A stretch of DNA of 64,000 nucleotides from an uncultured bacterium (GTDB taxonomy: Bacteria; Patescibacteriota; Minisyncoccia; Phycocordibacterales; UBA9973), in assembly GCA_903894955.1 (NCBI GenBank), contig CAITSA010000001.1:3769-67768 (forward strand), given 5' to 3'. A program made the translations under genes and the position numbers. Numbering within the stretch: the first letter of the stretch is position 1; each line of letters starts with the position of its first letter. Shown here piece after piece: positions 1-64,000 of this stretch. The notes below the pieces were generated by a model. That model did no database searches and had not been told where the DNA came from. It saw nothing but the letters and a program-made list of their open reading frames with translations.

Positions 1-2348
1 GCTTTTTGTAAATCTTCCCCAGCAAACCTAATAGCCAACTTGATAATATCTGCAGCCGTTCCCTGAATAGGTGCATTGGTCGCGGTTCGCTCCGCCATGT
101 TTTTTAAAAAAGGAATTCTAGATTTAATATTAGGGAAATATCTTCTTCGACCAAACAATGTTTCTGTATAAGAAAATTTTGTTGCATATTCTTTAATACT
201 ATCTAAATAATCTCGCAATCCAGAAAACTGATTAAAATAATTATCGTAAAATTTTTGCGCTTCTTCACGTGTCCCCCCAAGATTTTTTTTCAAAGCAGAA
301 ACTCCCATACCATAAATAATTCCAAAATTTATCACTTTTGCTTTACGGCGCATTTCACTATCCACTTGATCAAATGGAACATTAAAAACAAAAGAAGCAA
401 TTCCAGTATGAATATCTTTTTTTTCATAAAAAACTTTAGTCATCTTTTTATCTCCTGAGAGCATCGCTGCCACCCGTAATTCAATCTGACTATAATCAAA
501 AGCTACTAGCTTATAACCCTTGGGAGCAATAAAACCCCCTCGAATTCTTCTACCTAATTCTGTTTTGATTGGTAAATTTTGTAGATTTGGATCTTTGGAA
601 GAAAATCTCCCCGTGGTAGTGCCATTTTGTAAAAACTTAGCATGTAAACGACCATCGGTCGTCACCATTTTAGGGATAACATCAACATAAGTAGAAAGCA
701 ATTTCTGTAATTCTCGATAAAATAATATTTCTTTGATAATTAAATGATCTTCTTCTAATTCTTCTAACACTGAAACTTTAGTAGAAAAAGACCCACTAGC
801 ATTTTTCTTTACTTTATTTTTCCCTCCCAAACTTATCCCCATTTTACCAAAAATAACTTCTCCTAATTGTTTGGGTGAATTAATATTAAATTCTACGCCA
901 GCCTGTTTATATATTTTTTTAGTTAAAATATCTAATTCTACGTGATATTCACTTGATAATTTTTCAAAATATTTCTGATCTATTAAAATCCCGTGACTTT
1001 CCATCTCTTTAACTGTGGGAATAATAGGTTTTTCTATTTCTTCATATACTTTTTCTAAACTTGCCCCGCCCTGGCGTGGGTTTTTCTCTTTTAACTTTTT
1101 TAAAATATATTCATAAGCAATATCAAAAGAACCTTGGTCAGTTGATGAAGATGATATATTGGCAAACATTAAAATATCATTTAGTTGTGGATTAGAAATA
1201 TCAGAATTTATAATCCAAAGAGCAATACTAGCTTCTTGAAGTTTTTGTGGGGGAATTAAAGAAAGCAAAGTTTTCTCGGGTCCTCGGTTCTCCAGGTCCC
1301 CTACCCCGGCCAGACCAGCTCCAAAACTTGCTTTCTTTAATTCCCCTTCTGGGGCAGAACGGAGGGCATCTTCGGGAGATTTATGATTATCTCCAAAAAA
1401 GTTTTTCAAACGCCCAAACAAACTCCGAAATTCAAATTTAATAAAAATCTGTTCAATTTTTGTTAAATCTGCATTTTCCCAAAAAGTTTTTAAGGGTATT
1501 GCAAAATCTATCGGCGCATCGTTTCTGATGGTCGCTAAAATTTTAGAAAATAAAGCTTCTTCCTCATTGTCTTTTAATAATTTTACTATTCGATCAGAAA
1601 ATCCCAATTTTTTAAACTTTATTTCATAATTCGTACTTCGTAATTGTTTGTATATTTCTTCTATCGTTCCAAAGTTTACAATTAAACTTTCGGCTGTTTT
1701 TTCACCAATACCCTTGATGCCAATAATGTTATCTGAAGGATCTCCACGCAATCCTTTATAATCTGGTAAAAATTTTGGCTTGAAATGAAATCTCTCTACA
1801 ACCGCATCTTCGTCATATAAAATAGTGTCATTAATTCCTTTCTTTAAAGTATAAACTTGCACTTTTTTATCATCTACTAATTGCATTGTATCCATATCCC
1901 CAGAAGCAATAATTATATTTATACCCCCTCCGCCTTTGGCACCTCCCCCTATATAGGGGGAGGCTGGGCAGGGGTAAAATTGATACACTATCGTTCCCAA
2001 AATGTCATCTGCCTCAAACCCTGGGCTGTCATACATGGGAATATTAAAAGCTTCAAAAATCTGACGGGAATTTTTTAATTGCACAATAAGAGATTCTTCT
2101 GCTTTAGCCCGGCCAGCCTTGTACCCATCATAAGCTTCGTGTCGAAAAGTTTTTCCTGGTAAATCATAACAAGCCACAATATAATCTGGCTTTAAGTCAG
2201 TTACTATTTTCATCAACATACTAGAGAGTCCATAAAGAGCCCCGGTAGGTTCACCTTTGGAAGACATAAATTCCGGCAAGGCATGATAAGCACGGTGAAT
2301 TATAGCGTGAGCATCAAGTAATACTAAAGTTTTAATTTCTTTTTTCAT
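1..2348 (-). CDS. polA: DNA polymerase I, first ~782 codons (3' end runs off the left window edge)
   Basis: ATG at 2348-2346. My translation gives MKKEIKTLVLLDAHAIIHRAYHALP...GFEADDILGT...ASGDMDTMQLV (5'-nuclease domain). Near pos 1-100 it gives MAERTATNAPIQGTAADIIKLAI (polymerase motif) in the same frame (p mod 3 = 2). The ORF track omits it only because no stop lies inside the window. Confidence 0.9.
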   Translation of the reverse strand, partial: MKKEIKTLVLLDAHAIIHRAYHALPEFMSSKGEPTGALYGLSSMLMKIVTDLKPDYIVACYDLPGKTFRHEAYDGYKAGRAKAEESLIVQLKNSRQIFEAFNIPMYDSPGFEADDILGTIVYQFYPCPASPYIGGGAKGGGGINIIIASGDMDTMQLVDDKKVQVYTLKKGINDTILYDEDAVVERFHFKPKFLPDYKGLRGDPSDNIIGIKGIGEKTAESLIVNFGTIEEIYKQLRSTNYEIKFKKLGFSDRIVKLLKDNEEEALFSKILATIRNDAPIDFAIPLKTFWENADLTKIEQIFIKFEFRSLFGRLKNFFGDNHKSPEDALRSAPEGELKKASFGAGLAGVGDLENRGPEKTLLSLIPPQKLQEASIALWIINSDISNPQLNDILMFANISSSSTDQGSFDIAYEYILKKLKEKNPRQGGASLEKVYEEIEKPIIPTVKEMESHGILIDQKYFEKLSSEYHVELDILTKKIYKQAGVEFNINSPKQLGEVIFGKMGISLGGKNKVKKNASGSFSTKVSVLEELEEDHLIIKEILFYRELQKLLSTYVDVIPKMVTTDGRLHAKFLQNGTTTGRFSSKDPNLQNLPIKTELGRRIRGGFIAPKGYKLVAFDYSQIELRVAAMLSGDKKMTKVFYEKKDIHTGIASFVFNVPFDQVDSEMRRKAKVINFGIIYGMGVSALKKNLGGTREEAQKFYDNYFNQFSGLRDYLDSIKEYATKFSYTETLFGRRRYFPNIKSRIPFLKNMAERTATNAPIQGTAADIIKLAIRFAGEDLQK

Positions 2349-2350
2349 AT

Positions 2351-4075
2351 TTAATAAACTTCTTGTTGATAACACCTCTCACAATACACAATCTCTGGTC
2401 TATCTGGAGAATAAGAAGTTTCGAATTCATTAACACATCCTTCTTTCATACACTTTCTATGCCAAAGGTTTAAAGGATTTCTTTGTTTTAATCTCTGGTA
2501 ATGTCTACAATTAGGACATAATCTAGGTAAAGGTAGATTCATCCTTTGGTAGAATTGTAACTCAGCTCCTATGATTTTGAAGGCTTCAGTGCATTGTTCA
2601 TTGCATTCTCCTTTATGTTCACATTCAATGACTTTCCCTACCATATCATCCTTTACTTTTTTAATATCATTAGGAATATCTTCTGTTTTAATGTCTATGG
2701 TATAGTTTCTTTCTTCTCTATCTTTCCATTTAAAACCTTGTTTTAAAGCTTCTTCTTTTGTTAAAGGAAAGTATTCTTGAGCAATGGTTTCGTTGTAACA
2801 GAAGGGTGACAATTCACTTGGAAAGAATTCTCCATATTTGTATATTCTACCCTTACTATCTATATATAGCATATCATTCATATGCTGTATGATTTTTGGA
2901 ACTAATTCTTCGTATTGTTCCTTGGTGTATTGTTTGTTGAGGATGCAGTAGGATTTGTTATGTAAGCCAATGCAACCAAAGAGATTATTACAATTATCAC
3001 AATCGATCGAATATGAAACATTTATTAAATTTAAACCATGTAAAGTACTTAAAATATTAGAACTAAAATCAACATTCAAGGATTCATAAGCTAGTTCTCC
3101 TCCACTAACACCAAAGACATCACTGGTATCTTTTTGTCCCTTAACAGACCTAATACTATATCTAACATTATCAACCTCTGAAACAAAATGAGATTTTTTT
3201 ACATTTCTTGAATTGTTAATAAAATTTCCAGTGACATTAACATAGTTTTTCCCAATCATAAATTTATTAATAGCTTGGCTTTTGACTTTTGTATATTTAT
3301 TAAATAATTCATCAAGCCCATTTTTCAAATTAAGGGAATTTAATAAAGATTCTTTGATTTTAAAAAATTCTTCTTTTGAAACTGGTTTATTTTCAATGTA
3401 AAATTGTTGATTACGAAGATTAGAAGAAAAAAGACAATTCTGACAATTTTTACAATCATATATAAACCAGCAATCTATACAATTTTCACAATCCTGAGCA
3501 AAAAAGGTTTGGTAACAGGTATCAGAATTTATCAACTGAGTTGAAAGTTCACATTTATTTATCCATGAATTATCAACACAATTTTTACTTTCCAAAACAG
3601 TATCACCATACTGACAATTTTCTGAATACCAACTACCAAAAACTAAGTAGCAATCTTTCATATCAACACAAATATTACAATAATCACTTCTTACAGGATT
3701 AACGTTATATAAAGCATATTTTGGAACTTTTTTATCAAGATTATGGAACTGTTCAAAAAATGATTTAGTAAAATCATAATCTACTCCATAATCTCTAGGG
3801 TCCCAATTGTCATCATTTATCCAATATTCTTTATCATAAATTACATAAGGAGATTCGGGAGAATACATACTTATTATTTTTTCTTTAGATTTTGAAGCAC
3901 TATTTTCTTTTTTATATAAAACCCTTTCATTTCTGAATAATAATCTTCGTATTGTTCTACATTCTGGACAAAAAGTCGGAGCAGAAACTTTTATTTTTTT
4001 ATAGAAAGTAAAATCTTCTAGCTCAATTTTAAAGTCTTTTTTACAATTTTGACAAACCTTAGTTTCTACCTGCAT
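2351..4075 (-). CDS. Cys-rich zinc-ribbon protein, paralogue 1 of 3, function unknown
   Basis: 574-aa ORF. The N-terminal module CQNCKKDF..FYKK..FCPECRTIRR is echoed at the C-terminus (FKIIGAELQFYQRMNLPLPRLCPNCRHYQR...YCERCYQQEVY). The centre is full of [ND]C / CxNC repeats. Paralogous to 22579-24303 and 54239-55918. Confidence 0.8.
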   Translation of the reverse strand: MQVETKVCQNCKKDFKIELEDFTFYKKIKVSAPTFCPECRTIRRLLFRNERVLYKKENSASKSKEKIISMYSPESPYVIYDKEYWINDDNWDPRDYGVDYDFTKSFFEQFHNLDKKVPKYALYNVNPVRSDYCNICVDMKDCYLVFGSWYSENCQYGDTVLESKNCVDNSWINKCELSTQLINSDTCYQTFFAQDCENCIDCWFIYDCKNCQNCLFSSNLRNQQFYIENKPVSKEEFFKIKESLLNSLNLKNGLDELFNKYTKVKSQAINKFMIGKNYVNVTGNFINNSRNVKKSHFVSEVDNVRYSIRSVKGQKDTSDVFGVSGGELAYESLNVDFSSNILSTLHGLNLINVSYSIDCDNCNNLFGCIGLHNKSYCILNKQYTKEQYEELVPKIIQHMNDMLYIDSKGRIYKYGEFFPSELSPFCYNETIAQEYFPLTKEEALKQGFKWKDREERNYTIDIKTEDIPNDIKKVKDDMVGKVIECEHKGECNEQCTEAFKIIGAELQFYQRMNLPLPRLCPNCRHYQRLKQRNPLNLWHRKCMKEGCVNEFETSYSPDRPEIVYCERCYQQEVY

Positions 4076-4109
4076 TGGTTAATTATACCATTTAAGCTAT
4101 AATTCATAT

Positions 4110-5810
4110 ATGGCAACAGATTTTGATGAAGAAAAACAAAATAGACAATTAGACGAATTACATAAAAAAGAAGAAGAGCAATTAATAGCTACTTTAGCGG
4201 AGTCAAAATATGGTCTCCCTTATATTGATCTTTCTCGCTTAGGAGTAGACAATGAAGCCCTTCGAGCTATCTCTGAAAAAGATTGCAAAGAATTAAATGT
4301 AGCTCCCTTTAAACTTTTTGGGAAAAATATTTTCATAGCTTTACGTTCTCCAAATGATGACCTTATCAAAAGACTAAAAGAAGACATGGAAAGACACAAT
4401 CTGGTTCCAACTTTTTATATGGCCTCTATGGCCAGTCTAAATAAAGTCTGGGATAGATATCAAGAAATTTCAATGGCAGAAAATTCTACAATCGGTGGTT
4501 TAGAAATTTCTGCAGAAATTCTAAGAGAAATAGCAAAACAAATACAAAAGATGCAGGACATCGATAAGATGATAGAGGAAATTTTAAAAGAAAATAAAAT
4601 TCATAAAATTTCTCACATGCTGGAAGTAATCCTAGCTGGAGCAATAGCCATTAAGGCATCTGACATTCACATTGAAGCAGAAGAGGATAAGGGAAGACTG
4701 AGACTTCGACTCGATGGAATTCTCATCGATGTAACATTTTTTAGTTTAGATGTTTATCGTTTACTTAATTCGCGAATAAAACTTATTTCTGGGATGAAAC
4801 TAACATCAAAAATAGCTCAAGATGGACGCTTTAGTATCACCGAAGGAAAAGAAGAAATAAGTATTCGTACTTCTCTTATTCCTGGCGCTTATGGAGAATC
4901 AATAGTGATGAGAATCTTAGACCCCAAGTCAATTCAAGTACCCCTAGAAGAAATTGGGATTGAACCTTTTCTTTTTTCAGTTATCCAAAAAGAAATTTCA
5001 AAACCAAATGGACTAATTTTAGTGACTGGTCCAACAGGATCTGGAAAAACTACTACCCTTTATGCCTTTTTGAAGAAAATATATTCTCCTGAAATAAAAA
5101 TAATAACAATTGAAGATCCAGTTGAATATCATTTAGTTGGTATTACTCAAACTCAAACTGACGTAACCAAAGGTTATACTTTTGCAGAAGGACTACGTTC
5201 AGCCCTACGCCAAGACCCAGATGTAGTCATGGTTGGAGAAATTCGCGATAATGAAACCGCTGAAATTGCCGTACAATCAGCCTTAACTGGTCACATAGTT
5301 TTCTCTACCCTACATACCAATAATGCCGCTGGGGTAATACCACGCTTAATAAACTTAGGGGTCAATCCAAAAATATTAGTTTCTGCTTTGTCTCTGTCTA
5401 TTGCTCAACGTTTGGTTCGTAAATTATGCCAATTTTGCAAAAAAGAAAAAACTCTAAGCAAGGAAGAGGAAGAAACAATCAAAGTTGTTTTAAATAGCAT
5501 CAAAGAAGAAGGCAAAAGTCTTTCAAATTATAATATAAATCCGGATGCACCTTTGAAACTTTTCACATCAGTTGGTTGTGAGAAATGTAATTTAACTGGA
5601 TTTAAAGGCAGAATAGGAATATTTGAAGCCATAAAAACTGACGAGACTATCGAAAAAATAATTCCTGAAAATCCAAGTGAACGAGAAATTAAAAAAGTGG
5701 CGCGAGCCCAAGGGATACTTTCGATGCGTCAGGATGGTGTAGTAAAAATGATAAATGGAATTACTTCATTTGAAGAAGTGCAAAGCGTAGTTGATTTAAA
5801 TGAAGAATAA
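4110..5810 (+). CDS. pilB: GspE/PilB-family secretion ATPase (type IV pilus assembly ATPase)
   Basis: Walker A GPTGSGKTTT, Asp box GEIRD, His box FSTLHTN, tetracysteine CQFC...CEKC. Confidence 0.85.
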   Translation: MATDFDEEKQNRQLDELHKKEEEQLIATLAESKYGLPYIDLSRLGVDNEALRAISEKDCKELNVAPFKLFGKNIFIALRSPNDDLIKRLKEDMERHNLVPTFYMASMASLNKVWDRYQEISMAENSTIGGLEISAEILREIAKQIQKMQDIDKMIEEILKENKIHKISHMLEVILAGAIAIKASDIHIEAEEDKGRLRLRLDGILIDVTFFSLDVYRLLNSRIKLISGMKLTSKIAQDGRFSITEGKEEISIRTSLIPGAYGESIVMRILDPKSIQVPLEEIGIEPFLFSVIQKEISKPNGLILVTGPTGSGKTTTLYAFLKKIYSPEIKIITIEDPVEYHLVGITQTQTDVTKGYTFAEGLRSALRQDPDVVMVGEIRDNETAEIAVQSALTGHIVFSTLHTNNAAGVIPRLINLGVNPKILVSALSLSIAQRLVRKLCQFCKKEKTLSKEEEETIKVVLNSIKEEGKSLSNYNINPDAPLKLFTSVGCEKCNLTGFKGRIGIFEAIKTDETIEKIIPENPSEREIKKVARAQGILSMRQDGVVKMINGITSFEEVQSVVDLNEE

Positions 5811-5824
5811 AATAAAAAGATATA

Positions 5825-6637
5825 TTATTTTAATTCTCCCTTAAATACACATACTGCGGGACCACGAAGAATAATTTGTCCTTCTTTGCTTTTTGATAAA
5901 AAAAGATTTCCACCTAGAAATTCTAAGGTTATTTCTCCTCCAACTTCTTGGTCATTTTTTAATATTGCATATACCGCACAAGCTCCAGTACCACAAGCAA
6001 GAGTTACGCCACAACCACGCTCCCAAACTTTTACCTTAAAATAATTATCGGTAACTTTTTCTACCAATTCTACATTTATTTTGTTGGGAAAATGAAAATC
6101 CTGTTCTATTTTTGGACCAATTTTTGATATATCAATTTCAGATATATTTTTTACCAACCCAACAGCATGTGGATTTCCCATTGAAACAAATTTAAATAAA
6201 ATATTTTCAAGAGTAAGTGAACTATCTGGAAAATCACTATGAGAAAAAACAGGAGCTCCCATATTTACAGAGAAACTTTCATCGTCATTACATATTACTT
6301 TCTTGATCCCCGCCCTGGTGTCAATGGATAATTCCTTTAAATTAGAGTTGGTCTGCTTTAGGAAAAATTTAGCCAAACACCTTACTCCATTCCCACACAT
6401 TTCTGCCACAGTTCCATCAGCATTGTAATAATTCATAAAACAATTTGCTTGTGGTGAGTTTGTCGAATCCACCTTATTCGATAATTCAAGAAGGATCAAT
6501 CCATCTGCCCCAATCCCAAAACGGCGATTGCATAAAAGTTTAATTTTGTTCACGTCAGTAACATCAAAATTCCCATCACGATTATCTATCATAATGAAGT
6601 CATTTCCAGCACCGTGATATTTATAGAATTCAAGCAT
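5825..6637 (-). CDS. dapF: diaminopimelate epimerase
   Basis: N-terminus YHGAGNDF; catalytic Cys contexts MCGNG and ACGTGA; 270 aa. Confidence 0.85.
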   Translation of the reverse strand: MLEFYKYHGAGNDFIMIDNRDGNFDVTDVNKIKLLCNRRFGIGADGLILLELSNKVDSTNSPQANCFMNYYNADGTVAEMCGNGVRCLAKFFLKQTNSNLKELSIDTRAGIKKVICNDDESFSVNMGAPVFSHSDFPDSSLTLENILFKFVSMGNPHAVGLVKNISEIDISKIGPKIEQDFHFPNKINVELVEKVTDNYFKVKVWERGCGVTLACGTGACAVYAILKNDQEVGGEITLEFLGGNLFLSKSKEGQIILRGPAVCVFKGELK

Positions 6638-6658
6638 AATTTTATTATATATTAAAAA

Positions 6659-7579
6659 TTAACTAATTAATGTACCGGCTGAATCTAAATCCCAAAATGG
6701 CCTTACTTGCAGAGGAATTCTTTTTTCTTTGACTTCCTTTAAGGTTTTAGGATGCACTAAACCAAGAGCAACATCTTGCAAAAGACCACTAAGGTCATCA
6801 TAAGTTAAAAAGTCAATTCTTTTTACTTTTTCATTACTAAATAATTTTGGATTTTTTTCCATCACCCCAGGAACATCTTTCCAAAGAACCACTTTGTCTG
6901 CATGGAGAAGGTTACCGAGTAACCCAGCAGTATAATCACTCCCCCCTCTTCCTAATGTTGTCATAAATTTACTATCATTCTTTAGGTTATTTTTTGAGAA
7001 CCCAATAAAACCTTGAGTAATAATATTTTTGTGTAATTTAAAAACTTCTTCGCTAATTTTTAAATTTAAATTTAACGCAGTGGCGTTTTTATCAACATTC
7101 GCAGAACTAAAATTAGAATCAGTATATAAAAAATCAGTAGCATTAATAAGTTTATTTGGAATCCCAATAAAAGAAAAATAATTACTAATAATCAAACTCG
7201 CCAATATTTCTCCAAAAGGAACAATTTGATCATAGATAAATTTATCGTTCTCCAGATGCCCTATTCTAGAGAATGTATCTTTTATTTTTTTAAATTCATC
7301 TTCAATAATACTAAAAATAGTATGTGCTTTGGGAAAAAGTTGGGACACGATTTCCAGATGAAAAACTTTTAATTCATTTAACAACTTCTCATTTTCTTCT
7401 TTTTTCCCTTGTATATAATTCTTGACTATTGTTTCTAAATTATTAGTAGTCTTGCTAAAAGCAGAAAAAACATTTACAGAATAATCCTGTAAAGGGAAAT
7501 TTTCAAATATTTTTGACAAGTGTTTTATGGAAACAGCTCCTTCTATAATCCCGCCCCCAAATTTGTTCACTATAATCAT
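6659..7579 (-). CDS. lysC: aspartate kinase, catalytic domain only (no ACT domains)
   Basis: Start moved to ATG 7579 (MIIVNKFGGG), which avoids overlap with asd. KFGG and GRGGSDYTA motifs. About 306 aa, ending right after the kinase fold. Confidence 0.75.
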   Translation of the reverse strand: MIIVNKFGGGIIEGAVSIKHLSKIFENFPLQDYSVNVFSAFSKTTNNLETIVKNYIQGKKEENEKLLNELKVFHLEIVSQLFPKAHTIFSIIEDEFKKIKDTFSRIGHLENDKFIYDQIVPFGEILASLIISNYFSFIGIPNKLINATDFLYTDSNFSSANVDKNATALNLNLKISEEVFKLHKNIITQGFIGFSKNNLKNDSKFMTTLGRGGSDYTAGLLGNLLHADKVVLWKDVPGVMEKNPKLFSNEKVKRIDFLTYDDLSGLLQDVALGLVHPKTLKEVKEKRIPLQVRPFWDLDSAGTLIS

Positions 7580-7583
7580 AAAT

Positions 7584-8585
7584 TTAGATAATTTTACTAT
7601 GACAGAGGTATTCCGCAATTTGCACTGCATTAGTGGCTGCTCCTTTACGTAAATTATCAGCCACAATCCACATATTTAGAGAATTTTTATTTGATTCATC
7701 TCGGCGAATTCGACCCACAAATACTTCATCTTTACCATCGGTATATAACGGCATAGGATATTGTGAATTTCTAATATCATCAAGCACGATAACCCCTGGC
7801 ATTTTAGAAAGTAAAAATCTAACTTTTTTTAAATCGTAATCTTTTTCAAATTCAATATTGACTGACTCTGAGTGTCCTCCCATCACTGGAATACGAACAG
7901 CGGTCGTAGTTATATTTATACTTTCATCGCCTAATATTTTTCTCGTCTCATTAACCATTTTCATTTCTTCTTTGGTATAACCATTATCAAGAAAAACATC
8001 AATCTGTGGAATTAAGTTTAGGTCAATCGGATAGGCATAAGCCATCGCTCCCTTAATACCTTTACGCTCATTCATAAGTTGATCTACTGCTTTTTTACCG
8101 GTACCGGTCACAGATTGATAAGTTGAAACAACGATTCTTTTTATTTTAAATTCCTTATGTAAAGGATAAAGCGCCATAACCATTTGAATAGTTGAACAAT
8201 TTGGATTAGCAATAATTTTGTCTTCTTTTACTAAAACATTTCCATTTATTTCAGGCACGATAAGTTTCTTTAAAGAGTCCATTCTCCACGCTGAAGAATT
8301 ATCAATCACTGTTGCCCCTATTTGCGCAAAAAGTGGAGCCCACTCTAAAGAAACTGTTCTCCCAGCTGAAAATAAAACAATCTCTGGTTTTTTAGTTAAA
8401 GCTTCTTGAAGAGAAATAATTTTTAAAGGTACTCCATTGAAAATTATTTCTTCCCCAACTGATTTTTCACTTGCAACTGGCAATAATTCTAGAATAGGAA
8501 ATTTTCTTTCTTCAAGAACTTTGAGCATCATTCTCCCCACTAGACCAGTGGCCCCCACAACTGCAATTTTTTTCTTTTCTAACAT
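7584..8585 (-). CDS. asd: aspartate-semialdehyde dehydrogenase
   Basis: VGATGLVGR nucleotide-binding motif; active-site NPNCSTIQ; 333 aa. Confidence 0.9.
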   Translation of the reverse strand: MLEKKKIAVVGATGLVGRMMLKVLEERKFPILELLPVASEKSVGEEIIFNGVPLKIISLQEALTKKPEIVLFSAGRTVSLEWAPLFAQIGATVIDNSSAWRMDSLKKLIVPEINGNVLVKEDKIIANPNCSTIQMVMALYPLHKEFKIKRIVVSTYQSVTGTGKKAVDQLMNERKGIKGAMAYAYPIDLNLIPQIDVFLDNGYTKEEMKMVNETRKILGDESINITTTAVRIPVMGGHSESVNIEFEKDYDLKKVRFLLSKMPGVIVLDDIRNSQYPMPLYTDGKDEVFVGRIRRDESNKNSLNMWIVADNLRKGAATNAVQIAEYLCHSKII

Positions 8586-8611
8586 TTTAATTTTACCCGA
8601 ATGTAAATTTT

Positions 8612-9844
8612 TTATAATTTAAAATTATCTCGAATACTTTTAACTGCTTTTTCAATGTCTGTGGTATGACCAAAAGCGCTTAAACGCAAGTACCCTTCTC
8701 CAGACAGACCAAAACCAGATCCTGGTGTTCCAACAACATGGGTTTCATTTAAAAGTTTGTCGAAAAATTCCCAAGAGCTAAGACCTTTTGGATTTTTTAC
8801 CCAAATATAAGGAGCATTTTCTCCACCAAAAACTTTAAATCCAATTTTCAATAAATTTTTCTTTATTATTCTTGCATTGTTCATATAATAACCAACCATT
8901 TTTTTGCTTTCTCTTAGCCCAGCTTTTGACAAAACTGCTAGGGCGCCTGCCTGAGCAACATTGGATGCTCCATTAAACATCGTTCCTTGTCGTCTGTTCC
9001 ATAAATTATTAACTTCTCTCTTTTTTGTTTTTTCGATAACTAAATCCATCGGTACGACCGTCCAACCAAAACGAACACCGGTAAACCCTGCTGATTTTGA
9101 AAAACTATTTATCTCGATGGCACATTTTTTAGCTCCTTTTATCTCATAAATACTCTTCGGTAAAGATTTATTGGAGATATATTCGCAATAGGCTGCGTCG
9201 TAAATAATAACTGCTTTGTTTTTTATTGCATAATCAACAAAGGATTTTAACTGCTTTTTAGTAGCGACTGAACCAGTTGGATTATTTGGATTGCAAAGAT
9301 AAATTATATCCACCTTTTGTTTTGGCGGAAAAGGTACAAAATTATTTTTTTCGTTACATTCCATATACACTAAACCTTTATATTGACCATCAACAAACTC
9401 TCCTGTCCGGCCAGCAATAACAGTGGTGTCCACATATGCTGGGTATACAGGATCTGAAACAGCCACAATGTTATTTGAATCAAAAATTGATTGAATATTA
9501 GCTAAGTCCGTTTTAGCTCCATCATTAATAAAAATTTCCTGCATATTTAAACTAATATTCCTTGTCTTGTAAAAAGACATGAGCATTGTTAGGAGTTTTA
9601 TATTTGCTTCTTTTCCTTCAGCATCCTGATAACCTGTGTAGGTTTTAATATTGGCAAGTTTTTTTACTCCTTCAGATAATCCTTTGATAATAGTGGGAGA
9701 AAGAGGTTCTGTTGTATCACCTACTCCAAGTCGCATAACTTCTACTCTAGGATTCTTTTCTATAAAATCTCTAGTTCGTCTATCAATTTCACTAAATAAA
9801 TATCCACTTTTTAATTTATTAAAATTTTTATTTATAGTAGCCAT
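8612..9844 (-). CDS. dapL: LL-diaminopimelate aminotransferase-type class I aminotransferase
   Basis: N-terminal KLKSGYLFSEI; PLP-lysine context NSFSKSAGFTGVRFGW; 410 aa; lies between dapA and asd. Confidence 0.75.
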   Translation of the reverse strand: MATINKNFNKLKSGYLFSEIDRRTRDFIEKNPRVEVMRLGVGDTTEPLSPTIIKGLSEGVKKLANIKTYTGYQDAEGKEANIKLLTMLMSFYKTRNISLNMQEIFINDGAKTDLANIQSIFDSNNIVAVSDPVYPAYVDTTVIAGRTGEFVDGQYKGLVYMECNEKNNFVPFPPKQKVDIIYLCNPNNPTGSVATKKQLKSFVDYAIKNKAVIIYDAAYCEYISNKSLPKSIYEIKGAKKCAIEINSFSKSAGFTGVRFGWTVVPMDLVIEKTKKREVNNLWNRRQGTMFNGASNVAQAGALAVLSKAGLRESKKMVGYYMNNARIIKKNLLKIGFKVFGGENAPYIWVKNPKGLSSWEFFDKLLNETHVVGTPGSGFGLSGEGYLRLSAFGHTTDIEKAVKSIRDNFKL

Positions 9845-9859
9845 GAATCGTTATCAGAT

Positions 9860-10762
9860 TTAAATTAATTTTAAGTCTTTCAGAATTTTTTCTAGTAAAA
9901 TCCTATTTTTGTCTTCAATAAAAGTAAGGGGTAGTCTGAAACTTTCCTCAATCTTCCCCATCATAGCTAAAGCTGTTTTCACTGGAATTGGATTAGATTC
10001 AACAAAATTTATGTTCATTAAAGGCAAAAGGTCGTAGTGTAATTTTCTTGCCTCTTCTAAATTACCTTTAAGTGCTAAGTGAATCATTTTGGAAAATAAT
10101 TTAGGAGCTTCGTTGCAAACAACTGAAATACATCCTTGTCCACCTAGGGCAATAAGTGGCAAGGCCACAGCATCATCTCCAGAAAATACAATAAAATCTT
10201 TTGGACCATTTTTCCTTATTTCATTAATTATTTCCATCATCTGATTCAAGGAACCCGAAGCTTCTTTGACTGCTTTTACTTCCGGTACCTCTCTCGCAAT
10301 TCTTACAATAGTTTCTGGAGATACATTAGATCCAGTTCTCCCCGGAACATTATAAACAATAATGGGCATATCTACCATTTTGGCAATTTCTTTAAAGTGA
10401 AGAACTAAACCATTAGGAGTTGGTTTGTTGTAATAAGGAGTTACGTGAAGTAGGGCATCAGCTCCAGCCTTTTTTGCTAAGCGAGATAAATGAACTGCTT
10501 TTTTTGTATCATTACTACCGGCTCCGGCAATGACCGGAACTTTTTTAGCAACTGTTTTCACCACTGTTTTTATCACCAGACTATATTCTTCTTCATTTAA
10601 GGTAGTTGCTTCTCCAGTAGTCCCCACAACCACTATCGCATCTACCCCACCTTCTAATTGAAAAAGAACTAACTTTTCCAAAGCAGGCAAATCTAGGTCT
10701 CCATTTTTTTTAAAAGGAGTAACGATAGCTGGAATAGAACCAAAAAATTTTATGTTCTTCAT
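9860..10762 (-). CDS. dapA: 4-hydroxy-tetrahydrodipicolinate synthase
   Basis: VVGTTGE, YNVPGRTG, KEASG (Schiff-base Lys context); 300 aa. Confidence 0.9.
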   Translation of the reverse strand: MKNIKFFGSIPAIVTPFKKNGDLDLPALEKLVLFQLEGGVDAIVVVGTTGEATTLNEEEYSLVIKTVVKTVAKKVPVIAGAGSNDTKKAVHLSRLAKKAGADALLHVTPYYNKPTPNGLVLHFKEIAKMVDMPIIVYNVPGRTGSNVSPETIVRIAREVPEVKAVKEASGSLNQMMEIINEIRKNGPKDFIVFSGDDAVALPLIALGGQGCISVVCNEAPKLFSKMIHLALKGNLEEARKLHYDLLPLMNINFVESNPIPVKTALAMMGKIEESFRLPLTFIEDKNRILLEKILKDLKLI

Positions 10763-10778
10763 ATTTTATTTTGTTAAT

Positions 10779-11519
10779 TTATAAGATATTTTCAAAAGCA
10801 TAAATTCCTTTTTTACTTTTAATAAATTCTGCTGCAAACAATGCACCTTTAGCAAAACCAACTCTATTATATGCTTGGTGAGAAAGAGTAATGCCATCAG
10901 CATTACTATCAAAAATAACCTCGTGAAAACCAGGGTTTCTGCCCCCTCGAATTGAAGCAAGATGAAGTTCAGTAGGATCAATTTGTCTATTTAATTTTTC
11001 AGTTTGAATAGATTTTTTGGCTGGAAAATTTTCCAAAATCTTTCCTGCTATTTTCAAAGCAGTGCCGGAAGGACTGTCTAATTTACCTCCATGATGAATT
11101 TCAAAACCATAGACGTCATATTCTGGAAATTTAGCAAAAAGCTTAGAAGCAGAAGCTATCATTTTAAAAAATATATTGGCCCCCACTGAAAAATTAGCAC
11201 CATAAATTAATCCTATTTTATATTTCTTAACTATTTTTTTTACTTTCTCTATGTCAGAAGCCCATCCAGTCGTCCCGATAACTAAATTTTTACCAAGTTT
11301 GGCAATCTGTTCAATATTTTTTAAAACTATATCTTTGGAGGTGAAATCAATAGCAATGTCTGCTTTCTTGATCCCTTCTATATCTAACTTGTCATTAATA
11401 TTTTTAAAACTAATCGAAACAACCTCAAAGATTTCGGATTCATTACATAATGTATTAATTTCTTGGCCCATTTTCCCGTAACCAATCAAGGCAATTTTTA
11501 TTTTCTTTTTCATACTCAT
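10779..11519 (-). CDS. dapB: 4-hydroxy-tetrahydrodipicolinate reductase
   Basis: IGYGKMGQ and EIHHGGKLDSPSGTA motifs. Confidence 0.85.
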   Translation of the reverse strand: MSMKKKIKIALIGYGKMGQEINTLCNESEIFEVVSISFKNINDKLDIEGIKKADIAIDFTSKDIVLKNIEQIAKLGKNLVIGTTGWASDIEKVKKIVKKYKIGLIYGANFSVGANIFFKMIASASKLFAKFPEYDVYGFEIHHGGKLDSPSGTALKIAGKILENFPAKKSIQTEKLNRQIDPTELHLASIRGGRNPGFHEVIFDSNADGITLSHQAYNRVGFAKGALFAAEFIKSKKGIYAFENIL

Positions 11520-11680
11520 TAAGAGTACGAGCTTTATTGCCTAAAGTTAAGTTTTTTAACATTTACCTCAAAATTATGACTTTTTGTAAAATCTGTTAAA
11601 ATAGTAATACCTGTCCCGTACTAAATTTTTGATTACGGGATATAAGAATAAAGATTATTAATTAAAATTTTAGTACTGGG

Positions 11681-12337
11681 ATGATCAAAATACAACCAAT
11701 AGTGCGAGAAATAGTGCTTGGAGAATTAGAGGCTTGTTTTGCTTTAACTAATGGCTATATGAATATGAGCAGTTATGCACATCGCATTCGTCCAAAGGTG
11801 GAGGCCCTCACCAAAAAACAAGTAACTATTACCAGCCTAGTGGTTTCTTTGTCACGCTTACGAAAAGAATTTAAAAAAGAAAAACCTCTGATCCACGATG
11901 TCACTATAAAAAATATAACCACCAAACTCCCCATCTCAGAGATAATCTACGAAAACAACAGTAAATTTATTGAGGAGCTCGAATCATTTTATAAAGAAAT
12001 AGCAGTGACTCCGGAAGACTTTTTTACCATTACTATGGGGACCGCCGAGATTGATATTCTTTGTTCTTCTAATTTAGAAAATAAAGTATTGAAACATTTT
12101 AAAATAAAACCAAAAATTATGAATCATAATTTAGCAGCTATTGGAATTTCCTATGGCTCAGAAGTTTTCGGTATGCCAAATGTTTTCTTTTCGCTTCTTT
12201 CAGTTACCGCTCGAGCCCGCATCAACATAGAAGAGCTCGTCTCTACTCCAACTGAATTAATTTTTATTATTGCTGAAAAAGATTTCAGTCAAACAGTCGC
12301 TTTATTTTCTGAACTACATCGAGAAGTTAATAAATAA
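11681..12337 (+). CDS. hypothetical protein with C-terminal ACT-like domain
   Basis: The C-terminal ~70 aa (LAAIGISYGSEVFGMPNVFFSLLSVTARARINIEELVSTPTELIFIIAEKDF) look like an ACT fold by eye. Divergent from the dap operon. Confidence 0.4.
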   Translation: MIKIQPIVREIVLGELEACFALTNGYMNMSSYAHRIRPKVEALTKKQVTITSLVVSLSRLRKEFKKEKPLIHDVTIKNITTKLPISEIIYENNSKFIEELESFYKEIAVTPEDFFTITMGTAEIDILCSSNLENKVLKHFKIKPKIMNHNLAAIGISYGSEVFGMPNVFFSLLSVTARARINIEELVSTPTELIFIIAEKDFSQTVALFSELHREVNK

Positions 12338-12514
12338 AATTGGCAACAAAAAAAGCATTAATCTCTAAACAATCCTTTCGGAGCTGTGCTCCAAAAGTAA
12401 CAAAATATTATAGGATAGTTCCAGAAACTAATAAAAGTACCAAAACGTCCTATGCAAATTCATATAACCAAGGGCTGATTGCTTAGAGATTAATGCCTTT
12501 TTCAATTGTCAATT
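12338..12514. ncRNA. long-stem palindromic element (candidate structured RNA or elaborate terminator)
   Basis: 12348-12374 AAAAAAAGCATTAATCTCTAAACAATC is near-complementary to 12477-12502 GATTGCTTAGAGATTAATGCCTTTTT. About 100 nt between them carries two inner hairpins (GGAGCtgtGCTCC; ATAGGA...TCCTAT). Confidence 0.3.
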
Positions 12515-12561
12515 TTTCTTTCGCTTGATAAATTATACTACATACTTAATCAAGTAAATGC

Positions 12562-12597
12562 TATAATGTTGATAGCTATGTTGATACCCTGTTGATA
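12562..12597 (+). promoter_or_regulatory. TATAAT box followed by three helically phased TGTTGATA direct repeats upstream of ruvB
   Basis: TATAAT at 12562-12567. TGTTGATA at 12567-74, 12579-86 and 12590-97 (spacing 12 and 11 nt). The third reads TGTTGATAA, the complement of the DnaA-box-like TTATCAACA. Confidence 0.35.
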
Positions 12598-12661
12598 AAT
12601 GTACCACTTTTACAATATAGCATATAAGAAAATAAATGTCAACCCCTATCGTTTACGGACA

Positions 12662-13729
12662 ATGAAATTAAGTAAAAAAATCCTTATGAAAAAAGACGAA
12701 AAAAAAGAAATAGCTGATGATTCTTTTTTAGATCAAACCCTCCGCCCTACTCGATGGGATGAATATATTGGTCAAAAACACATAAAAGACAACGTTAAAA
12801 TCTTATTGCGAGCTGCCCAAGAACGCGGGCACATTCCAGAGCATCTTCTTTTTTATGGACCTCCTGGATTAGGGAAAACTACCTTAGCGCATTTAATTGC
12901 CAAAGAAACTGGCAAGCAAATGAAAATTACTTCTGGTCCAGCCATAGAAAAAGTTGGTGACTTGGCTTCAATTCTAACAAATTTGGCTTCTGGGGACATC
13001 CTTTTTATAGATGAAATTCACAGACTAAATAAAATGGTTGAGGAAATACTCTACCCTGCTATGGAGTCTGGAGTTTTAGATATTATTATCGGTAAAGGCC
13101 CTTCCGCGCGTACTATTCAGCTTGATCTCCCCCCTTTTACTTTAATTGCTGCCACGACTCGAGTGGCCATGGTTTCTTCTCCGCTTCGTTCTCGTTTTTC
13201 GGGAGGAGTTTTTCGTTTGGAATTTTACTCTAATGAGGAAATTGCAAAAATTGTTGAAAGGTCCAGTAAACTTTTAAAAATAAATTTAGCTCCGGAAGCC
13301 TTAAAAGAAATTGCGGAAAGGAGTAGGTTTACTCCTCGTACTGCAAATTACTTTTTGAAACGTTGTCGCGATTTCGCTCAAGTGTACCCCGAAGGAAAGC
13401 AAGCTTCCTACGGGGCAGGTGAAAAAGCTATTAGTAAAGAAATGGCGAGAAAAGCTCTTGCTATGCTGGCTATTGATGATATTGGTTTGAATTCTTCAGA
13501 TAGAAAATTTCTGGAAATATTAATTGAAAAATTCAAAGGTGGACCAGTGGGATTAAAAACTATGTCAGCCGCTATGTCAGAAGAAGAAGCGACTGTAGAA
13601 GAAGTGATAGAACCATACTTAATTCAATTAGGTTTACTAGAACGCACCGCCCGCGGAAGAGTTGCGACCAATAAAGCATATGAGCATTTAGGGTTTGACT
13701 CGAAAGAAAAACAAGAAAAACTTTTATAA
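12662..13729 (+). CDS. ruvB: Holliday junction branch-migration ATPase RuvB
   Basis: Start moved to ATG 12662 (MKLSKK). Walker A GPPGLGKTT, Walker B LFIDEIHR, RTANYFLKRCRDFA. Confidence 0.9.
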   Translation: MKLSKKILMKKDEKKEIADDSFLDQTLRPTRWDEYIGQKHIKDNVKILLRAAQERGHIPEHLLFYGPPGLGKTTLAHLIAKETGKQMKITSGPAIEKVGDLASILTNLASGDILFIDEIHRLNKMVEEILYPAMESGVLDIIIGKGPSARTIQLDLPPFTLIAATTRVAMVSSPLRSRFSGGVFRLEFYSNEEIAKIVERSSKLLKINLAPEALKEIAERSRFTPRTANYFLKRCRDFAQVYPEGKQASYGAGEKAISKEMARKALAMLAIDDIGLNSSDRKFLEILIEKFKGGPVGLKTMSAAMSEEEATVEEVIEPYLIQLGLLERTARGRVATNKAYEHLGFDSKEKQEKLL

Positions 13730-13808
13730 AAAGACAAATAGAAAGCCACTATAAAACTAAAAGTCTTATAGTGGCTGGTAGATCTTTAGACCATGGTTAG
13801 GTCAAGTT

Positions 13809-13833
13809 TAGACACAAAAGCGTGTCTATTTTT
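13809..13833 (+). terminator. rho-independent terminator-like hairpin
   Basis: TAGACAC-aaaagc-GTGTCTA followed by TTTTT. Confidence 0.6.
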
Positions 13834-14177
13834 GAAACTCTGATTTTTTGATAATAAAAACCTCCTATGTTTTTTAAAGAAGACATAGGGAACTCCTTCA
13901 CTGTGCAGTTTGTTACATTACTTTACAAAAAACACGCATAGGCAATATCTCCTTTTTCTTAAAAAGAAACGTTGTTATAGTGCGTTTTTCTTCTCTCTGT
14001 AGGGATAGATTAAATAACCCTAAAGAGTAACAATACACACCGGGTGACGGATCTATTATCATCATTTTCTTGGCACTCCCAAGAAAATGATAAAAACTAA
14101 AAGGAACTTATTTGTTTGTATACAATATCTAATCATTTAAAAATGCAAGAACTTGTTCATAATGTTAAAATTATCAA

Positions 14178-14663
14178 ATGACACGAATTTTAGGGATAGA
14201 TCCAGGATACGAACGACTTGGGGTCGCTATCTTGGAAAAGAATAAAGGTGATAAAAAAGAAAGAGTGCTTTTTTCGGAATGTTTTAAAACTTCAGCTAAA
14301 TTAAATTTTTCTGAACGATTATTTTTAATTGGCGAAGAAGTAAAAAAAGTAATAAATAAATACAAACCAGAAGTTCTTTCAATTGAAACTCTTTTCCTAA
14401 ACACTAATCAAAAAACAGTGATGAAAGTCGCAGAAGCACGCGGAGTGGTTGTTTATGAAGCTGTCAGCGCTGGATTGAAAATATTTGAAGCTTCTCCTCC
14501 CCAAATAAAAATAGCCACCACGGGTTACGGCCGAGCCAACAAAGAACAAATAACAAAAATGGTAAAAATATTAGTGGACATCGAAAAATCTAAAACCTCT
14601 GACGATGAATTGGACGCTATCGCTATCGCACTAACAGCCCTTGCTTGCCTAAAAATGAAGTAA
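14178..14663 (+). CDS. ruvC: crossover junction endodeoxyribonuclease RuvC
   Basis: ILGIDPGYERLG N-terminus, ...ELDAIAIAL C-terminal acidic motif; 161 aa. Confidence 0.85.
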   Translation: MTRILGIDPGYERLGVAILEKNKGDKKERVLFSECFKTSAKLNFSERLFLIGEEVKKVINKYKPEVLSIETLFLNTNQKTVMKVAEARGVVVYEAVSAGLKIFEASPPQIKIATTGYGRANKEQITKMVKILVDIEKSKTSDDELDAIAIALTALACLKMK

Positions 14664-14758
14664 TACTTTTAAAAACCGCACATAATTTTCTGCTGAAAAT
14701 TTGCTATGCTCGGCTCGCCAGCCTGCGCAATGCTTTTTAAAAGTATTACTTCATTTTT
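14651..14758 (+). repeat. arm-core-arm element, copy A (conserved hairpin CTCGGCTCGCCAGCCT at 14709-14724)
   Basis: 25-bp perfect inverted arms (14651-14675 / 14734-14758). The left arm contains the last codons and stop of ruvC. The 58-nt core shares its architecture with 25589, 49870 and 59225. Confidence 0.7.
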
Positions 14759-14850
14759 AAGTACAAGTTATCCACATTTGCTATTGCCAAGCTTTTTATA
14801 TTTTGATACAAAGTATGCATTAGTAGGAATTTAATAAAAATAAATTTTTT

Positions 14851-14976
14851 ATGTACGATGAAGATGAGGAAATAGATGGGAATTTCAAAATGGGCGTGGA
14901 CGAAGATGAACCGCTCGACATGCCTGATGATCCTGATTTTGGATTAGATGAAGAAGACCCAGACAGAGATGGTTAA
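14851..14976 (+). CDS. possible 41-aa highly acidic small protein
   Basis: My translation: MYDEDEEIDGNFKMGVDEDEPLDMPDDPDFGLDEEDPDRDG*. Followed directly by a strong terminator. No clear SD; below the ORF-track cut-off. Confidence 0.35.
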   Translation: MYDEDEEIDGNFKMGVDEDEPLDMPDDPDFGLDEEDPDRDG

Positions 14977-14980
14977 AAAA

Positions 14981-15010
14981 TAACCCCGTCGCTCGCGAGC
15001 GACGGGGTTA
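14981..15010. terminator. bidirectional terminator, 30-nt perfect palindrome
   Basis: TAACCCCGTCGCTCG|CGAGCGACGGGGTTA flanked by an A-run and a T-run. Shared by the small ORF (+) and tyrS (-). Confidence 0.8.
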
Positions 15011-16210
15011 TTTTATTACAATTTTCACAAATCTTTTTTTACCAATTTTAAGAGTTAAGTTTTCTGAAATTTTTAAGTTTACGTCTGTTATATTTTTATC
15101 ATTTAGTAAATCATGAACTGCGTTTTCTAAAACAAGTCTTCGCCACTCTCCTTTAGAGGATAAAATCTTATTTTTTACTAAAATTTCGCTCAACATTTCT
15201 CCGGTTTTAACTTTTATTTCCTTTATTTTTTCTGGAATTTCCTTTTTTTGAAAAGTATTCACAAAATTCTCTTCTGCTTTTTGGGCATCTTTTACAGAGT
15301 GATAAAAGGAGATAATTTTTTTAGCTAAAATCTTTTTAAATTCCATTGGATTTTCTCCATTTTTTAAGGAATTTTCTATCTTCGCTATTTCACTTAAGTT
15401 TAAGTCTGTTGTCAGTAAAAAATATTTTGTAATAAGTTCATCTTTTAAAGACATTATTTTCCCGAACATTTCATCTGGGGTATCAATAACAGAAATTATA
15501 TTTCCCCAAGAAGAAGACATCTTACGTCCATCTGTCCCCTCGAGCATAGAAAGAACCATAATATCTTGTTCTTTTTGCCCGTATCTTTTTTGAACAGTTC
15601 TCCCTGCTTTTAAATTAAAAAGTTGGTCAAACCCCCCAATTTCAACATCTGAATTAACAGCCACGCTATCATACCCCTGTAAAGCAGGATACATAAATTC
15701 AACCATAAAAACATCTTTACCCGCATCCAATCTTTCTTTAAAATTTCTTCTTTTTGTCATTTGTTGCACAGTAAAACATTCCAACAACTGACCTATCTCC
15801 GGAATACTCATCCCTTTGAGCCATTCAGAGTTATATCTAACTTCTACCTCTTTCATATCCAAAATAAGATTAATTTGTTCCAAATATTTTTTTAAATTAT
15901 TACTTATTTGTTCATCGGTTAGCATTGGTCTTTTTTCTAATTTATCTGATGGATCTCCAATTTTTGCAGTAAAATCACCAATAATTAAGACAATATGATG
16001 CCCTAAATCTTGAAAGGCTTTAAGTTTAAGGAGGGTTACCGCTCGGCCGAGATGAATAAAAGGACTTGTTGGGTCAATGCCAAGTTTAATTCTTAGTTGT
16101 TTTCCAGAACTTAATCTTTCTTTTAAGTCTTCTTTTATAAAAATATCTTCCACCCCTCGACTTAAAACTTCTTTTATTTTCTTTTCATCTGTTATGACTT
16201 TCACCCTCAA
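15008..16210 (-). CDS. tyrS: tyrosyl-tRNA synthetase
   Basis: GIDPTSPFIHLGR (HIGH-type), IGDPSDK, KMSSS (KMSKS-type), C-terminal S4-like tail; 400 aa. Confidence 0.75.
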   Translation of the reverse strand: MRVKVITDEKKIKEVLSRGVEDIFIKEDLKERLSSGKQLRIKLGIDPTSPFIHLGRAVTLLKLKAFQDLGHHIVLIIGDFTAKIGDPSDKLEKRPMLTDEQISNNLKKYLEQINLILDMKEVEVRYNSEWLKGMSIPEIGQLLECFTVQQMTKRRNFKERLDAGKDVFMVEFMYPALQGYDSVAVNSDVEIGGFDQLFNLKAGRTVQKRYGQKEQDIMVLSMLEGTDGRKMSSSWGNIISVIDTPDEMFGKIMSLKDELITKYFLLTTDLNLSEIAKIENSLKNGENPMEFKKILAKKIISFYHSVKDAQKAEENFVNTFQKKEIPEKIKEIKVKTGEMLSEILVKNKILSSKGEWRRLVLENAVHDLLNDKNITDVNLKISENLTLKIGKKRFVKIVIK

Positions 16211-16242
16211 ATAATACCATATTTTATGATATAATTCGACTA

Positions 16243-18792
16243 ATGAAAGGGGTATTTAAAAAAATAAAAAATTTATACAAAAACAAAAGAGCATTTAGAA
16301 ATTTATTGCTGTTGTTAACGGGTATTTTTATTTTATTAATGGGAATAATTATTATTTTATTGTCTTCTTTGGAGATTCCTGATTTTCATTCTTTTGAAAA
16401 TAGAAAGGTAGTAAATTCTACTCAGATTTATGACCGAACGGGAAAAATTTTACTTTATGACATACATCAAGATGTCAAAAGAACAGATATCCCTTTTGAA
16501 CAAATGAGTTTGAATATAAAAAATGCCACCGTCGCTATTGAAGATTCTGAATTTTACAATCATGGTGGAATACGAATAACTTCTATCATTCGCGCCATTC
16601 TTTCTAATCTATTTCATGTTGGGATAGGAGGAGGAGGTTCAACCATCACTCAGCAATTAGTGAAAAATACTCTCCTCACTAACAGTAGTGGTTTTGCTAA
16701 ATATATTAGAAAAGTAAAAGAATGGGTCTTGGCTATAAAAATAGACAACTCTATGCCCAAAGATAAAATCTTAGAGGCTTATTTGAATGAAATTCCCTAC
16801 GGTGGAAATGTTTATGGGATAGAAGCAGCTAGTAAAACTTATTTCAATAAAGATGCACAAGATTTGACCTTAGCCGAAGCGGCCTATTTGGCTTCAATCC
16901 CACAGTCTCCTAGTACCCTCTCTCCTTATGGAAAGAATAGAAGCAAATTAGACGCTAGAAAAAATCTAGTGCTTTCTAGAATGTTAGATTTGAAGTTCAT
17001 TACTCAAGAAGATTACGATAAAGCAAAAAATGAAGAGGTAGTTTTTAACCCCCCAGCAACCCAAGGCATCAGAGCTCCACATTTTGTTTTTTTTATTAAA
17101 GATTATCTTGAACAAAAGTATGGCAGTGATGTAGTAGACGGAAGTGGGTTGAAAGTTACCACCACGATTGATGCCGACCTTCAAGCTAAAGCGGAACAAA
17201 TTGTCAAAGATGGCGCCCTGCAAAACGAAAAAGATTGGAACGGAAAGAATGCTGGGTTAGTGGCCATAAATCCGAAAACGGGACAAATTTTAACCATGGT
17301 CGGCTCAAGAGATTATTTTGATAAAACAATCGATGGTAATTTCAACATAACTACAGCCAATCGACAGCCAGGATCCTCTTTTAAGCCCTTTATTTACGCT
17401 ACGGCCTTCAATAAGGGCCTTACTCCTGATACAGTACTCTTCGACCTACCTACAGAATTTCAAACAACCTGTAATGCTTATGGAAAGGCTCTAGTAGGGC
17501 ACAGCCAAAAAGATTGCTATATGCCGGATGATTATGATGGAAAATTTCGGGGACCAATGTCGTTACGAGATGCTCTAGCGCAATCAATAAACATTGTAGC
17601 CGTAAAACTTTTCTATTTAGCAGGACTTCCTGATTCATTAAAGACAGCGCAAGATATGGGAATCAGTACTTTGGGAAATAGTGGTCAGTATGGACTTACT
17701 TTAGTTATCGGAGGTGGTGAAGTTTCACTTTTGGACATGACGTCAGCTTATGGAGTTTTTGCTAATGATGGCACAAAAAATCCATATACTGGAATTTTGG
17801 AAGTGCAAGATTTAACTGGAAAAATCTTAGAACAATATCAACCTAATCCACAATATGTTCTACCAAAAAATACTACTCTAACTATTTCCGATATTTTATC
17901 AGACAACCAAGCTCGAATTCCAACCTTTGGAGCAAATTCAGCTCTACAAATACCCAACGAAGAAGTGGCAGTAAAAACCGGAACAACAAATGATAACAAG
18001 GACGCTTGGACTATTGGATATACGCCATCTATTGTGGTAGGTGTATGGGCTGGTAATAACGATAACATTCCAATGAAAAAAGGTGGAGCAGCCGTAGCCG
18101 GACCTATTTGGAATAAATTTATAACCGAAGCCTTAAAAACTTTACCAAATGAAAGCTTTGAAAAACCAGACCTAACAACCGACCCAACTAAAATAAAACC
18201 AGTGCTCCGTGGATTTTGGCAAGGAAATGAAAACTTCTTTATAGATAAAATTTCTGGAAAGTTATCCACGGCCGACACTCCGCCAGAAACCTTACAAGAA
18301 AAAGTAATAACAAACGTACATTCAATTTTATATTGGGTAGATCGAAGTAATATTTTGGGTCCGGCACCACTAGGAGGAGGAGATAATAGTGCTCAGTTTA
18401 ATCACTGGGAGATACCGGTCCAAAACTGGTGGGCAAAAAATAAAGATAAATATCCAACGACAACCTGGAGTGAAAAACCAACCACCCTGGATAATGTACA
18501 TACTAGCGCAAATCAGCCAAAGGTTTCAATTATTGAGCCAAATAATGAAACGATTTATTCACCAGATCAAAAAATAAACTTGAAAATTTCAAATTCCAGT
18601 GTTTTCCCTTTGCAGAAAATAGATATTTTTATAAATAATACTTATTTAGAAACACTGAAACCGCCTTTTAATTTTTCTTTCACCCCATCCGATTTAGAAA
18701 ATATACAAAGTGAAAATGAATTAAAATTAATTTCTTATGATACAGTTTATAACCGCAGTGAGACTAATTTAATCTTTAAAATAACGCAGTAG
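16243..18792 (+). CDS. class A penicillin-binding protein (glycosyltransferase + transpeptidase)
   Basis: EDSEFYNHGG and GGSTITQQL (GT51). SSFKP, SIN and KTGTT (transpeptidase). N-terminal TM helix. Confidence 0.85.
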   Translation: MKGVFKKIKNLYKNKRAFRNLLLLLTGIFILLMGIIIILLSSLEIPDFHSFENRKVVNSTQIYDRTGKILLYDIHQDVKRTDIPFEQMSLNIKNATVAIEDSEFYNHGGIRITSIIRAILSNLFHVGIGGGGSTITQQLVKNTLLTNSSGFAKYIRKVKEWVLAIKIDNSMPKDKILEAYLNEIPYGGNVYGIEAASKTYFNKDAQDLTLAEAAYLASIPQSPSTLSPYGKNRSKLDARKNLVLSRMLDLKFITQEDYDKAKNEEVVFNPPATQGIRAPHFVFFIKDYLEQKYGSDVVDGSGLKVTTTIDADLQAKAEQIVKDGALQNEKDWNGKNAGLVAINPKTGQILTMVGSRDYFDKTIDGNFNITTANRQPGSSFKPFIYATAFNKGLTPDTVLFDLPTEFQTTCNAYGKALVGHSQKDCYMPDDYDGKFRGPMSLRDALAQSINIVAVKLFYLAGLPDSLKTAQDMGISTLGNSGQYGLTLVIGGGEVSLLDMTSAYGVFANDGTKNPYTGILEVQDLTGKILEQYQPNPQYVLPKNTTLTISDILSDNQARIPTFGANSALQIPNEEVAVKTGTTNDNKDAWTIGYTPSIVVGVWAGNNDNIPMKKGGAAVAGPIWNKFITEALKTLPNESFEKPDLTTDPTKIKPVLRGFWQGNENFFIDKISGKLSTADTPPETLQEKVITNVHSILYWVDRSNILGPAPLGGGDNSAQFNHWEIPVQNWWAKNKDKYPTTTWSEKPTTLDNVHTSANQPKVSIIEPNNETIYSPDQKINLKISNSSVFPLQKIDIFINNTYLETLKPPFNFSFTPSDLENIQSENELKLISYDTVYNRSETNLIFKITQ

Positions 18793-19075
18793 GAGTTTTT
18801 TTACCAAAAGATTCTTCAAGTTTGGAAAATATTTGATTTTGTTTTAGTAAAATTTCGTTTTTATAAATAGGTTTAATATTTAAATAAATTATATTATTTT
18901 TTATTTCTATTTCTTGAGATTTTATCTCTATATTAATAACCTCAGAAATAGTTTTCCGGATAATTTCTTTTTTCCCTTCTTCCCCTAGAAGGAGATTATT
19001 AAATCTGCTTAATAAATCTTTTATCTCTATCATGAATTCCTTTATAACCTTATGAACTTTATAACTTTTTACCAA
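18776..19075 (-). CDS. small DUF721-like protein downstream of dnaN (start uncertain: TTG 19075 or ATG 19033)
   Basis: Position after dnaN; C-terminal ...NNIIYLNIKPIYKNEILLKQNQIFSKLEE pattern. Weak, by eye. Confidence 0.3.
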   Translation of the reverse strand: MVKSYKVHKVIKEFMIEIKDLLSRFNNLLLGEEGKKEIIRKTISEVINIEIKSQEIEIKNNIIYLNIKPIYKNEILLKQNQIFSKLEESFGKKTPTALF

Positions 19076-19076
19076 T

Positions 19077-20174
19077 CTATCTATTCATTGGCATTATGAG
19101 ATAAGTAAAAGATGAATCAGAAACTGCAGATATAACTATCGGGCGAGAAGCTCCGGATAATTTTATAGAAACACTATCTGTCCCAATTGACTGAAAACAG
19201 TCTAAAAAATATTTATAATTGAAACCAAGTTCAATAATCTCTCCTTTAATGACTGCGTCTAAATATGTTTTATTTTCTCCAATGTCATTATTAGCAGAAG
19301 AAAGTTCAAAGATTTTTTCCTTGGGTGAAATTTTCAAATTAACTTGATTAAATTTATCTGAAAAAATATTAGAAAGTTTTAAAGCATTTAATAGATCTTG
19401 TTTTAAGACAACCACTTCAGTGGAAGAATCTTTTGGAATAATTTGCCTATAATCTGGGAAAACACCATCAATGATTCGTGAAGTTAAATATATATTATTA
19501 GAAGAAAAAGAAATTTGGTTCTTATTAAAACACACTTTTACCACACTCTTTAATTCTCCAAATATTTTTATTATTTCTCCTATATTTTTATAAGGGATAA
19601 GAATTCCTAAAATTTCATCGAGTCCTTTTATTTTAACCTTTTTCTCAGCTAGTCTAAAAGAATCCGTCGAGACAAAAACTAAATTATCATCATGGGTATA
19701 TATAAAAACACTGGAAATTTCAGATTTTATATCAGAAACAGAAGAACTATAGTAAACTGATTTTATACCATCAACTAATTTATTTGATTCTATTTCAAAA
19801 CTATTTCCATCAACTATTGGTATAGTTGGAAAATCTTCATAAGGTTGACTTTTAAATTTTATTTGACTTTTTTTTGTTTTAATTAATAAATTCCCATTTT
19901 GTTCTTCAAGTTGTATGTTTTCGTTTTGAGAAACATTAGAAAAAACAGCGTTTAGTATTGAACCAGAAATAGCCACAGTGCCTTCTTTTTCTATTTTGGC
20001 TGGAATTTCAATTTCAATACCAAGACTTAAATTAGTGGCTCTAAGTTTTAACAACCCATCAGAGGCAATAAGTAAAACAGAACTTAAAATAGGTAATGTT
20101 AGATTTTTACCAGTAATTCTCTCTACTTGAGAAACTGCACTTTTTATTTTTTCAATTGAACATTCTATCTTCAT
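19077..20174 (-). CDS. dnaN: DNA polymerase III beta sliding clamp
   Basis: 365 aa, three-domain length; ends ...FTYLIMPMNR; adjacent to dnaA. Confidence 0.9.
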   Translation of the reverse strand: MKIECSIEKIKSAVSQVERITGKNLTLPILSSVLLIASDGLLKLRATNLSLGIEIEIPAKIEKEGTVAISGSILNAVFSNVSQNENIQLEEQNGNLLIKTKKSQIKFKSQPYEDFPTIPIVDGNSFEIESNKLVDGIKSVYYSSSVSDIKSEISSVFIYTHDDNLVFVSTDSFRLAEKKVKIKGLDEILGILIPYKNIGEIIKIFGELKSVVKVCFNKNQISFSSNNIYLTSRIIDGVFPDYRQIIPKDSSTEVVVLKQDLLNALKLSNIFSDKFNQVNLKISPKEKIFELSSANNDIGENKTYLDAVIKGEIIELGFNYKYFLDCFQSIGTDSVSIKLSGASRPIVISAVSDSSFTYLIMPMNR

Positions 20175-20423
20175 ATATTTGTTTATATTTTATATATTTA
20201 ATTTATTAATAATACTAATGGTGTTAATAAGTGGATAAGTATTCTTATTGTTATTTTATATGGTTTTATTTTATATTCTATGTTTTTTATAAATCTAACA
20301 ACTTTTTCTATTTTTTATAAATTAATTTTTAAAACTTAAAACACTTTTCTTATTATTTTTTATGCACTATTTTTTATATTTTTTATTCTACTTTTCATTG
20401 TCTTATAAGTCACTTCTTAACAG
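20175..20423. other. candidate oriC part (very AT-rich dnaA-dnaN spacer, likely DNA-unwinding region)
   Basis: 249 nt almost devoid of G/C. One near-consensus DnaA box AGTGGATAA (20230-20238, complement TTATCCACT). Confidence 0.5.
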
Positions 20424-21764
20424 TTATTTAAACATAATTCTTATCTGCTCTAACTCTTGCATTAATTGTGAATCATTTTTTAAATCTGCTTTAATTTTCA
20501 CACACGAATGCATAACAGTGGTGTGATCTTTCCCACCTAATTTTTGGCCTATTAAAGGATAAGAAACACTAAAATCTTCTCGAAGTAGATACATTATAAT
20601 TTGTCTCGTTCTTACTATCTCTTTTTTTCTAGTCTTTTCATAAACAGAGGCTTCTTCTAATTTATAATATTCAGCTACAATTTTGACCACATCTTTGATG
20701 GCTATATTTTTCTTTGGTTTCATGTTGTTTTTTAGTAAGTTTTTAACTTCTAAAAGCGTCGGAGCCTTATTTTTCAAGCGATATTGGCAAACAATAAGAT
20801 TAAGACTTCCCTCAAGTTCACGTATATTCCCCTGCATTGAAGCTGCCACATATTCGATTAAATCTTCTTCTAAAACAACATTAAATTCACGAAGCCTTAC
20901 TTTTATAATTGCGAGACGAGACTCATATTCTGGTTCAGAAACATCCACAATCATTCCCGCAGCAAAACGAGACTTTAAACGATCTGCTAATTCTGGAATG
21001 TAATTAGGGTGTTTATCAGAAGAAAAAATAATTTGTTTATTATTTTCATAAAAAGTATTAAAGGTGTGAAAAAGTTCTTCTTGAATTTTTTCCATTTTAC
21101 CAATGAATTGGATGTCGTCTATAATTAAAAGATCGTATTTACGATATTTTTCTTTAAAAGAATTTGCTTTATTGCTCTGGAGGGAGTTTATAAAATCTGT
21201 TGCAAACTTCTCTAAAGTCATATAATGGACTTTTTTATTAGGATATTTATCTTTTATTGAATTTCCTATAGCTTGAATTAAGTGAGTTTTCCCGAGACCA
21301 GTTCCTCCATAAACAAAAAATGGATTATATTTAGTTCCTGGTGATTCTATGATGGCTTGAGCGGCTGCATACGCGAGTTCATTAAATGTCCCAACAATAA
21401 AAGAGTTGAAATGGTAACGCGGATTTAGGTTGTTCTCTGGATTTATGTATAAATCCCTTAAGGGGAGCTCTTTGGCGATGGTTTCGCTTGTTATAATTGT
21501 TTCTTGTTTAGGGTTTTCTATTTTGGTAATTACATATTCTACGGCCCGCATGTTTTCATAAGCTTCTGTGATGGTTTTAGTTATTAGTTTATGGTATTTA
21601 TTGATGAGCCAGTCACGAACAAACTCGTTGGGTACTCCTATATAGATGATTCCGGCCTCTTCTTTTAAAATAGAGGTATTTTTAAACCAAGTACTAAAAT
21701 TTGCTTTTGACATTCCGGACTCAATTTTTAGTAGGCAGTTCCCCCATAACTGTTTTGTATTCAT
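20424..21764 (-). CDS. dnaA: chromosomal replication initiator DnaA
   Basis: GGTGLGKTHL Walker A, LLIIDDIQF, C-terminal KDHTTVMHS DNA-binding signature. Confidence 0.95.
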   Translation of the reverse strand: MNTKQLWGNCLLKIESGMSKANFSTWFKNTSILKEEAGIIYIGVPNEFVRDWLINKYHKLITKTITEAYENMRAVEYVITKIENPKQETIITSETIAKELPLRDLYINPENNLNPRYHFNSFIVGTFNELAYAAAQAIIESPGTKYNPFFVYGGTGLGKTHLIQAIGNSIKDKYPNKKVHYMTLEKFATDFINSLQSNKANSFKEKYRKYDLLIIDDIQFIGKMEKIQEELFHTFNTFYENNKQIIFSSDKHPNYIPELADRLKSRFAAGMIVDVSEPEYESRLAIIKVRLREFNVVLEEDLIEYVAASMQGNIRELEGSLNLIVCQYRLKNKAPTLLEVKNLLKNNMKPKKNIAIKDVVKIVAEYYKLEEASVYEKTRKKEIVRTRQIIMYLLREDFSVSYPLIGQKLGGKDHTTVMHSCVKIKADLKNDSQLMQELEQIRIMFK

Positions 21765-21820
21765 AGTTTCATATTATACTATTTATAAGATAGAAGACAT
21801 CTTTGAAAGCTTATTAACTC

Positions 21821-21840
21821 TGTTGATAAGCTGTGGATAA
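21821..21840 (-). promoter_or_regulatory. two adjacent DnaA boxes upstream of dnaA
   Basis: TGTTGATAA (21821-29) and TGTGGATAA (21832-40, perfect complement of TTATCCACA). Confidence 0.6.
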
Positions 21841-21920
21841 TTTTAATTGATTTTTGGGGTTTAGTATTAGAACTTAGCGCCTAACTTGCTAGAAGCTAAT
21901 TTTTATTATAGACTAGTCTT

Positions 21921-22055
21921 ATGTCAGTTACATATCAACCTAAAAAAAGAAAAAGAGCTAGAGCTCACGGGTTTTTAGTTCGATCCAGAATAAAAACTGG
22001 GAAGAAAGTCTTAAAAAGAAGGCGCCAAAAGGGTAGAAAAAAATTGTCTGTTTAA
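21921..22055 (+). CDS. rpmH: 50S ribosomal protein L34
   Basis: My translation: [44 protein letters not shown]. Below the ORF-track cut-off. Confidence 0.9.
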
Positions 22056-22061
22056 ATAAAC

Positions 22062-22388
22062 ATGCTTCCTAAAAAAAATAGAGTAGGCAAAAAAGAAGTA
22101 GATTTAATTTTTAAACAAAGTAAATTTATAACTTCTCCTACCTTAACTTTTAAGTTTATTGTAAATAACAATACCAATTCTCCTCGTGTTTCTTTCATTA
22201 CACCAAAAAGTGTTGCTAAGTTGGCTGTTACTAGAAATTTATTACGACGTCGAGGCTATGCCGTTTTATCTAAATATATAAATCAATTCCCTCTTGGGAT
22301 GATGGGCGTTTGTGTTTTTAAAAAATATCAAGACGACGTTTTTGTTATAGAAAATGAAATTAAAACAATTCTCTCAAAACTTAATTAA
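22062..22388 (+). CDS. rnpA: RNase P protein component
   Basis: 108 aa, basic, directly after rpmH; RNRLLRRRGY-type motif ([12 protein letters not shown]). Confidence 0.8.
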
Positions 22389-22572
22389 TTTTTATCAAAA
22401 AAATATTTCAATTTTTTTAAAAGCAAATACCTGTGTTTTTTATCCATCTTGTTCTGAATATACTAAACAAGCTATAGAAAAATATGGAATTCTGAAAGGG
22501 GTTTATTTAGGATTTAAACGTATTTTACGTTGCCATCCGTGGCAGAAAAATCATATTGACCCAGTAAAATAA
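22354..22572 (+). CDS. yidD: membrane protein insertion efficiency factor YidD
   Basis: [17 protein letters not shown]...RILRCHPW...DPV. Confidence 0.85.
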
Positions 22573-22578
22573 AAATAC

Positions 22579-24303
22579 CTAATACACCTCCCCCTGATAA
22601 CATTTCTCACAATACACAATCTCTGGTCTGTCAGGGGAATAAGAAGTTTCAAATTCATTAGAACAGCCTGCTTTCATACACTTTCTATGCCAGAGGTTTA
22701 AAGGATTTCTTTGTTTTAATCTCTGGTAATGTCTACAATTAGGACATAATCTAGGTAAAGGTAGATTCATCCTTTGGTAGAATTGGAGCTCAGCTCCTAT
22801 GATTTTGAAGGCTTCAGTGCATTGTTCATTGCAAGTACCTTGATGCTCACATTCTATGATTTTCCCTACAATATCTTCTTTAACCTCTTTAATATCATCT
22901 GGAATATCATTAGTTTTAATGTCTATATTATAGTTTCTTTCTTCTCTGTCTTTCCACTTATACCCTTGTTTTAAAGCTTCTTCTTTGGTTAAAGGAAAGT
23001 ATTCTTGAGCAATGGTTTCATTGTAACAAAAAGGTGACAATTCACTTGGGAAGAACTCTCCATATTTATATACCCTACCCTCTCTATCTATATAGGGCAT
23101 AGTATTCATATGTTCGATGATTTTTGGGACTAATGCTTCGTATTGTTCCTTAGTGTATTGTTTGTTTAGGATGCAGTATTGTTTGTCTCGGAGGGCGACG
23201 GAGGCAAAGAGGTGATGGGAATCATGACAATCAATAGAATAGTATATATCTTGAGACCCTCTGATCTGAATTGAGAAATATGTTTTAGCCACAGAATGAG
23301 CGGCAGACACATTTTCATAAAGAAGTTCACCTCTTACTCCACAAGCAACACCATCATACATATCACGCATTCCTGCCCCAACCCAAAAACCAAATTTACT
23401 ATCTTCATTCTTACCATCTGCGCAATCAAAAATATAATGACAATTTTTTGCATCAAGAATGTAGTCTCCTGTTGTATTTTGAACATTTATAATATTTGCA
23501 AATTTTCTTGGATATTTAAGCTTTAACTCTTCAAATTTCTTTTTGGATTGAATTAAATTTTGAAAATTACCTGGGTTAAGTTCCCCGAGTTTTTTATCGT
23601 AATCTTCTTTAGAATACTGGACATTAAAAATACAATTAGACTTATTTCGAAGATCAACACAACCGAAACAATTTGAACAATTTTTGCAATCATACATTAA
23701 ACAAGACTCTACGCAATTATTACAATTTTCTACAAAAAATAATTTATATGAATTTTGGCAATTTACTCCCTCGTAACAAAATTCTATTTTACTACAAAAG
23801 TAAATATCTATAGAATCTTTACAGTTAAAAGGTCGATTTCCATAAAAAACATTTTCCGCAAAGCCGCCACCGAATGCCAAATAGCAATTTTTACTATCAT
23901 CTAACCAATTAACATACTCACAAGAGGTAATATTTTTATTTACTAAGTTACTTTTTGGTACTTTTTTAAATAAATCATCAAATTGCCTAAAAAAATTTGA
24001 AGCAAAATCATATGGAGCTCCATAGTTCATAGGGTCCCATTTGTCTCCCCACCAAGATTTTTGATCATAGACTATGCCATTATTAGGTGAATAAGCGGAA
24101 AAAATTTCCTCATTGTGATCTCTTGCATCACATTTTCTTTTATATAAAGTTCTTTCATTTCTAAAGTTCATCCGCCTAGCCATACGACAAGACCAACACC
24201 AAGTAGGAGCTGGAACTTTTATTTTTTCATAAAAGTTAAAATCTTCCAGCTCTATCGTGAAATCTTTTTTACAATTTTGACAAATTCTAGTTTCTTCCTT
24301 CAT
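22579..24303 (-). CDS. Cys-rich zinc-ribbon protein, paralogue 2 of 3
   Basis: 574 aa. The C-terminal ~200 aa are near-identical to paralogue 1; the middle is diverged. Confidence 0.8.
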   Translation of the reverse strand: MKEETRICQNCKKDFTIELEDFNFYEKIKVPAPTWCWSCRMARRMNFRNERTLYKRKCDARDHNEEIFSAYSPNNGIVYDQKSWWGDKWDPMNYGAPYDFASNFFRQFDDLFKKVPKSNLVNKNITSCEYVNWLDDSKNCYLAFGGGFAENVFYGNRPFNCKDSIDIYFCSKIEFCYEGVNCQNSYKLFFVENCNNCVESCLMYDCKNCSNCFGCVDLRNKSNCIFNVQYSKEDYDKKLGELNPGNFQNLIQSKKKFEELKLKYPRKFANIINVQNTTGDYILDAKNCHYIFDCADGKNEDSKFGFWVGAGMRDMYDGVACGVRGELLYENVSAAHSVAKTYFSIQIRGSQDIYYSIDCHDSHHLFASVALRDKQYCILNKQYTKEQYEALVPKIIEHMNTMPYIDREGRVYKYGEFFPSELSPFCYNETIAQEYFPLTKEEALKQGYKWKDREERNYNIDIKTNDIPDDIKEVKEDIVGKIIECEHQGTCNEQCTEAFKIIGAELQFYQRMNLPLPRLCPNCRHYQRLKQRNPLNLWHRKCMKAGCSNEFETSYSPDRPEIVYCEKCYQGEVY

Positions 24304-24357
24304 ATTTTGATTATAACAAAACTTTGATTTTTAATCATTTTCATATAGAATGGGTAA

Positions 24358-25086
24358 ATGCTCACAAGTATCTGGAATGCCATTTTATATCAACCACTTT
24401 TAAATGCCTTAGCGGCCTTAGTGTCCATTATTCCTGGAGGAGATGTAGGGGTAGCGGTTATAGTTTTAACCATCTTGGTGAAGGTTATTCTTTTTCCTTT
24501 ATCCCAAAAATCCATTGAAAGTCAGGCGGAGATGAACATTTTGACTCCCGAGATTAATAAAATAAAAGCGAGTGGTGCTTCTAAAGAAGAACAAGCAAAA
24601 CAAACATTTGATTTATATAAAAAACACAATACTAACCCTTTTTCAGGCTGTCTTTTGGTTTTGATCCAGATTCCAGTTATTTTTGCCTTATATTACGTCT
24701 TTTTAAAAGGAATAAATTTCCAAAGTGGTTTGCTTTATTCTTTTGTTAAAGTTCCAGTACATATCAATATGATTTTTCTTGGTTTCCTTGATATAACTAA
24801 AAAAAGCTTAGTTCTAGCAATTTTAGCTGGTATTTCTCAATATTTACAGGCGCAATTTATGCCCAAACCCGCTCTTTCCTTAGGGGCCGACAACGCTTCT
24901 TTTTCAGATAGTTTTGCTAAAAGTATGAACATGCAAATGAAATATATCTTCCCATTTATTATTGCTTTTATCGCTTATAACATTTCTGGGGCAGTGGCAC
25001 TTTATTGGATTACCAGTAATCTTTTCATGGTAGGACAGCAGATTTATGTTCAAAGAGAAAAGAATTTCAAAATTGTGATTAAGTAA
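24358..25086 (+). CDS. yidC: YidC/Oxa1-family membrane insertase (short form)
   Basis: LYKKHNTNPFSGCLLVLIQIPVIFALY; multi-TM; 242 aa. Confidence 0.85.
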   Translation: MLTSIWNAILYQPLLNALAALVSIIPGGDVGVAVIVLTILVKVILFPLSQKSIESQAEMNILTPEINKIKASGASKEEQAKQTFDLYKKHNTNPFSGCLLVLIQIPVIFALYYVFLKGINFQSGLLYSFVKVPVHINMIFLGFLDITKKSLVLAILAGISQYLQAQFMPKPALSLGADNASFSDSFAKSMNMQMKYIFPFIIAFIAYNISGAVALYWITSNLFMVGQQIYVQREKNFKIVIK

Positions 25087-25107
25087 AAGAATATTTTTTT
25101 AAAAATT

Positions 25108-25590
25108 ATGAAAAAAGAAGAGATTCAAAATTTAATAAAAGATTTAATTGAAAAAACTACAGTAAAATTAAATGGAATTTCGATGGTTGATGATGGACCT
25201 AAAAATGTATGGGTTTCAGTGGAAGTCAGTGAACCACATTTTTTTATTGGGCACGATGGTGATGGCTTGCACGCATTAAGTCACCTTGTTCATAGAATCA
25301 TAGAAGCTAAAACTCCTCGTGAAGAAAATTCTCTACCTCAACAAGGGTTAGGTATTATTATTGATATAAATGGTTTTCAGAAAAAACATATTGAGAATAT
25401 TCGTGCAGTAGCCCATATGATGTCAGAACGAGCAAGGTATTTCAAGTCTAATATAGAAGTTGACCCAATGTCCGCTTTTGAACGTAGAATCGTTCATGAA
25501 TTTTTAGCCGAATCAAGTGATCTAAAGACTGAATCTATGGGAATAGGGCGTGATCGCCGAGTGGTGATTAAATATATAGGAGCGATTTAA
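25108..25590 (+). CDS. jag: Jag/SpoIIIJ-associated KH + R3H RNA-binding protein
   Basis: C-terminal R3H context ERRIVHEFLAE...GRDRRVVI; follows yidC. Confidence 0.8.
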   Translation: MKKEEIQNLIKDLIEKTTVKLNGISMVDDGPKNVWVSVEVSEPHFFIGHDGDGLHALSHLVHRIIEAKTPREENSLPQQGLGIIIDINGFQKKHIENIRAVAHMMSERARYFKSNIEVDPMSAFERRIVHEFLAESSDLKTESMGIGRDRRVVIKYIGAI

Positions 25591-25731
25591 AAATATAAAT
25601 ATGACTTTTTCCGGTACGGATTTTTAGTCGCACCAAAAGGACTTGCGCGACATGATTCCGCAGAATCAAAAATCCTGAAGTTCTCGGCTCGTCAGCCTCG
25701 AAACCCCTTCAAAAGGCATATTTATATTTTT
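25589..25731 (+). repeat. arm-core-arm element, copy B (conserved hairpin CTCGGCTCGTCAGCCT at 25683-25698)
   Basis: 15-bp perfect inverted arms AAAAATATAAATATG / CATATTTATATTTTT. The core matches copy C except for an enlarged first hairpin. Confidence 0.7.
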
Positions 25732-25743
25732 TTGAGACCCCTT

Positions 25744-27153
25744 TTATTTCAAAGCAAGTTCCCAAAGGAAAGAATCTTTTTTATTTACAAAAAATAAATA
25801 ATTTTCTCCATCATCAAGCATAGGTTTGATACTATCAAGATCTTCTCCCCTGACAATAGTAGCTGGGTCTGCAATTATGGTTGCATTTTCAGTTTTAATA
25901 TCTATTTTCCAAATTTGATCTGAAAAAGAAACTTCTCCCTGATACCAACTATCTGGATATTGACCACTAGCGATAGATTTCGGTACTCCACAATAAATAG
26001 TATCGCTAGTTTTATTCCAAACACATTTTTCTGCTAATGTTTTTACTCCTAAAATATCAGAAACTTTTGTATCCATGTGATAAACATTAAGTGCCAGATT
26101 ATCATTACTATAAAGGACTAATTTTCCGTCAGGACTGGTTATAGTGGTGAGTCCATTTATTTTACCCAAGACTTGATGAAAGTTATAATTTTTACTATTA
26201 GGGTCCATTACATACATATATCCTGGGACAAGAGATGCAGGCTTGGTGGTAAAGGTAATTATTTTATTGTTTGGAAAAAGTGAAAGCCATTCAGAAAATG
26301 GCGAGCTAAAAACTTGAACCTTTTTATTAGTTAATAAATTTAAAGTTGTACCAATCATATTATCTCCAGAATTGAAAAGATAAAATACACTAAGAGCATC
26401 GCTTGATAGGCTTATGTCTTTTATGTTTTCTGGTAGAAATGTTCCTTTTATTTCATTACTACTCGTGGTATCTGCACCAAGATATTCTTTTGGAAGAGTG
26501 CCAACAAAAGTTATGATGGTTCTGGCATCTTCTTTTAAATATCTCATGACTACAGATTCCCCATTGTTTCCAAAAAATGCTTCGTAAACCATAGGGATAA
26601 TAGTAGTGGAAAATTTCTTTTCTTCTATTTTATCTGCAAAGGTTTGATAAATATTCCCTGTTGCTTTATCCACATATCTTAAAGCTGGCATAAATTCAGT
26701 TAGGGGTGGAGTTGGTTTGGTTGTTTTTTTAGTGGTTGTTTTAGGTGAAGTTGAAGACTCGGAGTTTGTTTGTTCTGAGTTTGCCGAAGGGGTAGAGTCA
26801 GATGAAGGAGTGGCTGTTGAATCAATTGTTGGGGTAACTATTGGAATATCTATTAATCTTTCTTTAGAAAATACAGTAAACCCTGCTATGGGCATGCTTG
26901 AAATCTTTTTTAATTTTACGTTTACTGTTGGTGGCGTAGAATCTGATCCATTATCAGAAATATCGACTGGTGGGGTGGTTGGAGGTGTTGTTGGTTTATT
27001 GTTTTTAAATGGGTTAAATTGTGAAATAAAGTTTGTCCCCATATTATCTCCTCCTGGTCCAGTTGTGCCTTGATTAAAATATAAAAATCCAAAAAATATA
27101 ATTATGGCGATGACTAGGATTATTATTAAAAGTATAAAGTTTCTTTTTGACAT
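25744..27153 (-). CDS. membrane-anchored extracytoplasmic protein, unknown function
   Basis: N-terminal TM (FILLIIILVIAIIIFFGFLYF), Pro/Thr/Ser-rich linker, beta-rich (propeller-like by eye) C-terminal region. Confidence 0.7.
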   Translation of the reverse strand: MSKRNFILLIIILVIAIIIFFGFLYFNQGTTGPGGDNMGTNFISQFNPFKNNKPTTPPTTPPVDISDNGSDSTPPTVNVKLKKISSMPIAGFTVFSKERLIDIPIVTPTIDSTATPSSDSTPSANSEQTNSESSTSPKTTTKKTTKPTPPLTEFMPALRYVDKATGNIYQTFADKIEEKKFSTTIIPMVYEAFFGNNGESVVMRYLKEDARTIITFVGTLPKEYLGADTTSSNEIKGTFLPENIKDISLSSDALSVFYLFNSGDNMIGTTLNLLTNKKVQVFSSPFSEWLSLFPNNKIITFTTKPASLVPGYMYVMDPNSKNYNFHQVLGKINGLTTITSPDGKLVLYSNDNLALNVYHMDTKVSDILGVKTLAEKCVWNKTSDTIYCGVPKSIASGQYPDSWYQGEVSFSDQIWKIDIKTENATIIADPATIVRGEDLDSIKPMLDDGENYLFFVNKKDSFLWELALK

Positions 27154-27159
27154 AAAATG

Positions 27160-28278
27160 TTAAATTATGGATATTGTTGTTCCTGTTTTTATGCAGGGGG
27201 CAAGTAGAGTTAAGTCGTCATTACTCATTCTAATACAACCGTTGGTTGTTCCTAAGGTGTCTTGTTCGTTTCCGTGAAAGCCGATGCCTCTATCGTTGCC
27301 AGAAGAATCTTTTGCGCCAATATTAACAAAAGCAGCACCCAAATTATAACCATTGTTCGAGATAACAGCATTTCCACTGTTCCCCAGCCTTATGTCCCCA
27401 CTTGTAGTAAAAGTTCCTTTTGGAGTTTTACTATCCCCACTCTTTGCTTGGCCAACTTCTGCTACTCCTTTATATCCAAGATTTACTGGAACAGAAACAC
27501 AACTTGATCTGGAACAAAAGCTGGCCTGTTTGGTAGCGGTATTTACTGTAACTTTACTTAATGATGAGCAACTGTTGTTGGCAAAATCAGTAACTCCCGA
27601 ACTAGGAGTTCCACTTAATTTATATCCAGTTCCCACAGAGGCTGTTGTCTGCTCTGTAGCAGCAAAATTTGCCTGGTCTGCAGTTACTGTTACTGTTACA
27701 CTTGTTAAATTTTTTAAACTACTATCAAGCAAATTAGGATTTATTGCGTTAAGAAGGGTCCAAGCACCTAGTGCCAAAAGGAGACCAAAAATTGCATTTC
27801 TAATTCTTTCCTTGCCTGCTTCTTTACTTGAAATCAATTCGCTCGTCATATATTCAATACCACCCACGACAATCATTATTACAGCCAAGACAGCGCAGAT
27901 ACCAATGAAGAGTTTTATCATCATATTTAAATATCCACTAAAAGCACTACTGTCACCTGTTGGGACATTACTCATTGTTCCACCGGCAGGATTGGGTAAT
28001 GGAGCTAAAAGATTATAATTTGAATTTGCTGGAGTTGTTGTTGGAGTTGATGGTGTGTATCCCCCCGTACATCCAGCTGGTGTATAAGCTCCAGTGGGGT
28101 CTACTCCTGTACATGTCACTGTTCCTGTTATTGGCGTTGTTGATGTACATCCATCTGGTGTGGGAGTGTTAGTTACTACATTGAAACCTGTACATGTTTC
28201 GGCCTTTACTTCTCTCATCGGGCCAAAAAACCCGATTGATACGATGAGTATTAAAATGTAAATTGAAATTTTTTTCAT
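27160..28278 (-). CDS. VirB2/TrbC-like pilin segment fused to a YkuD-type L,D-transpeptidase domain
   Basis: Signal peptide. Two-helix hydrophobic hairpin (MIKLFIGICAVLAVIMIVVGGIEY...AIFGLLLALGAWTLLNAI). C-terminal TPKGTF...GFHGNEQDTLGTTNGCIRMSNDDL (H..G..S/T.GC[IV]R motif). Confidence 0.6.
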   Translation of the reverse strand: MKKISIYILILIVSIGFFGPMREVKAETCTGFNVVTNTPTPDGCTSTTPITGTVTCTGVDPTGAYTPAGCTGGYTPSTPTTTPANSNYNLLAPLPNPAGGTMSNVPTGDSSAFSGYLNMMIKLFIGICAVLAVIMIVVGGIEYMTSELISSKEAGKERIRNAIFGLLLALGAWTLLNAINPNLLDSSLKNLTSVTVTVTADQANFAATEQTTASVGTGYKLSGTPSSGVTDFANNSCSSLSKVTVNTATKQASFCSRSSCVSVPVNLGYKGVAEVGQAKSGDSKTPKGTFTTSGDIRLGNSGNAVISNNGYNLGAAFVNIGAKDSSGNDRGIGFHGNEQDTLGTTNGCIRMSNDDLTLLAPCIKTGTTISII

Positions 28279-28283
28279 TTGAT

Positions 28284-29267
28284 TTAAAATTCTATATTAA
28301 TTTCTTTGGTGGCACTCTCGAAAATTTTCTCTGTATTATTAATTTCTAATCTTATATTAGATGTTCCAGAAGTTCCAGTCTGTACTTGGAGTGGCATAGT
28401 ATTTTTCATATAAATCGGAGGATTTACCGTTTCGTCATTAATAAACCAATCCCAGGTAAGGAACGAAATTCTGATGTCGCCCGGCGATATGAAATATGGG
28501 GCGGCTACCAAAATTTCACTGTTTACTATTTTATGGCCATCGTCAAGAGCTTGTTCCCAAAGTGTTCCGAGATTAGTATCATTTTTGTAAAATATAATTT
28601 TTGGTTTTACCGTTCCAATATCCATACTTGCTGTTGAAGAATATTTTTGATCAATAGTTGAAGCAGTTACTCCAATATTATTTGAATCTTCCAAATAATC
28701 ATTTACATAAGTAAAAGAATTCTTTCCATAGCCTGAACCATCTGGATTATTGGAAGAATCTCTCTGCCAACTATAAGTCATGTTTTTAGGGTCTACTAGA
28801 TTAGAGCCTGATTTTATTTCAGGGATAGCAACAACTTTTACCGTACTATCAGGTGAAGGCAACGCCTTTCCTTTATAAAACGGAGGAACATAAGAATCCA
28901 TTGCTTGATAGAGCAAGACCATCACATTAGGCCTTATTGTTATTCTGGTGTCTGTTGCTCCATCTGGGAGAGACACAGTAGCGACAACACTTGTTTCCTC
29001 TCCTGCATTTGGAGCATTAAGAGAAAAAGATTTTTTCCCAATTTCAGATGAAACGTTTTTACCATTTACAGACCAAGAGATTAAAACACTATCTAAGTCG
29101 TAATTATAACTTTTTAAGGTAATATCTACCCCTTCACCAGGGGCTGGGTTTTCTGGTGCTATGTTAACCGAAATTCCAATAGAGGGAACAGCCTTTACTT
29201 TAAAAGGTAAAAAAGTTCCGAATATTATAATTACTGTAATTAAAAATGGTAAAAATTTAAACCTCAT
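28284..29267 (-). CDS. secreted protein, unknown function
   Basis: Signal peptide MRFKFLPFLITVIIIFGTFLPFKVKA; beta-rich. Confidence 0.7.
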   Translation of the reverse strand: MRFKFLPFLITVIIIFGTFLPFKVKAVPSIGISVNIAPENPAPGEGVDITLKSYNYDLDSVLISWSVNGKNVSSEIGKKSFSLNAPNAGEETSVVATVSLPDGATDTRITIRPNVMVLLYQAMDSYVPPFYKGKALPSPDSTVKVVAIPEIKSGSNLVDPKNMTYSWQRDSSNNPDGSGYGKNSFTYVNDYLEDSNNIGVTASTIDQKYSSTASMDIGTVKPKIIFYKNDTNLGTLWEQALDDGHKIVNSEILVAAPYFISPGDIRISFLTWDWFINDETVNPPIYMKNTMPLQVQTGTSGTSNIRLEINNTEKIFESATKEINIEF

Positions 29268-29288
29268 ATTTTAATTGTATCATATCTA

Positions 29289-31163
29289 CTACTTTTCAGT
29301 CACATTTATTGTTTGCCCTGTTGCTGTGGGGGTTTCTTGCTCTTGTTTGGCTTTTTTGTTTAATAATATTTGTGAAGGATCGGAAGTAATGATCTGGTCC
29401 TCGGTATAAGAAGAGACTATTTTTATAGCAACATGTTTTAATCCTGCGAAAAAGATACCTTCCCCTAACCCAGATTCTAAAAGTAAATATTTCTCTTCAT
29501 CAGTGAGATTAAAAGTTTTTTGCAGGATATCAATTGTGGTTGGTGATTGTTTTAAAAGAAGCTGGATAGAGGAATTCGTAATGATTGGTACTCCATAAGG
29601 AGATTTCATGAAGTCGGCTGCGTCTTGGGTAATAGTAGAAAGACCCAAATAATATTTTCGTCCTCTTTTGGCAATAGAGTACAAGAATGAGGCTGTGTCT
29701 TCGGACTTCATCATCCACCAAGCCTCATCTACTACGAGTAAGCGTTTTTTTAAATTTTTGCGTATGGCATTCCAAATATAATGCATAATGATATACATGG
29801 CGACTGGTTTTAATTCGTCTTCCATGTCGCGCACAGAGAATACCACGAACTTTTTATTAATATCTACGTTCGACGGTCTGTTTAAAAAAGTTGCCCAAGA
29901 ACCTCTGGTGTATTTTGCCAATCTAGCAACAACTGAATCACTTCCATCCATTCCAGAGAGCACCATTTCAAGATCTGAAAGAAGAGGAGGTTCAATATTG
30001 AAAAAATCCGATTCCGGAGTTATGTCTTTTATGGCATAAGTTTCAGAGATAGCTCGGTCTACCATTGAATCTTCTTCTGGAGTGAGTCCACCCAACATCA
30101 ATCTGAAAAGACCTACTAAGTTAATGATATTTGAACGCAAGACATCTTCTGCAGTCTCATCTTCGCGAGGGATAGGTAAATCAAATGGGTTTAGATGGTG
30201 GTCTGAAGAAAGTGAAATATTAAAATATCGTCCACCTACTGCTTCAGCTAAAAATTCATATTCTCTTTCTGGGTCGATCACAATGACATCGGTATCAAAC
30301 ATGAGTGACCTTAGAATTTCTAATTTTGTTGCGTAAGATTTTCCAGAACCAGATTTAGCAAAGGTTACGGAGTTGTAATTTTCTAAGGAAAATCTATCAA
30401 AGATAACTAAGCTCGAGTTGTTTCTATTGATACCATAAAGTATTCCTTTATCAGAAGTAAGATTAGAAGAAATAAATGGGAAAACACTCGACAAGGGGTC
30501 AGAATTTAATTTTTGGTGAATATTTAATAAATCTGTTTCTATTGGAATGACGCTTTTGAAACCTTCTTCTTGTTGAAAAAGTGCTGGTTTTATATAGATA
30601 AGTTTTGATTCCAGCATTGATTTTATTTCATTTTCTATCTTGAAAAGTTCGAAATCGTTGTCTGCATAAATCGTGATATAAATACCAACATCAAACATCT
30701 TTTCTTGCGCTTGAATTAAGTTATTACGAAGTTCTTCAAGGTCTTGGTAAGCAGTGTCGAGCATTGGGTCTCGGACCATTCCTTTTGATTCTCGGACATT
30801 TATTTGGCTTTGTACTTCAGCAACTTTTTTCTGAAATTGTCGTAGCATTAAAGAAGTGTCTATTGGGTGAATGAAGATTGAAATATCAAAAATTTTATCC
30901 AAATTAATTATTGGAGAAAACCAATTATCCGTTAAAAATCTAGGATAAGATATTATAAAAAAAGTACGGGCAATTTTGTCACCTAGGTTTATAGATTTCG
31001 GGTCAATTTTTAAGGCTGATGGGGCAATGACATCTTGAAGTTCTAGGTTTGCCGACTCATAAATTTTTTCTGGTAAGACCGCCAAAACAGAAGCCCGAGG
31101 TCCCTCTCCTTCAGTTTCTTTTCCTTTTCCAAATAATTTTTTAATGTCTTCTAAAATACTCAT
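29289..31163 (-). CDS. VirB4/TraC-type T4SS ATPase, ATPase portion
   Basis: Walker A AKSGSGKSYATK, Walker B LLVVDEAWWMM, ...GLSTITQD... Confidence 0.8.
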   Translation of the reverse strand: MSILEDIKKLFGKGKETEGEGPRASVLAVLPEKIYESANLELQDVIAPSALKIDPKSINLGDKIARTFFIISYPRFLTDNWFSPIINLDKIFDISIFIHPIDTSLMLRQFQKKVAEVQSQINVRESKGMVRDPMLDTAYQDLEELRNNLIQAQEKMFDVGIYITIYADNDFELFKIENEIKSMLESKLIYIKPALFQQEEGFKSVIPIETDLLNIHQKLNSDPLSSVFPFISSNLTSDKGILYGINRNNSSLVIFDRFSLENYNSVTFAKSGSGKSYATKLEILRSLMFDTDVIVIDPEREYEFLAEAVGGRYFNISLSSDHHLNPFDLPIPREDETAEDVLRSNIINLVGLFRLMLGGLTPEEDSMVDRAISETYAIKDITPESDFFNIEPPLLSDLEMVLSGMDGSDSVVARLAKYTRGSWATFLNRPSNVDINKKFVVFSVRDMEDELKPVAMYIIMHYIWNAIRKNLKKRLLVVDEAWWMMKSEDTASFLYSIAKRGRKYYLGLSTITQDAADFMKSPYGVPIITNSSIQLLLKQSPTTIDILQKTFNLTDEEKYLLLESGLGEGIFFAGLKHVAIKIVSSYTEDQIITSDPSQILLNKKAKQEQETPTATGQTINVTEK

Positions 31164-31191
31164 ATAATTGTTGTGATGTTAAGCTCGTAGT

Positions 31192-31830
31192 TTACTCTAA
31201 TCTAACTTTTCCTTCTACTTCTCCTGGGTTGAAAACTTTATAAAATACTTCTACCACTTCTTCGGTGCCGAGCTGAGCTGAATTTATACCACAACGGGAG
31301 AGCCCTTGTTGAATAACTGATACCCTTTCTTCTAATTGGGACCTTTTTTCTTCAAAAGCTACCTGTTGAGCTGCCTTTATTTCCGCTTTATTTTTTGAAG
31401 AAAATATTTTGTCGATGATTCCAGAGTCTGATTTTAAGGTGGTATGAGTATAAGGGACTACTATAAAAAAGTTTTTTGTCATAATGGCAACAGAGTCAGT
31501 AAAATTTTTAATAAAGTCTATATATTCTCTGGTTTGTAATTTTAAAAGAGGTTCATTTTGCACTTTGATTCTATTTTCCAAAAGTAAAAGATAAGGTCGA
31601 ATATCAAGCCTTCTTGATTGGATTGATATTTGGATAGAAAAATCTAAAGTATTTAGAAAATTTTGGAATTGCATTATTGTTGCTTGTTGCTCGTCGGTTG
31701 ATTTTAAAGATAAATTTACTGAGTTGGCAAGTACAATTGCTCGGAGCTCGTCGTTTTTTAGCACGACTATTCCATCGCGGACTTCCTTAATAGGTACGAA
31801 TTCTTGAGTTGCTTTTGCATTTAAGGCCAT
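31192..31830 (-). CDS. VirB4 N-terminal-domain-like protein (separate ORF)
   Basis: FVPIKEVRDGIVVLKNDELRAIVLANSVNLSLKSTDEQQATIMQFQNFLNTLDFSIQISIQSRRLDI resembles the N-terminal domain of Gram-positive VirB4 homologues. 28-nt gap to the ATPase ORF. Confidence 0.55.
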   Translation of the reverse strand: MALNAKATQEFVPIKEVRDGIVVLKNDELRAIVLANSVNLSLKSTDEQQATIMQFQNFLNTLDFSIQISIQSRRLDIRPYLLLLENRIKVQNEPLLKLQTREYIDFIKNFTDSVAIMTKNFFIVVPYTHTTLKSDSGIIDKIFSSKNKAEIKAAQQVAFEEKRSQLEERVSVIQQGLSRCGINSAQLGTEEVVEVFYKVFNPGEVEGKVRLE

Positions 31831-31838
31831 ATTATTTA

Positions 31839-32285
31839 TTACTTATTATTCTCTTTTTGTTTACTTAAATCTAATATATCCAAACTCCAAGCTAAATCTC
31901 GTAACTTACTCCCGCTTAACTGGTCGCCTTCTTTTATCATTTGAACTTTATTTGTATTATTATTTTTTTCCCCGCCCGCATCGCCTTGCGAAGCATGGCG
32001 GGCAGGTATACGTTTTTTCCAGATGTAAAGTTTATTTTGGGTAAAATATTTAAAACTTGATTCTAGCATATTCACAAAAGGTTTATTATTTGGTTTATAA
32101 AAAGTAAGGGTTAGAGAAAATCCAGCCATGATTAAAATCGGGATTGCTCCCATCACGAGACCTAATAATTTATACAATACAAAACATAGGCCTGCTCCTC
32201 CTGCCAAGTAAATAAATTCCCTAAAAGTAAAAGGACCAAATATTTTATCTTCAATATCTAAAAATTGTGGAACTTTGAATTGCAT
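31839..32285 (-). CDS. PrgI/VirB3-like small membrane protein
   Basis: MQFKVPQFLDIEDKIFGPFTFREFIYLAGGAG followed by two TM helices; directly upstream of the VirB4 ORFs. Confidence 0.6.
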   Translation of the reverse strand: MQFKVPQFLDIEDKIFGPFTFREFIYLAGGAGLCFVLYKLLGLVMGAIPILIMAGFSLTLTFYKPNNKPFVNMLESSFKYFTQNKLYIWKKRIPARHASQGDAGGEKNNNTNKVQMIKEGDQLSGSKLRDLAWSLDILDLSKQKENNK

Positions 32286-32566
32286 CCCGTTAGAGATAGG
32301 AAGCGCCTAATCTATTTTTAAGATAACGCTTGCCCATTCCTGATTTTAAAAATAACTCTCTCGACCTCGCTTTACTTTTTAATAAGCACCCTTCGTAGTA
32401 TATCAAAATAAATGGGCCTCGTCCTTTCGTATATGTAGATAAACCTTTATTGTGCTGACTTAGGCGCTTTCGTAGGTCTTGCGTATATCCCGTATAAATT
32501 TTACCGTCCTTCTTACTTTTTAAGATATATGTGTAATAAAACATAAGTGATCTCTAACGGGATGCA
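32281..32566 (-). mobile_element. GIY-YIG gene cassette bounded by 17-bp perfect inverted repeats
   Basis: TGCATCCCGTTAGAGAT (32281-32297) and ATCTCTAACGGGATGCA (32550-32566) are exact reverse complements. Between them lies only the GIY-YIG ORF. Confidence 0.65.
32290..32544 (-). CDS. GIY-YIG nuclease-domain protein (short, UPF0213-like)
   Basis: YYTYILKSKKDGKIYTGYTQDLRKRLSQHNKG; 84 aa. Confidence 0.8.
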   Translation of the reverse strand: MFYYTYILKSKKDGKIYTGYTQDLRKRLSQHNKGLSTYTKGRGPFILIYYEGCLLKSKARSRELFLKSGMGKRYLKNRLGASYL

Positions 32567-32569
32567 TGA

Positions 32570-33190
32570 TTATTCATCTGGTGACAAACGATATGGATCT
32601 GCCTTAGGTGGATAAGAGGCAGCAGATGTTAGATTTTTCAACGAGTGCTCAGTTTCTACTACCTCATTTTTAACATAACCAGATAATTTTTGGGCTAAGA
32701 TTGGAGGGGGAGTTGGTAACTCTGTTTTTTTAGGTTCATTTATTGGTGATGTGGGGATAATTTCAATTCCAGCAGAACTTAATATTTTAGCATTATTTTC
32801 TGCTTCTTCTTTAGTCTCAGGGATTTCTTCTGGCCCTTGTTTTTCTACAGATACTTTTTTATTTTCAATAATTTTAATTAAATTTTCTTTTATTTTTACA
32901 AAAACTCGGTCATTCATTTCTTTTACTAAATCATTAACTTCACTTTTTTGGAGTTTTAGCCTTTTTTCTATTTCTTTTGAATAGTTTTCAGGGATAATAA
33001 GCCCACAAAGCACTAATTCTGTTTCAATTTCTAGATCTTCTAATTGTTCGAAACTGTATCCTTTTTTCTCTCTCATTCCTAAAACCACTGATTTCCAATC
33101 AACGGCGTTGATAGCATTTTGGGTATCTTCCGGCAACCCTGCTTTTGCTTTCTCAATTTTTATTTGTAGTAAATCTTTTGTATCGTTCAT
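32570..33190 (-). CDS. hypothetical protein, paralogue of 33223-33786
   Basis: Shared N-terminal ~110-aa domain (..NAINAVDWKSVV...LEIETELVLCGLI.PENYSKEIE / ..DVINTFGWEKIT...FQVETLLILTGLEDPNSYAKNIE). Pro-rich tail. Confidence 0.7.
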   Translation of the reverse strand: MNDTKDLLQIKIEKAKAGLPEDTQNAINAVDWKSVVLGMREKKGYSFEQLEDLEIETELVLCGLIIPENYSKEIEKRLKLQKSEVNDLVKEMNDRVFVKIKENLIKIIENKKVSVEKQGPEEIPETKEEAENNAKILSSAGIEIIPTSPINEPKKTELPTPPPILAQKLSGYVKNEVVETEHSLKNLTSAASYPPKADPYRLSPDE

Positions 33191-33222
33191 ATCATTATTA
33201 TACCTTATGTTAATAATTTATT

Positions 33223-33786
33223 TTACTTTGGCGCAGAACTTGTTGGTGAAGGTTTCACTCCTTCGTTCATATCAGTGATTTTGGTTTTTTGACTATTGGC
33301 TCTTATGTCAACCAGTCTTGGGGTAATCATTGGAGAAGTAGGTGTTTTGTTTGTTTCTATAGATTCAGGAGTAGTTTCCCTTTCTACTATAAAAGCGGAA
33401 TAGTCTCCACCGGATAGGATAAAATTAAGATTTTGTTCCGTGTTTGACGTCATAAACACCCAACCCTTTTTAACATTTTGTATTAGAAGATCGTTAATTG
33501 GAGTAAATATTTTTTGTACAACTTCGTTGGTTATTTTTTCAGCTTCGTCTTTACTGGTACCAACATTGCTTTCAATATTTTTTGCATATGAATTTGGATC
33601 TTCCAAGCCAGTTAAAATTAAAAGGGTTTCAACTTGAAAATTAGTTAATTTACTTTCGTTAAGTGAATACTCTCTACCAACTTCTTCTGTTATTTTTTCC
33701 CAGCCAAAAGTATTAATCACATCTTGATTTTCTTTTGATAATTTTCCAACTTCTTCTTTAATTGTTTGTTTTAATTTACCAGTCAT
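33223..33786 (-). CDS. hypothetical protein, paralogue of 32570-33190
   Basis: See the partner entry above. Confidence 0.7.
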   Translation of the reverse strand: MTGKLKQTIKEEVGKLSKENQDVINTFGWEKITEEVGREYSLNESKLTNFQVETLLILTGLEDPNSYAKNIESNVGTSKDEAEKITNEVVQKIFTPINDLLIQNVKKGWVFMTSNTEQNLNFILSGGDYSAFIVERETTPESIETNKTPTSPMITPRLVDIRANSQKTKITDMNEGVKPSPTSSAPK

Positions 33787-33792
33787 AATTTT

Positions 33793-36198
33793 TTATTTTT
33801 TTTCTTCTTGTATACTTGCACGAATTTTATTTGCAGCTTCATTGGCTCCACGATGTAAGGCATACTCGCCTCCACTAAATATAAAGTTCAAAGCTCTGCT
33901 TCCACTACCCTCTAATTTTTCAGCATACTTTGTTTTTCTCTCTCTATTTACTCCAACGACAGCATTTTCTGCTACCTTTAGAGCAACTTCTGCTGTATGA
34001 GTATCACTCCCTGCATCTCTAATATCTTTTTCTCTGGTAAGCACAAGTTGTCTTGTATTAGTTTTTTCTCCCTGCAATCTAACTTGTTCATCAATAGCAT
34101 TTTTTACTCTAGCGCTTTTCCCTGTTGGGTCTGCGGCCTGTGCCGCCTTCAGTTCTCTTTCAGCATCAGCAAGATCCCTTTCTGCTTGGGTGGCAGCTCT
34201 TTCTAATTGCTTTAGGCTTTGTCCTGCTCCTTCTATAGGATTACCATCCTTGTCGAGAGTCCCCGCAGTCCCTTCGGTTAGTGCTAATATTTGTGGCGCT
34301 GCCGCTATTTTTGCCGCCTGAAGTTTGCCTTCTTTCTCTCTAACAGTTTGCATTTCTTTCTCGTCCTCTCCGACTTCAATTTCTTTTGCCCTTTCCATTC
34401 TCTTCTTTACATCTTGTTCTCTCCTTTCTTTAAATCCTCCCTTTTGTGCTTCACCGACTTTCATACCAGTTGCTGATGCCAAAGTTTTACCCCCAATGCT
34501 TGCCCCGCGAACATCAAAGCTTCCACTTTGCATCTTTTTAAACCCAGACATGGCAGCTTCTCCACCAAAACCACTTGCCTCCCAATTCTTTGCCCATCGA
34601 GAGTTAGCCATAGCAGAGCCTGCCCTTCCAGCAGTTGCGCGACCAACTTTTGCAGCTCCAATTGCTGTTGCCCCCAAAGCAAGTCCGCCTGCTATCTTTG
34701 CGCCTTTAAAAATTGCTTCCCCTAATTCCCCGGATGCTTTTTTAGCAAATTTAGTTGCTTGAAGAAGAAGAATCAAAACCAAAAGTGCTGGTATAACAAG
34801 GAGCACTATAGCTTCTAGTGTTGATTGATCCTTAAAATTGCGAACTGCAAGACTAGCAAATAGATCTGCTTTTACAAGTAAAAATATTAAATATAGAAAA
34901 AACATAAAAATTGGCGCCATAAATGCCACTTTAAGTAAACGTTTAGACCAAGCATCCCATCCTAAATATTCAACACTACTAAAAATTGGAAGGGTTGAAG
35001 ACATAAAAGCAAAAGGAGAAAAGATAATTAAAATCCAAAGTTCAATTAATCTACTTAAAAAACAAAAACCTGCTATAAAGAATGCATATGCAGCAAAAGC
35101 CATTATTAACCCACTTATAAGAATTATTCCAATCATAAAAGGAGCAGGAATAGCATTTGAAGGAATGAATGAATAAGCGAGGTAGGCTGCAGTTGCCACC
35201 CCTGCACCAACAACCCCTCCGAAAACAGCTCCAGTGCCCGCAGTTGCTGCTGTACCAACCATAGTTGGACGTGAGGAAGTTTGTTTTTTAGCTTTGTCAA
35301 AAAATTCCTGGGTTAACATTTCTCCTGGCTTAAAGGCCTTGGCTAATCCACCAGCAAAATCTTTTTCTGTATTTCCAGTTTTTGTTGGGTCTGTAATTGG
35401 TTTATATTCTATATTTGTGGCTGTTGTTCCAGTCCCTATCTGTTGATTAACATTAATTTTATTATAAAAAATTAAAGCTAAAATATTTGATGTATCAATA
35501 ATTACTTCAGTGAAAAACATAGAAAAGTTTATAAGCAAAGCGACAACTATCACCTTGACTATCATTTTTTTAACATCAGCTCCCCCCAGCCCTAAAATAA
35601 CTTTAATAGCTATATAAAGGAGAATAAGGATAAAGAAAATATTAGAAAGATCACGCACAACTGCCCAAGCATTAGGAATGAAACTAGATTTGGTATACAA
35701 GGCACTGCTTAACGTAATAGACAATAATACATCTAAAAATTCTGCAGCTACACTCAACAGTAAACTGGGAACTGTATAGAATACAATATAAGTTATTTTA
35801 ACCAAGCAACCTTCCAAGCTACTACTCCCAATTACACCGCAAGACTGTAGATTGTTTTCAAGTGCACTGTTGCCAGTTGATCCTATGTTATTAGGATCTC
35901 CTGCCTTACCACTACACGCTTTTTGAGCAGCGGCTGTTTGTGCAGCAACATCCTTATTCCCTTTAGCATCCACCATTCCACTATTTATAACAGTTTGATC
36001 TGTTATACACTGTGTGTATTCACTTGCACTTGCTTTTCTCACTGGACTAAAAAGTCCAACGAAGACGATAAGCAGGATTATTCCCAATACTAAAATTTTA
36101 CTCTGCTTGCCCCATAGTGAATGTTGCTCTACTATTGGGGTAGTTTCTGATTTTGAATTTCTGGTAGTAGAATTTTGGTTTATTAAATCTTTTATCAT
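33793..36198 (-). CDS. polytopic membrane protein, VirB6/TrbL-like, with long Ala/Lys/Glu-rich C-terminal tail
   Basis: At least 8 predicted TM helices after a Cys-containing extracytoplasmic segment. Sits in the T4SS-like locus. 801 aa. Confidence 0.5.
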   Translation of the reverse strand: MIKDLINQNSTTRNSKSETTPIVEQHSLWGKQSKILVLGIILLIVFVGLFSPVRKASASEYTQCITDQTVINSGMVDAKGNKDVAAQTAAAQKACSGKAGDPNNIGSTGNSALENNLQSCGVIGSSSLEGCLVKITYIVFYTVPSLLLSVAAEFLDVLLSITLSSALYTKSSFIPNAWAVVRDLSNIFFILILLYIAIKVILGLGGADVKKMIVKVIVVALLINFSMFFTEVIIDTSNILALIFYNKINVNQQIGTGTTATNIEYKPITDPTKTGNTEKDFAGGLAKAFKPGEMLTQEFFDKAKKQTSSRPTMVGTAATAGTGAVFGGVVGAGVATAAYLAYSFIPSNAIPAPFMIGIILISGLIMAFAAYAFFIAGFCFLSRLIELWILIIFSPFAFMSSTLPIFSSVEYLGWDAWSKRLLKVAFMAPIFMFFLYLIFLLVKADLFASLAVRNFKDQSTLEAIVLLVIPALLVLILLLQATKFAKKASGELGEAIFKGAKIAGGLALGATAIGAAKVGRATAGRAGSAMANSRWAKNWEASGFGGEAAMSGFKKMQSGSFDVRGASIGGKTLASATGMKVGEAQKGGFKERREQDVKKRMERAKEIEVGEDEKEMQTVREKEGKLQAAKIAAAPQILALTEGTAGTLDKDGNPIEGAGQSLKQLERAATQAERDLADAERELKAAQAADPTGKSARVKNAIDEQVRLQGEKTNTRQLVLTREKDIRDAGSDTHTAEVALKVAENAVVGVNRERKTKYAEKLEGSGSRALNFIFSGGEYALHRGANEAANKIRASIQEEKK

Positions 36199-36268
36199 TT
36201 TTTTAAATATCTCTTAATCAAAAATTCAGTACGGGACAAGAATATATAGCAAAAACTCTTTTTAAATT

Positions 36269-38875
36269 CTAATTTGCTAACCATACTCCAGTAGCTTTTT
36301 TACATTCCGATTGTAATGTATTGGGTATTGGTAGGGTCGTAGGTAGTGTTGTTTGGTTAGGTAGTTGTATTGTGCAAGTCCCGAGTGGTTCTAATGGTCC
36401 CCAAGTTCCGGAATTTTGAGTACATTGGTATTTGGTTAAATCTGTGTCAATAACTCCATTGATGTACCTACAATTACCTAATGTTTCTGTGTCACCCACA
36501 TGAAGAGGTGTCTCGTTTAGGTTTCCAGGTAAGTCTCCTTTATAATCTGATGCTCTTGCATTAAAAATATTATTGCAATTAATTTCTGGGACCCACGATG
36601 CATCTTCCAAAGGGTTTCCGGGTATAAAACCACCACCAAGAGTAAAGCTGAAAGCAACAGATTTCAAAAGTGATGCAATAGTCACAGTTTTATATTGCAA
36701 TCCATTCTGTCCATTATTTGCTGGATTTACTAATGGTATCTCTGGATAGGTAACATTACTATTCCCAAAGTATGGATGAGAATACCCACCACTACTTGGC
36801 AAACTACAGAATAATGCTTCTTCTGTTTTACCATTATCTACGGTTGGTCCACTAGGGCTAGGGTTTTTCCAGGTAGCACTTGGCCCACCAGGATTACTCC
36901 AACCCTTGGCGGCTCTTTCTGCTGGGCAAGAAAGGGGATTGTTTATATCCAACAAACTAACAAAATTGTTATACATGTCTTTTACTTCAGATAATTTATT
37001 TCGTGTATTTTCTATGGTATTTGTATTAGACAAGTCAGTGCTTGCTCCTTGATATTGTTTCCAGATTGATACTAGAGTTTGTTCTTCCGCTGAACCTGTG
37101 TCTGGTTGGGTATTTGTAGGAAATTTAAGATCCAAATTTGTTTTAATTGCTTGCAGTCTTGCTAGAGCAGTATTTTTGGCCATTCTATCACTATTTAGTT
37201 GGTCCATTCCTTGAGACAATTTTGTAATACTGTTTACTGCATCTATATATGCTAATGAACTTGGAAGTTCAGGCATCATTTTATTATCTATCCAAGCCTT
37301 GAAAAATTTCATAGCGGAAGTTAATTCTTTTATAATTGAATCTACTTCGTCTTGGTTGGTACCACCAGTAACAATACTCAAAAAACCACTTGCTTTTGTT
37401 TGAACATCTGCTCGTGCCTTGGTAACTTCTGCGTCAACTCTGTCTTTTAGTCCTATAACATCTGGACCGGGAATACATTCATCAAGTTTCTGTGCCTCGG
37501 GCCAAACTTTACTATAGTATTGATATATGCCAGGATTTACAGGATCCTCGTTATACATTAATCTGATTTCTGTGTTTAAACTGTTTATCCCTTGGTTTAC
37601 TGTGTTCTTAAAGTCACTTAAGACAATTGGTTGGTCTGGACCCCCATTCCAATTATCAGTTGAGTTGGTGCCTGTGCCTGCGTCCAATGGGCTACCAACA
37701 GTTTGGCCATTATAACTCCAATCATCTGTTACGGGGGCAGGATTTATTGTGCTTGAGAGCGCACTTAAGCCTTTATCTAAGTAGTGACTTATCAGAGCAT
37801 CAAAGACAGCAGACAAACTATTGCCTACTGCTCCATCAAGGGCTGTTGTTAAGAACGGTGAATTTATAGCAGTCATTATAGAATTAGCAGCAACTGAACC
37901 CGGAGTAGTGTTTTCAAAGCCACTTGTCCCATCTTTTTTTGGTGGACAAGTATTTGCGTCTGTCCAGGTTTTTTTTGTTGCATCATAGTCGGCATTCCAT
38001 TTTGCTAGGTTGGCGCTGTCTTTCGTTGCATCACCTGTTAATGCTGGTTGGGGTTCTTTTTGGTAAAATGCAGCATCATCAAAACTTGGTTGTGTAAATT
38101 CATTTGTACCATTATTAAATTTCGGATTGGTTGCACATTTTTGTGGAGATAAAAAGCCCGCTCCTTGCGCAAGGAGACCTTTGACTCCTTCGGCAGCGGA
38201 TTGTTGAGTGCCTCTAACATCATTGGCAAGTTGTTGAGTTGCTATCATTTGAAATCCTAATACATTATTTTGTGGATATTGAGTGTTAGTTAGAAATCCA
38301 TTCCACCCTCCATAACTAAAGTCATTTCTATAACTGTTAAGTTGTGCTGAATTCATAACATTACTTAAAGTATATGTGGCATTATTTTCTTGGGTAGTTT
38401 TATAAAGATTGATTGCATCTAGCGCGAATTGCTTGCCAAAAGGATAGAGTAGGTTGTTATAGCCATAGGTATTTACTATGTTTTTTAATTGAGATTTAGC
38501 TATATCACCAAAGAAAGACTGAGGATTTGTTAAGAAAAGTGGGGATCCATGAAAATCAGAATTTATCCAGTTTATAGTAGACTTGGTCATTTCTGCCAAA
38601 ACTTTTTTTGCCACTGCTTTAGCTAATTCTTGAAGTATTTTTTGGGCTTGATCTTGATATTTTAGTGCGAGATCTTTTAAACTTGTAGCTAATAATTCCA
38701 GCGAACTTGCTGCGATTGAGGAAGTTGAAAAATCTCCTATTGGGTTAGTTCCAACATCTCCTGCCCCCCAAACAGCGTATCCTGTTTTTGGGAAAGACAA
38801 CAAAACAGAGGGTAATAATATCAAAATAATTAAAAGACCAGAGATGAATTTTTTTGTTTTATTACTGACTGTCAT
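36269..38875 (-). CDS. large secreted protein, unknown function
   Basis: 868 aa; N-terminal signal/anchor (LLIILILLPSVLLSFPKTGYA); Asn/Thr/Gly-rich. Confidence 0.7.
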   Translation of the reverse strand: MTVSNKTKKFISGLLIILILLPSVLLSFPKTGYAVWGAGDVGTNPIGDFSTSSIAASSLELLATSLKDLALKYQDQAQKILQELAKAVAKKVLAEMTKSTINWINSDFHGSPLFLTNPQSFFGDIAKSQLKNIVNTYGYNNLLYPFGKQFALDAINLYKTTQENNATYTLSNVMNSAQLNSYRNDFSYGGWNGFLTNTQYPQNNVLGFQMIATQQLANDVRGTQQSAAEGVKGLLAQGAGFLSPQKCATNPKFNNGTNEFTQPSFDDAAFYQKEPQPALTGDATKDSANLAKWNADYDATKKTWTDANTCPPKKDGTSGFENTTPGSVAANSIMTAINSPFLTTALDGAVGNSLSAVFDALISHYLDKGLSALSSTINPAPVTDDWSYNGQTVGSPLDAGTGTNSTDNWNGGPDQPIVLSDFKNTVNQGINSLNTEIRLMYNEDPVNPGIYQYYSKVWPEAQKLDECIPGPDVIGLKDRVDAEVTKARADVQTKASGFLSIVTGGTNQDEVDSIIKELTSAMKFFKAWIDNKMMPELPSSLAYIDAVNSITKLSQGMDQLNSDRMAKNTALARLQAIKTNLDLKFPTNTQPDTGSAEEQTLVSIWKQYQGASTDLSNTNTIENTRNKLSEVKDMYNNFVSLLDINNPLSCPAERAAKGWSNPGGPSATWKNPSPSGPTVDNGKTEEALFCSLPSSGGYSHPYFGNSNVTYPEIPLVNPANNGQNGLQYKTVTIASLLKSVAFSFTLGGGFIPGNPLEDASWVPEINCNNIFNARASDYKGDLPGNLNETPLHVGDTETLGNCRYINGVIDTDLTKYQCTQNSGTWGPLEPLGTCTIQLPNQTTLPTTLPIPNTLQSECKKATGVWLAN

Positions 38876-38941
38876 TTTGTTTGTATTATATCTTTTATTT
38901 ACCCAGGAGTGAAGCTTTTTGCTTCTACTCTACTATTGGAT

Positions 38942-39838
38942 TTAATTTTTCAATAATAATTTGGGGATAATTGCATTTTGAAGTTTTGTAACAGCTGATT
39001 CTAATGAGGTAATATTTTTGTCCAATTGATTAATGGCTCCCATGGCCACGATGGGGTCAGTGTCAAAAAGCTTTATATCATTCAGATTCTCCAGCACCCT
39101 TTCTAGTCCATTTAAACAATCAAGATGTAGCTGAGTTAGAGATTGGGGTACATTTAGTTTTAATCCCTCTTCTATTCCACTTTGCATGGGGTTAATTACT
39201 AAGTCTAGTTTTGCTAAGGCTGAAAGATCTACATTATTTTCATCCGCCACGGCCTTTTGCAGGACAGACATCAAATCTTCCTTCATTGGATATTTATTTT
39301 GAATTTTATTCATTGCATTTAAATAACTTATGATAGTTGAGGTACTGTCATCGTTGATTATTTTGAGATCAGAGGTTGTAAAGACTTTTCGAACAACAGG
39401 AGTCCCAATTTTTTCAGCCAAAGAAGCTCCTAATGCGTCTACTGTAGTTTGATCCATTGTTCCAGTTTGGCTTTCGGCAGCTACAGTGGCGAAAAGCTCT
39501 CTAGAAAATTGTTCGGTTTTAGTTAGTTTTTCTGGTTCTGTGGAAGTAATATCTCCATTTATTTTTCCTGTATTTCCCTCTTCCCCAGCTTGTAATTTAC
39601 TGATGACTGTGCTGTTTGGTATTCCAGGAGTTGTTTCTTTTTTAGTTGGATCAAGTCCATACAAGGATTCCTCCCAATCTGGTATTCCATTACCATTGGA
39701 ATCTTTGTTTACTGAGTCTTCTATGGTTGCGTTGTCAAAAGCCATTAATCCATTGTTTTGGTTGCTTTGAACGAATTTGAGAGTATTTTTAAAGATAGAT
39801 GTATCTCTTATTAAAAAAAGGGTAACAAGAAAAAGCAC
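38942..39838 (-). CDS. membrane-anchored protein with Ca-binding-like DSNGNGIPDWEE motif
   Basis: N-terminal hydrophobic anchor. The D-x-N-x-N-G-x-x-D-x-x-E motif resembles thrombospondin type 3 repeats. Confidence 0.6.
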   Translation of the reverse strand: MLFLVTLFLIRDTSIFKNTLKFVQSNQNNGLMAFDNATIEDSVNKDSNGNGIPDWEESLYGLDPTKKETTPGIPNSTVISKLQAGEEGNTGKINGDITSTEPEKLTKTEQFSRELFATVAAESQTGTMDQTTVDALGASLAEKIGTPVVRKVFTTSDLKIINDDSTSTIISYLNAMNKIQNKYPMKEDLMSVLQKAVADENNVDLSALAKLDLVINPMQSGIEEGLKLNVPQSLTQLHLDCLNGLERVLENLNDIKLFDTDPIVAMGAINQLDKNITSLESAVTKLQNAIIPKLLLKN

Positions 39839-39924
39839 TGCAAAGGCAATTAAAATTATCCTTTTATGTTTTTCCCAAATATTTTTAATTATGAGTTAAT
39901 TATAACATCTCTTTTAAAAAGAAA

Positions 39925-40728
39925 CTAGCTTTTAGAGAGGGCAATCCAGCCAGAAAGAGTTAAATCTTCTGCTCTTTTGTTTTTTAAGGTCTCTGAAGTA
40001 GAAATTCCTCTATTTTTTAGATTTGAGGAGAGCTTTTTTCTTTTATGAGCAAAGCCAGCTTTGACTATTCCCCAAAATCTTTCCTCATCAATGTTGTTTT
40101 CCTTAAAAGTCTTTCGAGAAATATTTTTTATGGCAATAATAGCTGAATCAACCTTGGGGCTGGGTGAAAAATATCTTTTATCAACTTTTGCAATAATTTT
40201 TGGCTCCCCGTAAGCTTTGACTGAAATAGACAGAATACTTTCTTTATTATCACGAGCCACTATTCTTTTTGCTACTTCGTGTTGCACCATTAGAATCATC
40301 CTTTCTGGTTGTGCTTCTATTGTTAAAAATTTTTTTAAAATTGCACCAGTAATATTATAAGGAATATTGGCGATGATTTTATAGTGAACCCCTCTAGCCT
40401 TCCTTGTCATGGGAATATTTTCTCCCCCTGCTAAGGGGGAGATTAAGAGGGGGTCGAATTTTAAAATATCATCATTTATTAAAATTAATTTTTTTTCTAA
40501 AATTTCTTTTTCAAATTTTGTTTTTAAAAATTCAAAAAGTTCACGGTCTTTTTCTACTGCGATGACGAGATTGGATTGCTCTAAAAGTTTTTCTGTGAGT
40601 GCTCCTTTTCCTGGTCCAATTTCTAAAATTACATCATCTTTTTTTATTTCCCCAACTTCCGCAATTTTCTTTAAAGCAATTTCTGACTTTAAAAAATTTT
40701 GCCCCAGTGATTTTTTAGCTCTGTGCAT
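39925..40728 (-). CDS. rsmA: 16S rRNA (adenine1518/1519-N6)-dimethyltransferase
   Basis: Start moved to ATG 40728 (MHRAKKSLGQNFL). EIGPGKGALT SAM motif; ANIPYNITG. Confidence 0.85.
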   Translation of the reverse strand: MHRAKKSLGQNFLKSEIALKKIAEVGEIKKDDVILEIGPGKGALTEKLLEQSNLVIAVEKDRELFEFLKTKFEKEILEKKLILINDDILKFDPLLISPLAGGENIPMTRKARGVHYKIIANIPYNITGAILKKFLTIEAQPERMILMVQHEVAKRIVARDNKESILSISVKAYGEPKIIAKVDKRYFSPSPKVDSAIIAIKNISRKTFKENNIDEERFWGIVKAGFAHKRKKLSSNLKNRGISTSETLKNKRAEDLTLSGWIALSKS

Positions 40729-40736
40729 AAATATAA

Positions 40737-42335
40737 TTATTGGAATGCAATAGTGCCTATAATTAAAATAAGATAGATCATATAAACCACAAACGCTTTC
40801 CATTCTTTATAATTTTCTTCATTAATGAAATACCAAGAAAGGATGGAAGCTATGATAGATGGAACAAAAAGGAATGGAATGTGAAAATACCATGGAATTA
40901 AAAGAAAGAAAAAACAAATAATTCCAGCAATTAATTTTTTAGATTTTTTTAATCCCAATAAAGTAGGAATGGTTTTTATACGAGCGACACGATCTCCTTC
41001 AAAATCTTTAATATCACGAATATTAGAAACTGCAATATGGAAAATAACAATAGCTACAGCCAGACCAAACGGGAAAGCAGTGATAGCTTTATTAGGACTT
41101 ACTAAGAAAAATCCTCCTAAAACAGCTGATAAACAAGCAAGTCCAACTAGGCTGGAATTTAAGATGACGAATCTTTTTAGTCTTAAGGGCGGATTGGAAT
41201 AAATAAAATAAATAGAAAGTCCTAGGCAGGTAAAAAATAATATATAAAGGCTAGATGCATAAGCTGATAATAATGCAAAGATTAGAAATATTTTTGAAGC
41301 TATCTCTAGGTCATTTTTTGATAAATCTTTTGTAATTAATGGACGATTTTTATTTGATACAGTATCAATTACTTCATCTTGTATATCATTTTGACAAATA
41401 CTAAACATTCCAGCACAAATAAGTGTTATGGTCGCTAATATATAACTCTGAATATCAATCCAGTTTGTTGACCAGGTGCCATGAGCCAAAACCACGCCAA
41501 ATATGGATAAAAGAAAAAAATAAAATAGTCTTTCCAATCGGCTGTTTTTTAGTAAAGCTATTAATTTTTTTCTAGCACCAAGAAAGAAAAAAGAAAGGGT
41601 AGCTAATATAGCTATGATGGTGTTAAAACCAATCATTGTTTTATTAAAAGCGAATTCAATTAGTCCTTGGTTGGTTGCTGTGAAATTTGGATCAAGATTA
41701 TTTTGAATTATGTGTGATGAAATGATTGATTGTACGACTGAAAAAGCTGGTCCATTTTGGTTTGGTAAGAATAAAGCTATTAATGAAGGAATTGAGCCAA
41801 GGAAAAGTACAAAAACATAAAAAGCAAAAGTTGCTCCCAGAGCCCGAAGAAAATTTTTTGTAACTTTGTACACGTAAACACAACAAAAAATACCTCCAAT
41901 GATTCCTTCAATTTTCATTCCAAGAGTTACCCCAGAGTTTATCTTTCCGCTAAAAAAATATGTCCCAAACTGAAGCAGTAAGTCTTTTCCAGTTACGAAA
42001 AGATAATTTATTGGGTGTCCACCCACTCCGCCAAAAATTAAATCAATAATTGGAGGAATCCAAATTACGAAAAATCCTAAAAGACAAATTACTGACACTT
42101 CTTTTAGACTTGTTTTGGCAAAAAACATTAAAATAACCATTAAGCCAACAATAGTAGTAAGAAAAAATATATTAAAATGAATGATACTGGATAGATTAAT
42201 CAGAATAAATTCTCCTGGTTTAAAATTTGAAAACTGCTCTAATAGAGCTCTGATCAATACAATCCCAACAAAAGAAGCAATCCAAGAATTAAAAGTTATC
42301 GGGACAGAATTTGCATACAAGCGCAATTTTTCCAT
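40737..42335 (-). CDS. UbiA-family prenyltransferase with ~300-aa N-terminal polytopic extension
   Basis: NDIQDEVIDTVSNKNRPL and DIKDFEGD Asp-rich motifs in the C-terminal half. 532 aa, hydrophobic throughout. Confidence 0.65.
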   Translation of the reverse strand: MEKLRLYANSVPITFNSWIASFVGIVLIRALLEQFSNFKPGEFILINLSSIIHFNIFFLTTIVGLMVILMFFAKTSLKEVSVICLLGFFVIWIPPIIDLIFGGVGGHPINYLFVTGKDLLLQFGTYFFSGKINSGVTLGMKIEGIIGGIFCCVYVYKVTKNFLRALGATFAFYVFVLFLGSIPSLIALFLPNQNGPAFSVVQSIISSHIIQNNLDPNFTATNQGLIEFAFNKTMIGFNTIIAILATLSFFFLGARKKLIALLKNSRLERLFYFFLLSIFGVVLAHGTWSTNWIDIQSYILATITLICAGMFSICQNDIQDEVIDTVSNKNRPLITKDLSKNDLEIASKIFLIFALLSAYASSLYILFFTCLGLSIYFIYSNPPLRLKRFVILNSSLVGLACLSAVLGGFFLVSPNKAITAFPFGLAVAIVIFHIAVSNIRDIKDFEGDRVARIKTIPTLLGLKKSKKLIAGIICFFFLLIPWYFHIPFLFVPSIIASILSWYFINEENYKEWKAFVVYMIYLILIIGTIAFQ

Positions 42336-42364
42336 AGAAAAACTATATCATAGACTAGGGATAT

Positions 42365-43441
42365 TTACACTTTTCGATCAATAATGTAATTTACAATTCC
42401 AGTAAAAAATTCTTTAGCCTCTTTGTTTTTAAAATTAATTTTTGTCAGAGCAATTAGAGCTTCTTCAGCAAAACTTTTTGCTAGTTTTTCAGAATATTCC
42501 AAAGAGCCAGTTTCTCTAATAACCTTTCTGAATTCTTCAATTTCTTTTTTTGAAATATTTTTATTATTTAAACATTTTTTGATGAACCTTTTTTGTTTCC
42601 CGTTTCCTTTTTCTAGGGCTTTCAAAACTAAAAGTGTTTTTTTGCCTTCAGTAATATCAGATCCGACGGTCTTGCCAATTTCTTTTTCATTTCCAAAAAT
42701 CCCTAAAATATCATCTTTTATTTGGAAAGCTTTTCCTAAAGGTAGGGCAAATTTATAAAATAAATCTAAATATGATTTATCAGCTTCAGCTAAAATACAT
42801 CCCAAATTAATTGGTCCTTCAAAAGTATAAAAAGCTGTCTTCATCTCGTACATTTTGAGGATTTGTTTTTCTGTTGTTTTGTCTTGATAACTCATTGTAA
42901 TATCAAGTATTTCTCCAGAACAAGTCGAGAATATAATGTTTTCAAGTTTTTTAAGAAATTTTAATTTAACATCATCTTTGAAGTTCGTATTAAAAATAAT
43001 ATCACGCGCCATAGAGCTAGCCATATCGCCAGAGATTATGGCCATAGAATTTCCGAAATGAGTTTTATCTTTTTTATGATTATATTTATTGGCATTTTTT
43101 TTATATTCCTCATGGATTGTATCTCTACCATGTCGGACAGGATCTTTGTCTATAATATCGTCATGAATTAAAGCAAAAGAATGAAGAAGTTCGCTTCCCA
43201 TTGAAATTTTAAAAATTTCTCTATAGTTTTTACCGCCTGTGGCTAGATAGCTGTAATATAAAAAAGCTGGCCTGATTCTTTTTCCTCCAGCCAGAGTGTA
43301 GTCTCTAATCATTTCTATCGCTTCTTTAGTGGTTGAGTCAATTTTGCCAGCTTGATGAATTTTTTCTTCAAAATAGTTTTGCAGAGAAGGATCGAATCTT
43401 GTTTTGAAATTTTTCAGAAGTTGAATGGCTTTTATGCTCAT
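42365..43441 (-). CDS. trans-polyprenyl diphosphate synthase
   Basis: LIHDDIIDKD (first DDxxD) and FQIKDDILG (second Asp-rich motif). Confidence 0.8.
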   Translation of the reverse strand: MSIKAIQLLKNFKTRFDPSLQNYFEEKIHQAGKIDSTTKEAIEMIRDYTLAGGKRIRPAFLYYSYLATGGKNYREIFKISMGSELLHSFALIHDDIIDKDPVRHGRDTIHEEYKKNANKYNHKKDKTHFGNSMAIISGDMASSMARDIIFNTNFKDDVKLKFLKKLENIIFSTCSGEILDITMSYQDKTTEKQILKMYEMKTAFYTFEGPINLGCILAEADKSYLDLFYKFALPLGKAFQIKDDILGIFGNEKEIGKTVGSDITEGKKTLLVLKALEKGNGKQKRFIKKCLNNKNISKKEIEEFRKVIRETGSLEYSEKLAKSFAEEALIALTKINFKNKEAKEFFTGIVNYIIDRKV

Positions 43442-43490
43442 ATAAAGATAAGTTTAACTTATTTATAATATAAAGCCAAACTTTAATACT

Positions 43491-45560
43491 TTATAAGTAA
43501 ATTGTTTTTATTCCACTGGCCTCACCTTCTTTTTTTAAAATATCAGCTGGAATATCTGAAATAAATTCTGATGGTGTATTTATCTGGCGTGATCCAAAAA
43601 TAGTCCGGAAATTTGCAAATGACAAAAATAATTTTTCTTTAGCGCGAGTGAGTGCCACATAAAAAAGTCTGCGTTCTTCCTCGTCGTCTTCATTTGCTTT
43701 ATTTTCATTTTGTCTTTCGTGTGGGAAAAGTCCATCTTCTAATCCTGTAATAAAAACATATTTAAATTCAAGTCCTTTTGAAGCATGGACGGTCATAAGT
43801 TTTATAGCGTTTACTTTTTCTTTTTTTTCTTGATTAATCATTAATGAATCTTGATCTGATGCTAGTGACGCATCTTCTAAAAGTTTTTCTACTCCTGTTC
43901 CACTTGTTAGATTGTCATATTTGAGTGCAAGGGTGGCGAGCTCTTTGATGTTTTCTAATCTCTCCATATCTTCTTCGGTTCCAGCAGAAAGTTCTTGTTC
44001 AATCCCGGACTTTTTAACTACAAATTTTATTATCTCGCTTGTCTTTAAACCTTGTTTTTGTTCATCTTGTCTGGATATTTTTTCTTTTATCTCTTCGAGT
44101 ATTTTATAAAAATTATTAATTTTTATTTGCATTTTTATCGGCAAGGTTTCTCTTTGTCCAGAAAAAATTTTCATTAAAGTTACTTTTCCGATGCCTCGTG
44201 CTGGGAAATTTATTATTCTTTTTATATCAGATAAACTATCGGGGTTTAGAGCTGCTCGTAAATAGGCTAAAGTATCTTTAATTTCTTTTCTTTCAAAAAA
44301 TTTAACACCTAAAACTTGATATGGGATATTATACCGAAGCATCGCTTCTTCCAAAACTCTGGACTGAAAATTTGCACGATAAAGAATTGCTATTTCAAAC
44401 AAATGAGAGGATGTTACTTTTGTGGGGTCGCTGTCTGTGCCTACTGGCACAGCGCTGCCTCTCGGCCCGTCGGCCTGTGAGACACCCCTCAAAAGCAAAT
44501 CCTCTCCTTTGTCTAGTATTTCTAGAATTTTTGTTGCGACGAATTCTCCTTCGTCTGTTTCGTCGAGTGCTTCATATAAGCCTATCTTCTCCCCTTCCAC
44601 ATTGTTTGTAAATAAATTTTTATCTGGTCTATATTTATTTTTCTTGATTACCACATTGGCTGCTTCTAAAATATTTTTTGTAGATCTGTAATTTTGTTCC
44701 AGTAAAATTATTTTTGCATTTGGATAATCTTTTTCAAAATTTAAAATATTTTTCAAATTTGCTCCGCGCCAAGAATAGATATTTTGATCTGCATCACCCA
44801 CCACGCAAATATTTCTATTAGTATTTGTTAGTAATTTAGACATCAAATACTGCACTTCATTTGTGTCTTGATATTCATCGATGTGTATATATTCCCATCT
44901 TTCTTGATAAATTTTTCTTATCTCTTTGTTTTCTTTTAATAATTTTGTAGTCTTTAACAACAGATCATCAAAATCTAATGCATTCTCTTTTGTCTTTTGT
45001 TTTTCATATAAATTCCAAACTTGAGCCACAATTTTCCCCAAAGAATTTCCTCCTCCCTCTTCCCTTTCTACATAATCCGCTAAATATACAAACTTTCCTT
45101 TTTCTCGGGAAATTATATTTTTGATTTTTTTTGGATCATATTGTTTCGGGTCTAAGCTAAGCTCTTTTAAGATATTCTTTATCAGAGTGGTGGTATCATT
45201 TTCGTCTAAAATAGTAAAATATTTTGTTAAACCTAAAAGTTGTGCATTTTCTTTTATAATATAGACTCCCAAAGAGTGGAAGGTGCTGACGAAAGGAATT
45301 TTATCTTGTCCTTTGGCATTTTTTTGGATTTCTCCGATAATTCTCTCGCGCATTTCTTTAGCTGCTTTGTTGGTGAACGTGACCGCTAAAATTTTATCAG
45401 GCGAAACTCCATTTTTTATTAGATTGACAATTCGATGCGTAATAGTCTTTGTTTTTCCCGCTCCCGCTCCAGCCACAATCAAAAGTGGACCCTTCACATG
45501 AAGTGCTGCCTCTTTTTGCTCCTTATTGAGACCTTTTAAATGCTGTTCGTCTATAGCCAC
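43491..45560 (-). CDS. pcrA: UvrD/PcrA-family SF1 DNA helicase
   Basis: AGAGAGKTKTITHR, IHIDEYQDTN, VGDADQNIYSWRGA, TVHASKGLEF. Confidence 0.9.
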   Translation of the reverse strand: MAIDEQHLKGLNKEQKEAALHVKGPLLIVAGAGAGKTKTITHRIVNLIKNGVSPDKILAVTFTNKAAKEMRERIIGEIQKNAKGQDKIPFVSTFHSLGVYIIKENAQLLGLTKYFTILDENDTTTLIKNILKELSLDPKQYDPKKIKNIISREKGKFVYLADYVEREEGGGNSLGKIVAQVWNLYEKQKTKENALDFDDLLLKTTKLLKENKEIRKIYQERWEYIHIDEYQDTNEVQYLMSKLLTNTNRNICVVGDADQNIYSWRGANLKNILNFEKDYPNAKIILLEQNYRSTKNILEAANVVIKKNKYRPDKNLFTNNVEGEKIGLYEALDETDEGEFVATKILEILDKGEDLLLRGVSQADGPRGSAVPVGTDSDPTKVTSSHLFEIAILYRANFQSRVLEEAMLRYNIPYQVLGVKFFERKEIKDTLAYLRAALNPDSLSDIKRIINFPARGIGKVTLMKIFSGQRETLPIKMQIKINNFYKILEEIKEKISRQDEQKQGLKTSEIIKFVVKKSGIEQELSAGTEEDMERLENIKELATLALKYDNLTSGTGVEKLLEDASLASDQDSLMINQEKKEKVNAIKLMTVHASKGLEFKYVFITGLEDGLFPHERQNENKANEDDEEERRLFYVALTRAKEKLFLSFANFRTIFGSRQINTPSEFISDIPADILKKEGEASGIKTIYL

Positions 45561-45580
45561 GCATCTAATATAACACGAAT

Positions 45581-48496
45581 TTATTTTCTTAGACTTTCTT
45601 CAAATATTTCTAATTTTCCATCTGCCACTAGTTTTTGCAAAGCGCGGCATATGTAATGTCCACTATTCTCAGTTCCTACTCCAAGGAACCCTGCTTTAGG
45701 TTTAAGTTCGCTGAAATTTTTAAGTAAATTTAAATAATCTGAGAAACGTTTCGTTGTGGCATCAATATTTGTTTCGTTTGTGTATTCTAGAATCTTGGTT
45801 GCTTTTAAGGCACCCAACCTACTCCAGGTTGCTGGTTCGTTTCCAAATAAATGATTCATATCTCCAAGGCTGGCATCATAAGCTTTTATTAATTCCTTCC
45901 CAGGTAAATTGAAAGGATTATCTGCAAATACCGGATATTTTTGTAAAATAACATTTTCATCTGTTGTAAGTTCAGGAAAATATGGTTTACCATATGCATC
46001 ATGAAATTGACCAGCTTCATTAAGATAATATCTTTCTCCATTAAATATAGATGTTTGATTTCCATAATAATTACCCCCAGTATAGGCTTCACTTCCAGTA
46101 TATGCTACATCATTTCCCGTATATGCTTTAGTTCCAATCTCATGGGCTGTGCCTACATGTACAACTTGAGAACCTAGATGAGGTGTTTTTATGTTATTGG
46201 CAAGATTGGGCTTTTCTGTTCCCGCAACACCCTGTGTTGCTTTTAATTTTTCAGCTTCATTAAATTTATCATCTATTTCTTTTTCTATTTGATCTGCAGT
46301 CTTTATGCTTGGCGCTTTAACTTTTTCTGGTTCAGTAGGTGGAGTAGTATGATGTTCTTGTACAACTTGTTCTGGTTGGTGGTGAGCTGTGCTTATTTTT
46401 TCATATTGGTTATTTGGGTTTTTCCCAAATTCATACCCTTCTTCTTTATCATATGTTTCAATTATTTTCCCATCAAGTGTTTTTTCTATAACTACTGGGT
46501 GTCCATTTTCCACTTTAAGTTCAAAAGCTATTTTATTTGCTTCTGTTATGCGAACTTCTTGCCCATTTTCCCCAATATAACCCATCTTATCAGCTATTTT
46601 ATGAGCTTCTTGTCCTGCGAATTTATGCAAAGCCGCTGTATCACTTGTGTCTCCCTTAAATCCTAATTGTTCGGCTAATTTTGGATTAGCATCTATTTGT
46701 TTTATGAATGTATGCTCCACTCCTTGACCTTGATATACTACTGCGTTTGCATTTGGAGGAGTTAGAGTTTCTGGAGTAGCTACATTAGCAGATTCAGGTG
46801 AAGTAGTAGGAGGCACATTTGAGAAATTTTTCGGAGCACCAGTAGCATCAGGTTGAGCAACTCCACTTTTTGGCATATTTCCATGAACTCCCCACCAGCC
46901 TAAATGTTCTCCAACATACCTCAAAGCATAACCAGCAGTTGCTAGTCCAGCTCCTAGTAATGCACCATTTCGTGTTTGTTTGTAAATAAATTCTCTTTGT
47001 GCTTCAGAAGTTTTTTCAGCTAGATTGCTACCTTTTCTAGCTAATAGAAGATTAATTCTTGTTTTTAATTCCACATTTGTTTTTTCAGACATTGTTTCTC
47101 TTAAAACCAATGCTTCATTTAAATTATTTACTAAATTATATTCATTCACAAGAGACGACTTAGAATCTCCAAAATTTACTTGTCCTTTTTCTATTTTACC
47201 TAAAGTGTGCTCTATTCTTACAGACAACATACTAAGTTTTTCTGCGTGTTCTTCTTTTCGTTCGTCTTTATTAGTAGTATTTTTTATTTCTTGAATTAAT
47301 TTTTCTAAACGTTTATTTAAATGCGTTGCATCCGTAGTTACAATTTTTTCTTTACTAGTATCTTTTTTCCCATGCCTAGCTTCTTTTTGTCTTTCTTCTA
47401 GGGTTTCTTTCCCGCGAAAACGACCTCTGATTCCTCCTATTACTCCACCTACAGCAACAGTAGCTACTCCTGTCATAATATTTACCCCTGAAGCAAAAGC
47501 TAAACTTTTTGATAACCATCTTGCACCATAACCTCCAGCAAATATAGCTTTATTTATAGCTCCTTTCCCTCCAGCCATATTCAAAACATCTTTTCCTTGG
47601 GCAAGCCAGTTGTCACTTTTTTCATTTTTTGATAAATGGGCCAGTTCTGCTTCAAATTCAGGATGTGTGTTTATTAGCTGGTCCATTTTAATTAGGTTAT
47701 CCAACTGTAAGAATTCTATTATTGCAGACCCTTTTCCTTTTTCATTTTCCTTTATTTTTAAAAGTTCATTTCTTGCTTTTTCATATTCAGCTTTAGTTTT
47801 TTCGTATTCTTTTCTATGCTTAACCCCTATTTCCATACTTCCTAATTTTAATTTAGCTTTCTCTTGACTCCATTCATAGGGTATTTTTCGAAAATTATTT
47901 GCCGCAGTATTGAAATTTATAATAATTATTTTTTCTATCTCGCTAGAAGCTTTATCTGGATTAATAAAAGCAATTTCTAGTTTATTATTATTTATAGAAA
48001 CCTCTCTATCCTTTGTCATCTCTGTAAGTTGTGCCAAATTTTCAACTATTAGTTTTTTCCCTTCTTCTGTATTTTTGATTGTTTCGAAAGCTTTTATTTC
48101 AAAGTTTTTTGTTTCTGATTCTTTATTTAGGGATGTTCTTATTTTTGCTATTGCTCCTTTTTCTTTTATGTCTTCAGAATATTGTGTTTGTGCGTCTGAT
48201 TTTACAAGGTCAACAATTCTGCGCTTGAGATCTCGAATTATTTTTAGTTTTTGTGCATTATTTAAAGTTTCAAATTCTTTTGTAAGAAAGGGACCCAAAT
48301 CCATTTCAGTAATAAAATCTGTTACTTCTTTTTGTGCACGTTCTTTATTATATTGCTGTTCTGGCTCTTCTTCATAGGTCTCTTTTGTTTCTTCTTCAAC
48401 TTCTTCTGGGATAACATCTATAATATTAGGATCTTTGGGATTTATTTCTCCTCTTATTGCTCTTAGGAGACGTTCTGTTTCATTCATAGTATTCAT
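45581..48496 (-). CDS. 971-aa orphan protein with two Gly-rich hydrophobic hairpins
   Basis: Acidic/coiled N-terminal third. GVNIMTGVATVAVGGVIGGI and GALLGAGLATAGYAL segments. No recognisable catalytic motif. Confidence 0.7.
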   Translation of the reverse strand: MNTMNETERLLRAIRGEINPKDPNIIDVIPEEVEEETKETYEEEPEQQYNKERAQKEVTDFITEMDLGPFLTKEFETLNNAQKLKIIRDLKRRIVDLVKSDAQTQYSEDIKEKGAIAKIRTSLNKESETKNFEIKAFETIKNTEEGKKLIVENLAQLTEMTKDREVSINNNKLEIAFINPDKASSEIEKIIIINFNTAANNFRKIPYEWSQEKAKLKLGSMEIGVKHRKEYEKTKAEYEKARNELLKIKENEKGKGSAIIEFLQLDNLIKMDQLINTHPEFEAELAHLSKNEKSDNWLAQGKDVLNMAGGKGAINKAIFAGGYGARWLSKSLAFASGVNIMTGVATVAVGGVIGGIRGRFRGKETLEERQKEARHGKKDTSKEKIVTTDATHLNKRLEKLIQEIKNTTNKDERKEEHAEKLSMLSVRIEHTLGKIEKGQVNFGDSKSSLVNEYNLVNNLNEALVLRETMSEKTNVELKTRINLLLARKGSNLAEKTSEAQREFIYKQTRNGALLGAGLATAGYALRYVGEHLGWWGVHGNMPKSGVAQPDATGAPKNFSNVPPTTSPESANVATPETLTPPNANAVVYQGQGVEHTFIKQIDANPKLAEQLGFKGDTSDTAALHKFAGQEAHKIADKMGYIGENGQEVRITEANKIAFELKVENGHPVVIEKTLDGKIIETYDKEEGYEFGKNPNNQYEKISTAHHQPEQVVQEHHTTPPTEPEKVKAPSIKTADQIEKEIDDKFNEAEKLKATQGVAGTEKPNLANNIKTPHLGSQVVHVGTAHEIGTKAYTGNDVAYTGSEAYTGGNYYGNQTSIFNGERYYLNEAGQFHDAYGKPYFPELTTDENVILQKYPVFADNPFNLPGKELIKAYDASLGDMNHLFGNEPATWSRLGALKATKILEYTNETNIDATTKRFSDYLNLLKNFSELKPKAGFLGVGTENSGHYICRALQKLVADGKLEIFEESLRK

Positions 48497-48585
48497 ATTA
48501 TACCCAATAGTAAGATTTTAACAATTTTTTAGGTGTGTGGTTTATCCACAGGTGGTTCTTGTCCGATTGACTTTTGACCATTTTT

Positions 48586-48711
48586 GCGATATCTTGGAGG
48601 GGTACCCAGCAGTAGAGAAATCTCACTTCTGGGCATAGTCCTGAAGAGAGGTACAGAGCAAATTGACTGAAGGCTAGAGAAGACAGTAACCATCGTGAGA
48701 ACCTTTATCGC
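48586..48711 (+). promoter_or_regulatory. candidate c-di-AMP (ydaO/yuaA-class) riboswitch
   Basis: P1 GCGATA/TATCGC. GGGGTACCCAGC (cf. GGGGGACCCA); internal pseudo-repeat GAGGTACAGAGC; GACAGTAACCATCGTGAG (cf. GUCAGCUAACCUCGUAAG). Lies upstream of a LysM/M23 cell-wall hydrolase, a typical ydaO context. Confidence 0.55.
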
Positions 48712-48785
48712 CAGTTGGCGAATGCAGCACAATACAGGTCGTCCTGTGATTCTACCTTTATAATAAAAGGCTAGAAAAGGAAATC

Positions 48786-49865
48786 TTGCGATATTTAGTT
48801 TGTTTTATAAAACGTTCAACTAAAACAGTTAGCAAAATATTTAGATCTACTTTAGCCTCTTCTTTATTGCTTGGGACTCTTTTTATGTCTGCCAGAGTAG
48901 CTCAAGCAGATTTCCTTTCTTCTATCTTTGGTGGTGGCCAAGCTTATGCGCTTCAAGTTAGTGATTCTAATCAAGTTACAGATGGTAAAAATAATGATGA
49001 TTCAGTAACTATTACCGATGATAGTGGTACTGCCCTTGTTCCAGCAACTGGTCTTTCGGGCGGGCAAGATGTCTCTGCTTCTTCAGGAGACACAAGTGTT
49101 TATGTAGTTAGGCCGGGAGATAATATTGCCACTATCGCTAAAATGTTTGATGTTTCGGTAGATACTATTCTTTGGGCTAATGACATGAAAAAGGGAGATA
49201 AACTTACGACAGGCGATGTCCTTTTGATTTTACCTATTTCTGGGCTTGAACATACAGTTACTAAAGGTCAAACCTTACAGAGTATTGCCAAGCTTTATAA
49301 AGTGGACGTAAATGACATTATTCAAAACAATGATGTTACTGAGGATACCAAACTAGCCGTTGGTGATACGCTTATTGTTCCGAATGCCTCAAAATCTGAA
49401 GAAAGTGGTATTCCCGTCAAGGACACAAAGGCAAGCACCGTAAAAGATAATCAATATTATCAAAAGCATCCTATCAAGAATCTTGCTGGGTATTATGTAA
49501 ATCCTGTACCAGGCTATAGAAAAAGCCAAGGTATTCATGACAATAATGCGGTAGATCTCGCTATCCCCAGAGGAACTTCTGTTCACGCGGCTGCTTCTGG
49601 TACTGTTACTCTTGCTAGACTTGGATACAATGGAGGGTTCGGAGGATTAGTAATTATTTCTCACCCAAATGGAACATCAACTCTTTATGCTCATTTATCC
49701 AAGTTGTCTACCTATACCGGAGAAAGTGTTTCTCAAGGTGAAGTAATTGCATCTTCTGGAGGTGTCCCTGGGACTCCTTATGCCGGACATTCTACTGGCG
49801 CACACCTACACTTTGAAGTTCATGGAGCAAGGAATCCAGGGGCAGATGGATCTTGGGCAAATTAA
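48786..49865 (+). CDS. secreted LysM-LysM-M23 peptidoglycan endopeptidase (TTG start)
   Basis: Signal peptide ...LFMSARVAQA. Two LysM repeats (YVVRPGDNIATIAKMF; HTVTKGQTLQSIAKLY). M23 motifs GIHDNNAVDLA...HLHFEV. Confidence 0.85.
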   Translation: MRYLVCFIKRSTKTVSKIFRSTLASSLLLGTLFMSARVAQADFLSSIFGGGQAYALQVSDSNQVTDGKNNDDSVTITDDSGTALVPATGLSGGQDVSASSGDTSVYVVRPGDNIATIAKMFDVSVDTILWANDMKKGDKLTTGDVLLILPISGLEHTVTKGQTLQSIAKLYKVDVNDIIQNNDVTEDTKLAVGDTLIVPNASKSEESGIPVKDTKASTVKDNQYYQKHPIKNLAGYYVNPVPGYRKSQGIHDNNAVDLAIPRGTSVHAAASGTVTLARLGYNGGFGGLVIISHPNGTSTLYAHLSKLSTYTGESVSQGEVIASSGGVPGTPYAGHSTGAHLHFEVHGARNPGADGSWAN

Positions 49866-49869
49866 AATT

Positions 49870-49973
49870 CTTTAGAATATAACTTTTTCCGGTACGGATT
49901 TTTCGAAGCTTGAAAAATCCTGAAGTTCTCGGCTCGTCAGCCTCGAAACCCCTACAAAAATTATATTCTAAAG
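49870..49973 (+). repeat. arm-core-arm element, copy C (conserved hairpin CTCGGCTCGTCAGCCT at 49928-49943)
   Basis: 13-bp perfect arms CTTTAGAATATAA / TTATATTCTAAAG. Core: TTTTTCCGGTAC-[GGATTTTTCGAAGCTTGAAAAATCC]-TGAAGTT-CTCGGCTCGTCAGCCT-CGAAACCCCTAC. Confidence 0.7.
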
Positions 49974-49977
49974 ATAT

Positions 49978-50703
49978 TTAAATTCCAGCGAGATGAATTG
50001 CTCCAAATAAAACAACCACTCCTAATATAGTAGCTACTGTAGTCCACATAGTGGGATGATTGTGGTGGCTTTCTGGTAGTAAATCAGATGCTCCTATGTA
50101 CAAGAAAAATCCAGTAAATAAAGCAAGAATTATCCCTAAGGTTGATTCTGATACTGAAAAAAATAAAGTAGAAGTTATTCCCAAGACTGGAGCAATGGCG
50201 TCAACTAACAGCCAGCTAAAAGCTTGTTTTTTTGTACCAGAATTTTTTAAGATCATATTAACTGTATTTATTCCATCAGAAAAATCATGAACTAATACAG
50301 CAACAGCTACGATAGCACCAACAGCGCTTGATACTTGGAAAGCTAAACCGATAGCAGCCCCATCTAGAAAACTATGCGCAGATAAACTTCCAGCTCCAAG
50401 CAATCCCCTTTTATTTGGATTACACCCCTCATCATTATGGTCACAGTGTGAATGAAAGAAAAAGAGTCTATCTAAAATCATATAAATTACGAAACCAAGA
50501 GCGGTAATGGAGGTAATCAAACTAAGATCATAACTTCCTCCTCCTAGTTCTAATGCTTCAGGCAATAAATCAAAAAATGCTACACCAATAACTGCTCCAG
50601 CCGAGAATCCTAAAATTAAATGTAGTTTATCTTTGAAACGCAAAGCGAACATTCCACCCAAGAATGTGGAAACTAATGTTGCAATAGCTATGAATATAAT
50701 CAT
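49978..50703 (-). CDS. ZIP-family divalent metal transporter
   Basis: HDFSDGINTV, LLPESHHNH; about 8 TM; 241 aa. Confidence 0.8.
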   Translation of the reverse strand: MIIFIAIATLVSTFLGGMFALRFKDKLHLILGFSAGAVIGVAFFDLLPEALELGGGSYDLSLITSITALGFVIYMILDRLFFFHSHCDHNDEGCNPNKRGLLGAGSLSAHSFLDGAAIGLAFQVSSAVGAIVAVAVLVHDFSDGINTVNMILKNSGTKKQAFSWLLVDAIAPVLGITSTLFFSVSESTLGIILALFTGFFLYIGASDLLPESHHNHPTMWTTVATILGVVVLFGAIHLAGI

Positions 50704-50704
50704 G

Positions 50705-50775
50705 TGCGGGATGGGAGAATCGAACTCCCAACCTCAGTTTGGAAAACTGACGTTTTACCATTAAACTAATCCCGC
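50705..50775 (-). tRNA. tRNA-Gly (anticodon UCC)
   Basis: Hand-folded: GCGGGAT-TA-GTTT-AATGGTA-AAAC-G-TCAGT-TTTCCAA-ACTGA-GGTT-GGGAG-TTCGATT-CTCCC-ATCCCGC-A. No encoded CCA. Confidence 0.9.
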
Positions 50776-50805
50776 AATGTCACAAATCCTGAATTTACTG
50801 AAGGG

Positions 50806-50876
50806 TCGGGCTGCTGGGAATTGAACCCAGTCTAAATGCTCCCAAAGCACTTGTACTACCGGTATACTACAGCCCG
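50806..50876 (-). tRNA. tRNA-Pro (anticodon UGG)
   Basis: Hand-folded: CGGGCTG-TA-GTAT-ACCGGTA-GTAC-A-AGTGC-TTTGGGA-GCATT-TAGA-CTGGG-TTCAATT-CCCAG-CAGCCCG-A. G37 present. Confidence 0.9.
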
Positions 50877-50913
50877 AAAATTATATAAATTTTGAAAAAC
50901 ACTTACCGACAAT

Positions 50914-50965
50914 AGTCTAAATGCTCTCACTATAAGCACTTGTACTACCGGTATACTACAACCCG
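50914..50965 (-). pseudogene. 5' fragment of a tRNA-Pro-like gene (acceptor 5' strand to variable region) with an 11-nt anticodon loop and no T-arm
   Basis: CGGGTTGTAGTATACCGGTAGTACAAGTGC-TTATAGTGAGA-GCATTTAGAC. Identical to tRNA-Pro except for one substitution and the enlarged loop. Similarity ends before the T-arm. Confidence 0.7.
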
Positions 50966-50984
50966 CTTTCGCTGGTTTAATATA

Positions 50985-51416
50985 TCACAAAATAATATCA
51001 TTGACCACTTTTATTCTTGCTTTTTTGTTTTTTATATCAAGAAATACAACCAATAAATCTATTTGCCATTCTTTATCATCCGATATTTTTTCAGACAAAA
51101 GATAAGTTTGAATTGTTCGTGATAAACGTTTTAATTTCCACGGATGCATGTTGTCTTCAGGTCTAGGATCAGATATTTCATGCCCGCCTTGTCTAATTGA
51201 GGCAGGTAAAACATTGTTTAAGGTTTCACAGGCAACTGATTTTACCTCAATAAAGTATAATTTATTAGCTTTTTCAGCTATTATATCTATTTCACCCCAT
51301 TTTTTAGTATAATTTCGATCTAATATTGAAAAATTATGTTTCACGAGAAACTTTACTGCAATGTTTTCGCCAATCTCCCCTATTTTTTGTGTTTTTGATG
51401 TAAATACTTTTGGCAT
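50985..51416 (-). CDS. yraN: YraN-family (UPF0102) endonuclease-like protein
   Basis: GENIAVKFL...WGEIDIIA...LYFIEVKS. Confidence 0.75.
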   Translation of the reverse strand: MPKVFTSKTQKIGEIGENIAVKFLVKHNFSILDRNYTKKWGEIDIIAEKANKLYFIEVKSVACETLNNVLPASIRQGGHEISDPRPEDNMHPWKLKRLSRTIQTYLLSEKISDDKEWQIDLLVVFLDIKNKKARIKVVNDIIL

Positions 51417-51486
51417 TTTAATTTTACCAATATTAAATCTTAATTTTACAAGGTTTTATAAGAAAAATGTTAGTTTCACATGGAAC

Positions 51487-51504
51487 ATGTTTCACGTGAA
51501 ACAT
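51487..51504. promoter_or_regulatory. 18-bp perfect palindrome ATGTTTCACGTGAAACAT (candidate operator)
   Basis: Exact dyad about 70 nt upstream of the yraN start. An extra half-site AGTTTCACATGGAAC lies immediately upstream. Confidence 0.4.
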
Positions 51505-51685
51505 TTATCAAATTTTAATGTCTTTTACTGAAATATCCTTATTTTACAAGCTATTTTATAAAAAAGCATAATAAAAGACAATTTTTTATTGTGTCCTTTA
51601 TGAACACTACTAACATAGTTATCCACATATTTAATAAAAACTTTATATCGTAAAGGTTTAACTAAGAGACATCAAAAATTTAATG

Positions 51686-51756
51686 TGCGGCCACCGGGAA
51701 TCGGACCCGAATCTGATCCTTGGCAAGGACCTGTTCTACCATTAAACCATGACCGC
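51686..51756 (-). tRNA. tRNA-Gly (anticodon GCC)
   Basis: Hand-folded: GCGGTCA-TG-GTTT-AATGGTA-GAAC-A-GGTCC-TTGCCAA-GGATC-AGAT-TCGGG-TCCGATT-CCCGG-TGGCCGC-A. Atypical T-loop (C at position 55). Confidence 0.8.
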
Positions 51757-51759
51757 TTT

Positions 51760-52434
51760 TTATTTAAAATTTTCTTTACAAAGTTCAAGCCATTTCATCA
51801 TTTTTTTCTTTAAGCTTGTGTTAGATATTATACTATTTCCAACTCCGTATTGCAATTTTCTTAACTTTGATTTTCCTATTATTACTTGGGATTTATTGAA
51901 ATTTAATCTATTAATACTTAATTTTTCAGACCAAACTTTAATGCAATCTTCTATTACATGATCTGGATACAACAACAACCAAACCTTTATTTTGTCACGT
52001 CCAATTTTAAGAAATTTCTCAGAAAACCTTATAAATACTAGGTGTAAATAGAATTCAGAATTAGCTAATTTTATGTTAAATCTATTGGTTTTATCTCCCT
52101 CACCAGCATAAACCATTAATCCTGCCATGAACAAGGGGTCGTTTTTGTATATTTCAAATTCTTTTTTTGCATCTTCTTCTACTCTTTTATACTTTTTTTC
52201 CAACATTATTCTGCGTCCCTCATTTAATTTTTCTAGATGTGTTTTACTAATTTTTATTTGTTTTTCTGTGTTTGTTTTTTTAATATGTTTTGACCAAGTT
52301 TCATTTTTAAACCAATCACAAAGTGTACTTCGTGAAACATCAAGTAAGGCCTCAATTTCCCTGTAAGTTTTACCCTGTTTTCTTAATTCAAATGCTTTTG
52401 GTTGGTCGTGTCTCATACTGTATAAGTATATCAC
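51760..52434 (-). CDS. HTH + degenerate LAGLIDADG-like protein
   Basis: N-terminal GKTYREIEALLDVSRSTLCDW (resolvase-type HTH). Central PLFMAGLMVYAGEGDKTN resembles a LAGLIDADG motif with the catalytic Asp replaced. Confidence 0.35.
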   Translation of the reverse strand: MIYLYSMRHDQPKAFELRKQGKTYREIEALLDVSRSTLCDWFKNETWSKHIKKTNTEKQIKISKTHLEKLNEGRRIMLEKKYKRVEEDAKKEFEIYKNDPLFMAGLMVYAGEGDKTNRFNIKLANSEFYLHLVFIRFSEKFLKIGRDKIKVWLLLYPDHVIEDCIKVWSEKLSINRLNFNKSQVIIGKSKLRKLQYGVGNSIISNTSLKKKMMKWLELCKENFK

Positions 52435-52495
52435 AAGGGTTCGCTTTGTAAAATAAATATAATAGTATATAATTGTTAGATTATTAAATAATTTT

Positions 52496-52567
52496 GCACC
52501 CGTAGTGAAATGGATATCATACCCGCCTTCGAAGCGGTCGTTGAGGGTTCGACTCCCCCCGGGTGCA
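52496..52567 (+). tRNA. tRNA-Arg (anticodon UCG)
   Basis: Hand-folded: GCACCCG-TA-GTGA-AATGGATA-TCAT-A-CCCGC-CTTCGAA-GCGGT-CGTT-GAGGG-TTCGACT-CCCCC-CGGGTGC-A. Two stem mismatches (27:43, 50:64). Confidence 0.7.
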
Positions 52568-52577
52568 CAAAGTAACA

Positions 52578-54170
52578 GTGGAACAAAATACTAAAAATTT
52601 AATATCAAAAATCCCCAAAGAAGTTTCACATGTAACAGATACGCTTGAAGAAGCTGGTTTTGAGGCATACTTAGTTGGTGGATGTGTTCGTGATCTTTTA
52701 ATGTCAGAGATCCTGAGTGGAACCGAAAGAGATAAAGAACCAAAGGATTGGGACATTACAACCAACGCTAAACCAGAACAAATTATTAGTCTTTTTGAAA
52801 AGACAGTTTATGAAAATACTTTCGGAACAGTTGGGGTATGTGTTCCACTATTTGGGGAGACTCAGGATGTTTCGCGTGAAACATTGGCAGGAGACGTTTC
52901 ACAAGATTTGCCCGCCGAAATGGAGGGAACATCCAAATATAAGATTATTGAGGTAACTCCTTATAGAATTGAGGCAAAATATAGTGATTTTAGACATCCA
53001 GACGAGATAAAGTTTAGTGATAATCTAGAAGACGACCTTAAAAGGCGTGATTTTACAATAAACTCGATAGCTCTTAGTTCTAAAGGACACCTAATTGATT
53101 TATTTAATGGCATAAAGGACATTAAAAATAAGACACTAAAAGCGGTAGGGAATCCAGATGACCGTTTTGCTGAAGATGCTCTTCGCATGTTGCGTGCTGT
53201 GCGCTTTTCTTGCCAGCTTAATTTTTCTGTGTCATATGAAACAACGGAAAGTATTTTAAAAAATTCAGATTTAATAAGAAAAATATCGGCAGAAAGAATT
53301 CATGATGAGTTTGTAAAAATAATTATGTCATCGAATCCAGCGAGTGGAATTGTGATGTTGCAAAAATTTAATTTGTTAAAAAATATAATTCCAGAATTAG
53401 AAGAGGGGATAAATTGTGAACAGGGAGGGGAACATATTTATGATGTGTGGAATCATTTACTACACGCTCTTTCACATGCTGCAAATAAGAATTGGTTTTT
53501 AGAAATAAGGCTTGCAGCCCTTTTTCATGATATTGGGAAACCAAGAAGTCGAAGAGAATCGGAATCTGTTTCTAAGAAGAAATATACATTTTATGGCCAC
53601 GAAGTTGTTGGTGCACGAATGACGAAAAAAATAATGGAGAGATTAAAATTTCCTAAAAAAGAAATTGAGTTAGTTGAAAAATTAATACGTAACCATATGT
53701 TTTTTTCTGATACAGAATTAATTACACTTTCTGCAGTGCGAAGAATTATCACCAAGGTGGGGGTGGAAAACATTTGGTTGTTAATGAATGTCCGTGAGTG
53801 CGACAGAGTAGGCATGAAGAAAAAAGAAACTCCTTATAGACTTCGAAAATATTTTGCCATGATAGAAGAAGCTCTTCGTGACCCTATTTCTGCCCGTCAG
53901 CTTAAAATTAATGGGGAATTTATGATCAAAGAGCTTGGTATGAAGCCTGGACCTCGGATGGGATGGATTTTAAATGCTTTATTGGAAGAAGTTTTGGATG
54001 CTCCAGAAAAAAATACAGTGGAACATTTGTCAGAGTTAGCTAAATCTTTAAATATGTTGGGCAACAACGAGCTAAAAATCTTAGGGGAGCGAGGAAAAGA
54101 AAAAAAAGAAGAAGCAGAAGAAGCAGAAATTAGTAAGCTTCACGAGAAACATGGGGTGAGGAGAAAATAA
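52578..54170 (+). CDS. cca: CCA-adding enzyme / poly(A) polymerase family with HD domain (start uncertain: GTG 52563 overlaps the tRNA, GTG 52578 preferred)
   Basis: EAYLVGGCVRD, RDFTINS, HD motif LFHDIGKP. Confidence 0.8.
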   Translation: MEQNTKNLISKIPKEVSHVTDTLEEAGFEAYLVGGCVRDLLMSEILSGTERDKEPKDWDITTNAKPEQIISLFEKTVYENTFGTVGVCVPLFGETQDVSRETLAGDVSQDLPAEMEGTSKYKIIEVTPYRIEAKYSDFRHPDEIKFSDNLEDDLKRRDFTINSIALSSKGHLIDLFNGIKDIKNKTLKAVGNPDDRFAEDALRMLRAVRFSCQLNFSVSYETTESILKNSDLIRKISAERIHDEFVKIIMSSNPASGIVMLQKFNLLKNIIPELEEGINCEQGGEHIYDVWNHLLHALSHAANKNWFLEIRLAALFHDIGKPRSRRESESVSKKKYTFYGHEVVGARMTKKIMERLKFPKKEIELVEKLIRNHMFFSDTELITLSAVRRIITKVGVENIWLLMNVRECDRVGMKKKETPYRLRKYFAMIEEALRDPISARQLKINGEFMIKELGMKPGPRMGWILNALLEEVLDAPEKNTVEHLSELAKSLNMLGNNELKILGERGKEKKEEAEEAEISKLHEKHGVRRK

Positions 54171-54238
54171 TATTTAGTAGATTTCTTGCTGATAACACCC
54201 CGATAGCAGAGCAAGCTCGCTACGGGGCAGGAGTTTCA

Positions 54239-55918
54239 CTAATATATCTCCTGCTGATAACATTGTTCGCAATATACTTTTTCGTCTCGGTCGGGGGAGT
54301 AGGCAGTTTCAAATTCGTTTTCGCATTTTTTGGAACCGTGAATATGACTTTCTATTTTACACAAACACGAACGATGCCAGAGTTTACGAGGATTGCGGTT
54401 TTTCATTCGATCGTGATTTCTACATTCAAAATCTTTGTGTGGTAGGGGAATAATCATTCTTTTATAGAAATCAAATTCTCCTTTTGTGATACGGAAATTC
54501 TTTTTACAATCTTTACAGACTAAAACTTGATTTAAAATATCTTCAGTGACTTCTTCTATGGTTTCCGGCATATTTTCTTCTTTTATTGTTTCTTTTCCAT
54601 AAGTGCCAGAAGTTTCACTTTGCCAATTGAAACCTTTTTCTTTTGCTTCTTTTTCATTTATTGGAAAATATTCTTGGGCTAATGTTTCATTATATCCAAA
54701 AGCACTAACAAAAGGAGGAATAAAATCACCATAAACTCCCTCCTTTTTCATATTTTCAATAATCTCTTCTTTTAATTTTTCATATTCTTCTTTAGTATAT
54801 TGCTTGTTTAGGATGCAATATTTTTTCTTTTTTAGTCCGAGACAGCCAAAACAACTATCACAATTATGTAAACTTTCTGAATATTCTGAATTACTTGTAT
54901 ACATCATATAAACTGAGTGTTTTATGTTATATGTTTGGAGTGTGCCCATTACATCTAGGTTTAATTCTGGCTTATAGTAAGTGTTGTTCATATCCCAACA
55001 ATCAATAGTTCCTTCTGTATCCCCTACATATTTACAGTTTTTTGTATTCTCCGCATCAAAACCATGGGTTGTGTCATGACAGTTATACATATAATCCCCA
55101 GTAGCATTTTTACATTTTACTTGATGTGAAAATTTTACAATTGCTTCTTTTTTAAATTTTTCATATTCTTTTTTTGCTTCAGCTAATTTTTTATTTGAAG
55201 ATAAAATTTCTTTTTTCTTTTTCTCATATTCTTCTTTTGAAACAGGTTGGTTTAAAATATGATAACTTTTATTTCTTAAGTTGATGGAAAAAATACAGTT
55301 TTGACAATTGCGTAAATTAAAACAAAAGATTAAATCCATACTTGTCTCACAGCCATCAGAGAACATGCAGTTGTAGCATTTTCGACAATCAATACACTCG
55401 TATAAAAATTCAGAATCTTGTACAAAATCATTGTCAATTGCAAATTTACTTCGATAAACTAGTCGGCCATACATTGAATCCTCGTTTTTTTGTGCTCCGA
55501 ATATTAAGTAACAATTTTTATTATCTTCTGAATTATTTACATAATCGCTATTTATGCCATCAATATTTAAAAGAGAGATGCGGGGAACTTTGTTTCGAAG
55601 TTCTAGCCACTGTTCAAAAAATGGTCGACTTGGATCATAGTCTTGTCCATAATCTACTCCGTCCCAATCATCACCCCACCAAATATGTTGATCATAAACA
55701 GGGAAAGGGGTATTGGGAGGGTAAAGGGAAACGATAGGTTTACCACTTTTACTGCAAGTTCTTTTATAAAGAGTTCTTTCATTACGAAAACAAAGTCTAC
55801 GGGCTACTCTGCAATCCGGACAATAGTTTGGAGCAGGAGCTTTCATTTTTTCATAAAAATTTAAATCATCTTGCTCTATTTCAAAATCTTTTTTACAAGT
55901 TTTACAAATTTTTTGCAT
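54239..55918 (-). CDS. Cys-rich zinc-ribbon protein, paralogue 3 of 3
   Basis: 559 aa. Same N- and C-terminal modules (CKTCKKDFEIEQDDLNFYEK...CPDCRVARR; ...VYCEQCYQQEIY), more diverged. Confidence 0.8.
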   Translation of the reverse strand: MQKICKTCKKDFEIEQDDLNFYEKMKAPAPNYCPDCRVARRLCFRNERTLYKRTCSKSGKPIVSLYPPNTPFPVYDQHIWWGDDWDGVDYGQDYDPSRPFFEQWLELRNKVPRISLLNIDGINSDYVNNSEDNKNCYLIFGAQKNEDSMYGRLVYRSKFAIDNDFVQDSEFLYECIDCRKCYNCMFSDGCETSMDLIFCFNLRNCQNCIFSINLRNKSYHILNQPVSKEEYEKKKKEILSSNKKLAEAKKEYEKFKKEAIVKFSHQVKCKNATGDYMYNCHDTTHGFDAENTKNCKYVGDTEGTIDCWDMNNTYYKPELNLDVMGTLQTYNIKHSVYMMYTSNSEYSESLHNCDSCFGCLGLKKKKYCILNKQYTKEEYEKLKEEIIENMKKEGVYGDFIPPFVSAFGYNETLAQEYFPINEKEAKEKGFNWQSETSGTYGKETIKEENMPETIEEVTEDILNQVLVCKDCKKNFRITKGEFDFYKRMIIPLPHKDFECRNHDRMKNRNPRKLWHRSCLCKIESHIHGSKKCENEFETAYSPDRDEKVYCEQCYQQEIY

Positions 55919-55924
55919 AGTTTT

Positions 55925-56587
55925 TTAATCCGCAAAGTGACCTTTGACGTCTTCTCCAAAAAATAAGTGATGAAGCATCTTTAGAATATTTTCAAAAAGT
56001 GTAGTGCTATAAGAAGAAAGGTTAAAAATAACAGCTAGAGTAAACAAGACAAGAGCAAGTTTTATGCTCCAGAAACAAAGTGGGATGGCAATAAGCGAGA
56101 AGAACACTGGCATTAGAGTACGAATAGTACTACCCCGAATTTCCCTTTTTGGAATTTCAGGATTTACAATATGTTCTGAGTAAAATACATATCTTCGCAT
56201 CCAGTATAAAGTAAGGCCGATTAAGATTGTATGTATGCCAAAGATTACAACAGCTAGTTCATTTTTGTTATATTCTCCAAGAATACTAGCGGAAAAAGGG
56301 ATTAAACTTATGAGCATAAAAAACAAGGCATTAATGTTGGTGAGCATAGAGTCAACATTTTTTGCGTAAACAGAAACAAAAAAATGGTGTGCTCGCCAAT
56401 AAGTGAAAAGTAGAGCAAAGCTTAAAATATAACTCATCAATACTGGAAATAACTTTTCAATCTGGAGCCAAAGGTCTAAATTGCTTATTTGTCCCCAGAC
56501 TACAGGTACTTTTATATCAAAAACGAGAATTGTCATCACGATGGCAAAAATTCCATCGGAAAGCTGATCTAATCTTGTATGGTTCAT
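55925..56587 (-). CDS. TMEM175/DUF1211-family putative K+ channel
   Basis: Start moved to ATG 56587 (MNHTRLDQLSDGIFAIVMTILV, the family signature). 6 TM. Confidence 0.75.
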   Translation of the reverse strand: MNHTRLDQLSDGIFAIVMTILVFDIKVPVVWGQISNLDLWLQIEKLFPVLMSYILSFALLFTYWRAHHFFVSVYAKNVDSMLTNINALFFMLISLIPFSASILGEYNKNELAVVIFGIHTILIGLTLYWMRRYVFYSEHIVNPEIPKREIRGSTIRTLMPVFFSLIAIPLCFWSIKLALVLFTLAVIFNLSSYSTTLFENILKMLHHLFFGEDVKGHFAD

Positions 56588-56625
56588 GCTTAAAATATAG
56601 CATAAAATATTTAAAATATAAACTT

Positions 56626-57441
56626 TTAAATCTCTAGCCAAATTGGACAGTGGTCCGAGCCGTAATAATCAGACAACATGCCCGTGGCTTTTATCCCGAC
56701 GCTTTTAGGTCGGGACCCCGACAACGAAGTTCGTCGGGGCTTTAGATCTTTGAAAAAAATTTCATCGGCAAAAAAATAATCAAGACGCCAGCCGACATTT
56801 CTATCTCTAGCGCGAGTTTTGATATCCCAATATGTATAAGCGCCAATTTTTTCTGGATAAAACTTTCTAAATACATCAATGAATTTATTTTTTATTACTT
56901 TATCAATCCAAGCACGTTCTATGGGCAAGAAACCAGTATTTTCAACGTTAGCTTTCGGGCGGGCAAGGTCGATTTCTTCATGGGCTGTATTTATATCTCC
57001 ACAAAAAATTACATTTTCGCCATTCTTTCGCAACTTCAGGATAAATTTTAGAAAAGCTTCGTAAAATTCTAATTTATATTTTAATCTATGTGGTCCTTGG
57101 CCACCATTTGGAAAATATCCAGTAATGATGGTGCAATTTTTTAATTTTACACCAAGCAATCTTCCCTCGTTGTCTAATTTTTTTACACCCATACCATAAA
57201 AAACTTCTCTCGGTTTTTCTTTAGTGTAAATTGCTACCCCACTGTATCCTTTCTTAATTTTTGGATGTGAAAAGTAAGAATAATATCCAGAAATATTTCG
57301 TACTTCGGGAGGCAATTGTTCTGGAGTGGCTTTTGTTTCTTGTAGACATAAAATATCTGGTCTGTTTTTAAATAGGGGAATAAAAAATCCTTGTTTTGCT
57401 GTTGCCCGAAGCCCGTTGGTGTTCCAAGAAATTATTTTCAT
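56626..57441 (-). CDS. xthA: exodeoxyribonuclease III
   Basis: [31 protein letters not shown]. Confidence 0.9.
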   Translation of the reverse strand: [271 protein letters not shown]

Positions 57442-57568
57442 ATTATTATTTTAACATAAATTTGAAAATTGATTTTACTACTCCTTTTTATAGATAAATA
57501 CAAATATCCTTGTTTTTTTATAGGAGAGGGGTAGAATTGAGGTATTATTAATTTATATATAAAAATAT

Positions 57569-57970
57569 ATGGGTATAAATGATGAACCAGGGAAAAACTT
57601 AAGCAATGTCGAGAAGCAAGTTCCAAAAGATAAAGTAGAAAAATTAAATAATACTAATGTCGAGGGCCAAGTTCCAAAAGATAAAGTAGAAAAATTAGAA
57701 ATAACTGGTGCAATAAAAGATCCTGAAGTTGCAGGTGCTATAATTATTCAAGCTAAAGATGAAGCAGGTGATATTATTAGATACTCCTTCCGTAAAGATA
57801 ATGGAGGAAACATAACGGCAACTATAATGTGGGGGTCGGATTATCTTTCCAAAACTCACGGGGCACGAACTCTAGGAAAGAGTGAATTTGAAAAGTTAAG
57901 AAAGAATGGCGTTTTACAAGCTTATGAAACTGCCGTTGCTACTGAAAAAGTAGAAAGTAGTTTTCAATAG
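57569..57970 (+). CDS. small hypothetical protein containing a 51-nt tandem duplication
   Basis: 133-aa ORF. The repeat VE[K/G]QVPKDKVEKL.. occurs twice. Confidence 0.6.
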   Translation: MGINDEPGKNLSNVEKQVPKDKVEKLNNTNVEGQVPKDKVEKLEITGAIKDPEVAGAIIIQAKDEAGDIIRYSFRKDNGGNITATIMWGSDYLSKTHGARTLGKSEFEKLRKNGVLQAYETAVATEKVESSFQ

Positions 57971-58003
57971 GTGAGCGAGATTAATCCTTACTTAACTTAA
58001 AAT

Positions 58004-58918
58004 TTACTGTTTGTTATGAAATTTTTTGTGTACTTCTCTTAATTGTTTGTCTGTTACGTGTGTATAGATTTGTGTAGTATTGATATTAGAATGTCCGAGC
58101 ATTGCTTGGACAGAACGAAGGTCAGCACCATTTGAAAGTAAGTCAGTAGCAAAGCAATGTCTTATTACATGTGGAGTTACCTTTTTTGATATTCCTGCAA
58201 TGGTGGCATATCTCTTTACAATTCTTTCAATCGAACGACTAGTTAGACCATCACTTTTTGATACTTCATCTTTGCCTTTTACAAAAAGGGCATCAGACAT
58301 ATCTTTTCTCAAAGCTAAATAATCTCTCACTGCTTTTTTTGCTTCATCAGATAAAAAAACCACGCGGACCTTGCCACCTTTGCCACGAATTGAAAATTCA
58401 TCTAAGTGTAAATCCAGATCATTTCTTAGTGAGCACAGTTCGGAAACACGCAGGCCGGTAGAAAAAAGCATTTCTAAAATTGCCTTATCACGGTACCTTC
58501 TTTCTAAGTTTCTTTCTTTATCTGGAGCGAGTAAAAGTCTTTTTAATTCTTCTTGTGAAATAATATCAATTTGTCTCTCATTGATTTTTGCCAGTTCTAT
58601 GTAATCGGCTGGTAGAGAAGCGATGTTTCTTTTTGTGAGAAATTTAAGAAAAGTCCGAAGAGCAATTAAATAATAATTTTGTGTTTTTTTTGTTACAGTA
58701 TTGCCAGTGGCACGGTTGTTTCCGGTTGACTGGCGATTGAGCCAAATCCGAAAATCTCGGACCTTGGTGTCCGTAATGTCTTTTGGGTCGGTTATTTTTG
58801 TTTGATTAAGAAAGACAGTCAAATAATGGTCGTAATTTTCTATTGTTCTAATAGCACGTCCTTTTTCTATTTCAATATATTCCAAAAATTCGGTTTTAAG
58901 CTGTTTAAGAGAGACCAT
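58004..58918 (-). CDS. tyrosine recombinase, XerC/XerD-like
   Basis: GLRVSEL, HVIRHCFAT, LGHSNINTTQIYTHV (R-H-R-Y catalytic set). Confidence 0.85.
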   Translation of the reverse strand: MVSLKQLKTEFLEYIEIEKGRAIRTIENYDHYLTVFLNQTKITDPKDITDTKVRDFRIWLNRQSTGNNRATGNTVTKKTQNYYLIALRTFLKFLTKRNIASLPADYIELAKINERQIDIISQEELKRLLLAPDKERNLERRYRDKAILEMLFSTGLRVSELCSLRNDLDLHLDEFSIRGKGGKVRVVFLSDEAKKAVRDYLALRKDMSDALFVKGKDEVSKSDGLTSRSIERIVKRYATIAGISKKVTPHVIRHCFATDLLSNGADLRSVQAMLGHSNINTTQIYTHVTDKQLREVHKKFHNKQ

Positions 58919-58955
58919 ATTGCAATTATAACAGTTTTGTGTTAATATTGTGAGT

Positions 58956-59219
58956 ATGTTAGCTACTAAGAAAAAGCAAGCAGTTATAAAGAAAAATCAA
59001 ATACACGAGAAAGATACAGGCTCTCCAGAGGTACAGGTGGCTGTTTTGTCTGTTCAAATTTCAGAATTAGCCAAACATTTAAAGAAACATAAAAAAGACA
59101 ATCATTCTCGTCGAGGGTTGATCAAAATGGTAGCTGACAGACGTACTCATTTGAAATATTTGGAACGCAAAAGTAAGCCTCGTTACACTGCCTTGATGAA
59201 GAAAATGGATCTAGCGTAA
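58956..59219 (+). CDS. rpsO: 30S ribosomal protein S15
   Basis: ATG at 58956 (the track uses GTG 58950). [26 protein letters not shown]...V..R..LL.YL pattern. Confidence 0.9.
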
Positions 59220-59224
59220 AAAGG

Positions 59225-59356
59225 AAGATTTAAAACTCTTTCTTGGCATACTTTTTATAAAGCAATCTATCTGGCGAAGCTTCGCCAGCGAACTGCTCGG
59301 CTCGTCAGCCTGCGCAAGGCTTTCAAAAAAGTACGCCTGCAACAAGTTTTTAAATC
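59225..59356 (+). repeat. arm-core-arm element, copy D (conserved hairpin CTCGGCTCGTCAGCCT at 59296-59311)
   Basis: Long imperfect arms (AGATTTAAAACT..GGCATACTTTTTATAAAGC / GCTTTCAAAAAAGTACGCC..AAGTTTTTAAATCT). The core resembles copy A. Confidence 0.65.
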
Positions 59357-59372
59357 TGCTATAATTAAGTAT

Positions 59373-59882
59373 ATGACAGTCATAAAACATAAAGAACAGA
59401 GAGTTGGAGTTTTTATTGATACTCAAAATTTATACCACAGTGCACGCAATTTATATCAAGCGCGAGTTAATTTCGGTGCAGTTTTGAAAGATGCAGTAGC
59501 TGGACGAAAGCTTGTGCGGGCAGTGGCTTATGTTATCACCACTGAAGCGGGGGATGAGAAGAATTTTTTTGAAGCACTTTCTAAACTTGGGATTGAAACA
59601 AAAACAAAAGATTTACAAATATTTGCTGGAGGTGCAAAAAAGGCAGATTGGGATGTAGGTCTTGCCGTTGACGCTATTAAAATGTCTCCTCGATTGGACT
59701 CGGTGGTAATTATTTCTGGGGATGGAGACTTTGTTCCGTTGGTAGAATATTTACAGACTATTGGTGTGCAAGTTGAAGTTGTTTCATTCGGTAAATCAAC
59801 TTCTGGGAAACTCCGTGAGGCGGTGGATGATTTTGTAGATTTGTCTGAAAATCCTAGAAAATATTTAATGGGGATGAAATAA
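59373..59882 (+). CDS. NYN/LabA-like domain protein
   Basis: VGVFIDTQNLYHS...VVIISGDGDFVPLVEYL. Confidence 0.8.
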   Translation: MTVIKHKEQRVGVFIDTQNLYHSARNLYQARVNFGAVLKDAVAGRKLVRAVAYVITTEAGDEKNFFEALSKLGIETKTKDLQIFAGGAKKADWDVGLAVDAIKMSPRLDSVVIISGDGDFVPLVEYLQTIGVQVEVVSFGKSTSGKLREAVDDFVDLSENPRKYLMGMK

Positions 59883-60014
59883 TTTTTACATTTTAATCAA
59901 TAGATGCTAATATAAATTTAGTTTATCAGTTAATTAAAGTTCGCCTTTAGATAGAGATAGTGTCTCACTTTTTTGTGAAACAATACTTTATTCTGGAGGG
60001 GAACTAGCCTTTAA

Positions 60015-62165
60015 ATGGGCGAATATATGCAAAAAAAAGAATATAGTGTAGAGATTGGCGGAAAAACATTAACGGCTATTTTTACTGATTTAGCTGAACA
60101 AGCTCATGGTTCAGTAATATTAAAATATGGAGAAACAATTGTTCTGGCCACTGTTTGTATGTCTCATGACAAACAAAAAGGTTTAGGATATTTTAATTTG
60201 ACAGTTGATTATGTAGAAAAATTTTATGCAGCTGGAAAAATTTTAGGTTCACGTTTTGTTAGACGAGAAGGGAGACCTTCAGAAGAAGCTATCCTTGCCA
60301 GTCGAGTTATCGACAGGACTCTTCGTCCACTTTTTGATCAATCGATTCGTCACGCGGTGCAAGTCATTGTGACGGTTCTTTCGGTAGACGACAATGATCC
60401 GACGATTTTAGCAGTTAATGCAGCCTCTCTCGCTTTAGCTGTTTCGAATATTCCATGGAATGGTCCTATTGGTTGTGTGCGTATTGGTAAATACGATAAC
60501 GATAATCTAATCATCAATCCAGCCCAGTCTTTGCGTATAGATGAGGATACTCAATATAAGTTTGACCTAACTGTTTGCGGGAAAGATGGAAATATAAATA
60601 TGATTGAAGCCTCTGCCCGTCAGAGCAAGGAAGAAGAATTAGAAGAAGCCTTAGAAAAGGCAAGTATTGAAATAACTAAACTAGAAAATTTTCAAAAGAA
60701 AATAGTGGGAGAAATAGGTAAAGAAAAAAGAATTATTGAGAAAGAAATAATTTCTCCAGAATCAGTGGCTTTATTTAATGAAAATATTTTACCCAAAATG
60801 GAGGAAGCACTTTTTGGCGAAGCGGGCCTGCCTGCGCAGTCAGGCAAAAAGAAAATAGATGATTTGCATAATATGTGGAATAAAATGGTGCAGGATAAAT
60901 TCAAAGACCGAGACGATTTCTTCTTAGAAGATAATTTGTTTGATGATGCAGAAAATGAAATCTTGCACAAAAAAGCGATAGCAGAAAACAAAAGAGCTGA
61001 TGGAAGAAAGATGGACGAACTTCGTGATTTATATGCTCAAGCCGGAGGATTTTCGAGTAAATTACATGGTTCGGGAATTTTTTATCGTGGAGGAACACAT
61101 GTGCTTTCAGTCCTCACCTTAGGTGGTCCTGAAGATAGAAATTTAGTTGATGGCTTACAGTTGAAAGTAGAGAAAAGATTTATGCATCATTATAATTTTC
61201 CTCCTTATTCTGGAGGAGAAGTAGGAAGATCAGGTTTTACTAATCGCCGAGAAATTGGACATGGAGCCCTCGCCGAAAAAGCTCTAGCGATGGTTCTGCC
61301 TTCAGTTTCAGAATTTCCATATACCATGAGAATTGTTTCTGAATCAATGGCTTCTAATGGTTCTACTTCACAAGCAAGTATTTGCGCTTCTATTCTCGCC
61401 TTGATGGATGGCGGAGTGCCAATTAAAGCACCTGTCGCTGGCATAGCGATGGGCTTGATGATTGAAGATGATGCAAAATACAAAATTTTGACTGACATTC
61501 AAGGACCCGAAGATCATCATGGTGATATGGATTTCAAAATTGCTGGAACGAGAATTGGTGTTACCGCTATCCAGCTTGATGTAAAAGTAGAAGGAGTATC
61601 GATAAAAATATTAGGGGAAGCAATGAGACAAGGAAAAATTGCACGGGTAGTTATTATTGATAGACTAGAAAAAGAAATTCCAAAATCCCGAGACAATATT
61701 TCTCCAAACGCACCAAAGATTTTAATTATTAAAATTAATCCTGAAAAAATTGGTTTAGTGATTGGTGGTGGAGGAAAAACAATCAAAGAAATTAAAGAAA
61801 AATCTGGCGCGGAAATAACCATTGAAGATGACGGAACTGTTTATTTGACCGGAAAAGATGGATCAGCTGAAAAAGCAAAAGAATTAGTTGAAGAGATGAC
61901 TCATGAATTTAAAGTGGGGGAAATGTTGAAAGGTGAGGTTATGAAAATTCTTGATTTTGGAGCTTTTGTGGCCTTGAATCCTTTCACGGATGGAATGGTG
62001 CATATTTCTGAAATAGCACCATTTCGCGTCGAGAGAGTATCAGATATAATAAAGGAAGGGATGATTGTTCCAGTGAAAGTTATCTCTATTGATAAAGAAA
62101 GAGGGAAAATTGGTCTATCTATTAAAGAAGCGGATAAAGATTTTTTTAATGGCGGAAAAAAATAA
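60015..62165 (+). CDS. pnp: polyribonucleotide nucleotidyltransferase (PNPase)
   Basis: Two RNase PH domains; KH (VIGGGGKTIKEI); S1 (GEVMKILDFGAFVAL). Follows rpsO as usual. Confidence 0.9.
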   Translation: MGEYMQKKEYSVEIGGKTLTAIFTDLAEQAHGSVILKYGETIVLATVCMSHDKQKGLGYFNLTVDYVEKFYAAGKILGSRFVRREGRPSEEAILASRVIDRTLRPLFDQSIRHAVQVIVTVLSVDDNDPTILAVNAASLALAVSNIPWNGPIGCVRIGKYDNDNLIINPAQSLRIDEDTQYKFDLTVCGKDGNINMIEASARQSKEEELEEALEKASIEITKLENFQKKIVGEIGKEKRIIEKEIISPESVALFNENILPKMEEALFGEAGLPAQSGKKKIDDLHNMWNKMVQDKFKDRDDFFLEDNLFDDAENEILHKKAIAENKRADGRKMDELRDLYAQAGGFSSKLHGSGIFYRGGTHVLSVLTLGGPEDRNLVDGLQLKVEKRFMHHYNFPPYSGGEVGRSGFTNRREIGHGALAEKALAMVLPSVSEFPYTMRIVSESMASNGSTSQASICASILALMDGGVPIKAPVAGIAMGLMIEDDAKYKILTDIQGPEDHHGDMDFKIAGTRIGVTAIQLDVKVEGVSIKILGEAMRQGKIARVVIIDRLEKEIPKSRDNISPNAPKILIIKINPEKIGLVIGGGGKTIKEIKEKSGAEITIEDDGTVYLTGKDGSAEKAKELVEEMTHEFKVGEMLKGEVMKILDFGAFVALNPFTDGMVHISEIAPFRVERVSDIIKEGMIVPVKVISIDKERGKIGLSIKEADKDFFNGGKK

Positions 62166-63027
62166 TAATAAAATAAATAAGGTATTTGCGGAAACTTATG
62201 CTGAAGATATGGCGGAGGTAATTGAAAATAACAAAGATGGCTTAGTAAAAAAAATAATTCACGGGGAGGAAGAGCACGAAAAAGAAAAGAAAAATTTATC
62301 TCCAGAATCAACCCAAAACAAAGTTTTTATGCTGATTAGCCTTTTACTTGTAATTATCGCTTTGCTTATCTTATCTTTTTTCGTTTTTAAAAAAGACGAC
62401 AATGCAGTGACAGTAGAGAAGCAATTTGTTCCTATTATTTTTAATGATCAAAGCACTTTTCTAGAAATTTCTACTTTGAATAAAGAAGAAATAATGCAGA
62501 CTATTTCAAGTGAAGTGAATAACACGAAGGTGCAAACAGGAGGAGTGGAAGGAATTTATCTTACAGAAAATAAGCAAATTGTAGGACTGAGAAGGTTCCT
62601 CTCCTTAATCAAGAGTAATTTTATTCCAGGTGATAATACTCTTTTTGTTAATGATGATTTTATGATGGGAGCGGTCCTGACTGGGTTGAAGTCTACTTCA
62701 CCTAAGGCTGGGGATTTCTTTATTTTACTGAAAGTTCGTTCTACGGTGGATATTTTTGATGCTCTCCGTGCTTGGGAAGGAAAAATGTTTTCTGATATGT
62801 ACAAATTTTTTGGAGTCACTATTTCAAAAGACACAAATTATCTTTTCACAAAAGAATTTCAAGATGGGGTGGTGGAAAATAAAAATGCTCGTATTCTTTA
62901 TGGTCAAGATGGTCAAATAATAATGATGTATATTTTTGCTGACGATGGTTCTGTTCTTATCACGGATTCTCAACCTGTCGCACATGAAATTATGCTCCGC
63001 CTCGCTTCTGCTCAAAAGAAGCAGTAG
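62149..63027 (+). CDS. single-pass membrane protein, unknown function
   Basis: Start moved to ATG 62149 (MAEKNNNK). TM VFMLISLLLVIIALLILSFFVF. Confidence 0.65.
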   Translation: MAEKNNNKINKVFAETYAEDMAEVIENNKDGLVKKIIHGEEEHEKEKKNLSPESTQNKVFMLISLLLVIIALLILSFFVFKKDDNAVTVEKQFVPIIFNDQSTFLEISTLNKEEIMQTISSEVNNTKVQTGGVEGIYLTENKQIVGLRRFLSLIKSNFIPGDNTLFVNDDFMMGAVLTGLKSTSPKAGDFFILLKVRSTVDIFDALRAWEGKMFSDMYKFFGVTISKDTNYLFTKEFQDGVVENKNARILYGQDGQIIMMYIFADDGSVLITDSQPVAHEIMLRLASAQKKQ

Positions 63028-63032
63028 AAATT

Positions 63033-64000
63033 TTATTTTATTTTCTCAATTTTTTCCCACGGGAGATTTTTTTTGCCAAAGTGGCCATAAGTGGCAGTTT
63101 GTTTAAAAATTGGTTTACGAAGATTAAGTTTTTCTATGATGGCAAGTGGTTTAAAGTCAAAATTTTTCTGAACAATTTGTGATAAATCTTCACCTTTTTC
63201 ATTTTTTGCTTCGATCATTAGAGGTTCAGCCATACCGATAGCATAAGCAACAGACACGAGCACTTCTTTTCCATAACCATTCGCGACAAGATTTTTAGCG
63301 ACAAAACGTGCCATATAAGCACCCGAACGGTCAACTTTTGTAGCGTCTTTCCCGGAGAAAGAACCACCACCGATCGATATTTGCGGTCCATAATTATCAA
63401 TGATTAATTTTCTACCAGAGAGCCCTGTATCTGCATCAAACCCTCCCAATGTCCATTCTCCCGCGGGATTAATTATATATGTATCAGCCTTAATTATTTT
63501 TTTAGTTAATTTTAAAAGTTCTTTATTTTTTGTATTTTGAAAACTGGCGACCACGGTCAATACTTTGCCATTTTCTATTGTTACTTGTGTTTTGCCATCA
63601 TATGGATAGACCGAAAATATTTTTTGGCATAAATTACGAGCTAAAACATATTCAAGAGGTAAATATAGAGGGGTCTCATTGGTTGCATATCCCTTCATAA
63701 TTCCTTGATCTCCAGCTCCGCCATTATCCACTCCATGTGCAATTTCTGGACTTTGTAAAACAATATTGATTATTATTTTGTAATTTGGTCCGACAATTTT
63801 TCTAACTAACTTTTCTATATTTATATTACTTTTTGAAGTTACTTCGCCATTGATGGTTATCAAATTGTGTCCGCCCATTATTTCAATTGCAGTTCGACTT
63901 TTTTTATCCTTTTTTAAATAAGCGTCTAAAATACTATCGGCGATAAAGTCACAGATTTTGTCCGAATGTTTTGGGCTTACAAATTCAGCTGTTTTTTTCA
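63033..64000 (-). CDS. metK: S-adenosylmethionine synthetase (5' end essentially at the window edge)
   Basis: GAGDQGIMKGYA, DTGLSGRKLIIDNYG. The frame continues upstream of the track's Met: KKTAEFVSPKHSDKICDFIADSILDAYL. The codon spanning 64001-63999 ends in TG, so the ATG is probably at 64001. Confidence 0.9.
   Translation of the reverse strand, partial: KKTAEFVSPKHSDKICDFIADSILDAYLKKDKKSRTAIEIMGGHNLITINGEVTSKSNINIEKLVRKIVGPNYKIIINIVLQSPEIAHGVDNGGAGDQGIMKGYATNETPLYLPLEYVLARNLCQKIFSVYPYDGKTQVTIENGKVLTVVASFQNTKNKELLKLTKKIIKADTYIINPAGEWTLGGFDADTGLSGRKLIIDNYGPQISIGGGSFSGKDATKVDRSGAYMARFVAKNLVANGYGKEVLVSVAYAIGMAEPLMIEAKNEKGEDLSQIVQKNFDFKPLAIIEKLNLRKPIFKQTATYGHFGKKNLPWEKIEKIK

Follow-up and report, generated by a model that had tools for sequence, protein, structure and literature searches.

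How a GC-rich, doubly palindromic stretch came to lie in frame within a gene as conserved as that for exonuclease III, and whether it is kept there for the protein or for the nucleic acid, is the question raised by one locus in a 64,000-nucleotide stretch of bacterial DNA (hereafter designated the window). The host belongs to the Patescibacteria, judged from the best matches, and the hairpin segment has a GC content of 63% against a window mean of about 33%. The gene concerned (56626–57441, minus strand; 271 residues) was identified as that for exodeoxyribonuclease III (xth/APE1 family) from the list of open reading frames (ORFs), from Pfam, and from an alignment with Mth212. Residues 4–264 matched Pfam PF03372 (Exo_endo_phos) with E = 5.7e-28, and the presence of both this fold and the catalytic C-terminal SDH motif places the protein in the family. 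The GSDHCP sequence containing that motif is unbroken downstream of the insert and is conserved in the alignment with Mth212 (3G91), the closest solved structure, which aligned over the full length with E = 2.3e-86. Among 8000 homologues retrieved, the top matches were exodeoxyribonucleases III of Paceibacterota/Nomurabacteria.

On the plus strand, the palindromic stretch reads T-CCCGAC-GCTTTTAG-GTCGGG-A at 56694–56715, followed without any spacer by CCCCGAC-AACGAAGTTC-GTCGGGG at 56716–56739. Both hairpins have the same 7-bp stem, and the translation frame of xth stays open through them; the 15-letter peptide given for this segment in the original prediction agrees with the true ORF translation. 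The two GC-rich hairpins are real features; the pattern CCCGAC-N4-14-GTCGGG matched twice in the 64-kb window, both times here, and not once in 100 dinucleotide-preserving shuffles. The mRNA strand folded into two adjacent hairpins with −29.5 kcal/mol (z = −3.4), a stability reached by none of 200 shuffles. Beyond the hairpins the mRNA reads AUAAAAGCC, and no terminator-like site (GC-rich hairpin plus T-run) was found between 56400 and 57000 on either strand. A search of the window and of ten element-carrying loci against Rfam 15 at gathering scores returned tRNAs only.

A covariance model (R1) trained on 76 copies, together with the pattern statistics and the fold, delimits the repeat element as 46 nt at 56694–56739 (minus strand), consisting of two adjacent inverted hairpin units of 22 and 24 nt in the window copy, with the 7-bp family stem YCCCGAC/GTCGGGR. 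Hairpin 1, which is 5′ on the coding strand (56716–56739, minus strand; CCCCGAC-G(bulge)-AAC-TTC-GTT-GTCGGGG), encodes PRRTSLSG, and hairpin 2, 3′ on the coding strand (56694–56715, minus strand; TCCCGAC-C-TAAAA-G-C(bulge)-GTCGGGA), encodes SRPKSVG and the first base of the next codon. In the family, unit 1 is composed of CCCCGAC, an unpaired G that is nearly invariant in the 76 copies, a variable inner stem-loop, and GTCGGGG, and unit 2 of TCCCGAC, one more pair, a 3–5-nt loop, an unpaired C, and GTCGGGA. Where the loop of unit 2 has six nucleotides, the n1–n5 pair adjoining the bulged C was Watson–Crick or G–U in all 54 copies (shuffle mean, 32; maximum, 41), and three Watson–Crick types were represented (31 C–G, 14 T–A, and 8 A–T, besides one T–G). 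The mirrored bulges, with G on the 5′ side in one unit and C on the 3′ side in the other, show unit 2 to be an inverted copy of unit 1. This inverted-dimer architecture accounts for the similar covariance scores of the window copy on the two strands, namely 54.4 bits (E = 1.7e-10) on the minus strand and 44.9 bits on the plus strand. With filters off, R1 gave no second credible match in the 64-kb window.

That the hairpins were inserted into exonuclease III, as originally proposed, was borne out by orthologue alignment. They are absent from 109 of 121 close orthologues, in which a short loop, ADEKIVPKIKSTG, occupies the position; the nearest relative (P0001/L001, 92% identical outside the insert) is empty, reading GCCGATGAAAAAATAGTACCAAAAATAAAATCC, and the full-length alignment of Mth212 has a gap of 17 residues just where the insert lies. 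As judged from these alignments, a conserved exonuclease III has acquired the hairpins by insertion, in a length-variable loop that leads from the RLDYFF strand to the GSDHCP motif and that accepts at least five other types of insert among the orthologues. When the window DNA was aligned with empty (L001–L005) and filled (L081–L085) alleles, an altered 5′ flank, ATTTTTTTCAAAGATCTAAAG (IFFKDLK; 56740–56760, minus strand), was found in place of AAAATAGTACCAAAA (KIVPK) of the empty alleles, and a flank of the form FF(D/K)(E/D)(T/L)K is common to all xth carriers. The protein has gained 17 residues (51 nt) net and not 15, because the unit has 46 nt and the neighboring flank differs by 5 nt; the length of exactly 15 codons originally assigned thus holds for 56695–56739 but not for the insertion, and removal of those codons would leave the loop two residues longer than in the empty alleles. 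Since 46 is not a multiple of 3, the history of the locus requires a second event that altered the flank by 5 nt. The product is predicted to be a 17-residue loop rich in P, R, S, and G, modeled at low confidence: AlphaFold2 gave pLDDT values below 50 for residues 234–247, flanked by a helix (227–230) and a strand (252–255). The phmmer alignment of the protein with 5CFE ends at residue 234, ahead of the stretch whose spacing the original prediction had likened to that of B. subtilis ExoA.

Six copies in xth were gathered by protein similarity and are therefore unbiased as to base pairing. Among them, pairing holds in 107 of 108 cells, and in five pairs both partners have changed; the covariation score was reached by none of 500 shuffles, and sliding the pairing partners lowered the pairing to 30–52%. 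The inner pairs 9–17, 10–16, and 11–15 of hairpin 1 covary, and the closing T–A pair of hairpin 2 is replaced by C–G in carrier L083. In the same carrier, a 1-nt deletion in the loop puts part of hairpin 2 in another frame (SRPKSVG becomes PRPKASG) with the stem kept, and the peptide from hairpin 1 varies across the carriers (RRTSLSG, RRALLSG, RRPEGSG, and RRLKGSG). Since the stems are kept by compensatory change while the peptide drifts, it is the nucleic acid that is under constraint. Both hairpins are kept in each of the five orthologues that have a similar peptide, and no orthologue was found that carries the same peptide without hairpin potential, the case named at the outset as decisive against the insertion of hairpins. 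Compensatory upkeep of old copies is unexpected for purely selfish DNA and hints at a function at the level of the host or linked to a nuclease.

The shared flank and loop sequences indicate that the six carriers go back to one insertion by descent. In a neighbor-joining tree, drawn without bootstrap, they are nevertheless scattered, each beside empty alleles, and one insertion with such a scatter requires either many precise losses or recombination between species. Everywhere upstream of the insert, the empty sister L001 is closest to the window (80–96%), whereas 3′ of it, over a short tract, the window is nearer to carrier L081 (91%) than to L001 (82%). This pattern suggests that the insert block may have moved between xth alleles by recombination. 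The short 3′ tract is the sole support for recombination between species.

The element is not specific to xth but is, as far as contig sequences tell, dispersed in the Patescibacteria, which are candidate-phyla-radiation bacteria. Scanning metagenome contigs with the exact pattern yielded at least 120 stretches, in contigs of 30–59% GC among the matches listed. The same pattern had no match in 2.9 million viral contigs, by which a phage origin was ruled out. In 515 kb of related genomes, a loose regular expression detected the tandem pair in an intergenic position upstream of pnp in L010, L040, and L037 (decaying) and, in L036, in frame within a xerC/D-like recombinase gene, and R1 found four copies in 500 kb of Paceibacteria DNA from 80 related species, at two loci besides xth. 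The copy number is a few per genome, about one per 100–125 kb in relatives. These dispersed copies confirm the original prediction in that GC-rich hairpins recur in both coding and non-coding DNA. The kinship it had suggested with hairpins elsewhere in the window was not upheld by the covariance model, which ruled out a single family: R1 did not match the sites at 13387 and 54198, which belong to a separate repeat family, and gave only 11.7 bits (E = 0.48) for the terminator at 14981; the resemblance of all three sites is superficial.

Bases outside the search pattern are also conserved among the matches listed, with C at −1 in 112 of 114, A at +1 in 105, A at −3 in 88, and G at −2 in 73 of the same 114 copies. 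The full GTAG occurred in 19 of 109 flanks among these matches, nearly all of them fragments of tRNA D-arms, and the window copy has AAAG. Direct repeats in the flanks had a mean of 1.52 as compared with 1.09 ± 0.12 in shuffles and were lacking in 58 of the 114 listed copies; target-site duplications appear to be weak or absent.

About a third of the copies among the matches listed lie in long ORFs, in both orientations. The host genes, named from their translations, encode UvrA (two genomes, same site), UvrC, DnaK (two genomes), DnaE, Pol I, and GyrA, further RecG, RecJ, DinB, SMC, a Pif1-like helicase, and YchF (three genomes), and also PheT, PrfB, TrxB, and MurI, so that the element is found in at least 15 unrelated genes besides xth, plus intergenic DNA. 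In other genes its DNA is read in other frames and from the other strand, and the copy in DnaK corresponds to a clean 14-residue gap relative to E. coli DnaK. Intact ORFs of this kind imply that the element is translated in its host proteins. Among the matches listed, 28 of 33 copies embedded in ORFs, as against 17 of 56 non-coding ones, had a core length of 1 modulo 3, which makes the full C...A unit divisible by 3; the non-coding copies were spread over the three length classes (25, 17, and 14). As copies in ORFs are almost always multiples of 3 nt, selection appears to have filtered random insertions for those preserving the frame, and the same bias defines the boundaries of the element. 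The 46-nt window copy belongs to a minority length class, which fits the compensating 5-nt change in its flank.

A second setting of the element is provided by tRNA genes. Among the matches listed, 24 of 114 copies lie at most 290 nt upstream of a co-oriented tRNA gene, in two distance classes, one of 12–66 nt with no ORF between and one of 267–289 nt with an ORF of 86–90 residues encoding a GIY-YIG protein, whose ATG is located 12–21 nt downstream of the hairpins. The double hairpin sits inside a duplicated tRNA 5′ fragment of about 17–21 nt, cut at GTAG|C. Flanks of the form GTAGC ... ACTCA(G/A), found in 19 of 109 cases among the matches listed, represent the first 11 and the next about 6 bases of a tRNA, and the same tRNA follows intact. 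In six of seven cassettes selected by their hairpins, the stop codon of the GIY-YIG gene is the TAG within G7-U8-A9-G10 (positions 8–10) of the intact tRNA. A group I intron in the tRNA was ruled out by the complete downstream tRNA; group I introns in Patescibacteria tRNAs lie at position 35/36 in the anticodon loop, with neither GIY-YIG genes nor hairpins mentioned (Nakagawa et al. 2026, PMC13011429). At one locus without the complete gene (L166), the sequence ATGGCTTAG is a remnant of the start of the GIY-YIG ORF. Cassettes involve tRNA-Asn, tRNA-Val, tRNA-Met, tRNA-Lys, and tRNA-Gly.

The association with the GIY-YIG gene held in both directions. Among 194 ORFs within 200 nt of copies, GIY-YIG was the sole recurrent family among the matches listed, and no recurrent transposase-like family was seen within 200 nt of the 114 listed copies. 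Conversely, five GIY-YIG loci were selected by the protein, as homologues from long contigs chosen regardless of hairpins, and in all five a tRNA 5′ fragment containing the double hairpin lies immediately upstream (tRNA-Asn or tRNA-Val), although three of the five are the same tRNA-Asn locus and do not represent independent events. The order of tRNA fragment, hairpins, ORF, and tRNA was thus seen at seven hairpin-selected and all five protein-selected loci. In L213, unit 2 carries compensatory changes in its stem, and the GIY-YIG gene is preceded by the dimer and followed by an inverted single hairpin. In Patescibacteria, the protein family of the cassettes has 503 clusters or more. Among solved structures, those closest to it are UPF0213 proteins (1ZG2, E = 1.5e-4), and SLX1, a structure-specific nuclease, is a weak match. 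In related loci collected independently of hairpins, a regular expression for the GIY-YIG motif had no match, and a hidden Markov model found two genes of a different subfamily with no hairpin nearby. One of the two, at 32290–32544, is the only GIY-YIG gene in the window. Presumably, the hairpin dimer belongs to the GIY-YIG cassette as one of its constituents, the hairpins beside the gene would be the apparent master copies, and solitary dimers in genes are non-autonomous derivatives.

Several known systems share part of these features. In Rickettsia, whose genomes are small, AT-rich, and reduced, selfish palindromes (Rickettsia palindromic elements, RPEs) lie in frame in many unrelated essential genes, adding extra surface peptides in permissive loops; RPE-1 has about 100–150 bp. 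They were reportedly described by Ogata et al. in 2000. To our knowledge, RPEs are confined to Rickettsia, and we know of no nuclease or tRNA associated with them. The present element resembles them in its in-frame insertion into many unrelated protein genes and differs in its size of 37–46 nt and probably also in being unrelated to them in sequence. Free-standing GIY-YIG homing endonuclease genes also occur in tRNA regions, as exemplified by SegB of phage T4. The small ORF among or beside tRNA genes is common to both, and the ORF-less remnants resemble the degeneration phase of homing genes; the cassette differs, however, in duplicating about 17–21 nt of the tRNA 5′ end with the double hairpin in the left copy, and in its apparent link to solitary hairpins scattered through protein genes. 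As for miniature inverted-repeat transposable elements, the present element is a near-palindrome throughout, and direct repeats in its flanks are only slightly above those in shuffles.

The closest parallel is with REPs. Di Nocera et al. (2013, PMC3733652) describe GTAG/CGTC REPs as GC-rich imperfect palindromes of 20–40 bp, often forming inverted dimers 0–2 bp apart, which lie in intergenic DNA but can also be contained entirely within an ORF and translated, strikingly often in genes of DNA repair and replication such as uvrA, uvrB, dnaE, polA, and recB. The window element shares with REPs the short imperfect palindromic stem-loop and the two inverted units; it is an inverted dimer of bulged hairpins, or a head-to-head REP dimer in the terms of that survey (PMC3733652). 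The hosts are likewise similar, including uvrA, uvrC, dnaE, polA, gyrA, recG, recJ, dinB, and xth, and the ending of the GIY-YIG ORF on the GTAG of the tRNA recalls REPs whose GTAG ends supply TAG stop codons (PMC3733652). The differences are the stem sequence, the GTAG tag, which is only partly present here, the copy number, which is a few per genome as against tens to hundreds and short of that of a high-copy repeat, and the associated gene, which near the listed copies encodes a GIY-YIG nuclease and not RAYT. In the sections drawn on, the survey spans eight phyla, among which Patescibacteria are not named, equates RPE-4 and RPE-6 with CGTC REPs, and records that CGTC-type REPs and RPEs have been assigned no dedicated transposase (PMC3733652). 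REPINs, according to Bertels and Rainey (2011, PMC3116915), are non-autonomous inverted REP doublets whose partner RAYT is a single-copy, vertically inherited enzyme gene flanked by repeats. The hairpins on both sides of the GIY-YIG gene in L213 match this arrangement, whereas REPINs are extragenic and abundant, and the partner here is a GIY-YIG protein of 86–90 residues at tRNA 5′ ends in place of a Y1 HUH transposase. Translated intragenic palindromes like REPs or RPEs are of an already known kind; what looks new is the phylum, the low copy number, and the fixed link to a small GIY-YIG gene that has a tRNA 5′ fragment on one side and the complete tRNA on the other, and the inverted dimer of bulged hairpins with its cassette appears to be a new variant in Patescibacteria. 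Our literature search found nothing on such elements in Patescibacteria or on a link between GIY-YIG and REPs, an absence that is not proof.

Collectively, we consider it probable that the 46 nt at 56694–56739 represent a single copy of a REP-like palindromic element that is dispersed in Patescibacteria, is non-autonomous, and has a GIY-YIG partner. The constant partner of this element would be the gene for the small GIY-YIG (UPF0213/SLX1-like) nuclease, which may recognize the DNA hairpins and have them copied into (A/T)AG|C-type sites, the role that RAYT plays for REPINs, and homologous recombination has probably also contributed to the spread between xth alleles of different species. We infer mobilization by the nuclease from the fixed genomic association and from the structure-specific nature of its weak relative SLX1. 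A bolder proposal, made tentatively and with the balance leaning against it, is that these loci belong to an undescribed mobile system of Patescibacteria, in which the 86–90-residue GIY-YIG gene is an autonomous form inserting at tRNA 5′ ends and the hairpin dimer is copied in trans. The gene would duplicate about 20 nt of the tRNA and borrow its U8-A9-G10 as a stop codon, and the dimer would go to (A/T)AG|C sites throughout the genome, essential genes included; if this is true, a REPIN-like system is run by a GIY-YIG nuclease and not by a tyrosine transposase. Against the REP-like element with a GIY-YIG partner count the low copy number (one in 64 kb), unlike that of classical REPs, the second change that the 46-nt window copy requires in its flank, the scatter of the xth carriers, the weak or absent target-site duplications, the different subfamily of the only GIY-YIG gene in the window, and the compensatory upkeep of old copies. 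The history of the element is read here from sequence comparison, and no transposition or homing event is among the observations.

The element might instead be an ordinary REP/REPIN or IS200/IS605-type palindrome moved by a Y1 (HUH) tyrosine transposase that works on hairpins in single-stranded DNA. The GIY-YIG/tRNA loci would then be no more than a favored landing site, owing to the GTAG|C present in the D-arm of the tRNA. GAA/AAA triloops closed by C–G are typical of very stable single-stranded DNA hairpins, which would suit such a mechanism. So would the inverted bulged dimer with its (T)AG 5′ flank, which fits the GTAG-tagged head-to-head REP dimers, and the concentration of intragenic REPs in genes for DNA repair and replication, as here, both described in the survey (PMC3733652). 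Against this stand the sole recurrence of GIY-YIG, with no transposase-like family, near the 114 listed copies and the hairpins at all five protein-chosen GIY-YIG loci, which at about one copy per 100 kb is far too frequent for a passive landing site. Moreover, GTAG proper is seen in only the 19 of 109 flanks noted above among the matches listed, nearly all tRNA fragments, and the copy number is far under that of typical REP families; movement by a Y1 transposase is thus unlikely.

Explanations confined to xth fare less well. The hairpins could be an immobile cis-acting RNA or DNA signal selected in this gene, such as an mRNA stabilizer, a translational pause, a processing site, or an antisense terminator, and the stable fold and the compensatory pairing across xth orthologues of 75–82% protein identity, with the peptide drifting, are what such a signal would leave. 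Its occurrence in both orientations in at least 15 unrelated genes and between genes, its absence from most xth orthologues including the closest, and the lack of any terminator-like site on either strand and of any Rfam match make this quite improbable. Selection could also have acted on the protein, the loop being an adaptive extension (for example, a basic DNA-contacting loop) and the hairpins a by-product of codon choice; the peptide is indeed basic (K, R, R, R, and K) in an enzyme that binds DNA, and the loop has been retained in six lineages. The residues nevertheless change freely, even by an internal frameshift, with pairing kept in 107 of 108 cells, the loop is predicted at low confidence, and elsewhere the element is translated in different frames and from the opposite strand. 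By alignment, the insert site corresponds to about residues 289–303 of APE1, which we take to lie outside its DNA-contact loops, and the probability that the protein was the target is close to negligible.

With the hairpins regarded as a dispersed REP-like element, streamlined candidate-phyla-radiation genomes of about 1 Mb are seen to keep palindromic repeats in essential repair, replication, and chaperone genes, a tolerance hitherto described chiefly for Rickettsia and some bacteria rich in REPs. The element accounts for unusual loops rich in P, R, S, and G (PRRxxGSGSRPxxSG, PDASVGVPTETSG, and others), which inflate and disturb protein alignments, annotation, and structure prediction in these organisms, and the small GIY-YIG nuclease at tRNA genes becomes a candidate enzyme for the spread of REP-like elements. 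The xth copies show plainly how, within coding sequence, the structure of DNA or RNA can be the target of selection, or of conversion, while the peptide drifts. Among the cassettes, the loop of unit 1 in L211 has grown to about 26 nt.

The surface loop of exonuclease III that carries the double hairpin is an insertion hot spot. Among the xth orthologues, at least five other unrelated inserts were found in this same loop in different species (DNA loci L004/L037/L048; L014, together with protein P0069; L024, together with proteins P0017 and P0042; L031; and L086). GC-rich palindromes make up the majority of these inserts, that of L031 having only 35% GC; one reads CCCGCCTCG...CGAGGCGGG (-34.5 kcal/mol), and another is a 75-nt element with a stem of 13 bp. 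Moreover, the peptides TLLGGQ, TCLPARQ, KGQKQ, and SARGGSASGGK were found at other sites in xth of the orthologues. In the window, xth shares the 16 nt of its stop region (56626-56641) with a TTG-start ORF on the minus strand (55925..56641); this ORF encodes a potassium channel similar to TMEM175 (PF06736, E = 2.9e-19).

A second family of GC-rich hairpins, with the pattern CCCCGA-stem/loop-ACGGGGCAGG, is represented by two copies in the window. One (13387-13419, plus strand) lies inside the RuvB ORF (12599..13729), where it forms an in-frame insert of 10 residues (YPEGKQASYG) in comparison with T. thermophilus RuvB, and the other (54198-54231) is intergenic, with convergent ORFs on either side. 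Elements of this family encoding the peptide PEGKSTSYGAG are also present in PNPase of the related locus L040 and, in two copies, in UvrA of L161. Indeed, the single uvrA gene of L161 contains at least four palindromic inserts of three families, namely, the two PEGKSTSYGAG copies, SAKGGSASGGK, and a copy of the double hairpin, PRRLSGSGSRPQASG. In carrying multiple palindromic inserts, it resembles the uvrA genes of Opitutus terrae, for which the account of Di Nocera et al. (2013; PMC3733652) includes multiple REPs.

A third GC-rich repeat, GCTCGGCTCG(C/T)CAGCCTGCGCAA(T/G)GCTTT, occurs in two intergenic copies in the window (14695-14742 and 59275-59329). GC-rich hairpin islands within ORFs, which may be additional in-frame palindromic inserts, were found at 31959-32014, 44435-44498, 60805-60855, and 40422-40441; the last is located in the RsmA/KsgA ORF (39925..40803), encodes SPLAGGE, and is surrounded by gaps in the alignment of RsmA to 6IFS. 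The perfect 11-bp GC-rich hairpin at 14983-15008, ACCCCGTCGCT-CGCG-AGCGACGGGGT, which lies between convergent genes and is bordered by runs of A and of T, looks like an ordinary bidirectional terminator; its membership in the double-hairpin family was rejected, as it scored only 11.7 bits with the covariance model.

At locus L138 (8735-9130), a small GIY-YIG ORF is placed between a duplicated tRNA 5' fragment and the intact tRNA, and the same layout was found at L144, L148, L188, L091, L170, L207, L209, L210, L211, and L213, with ORFs of 86-90 aa. The double hairpin lies within the duplicated fragment at these loci, and the ORF stop codon is formed by tRNA U8-A9-G10 in most of them, L213 being an exception. 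ORF-less versions of the hairpin/tRNA layout have a spacer of 12-66 nt and are located 5' of tRNA-Phe, Thr, Val, Lys, Asn, Arg, and Ile. The window itself contains an 84-aa GIY-YIG ORF (32290-32544, minus strand) of a subfamily other than the cassette's, near which no double hairpin was detected by the covariance model in the window; this ORF resembles the GIY-YIG ORF near xth of locus L082.
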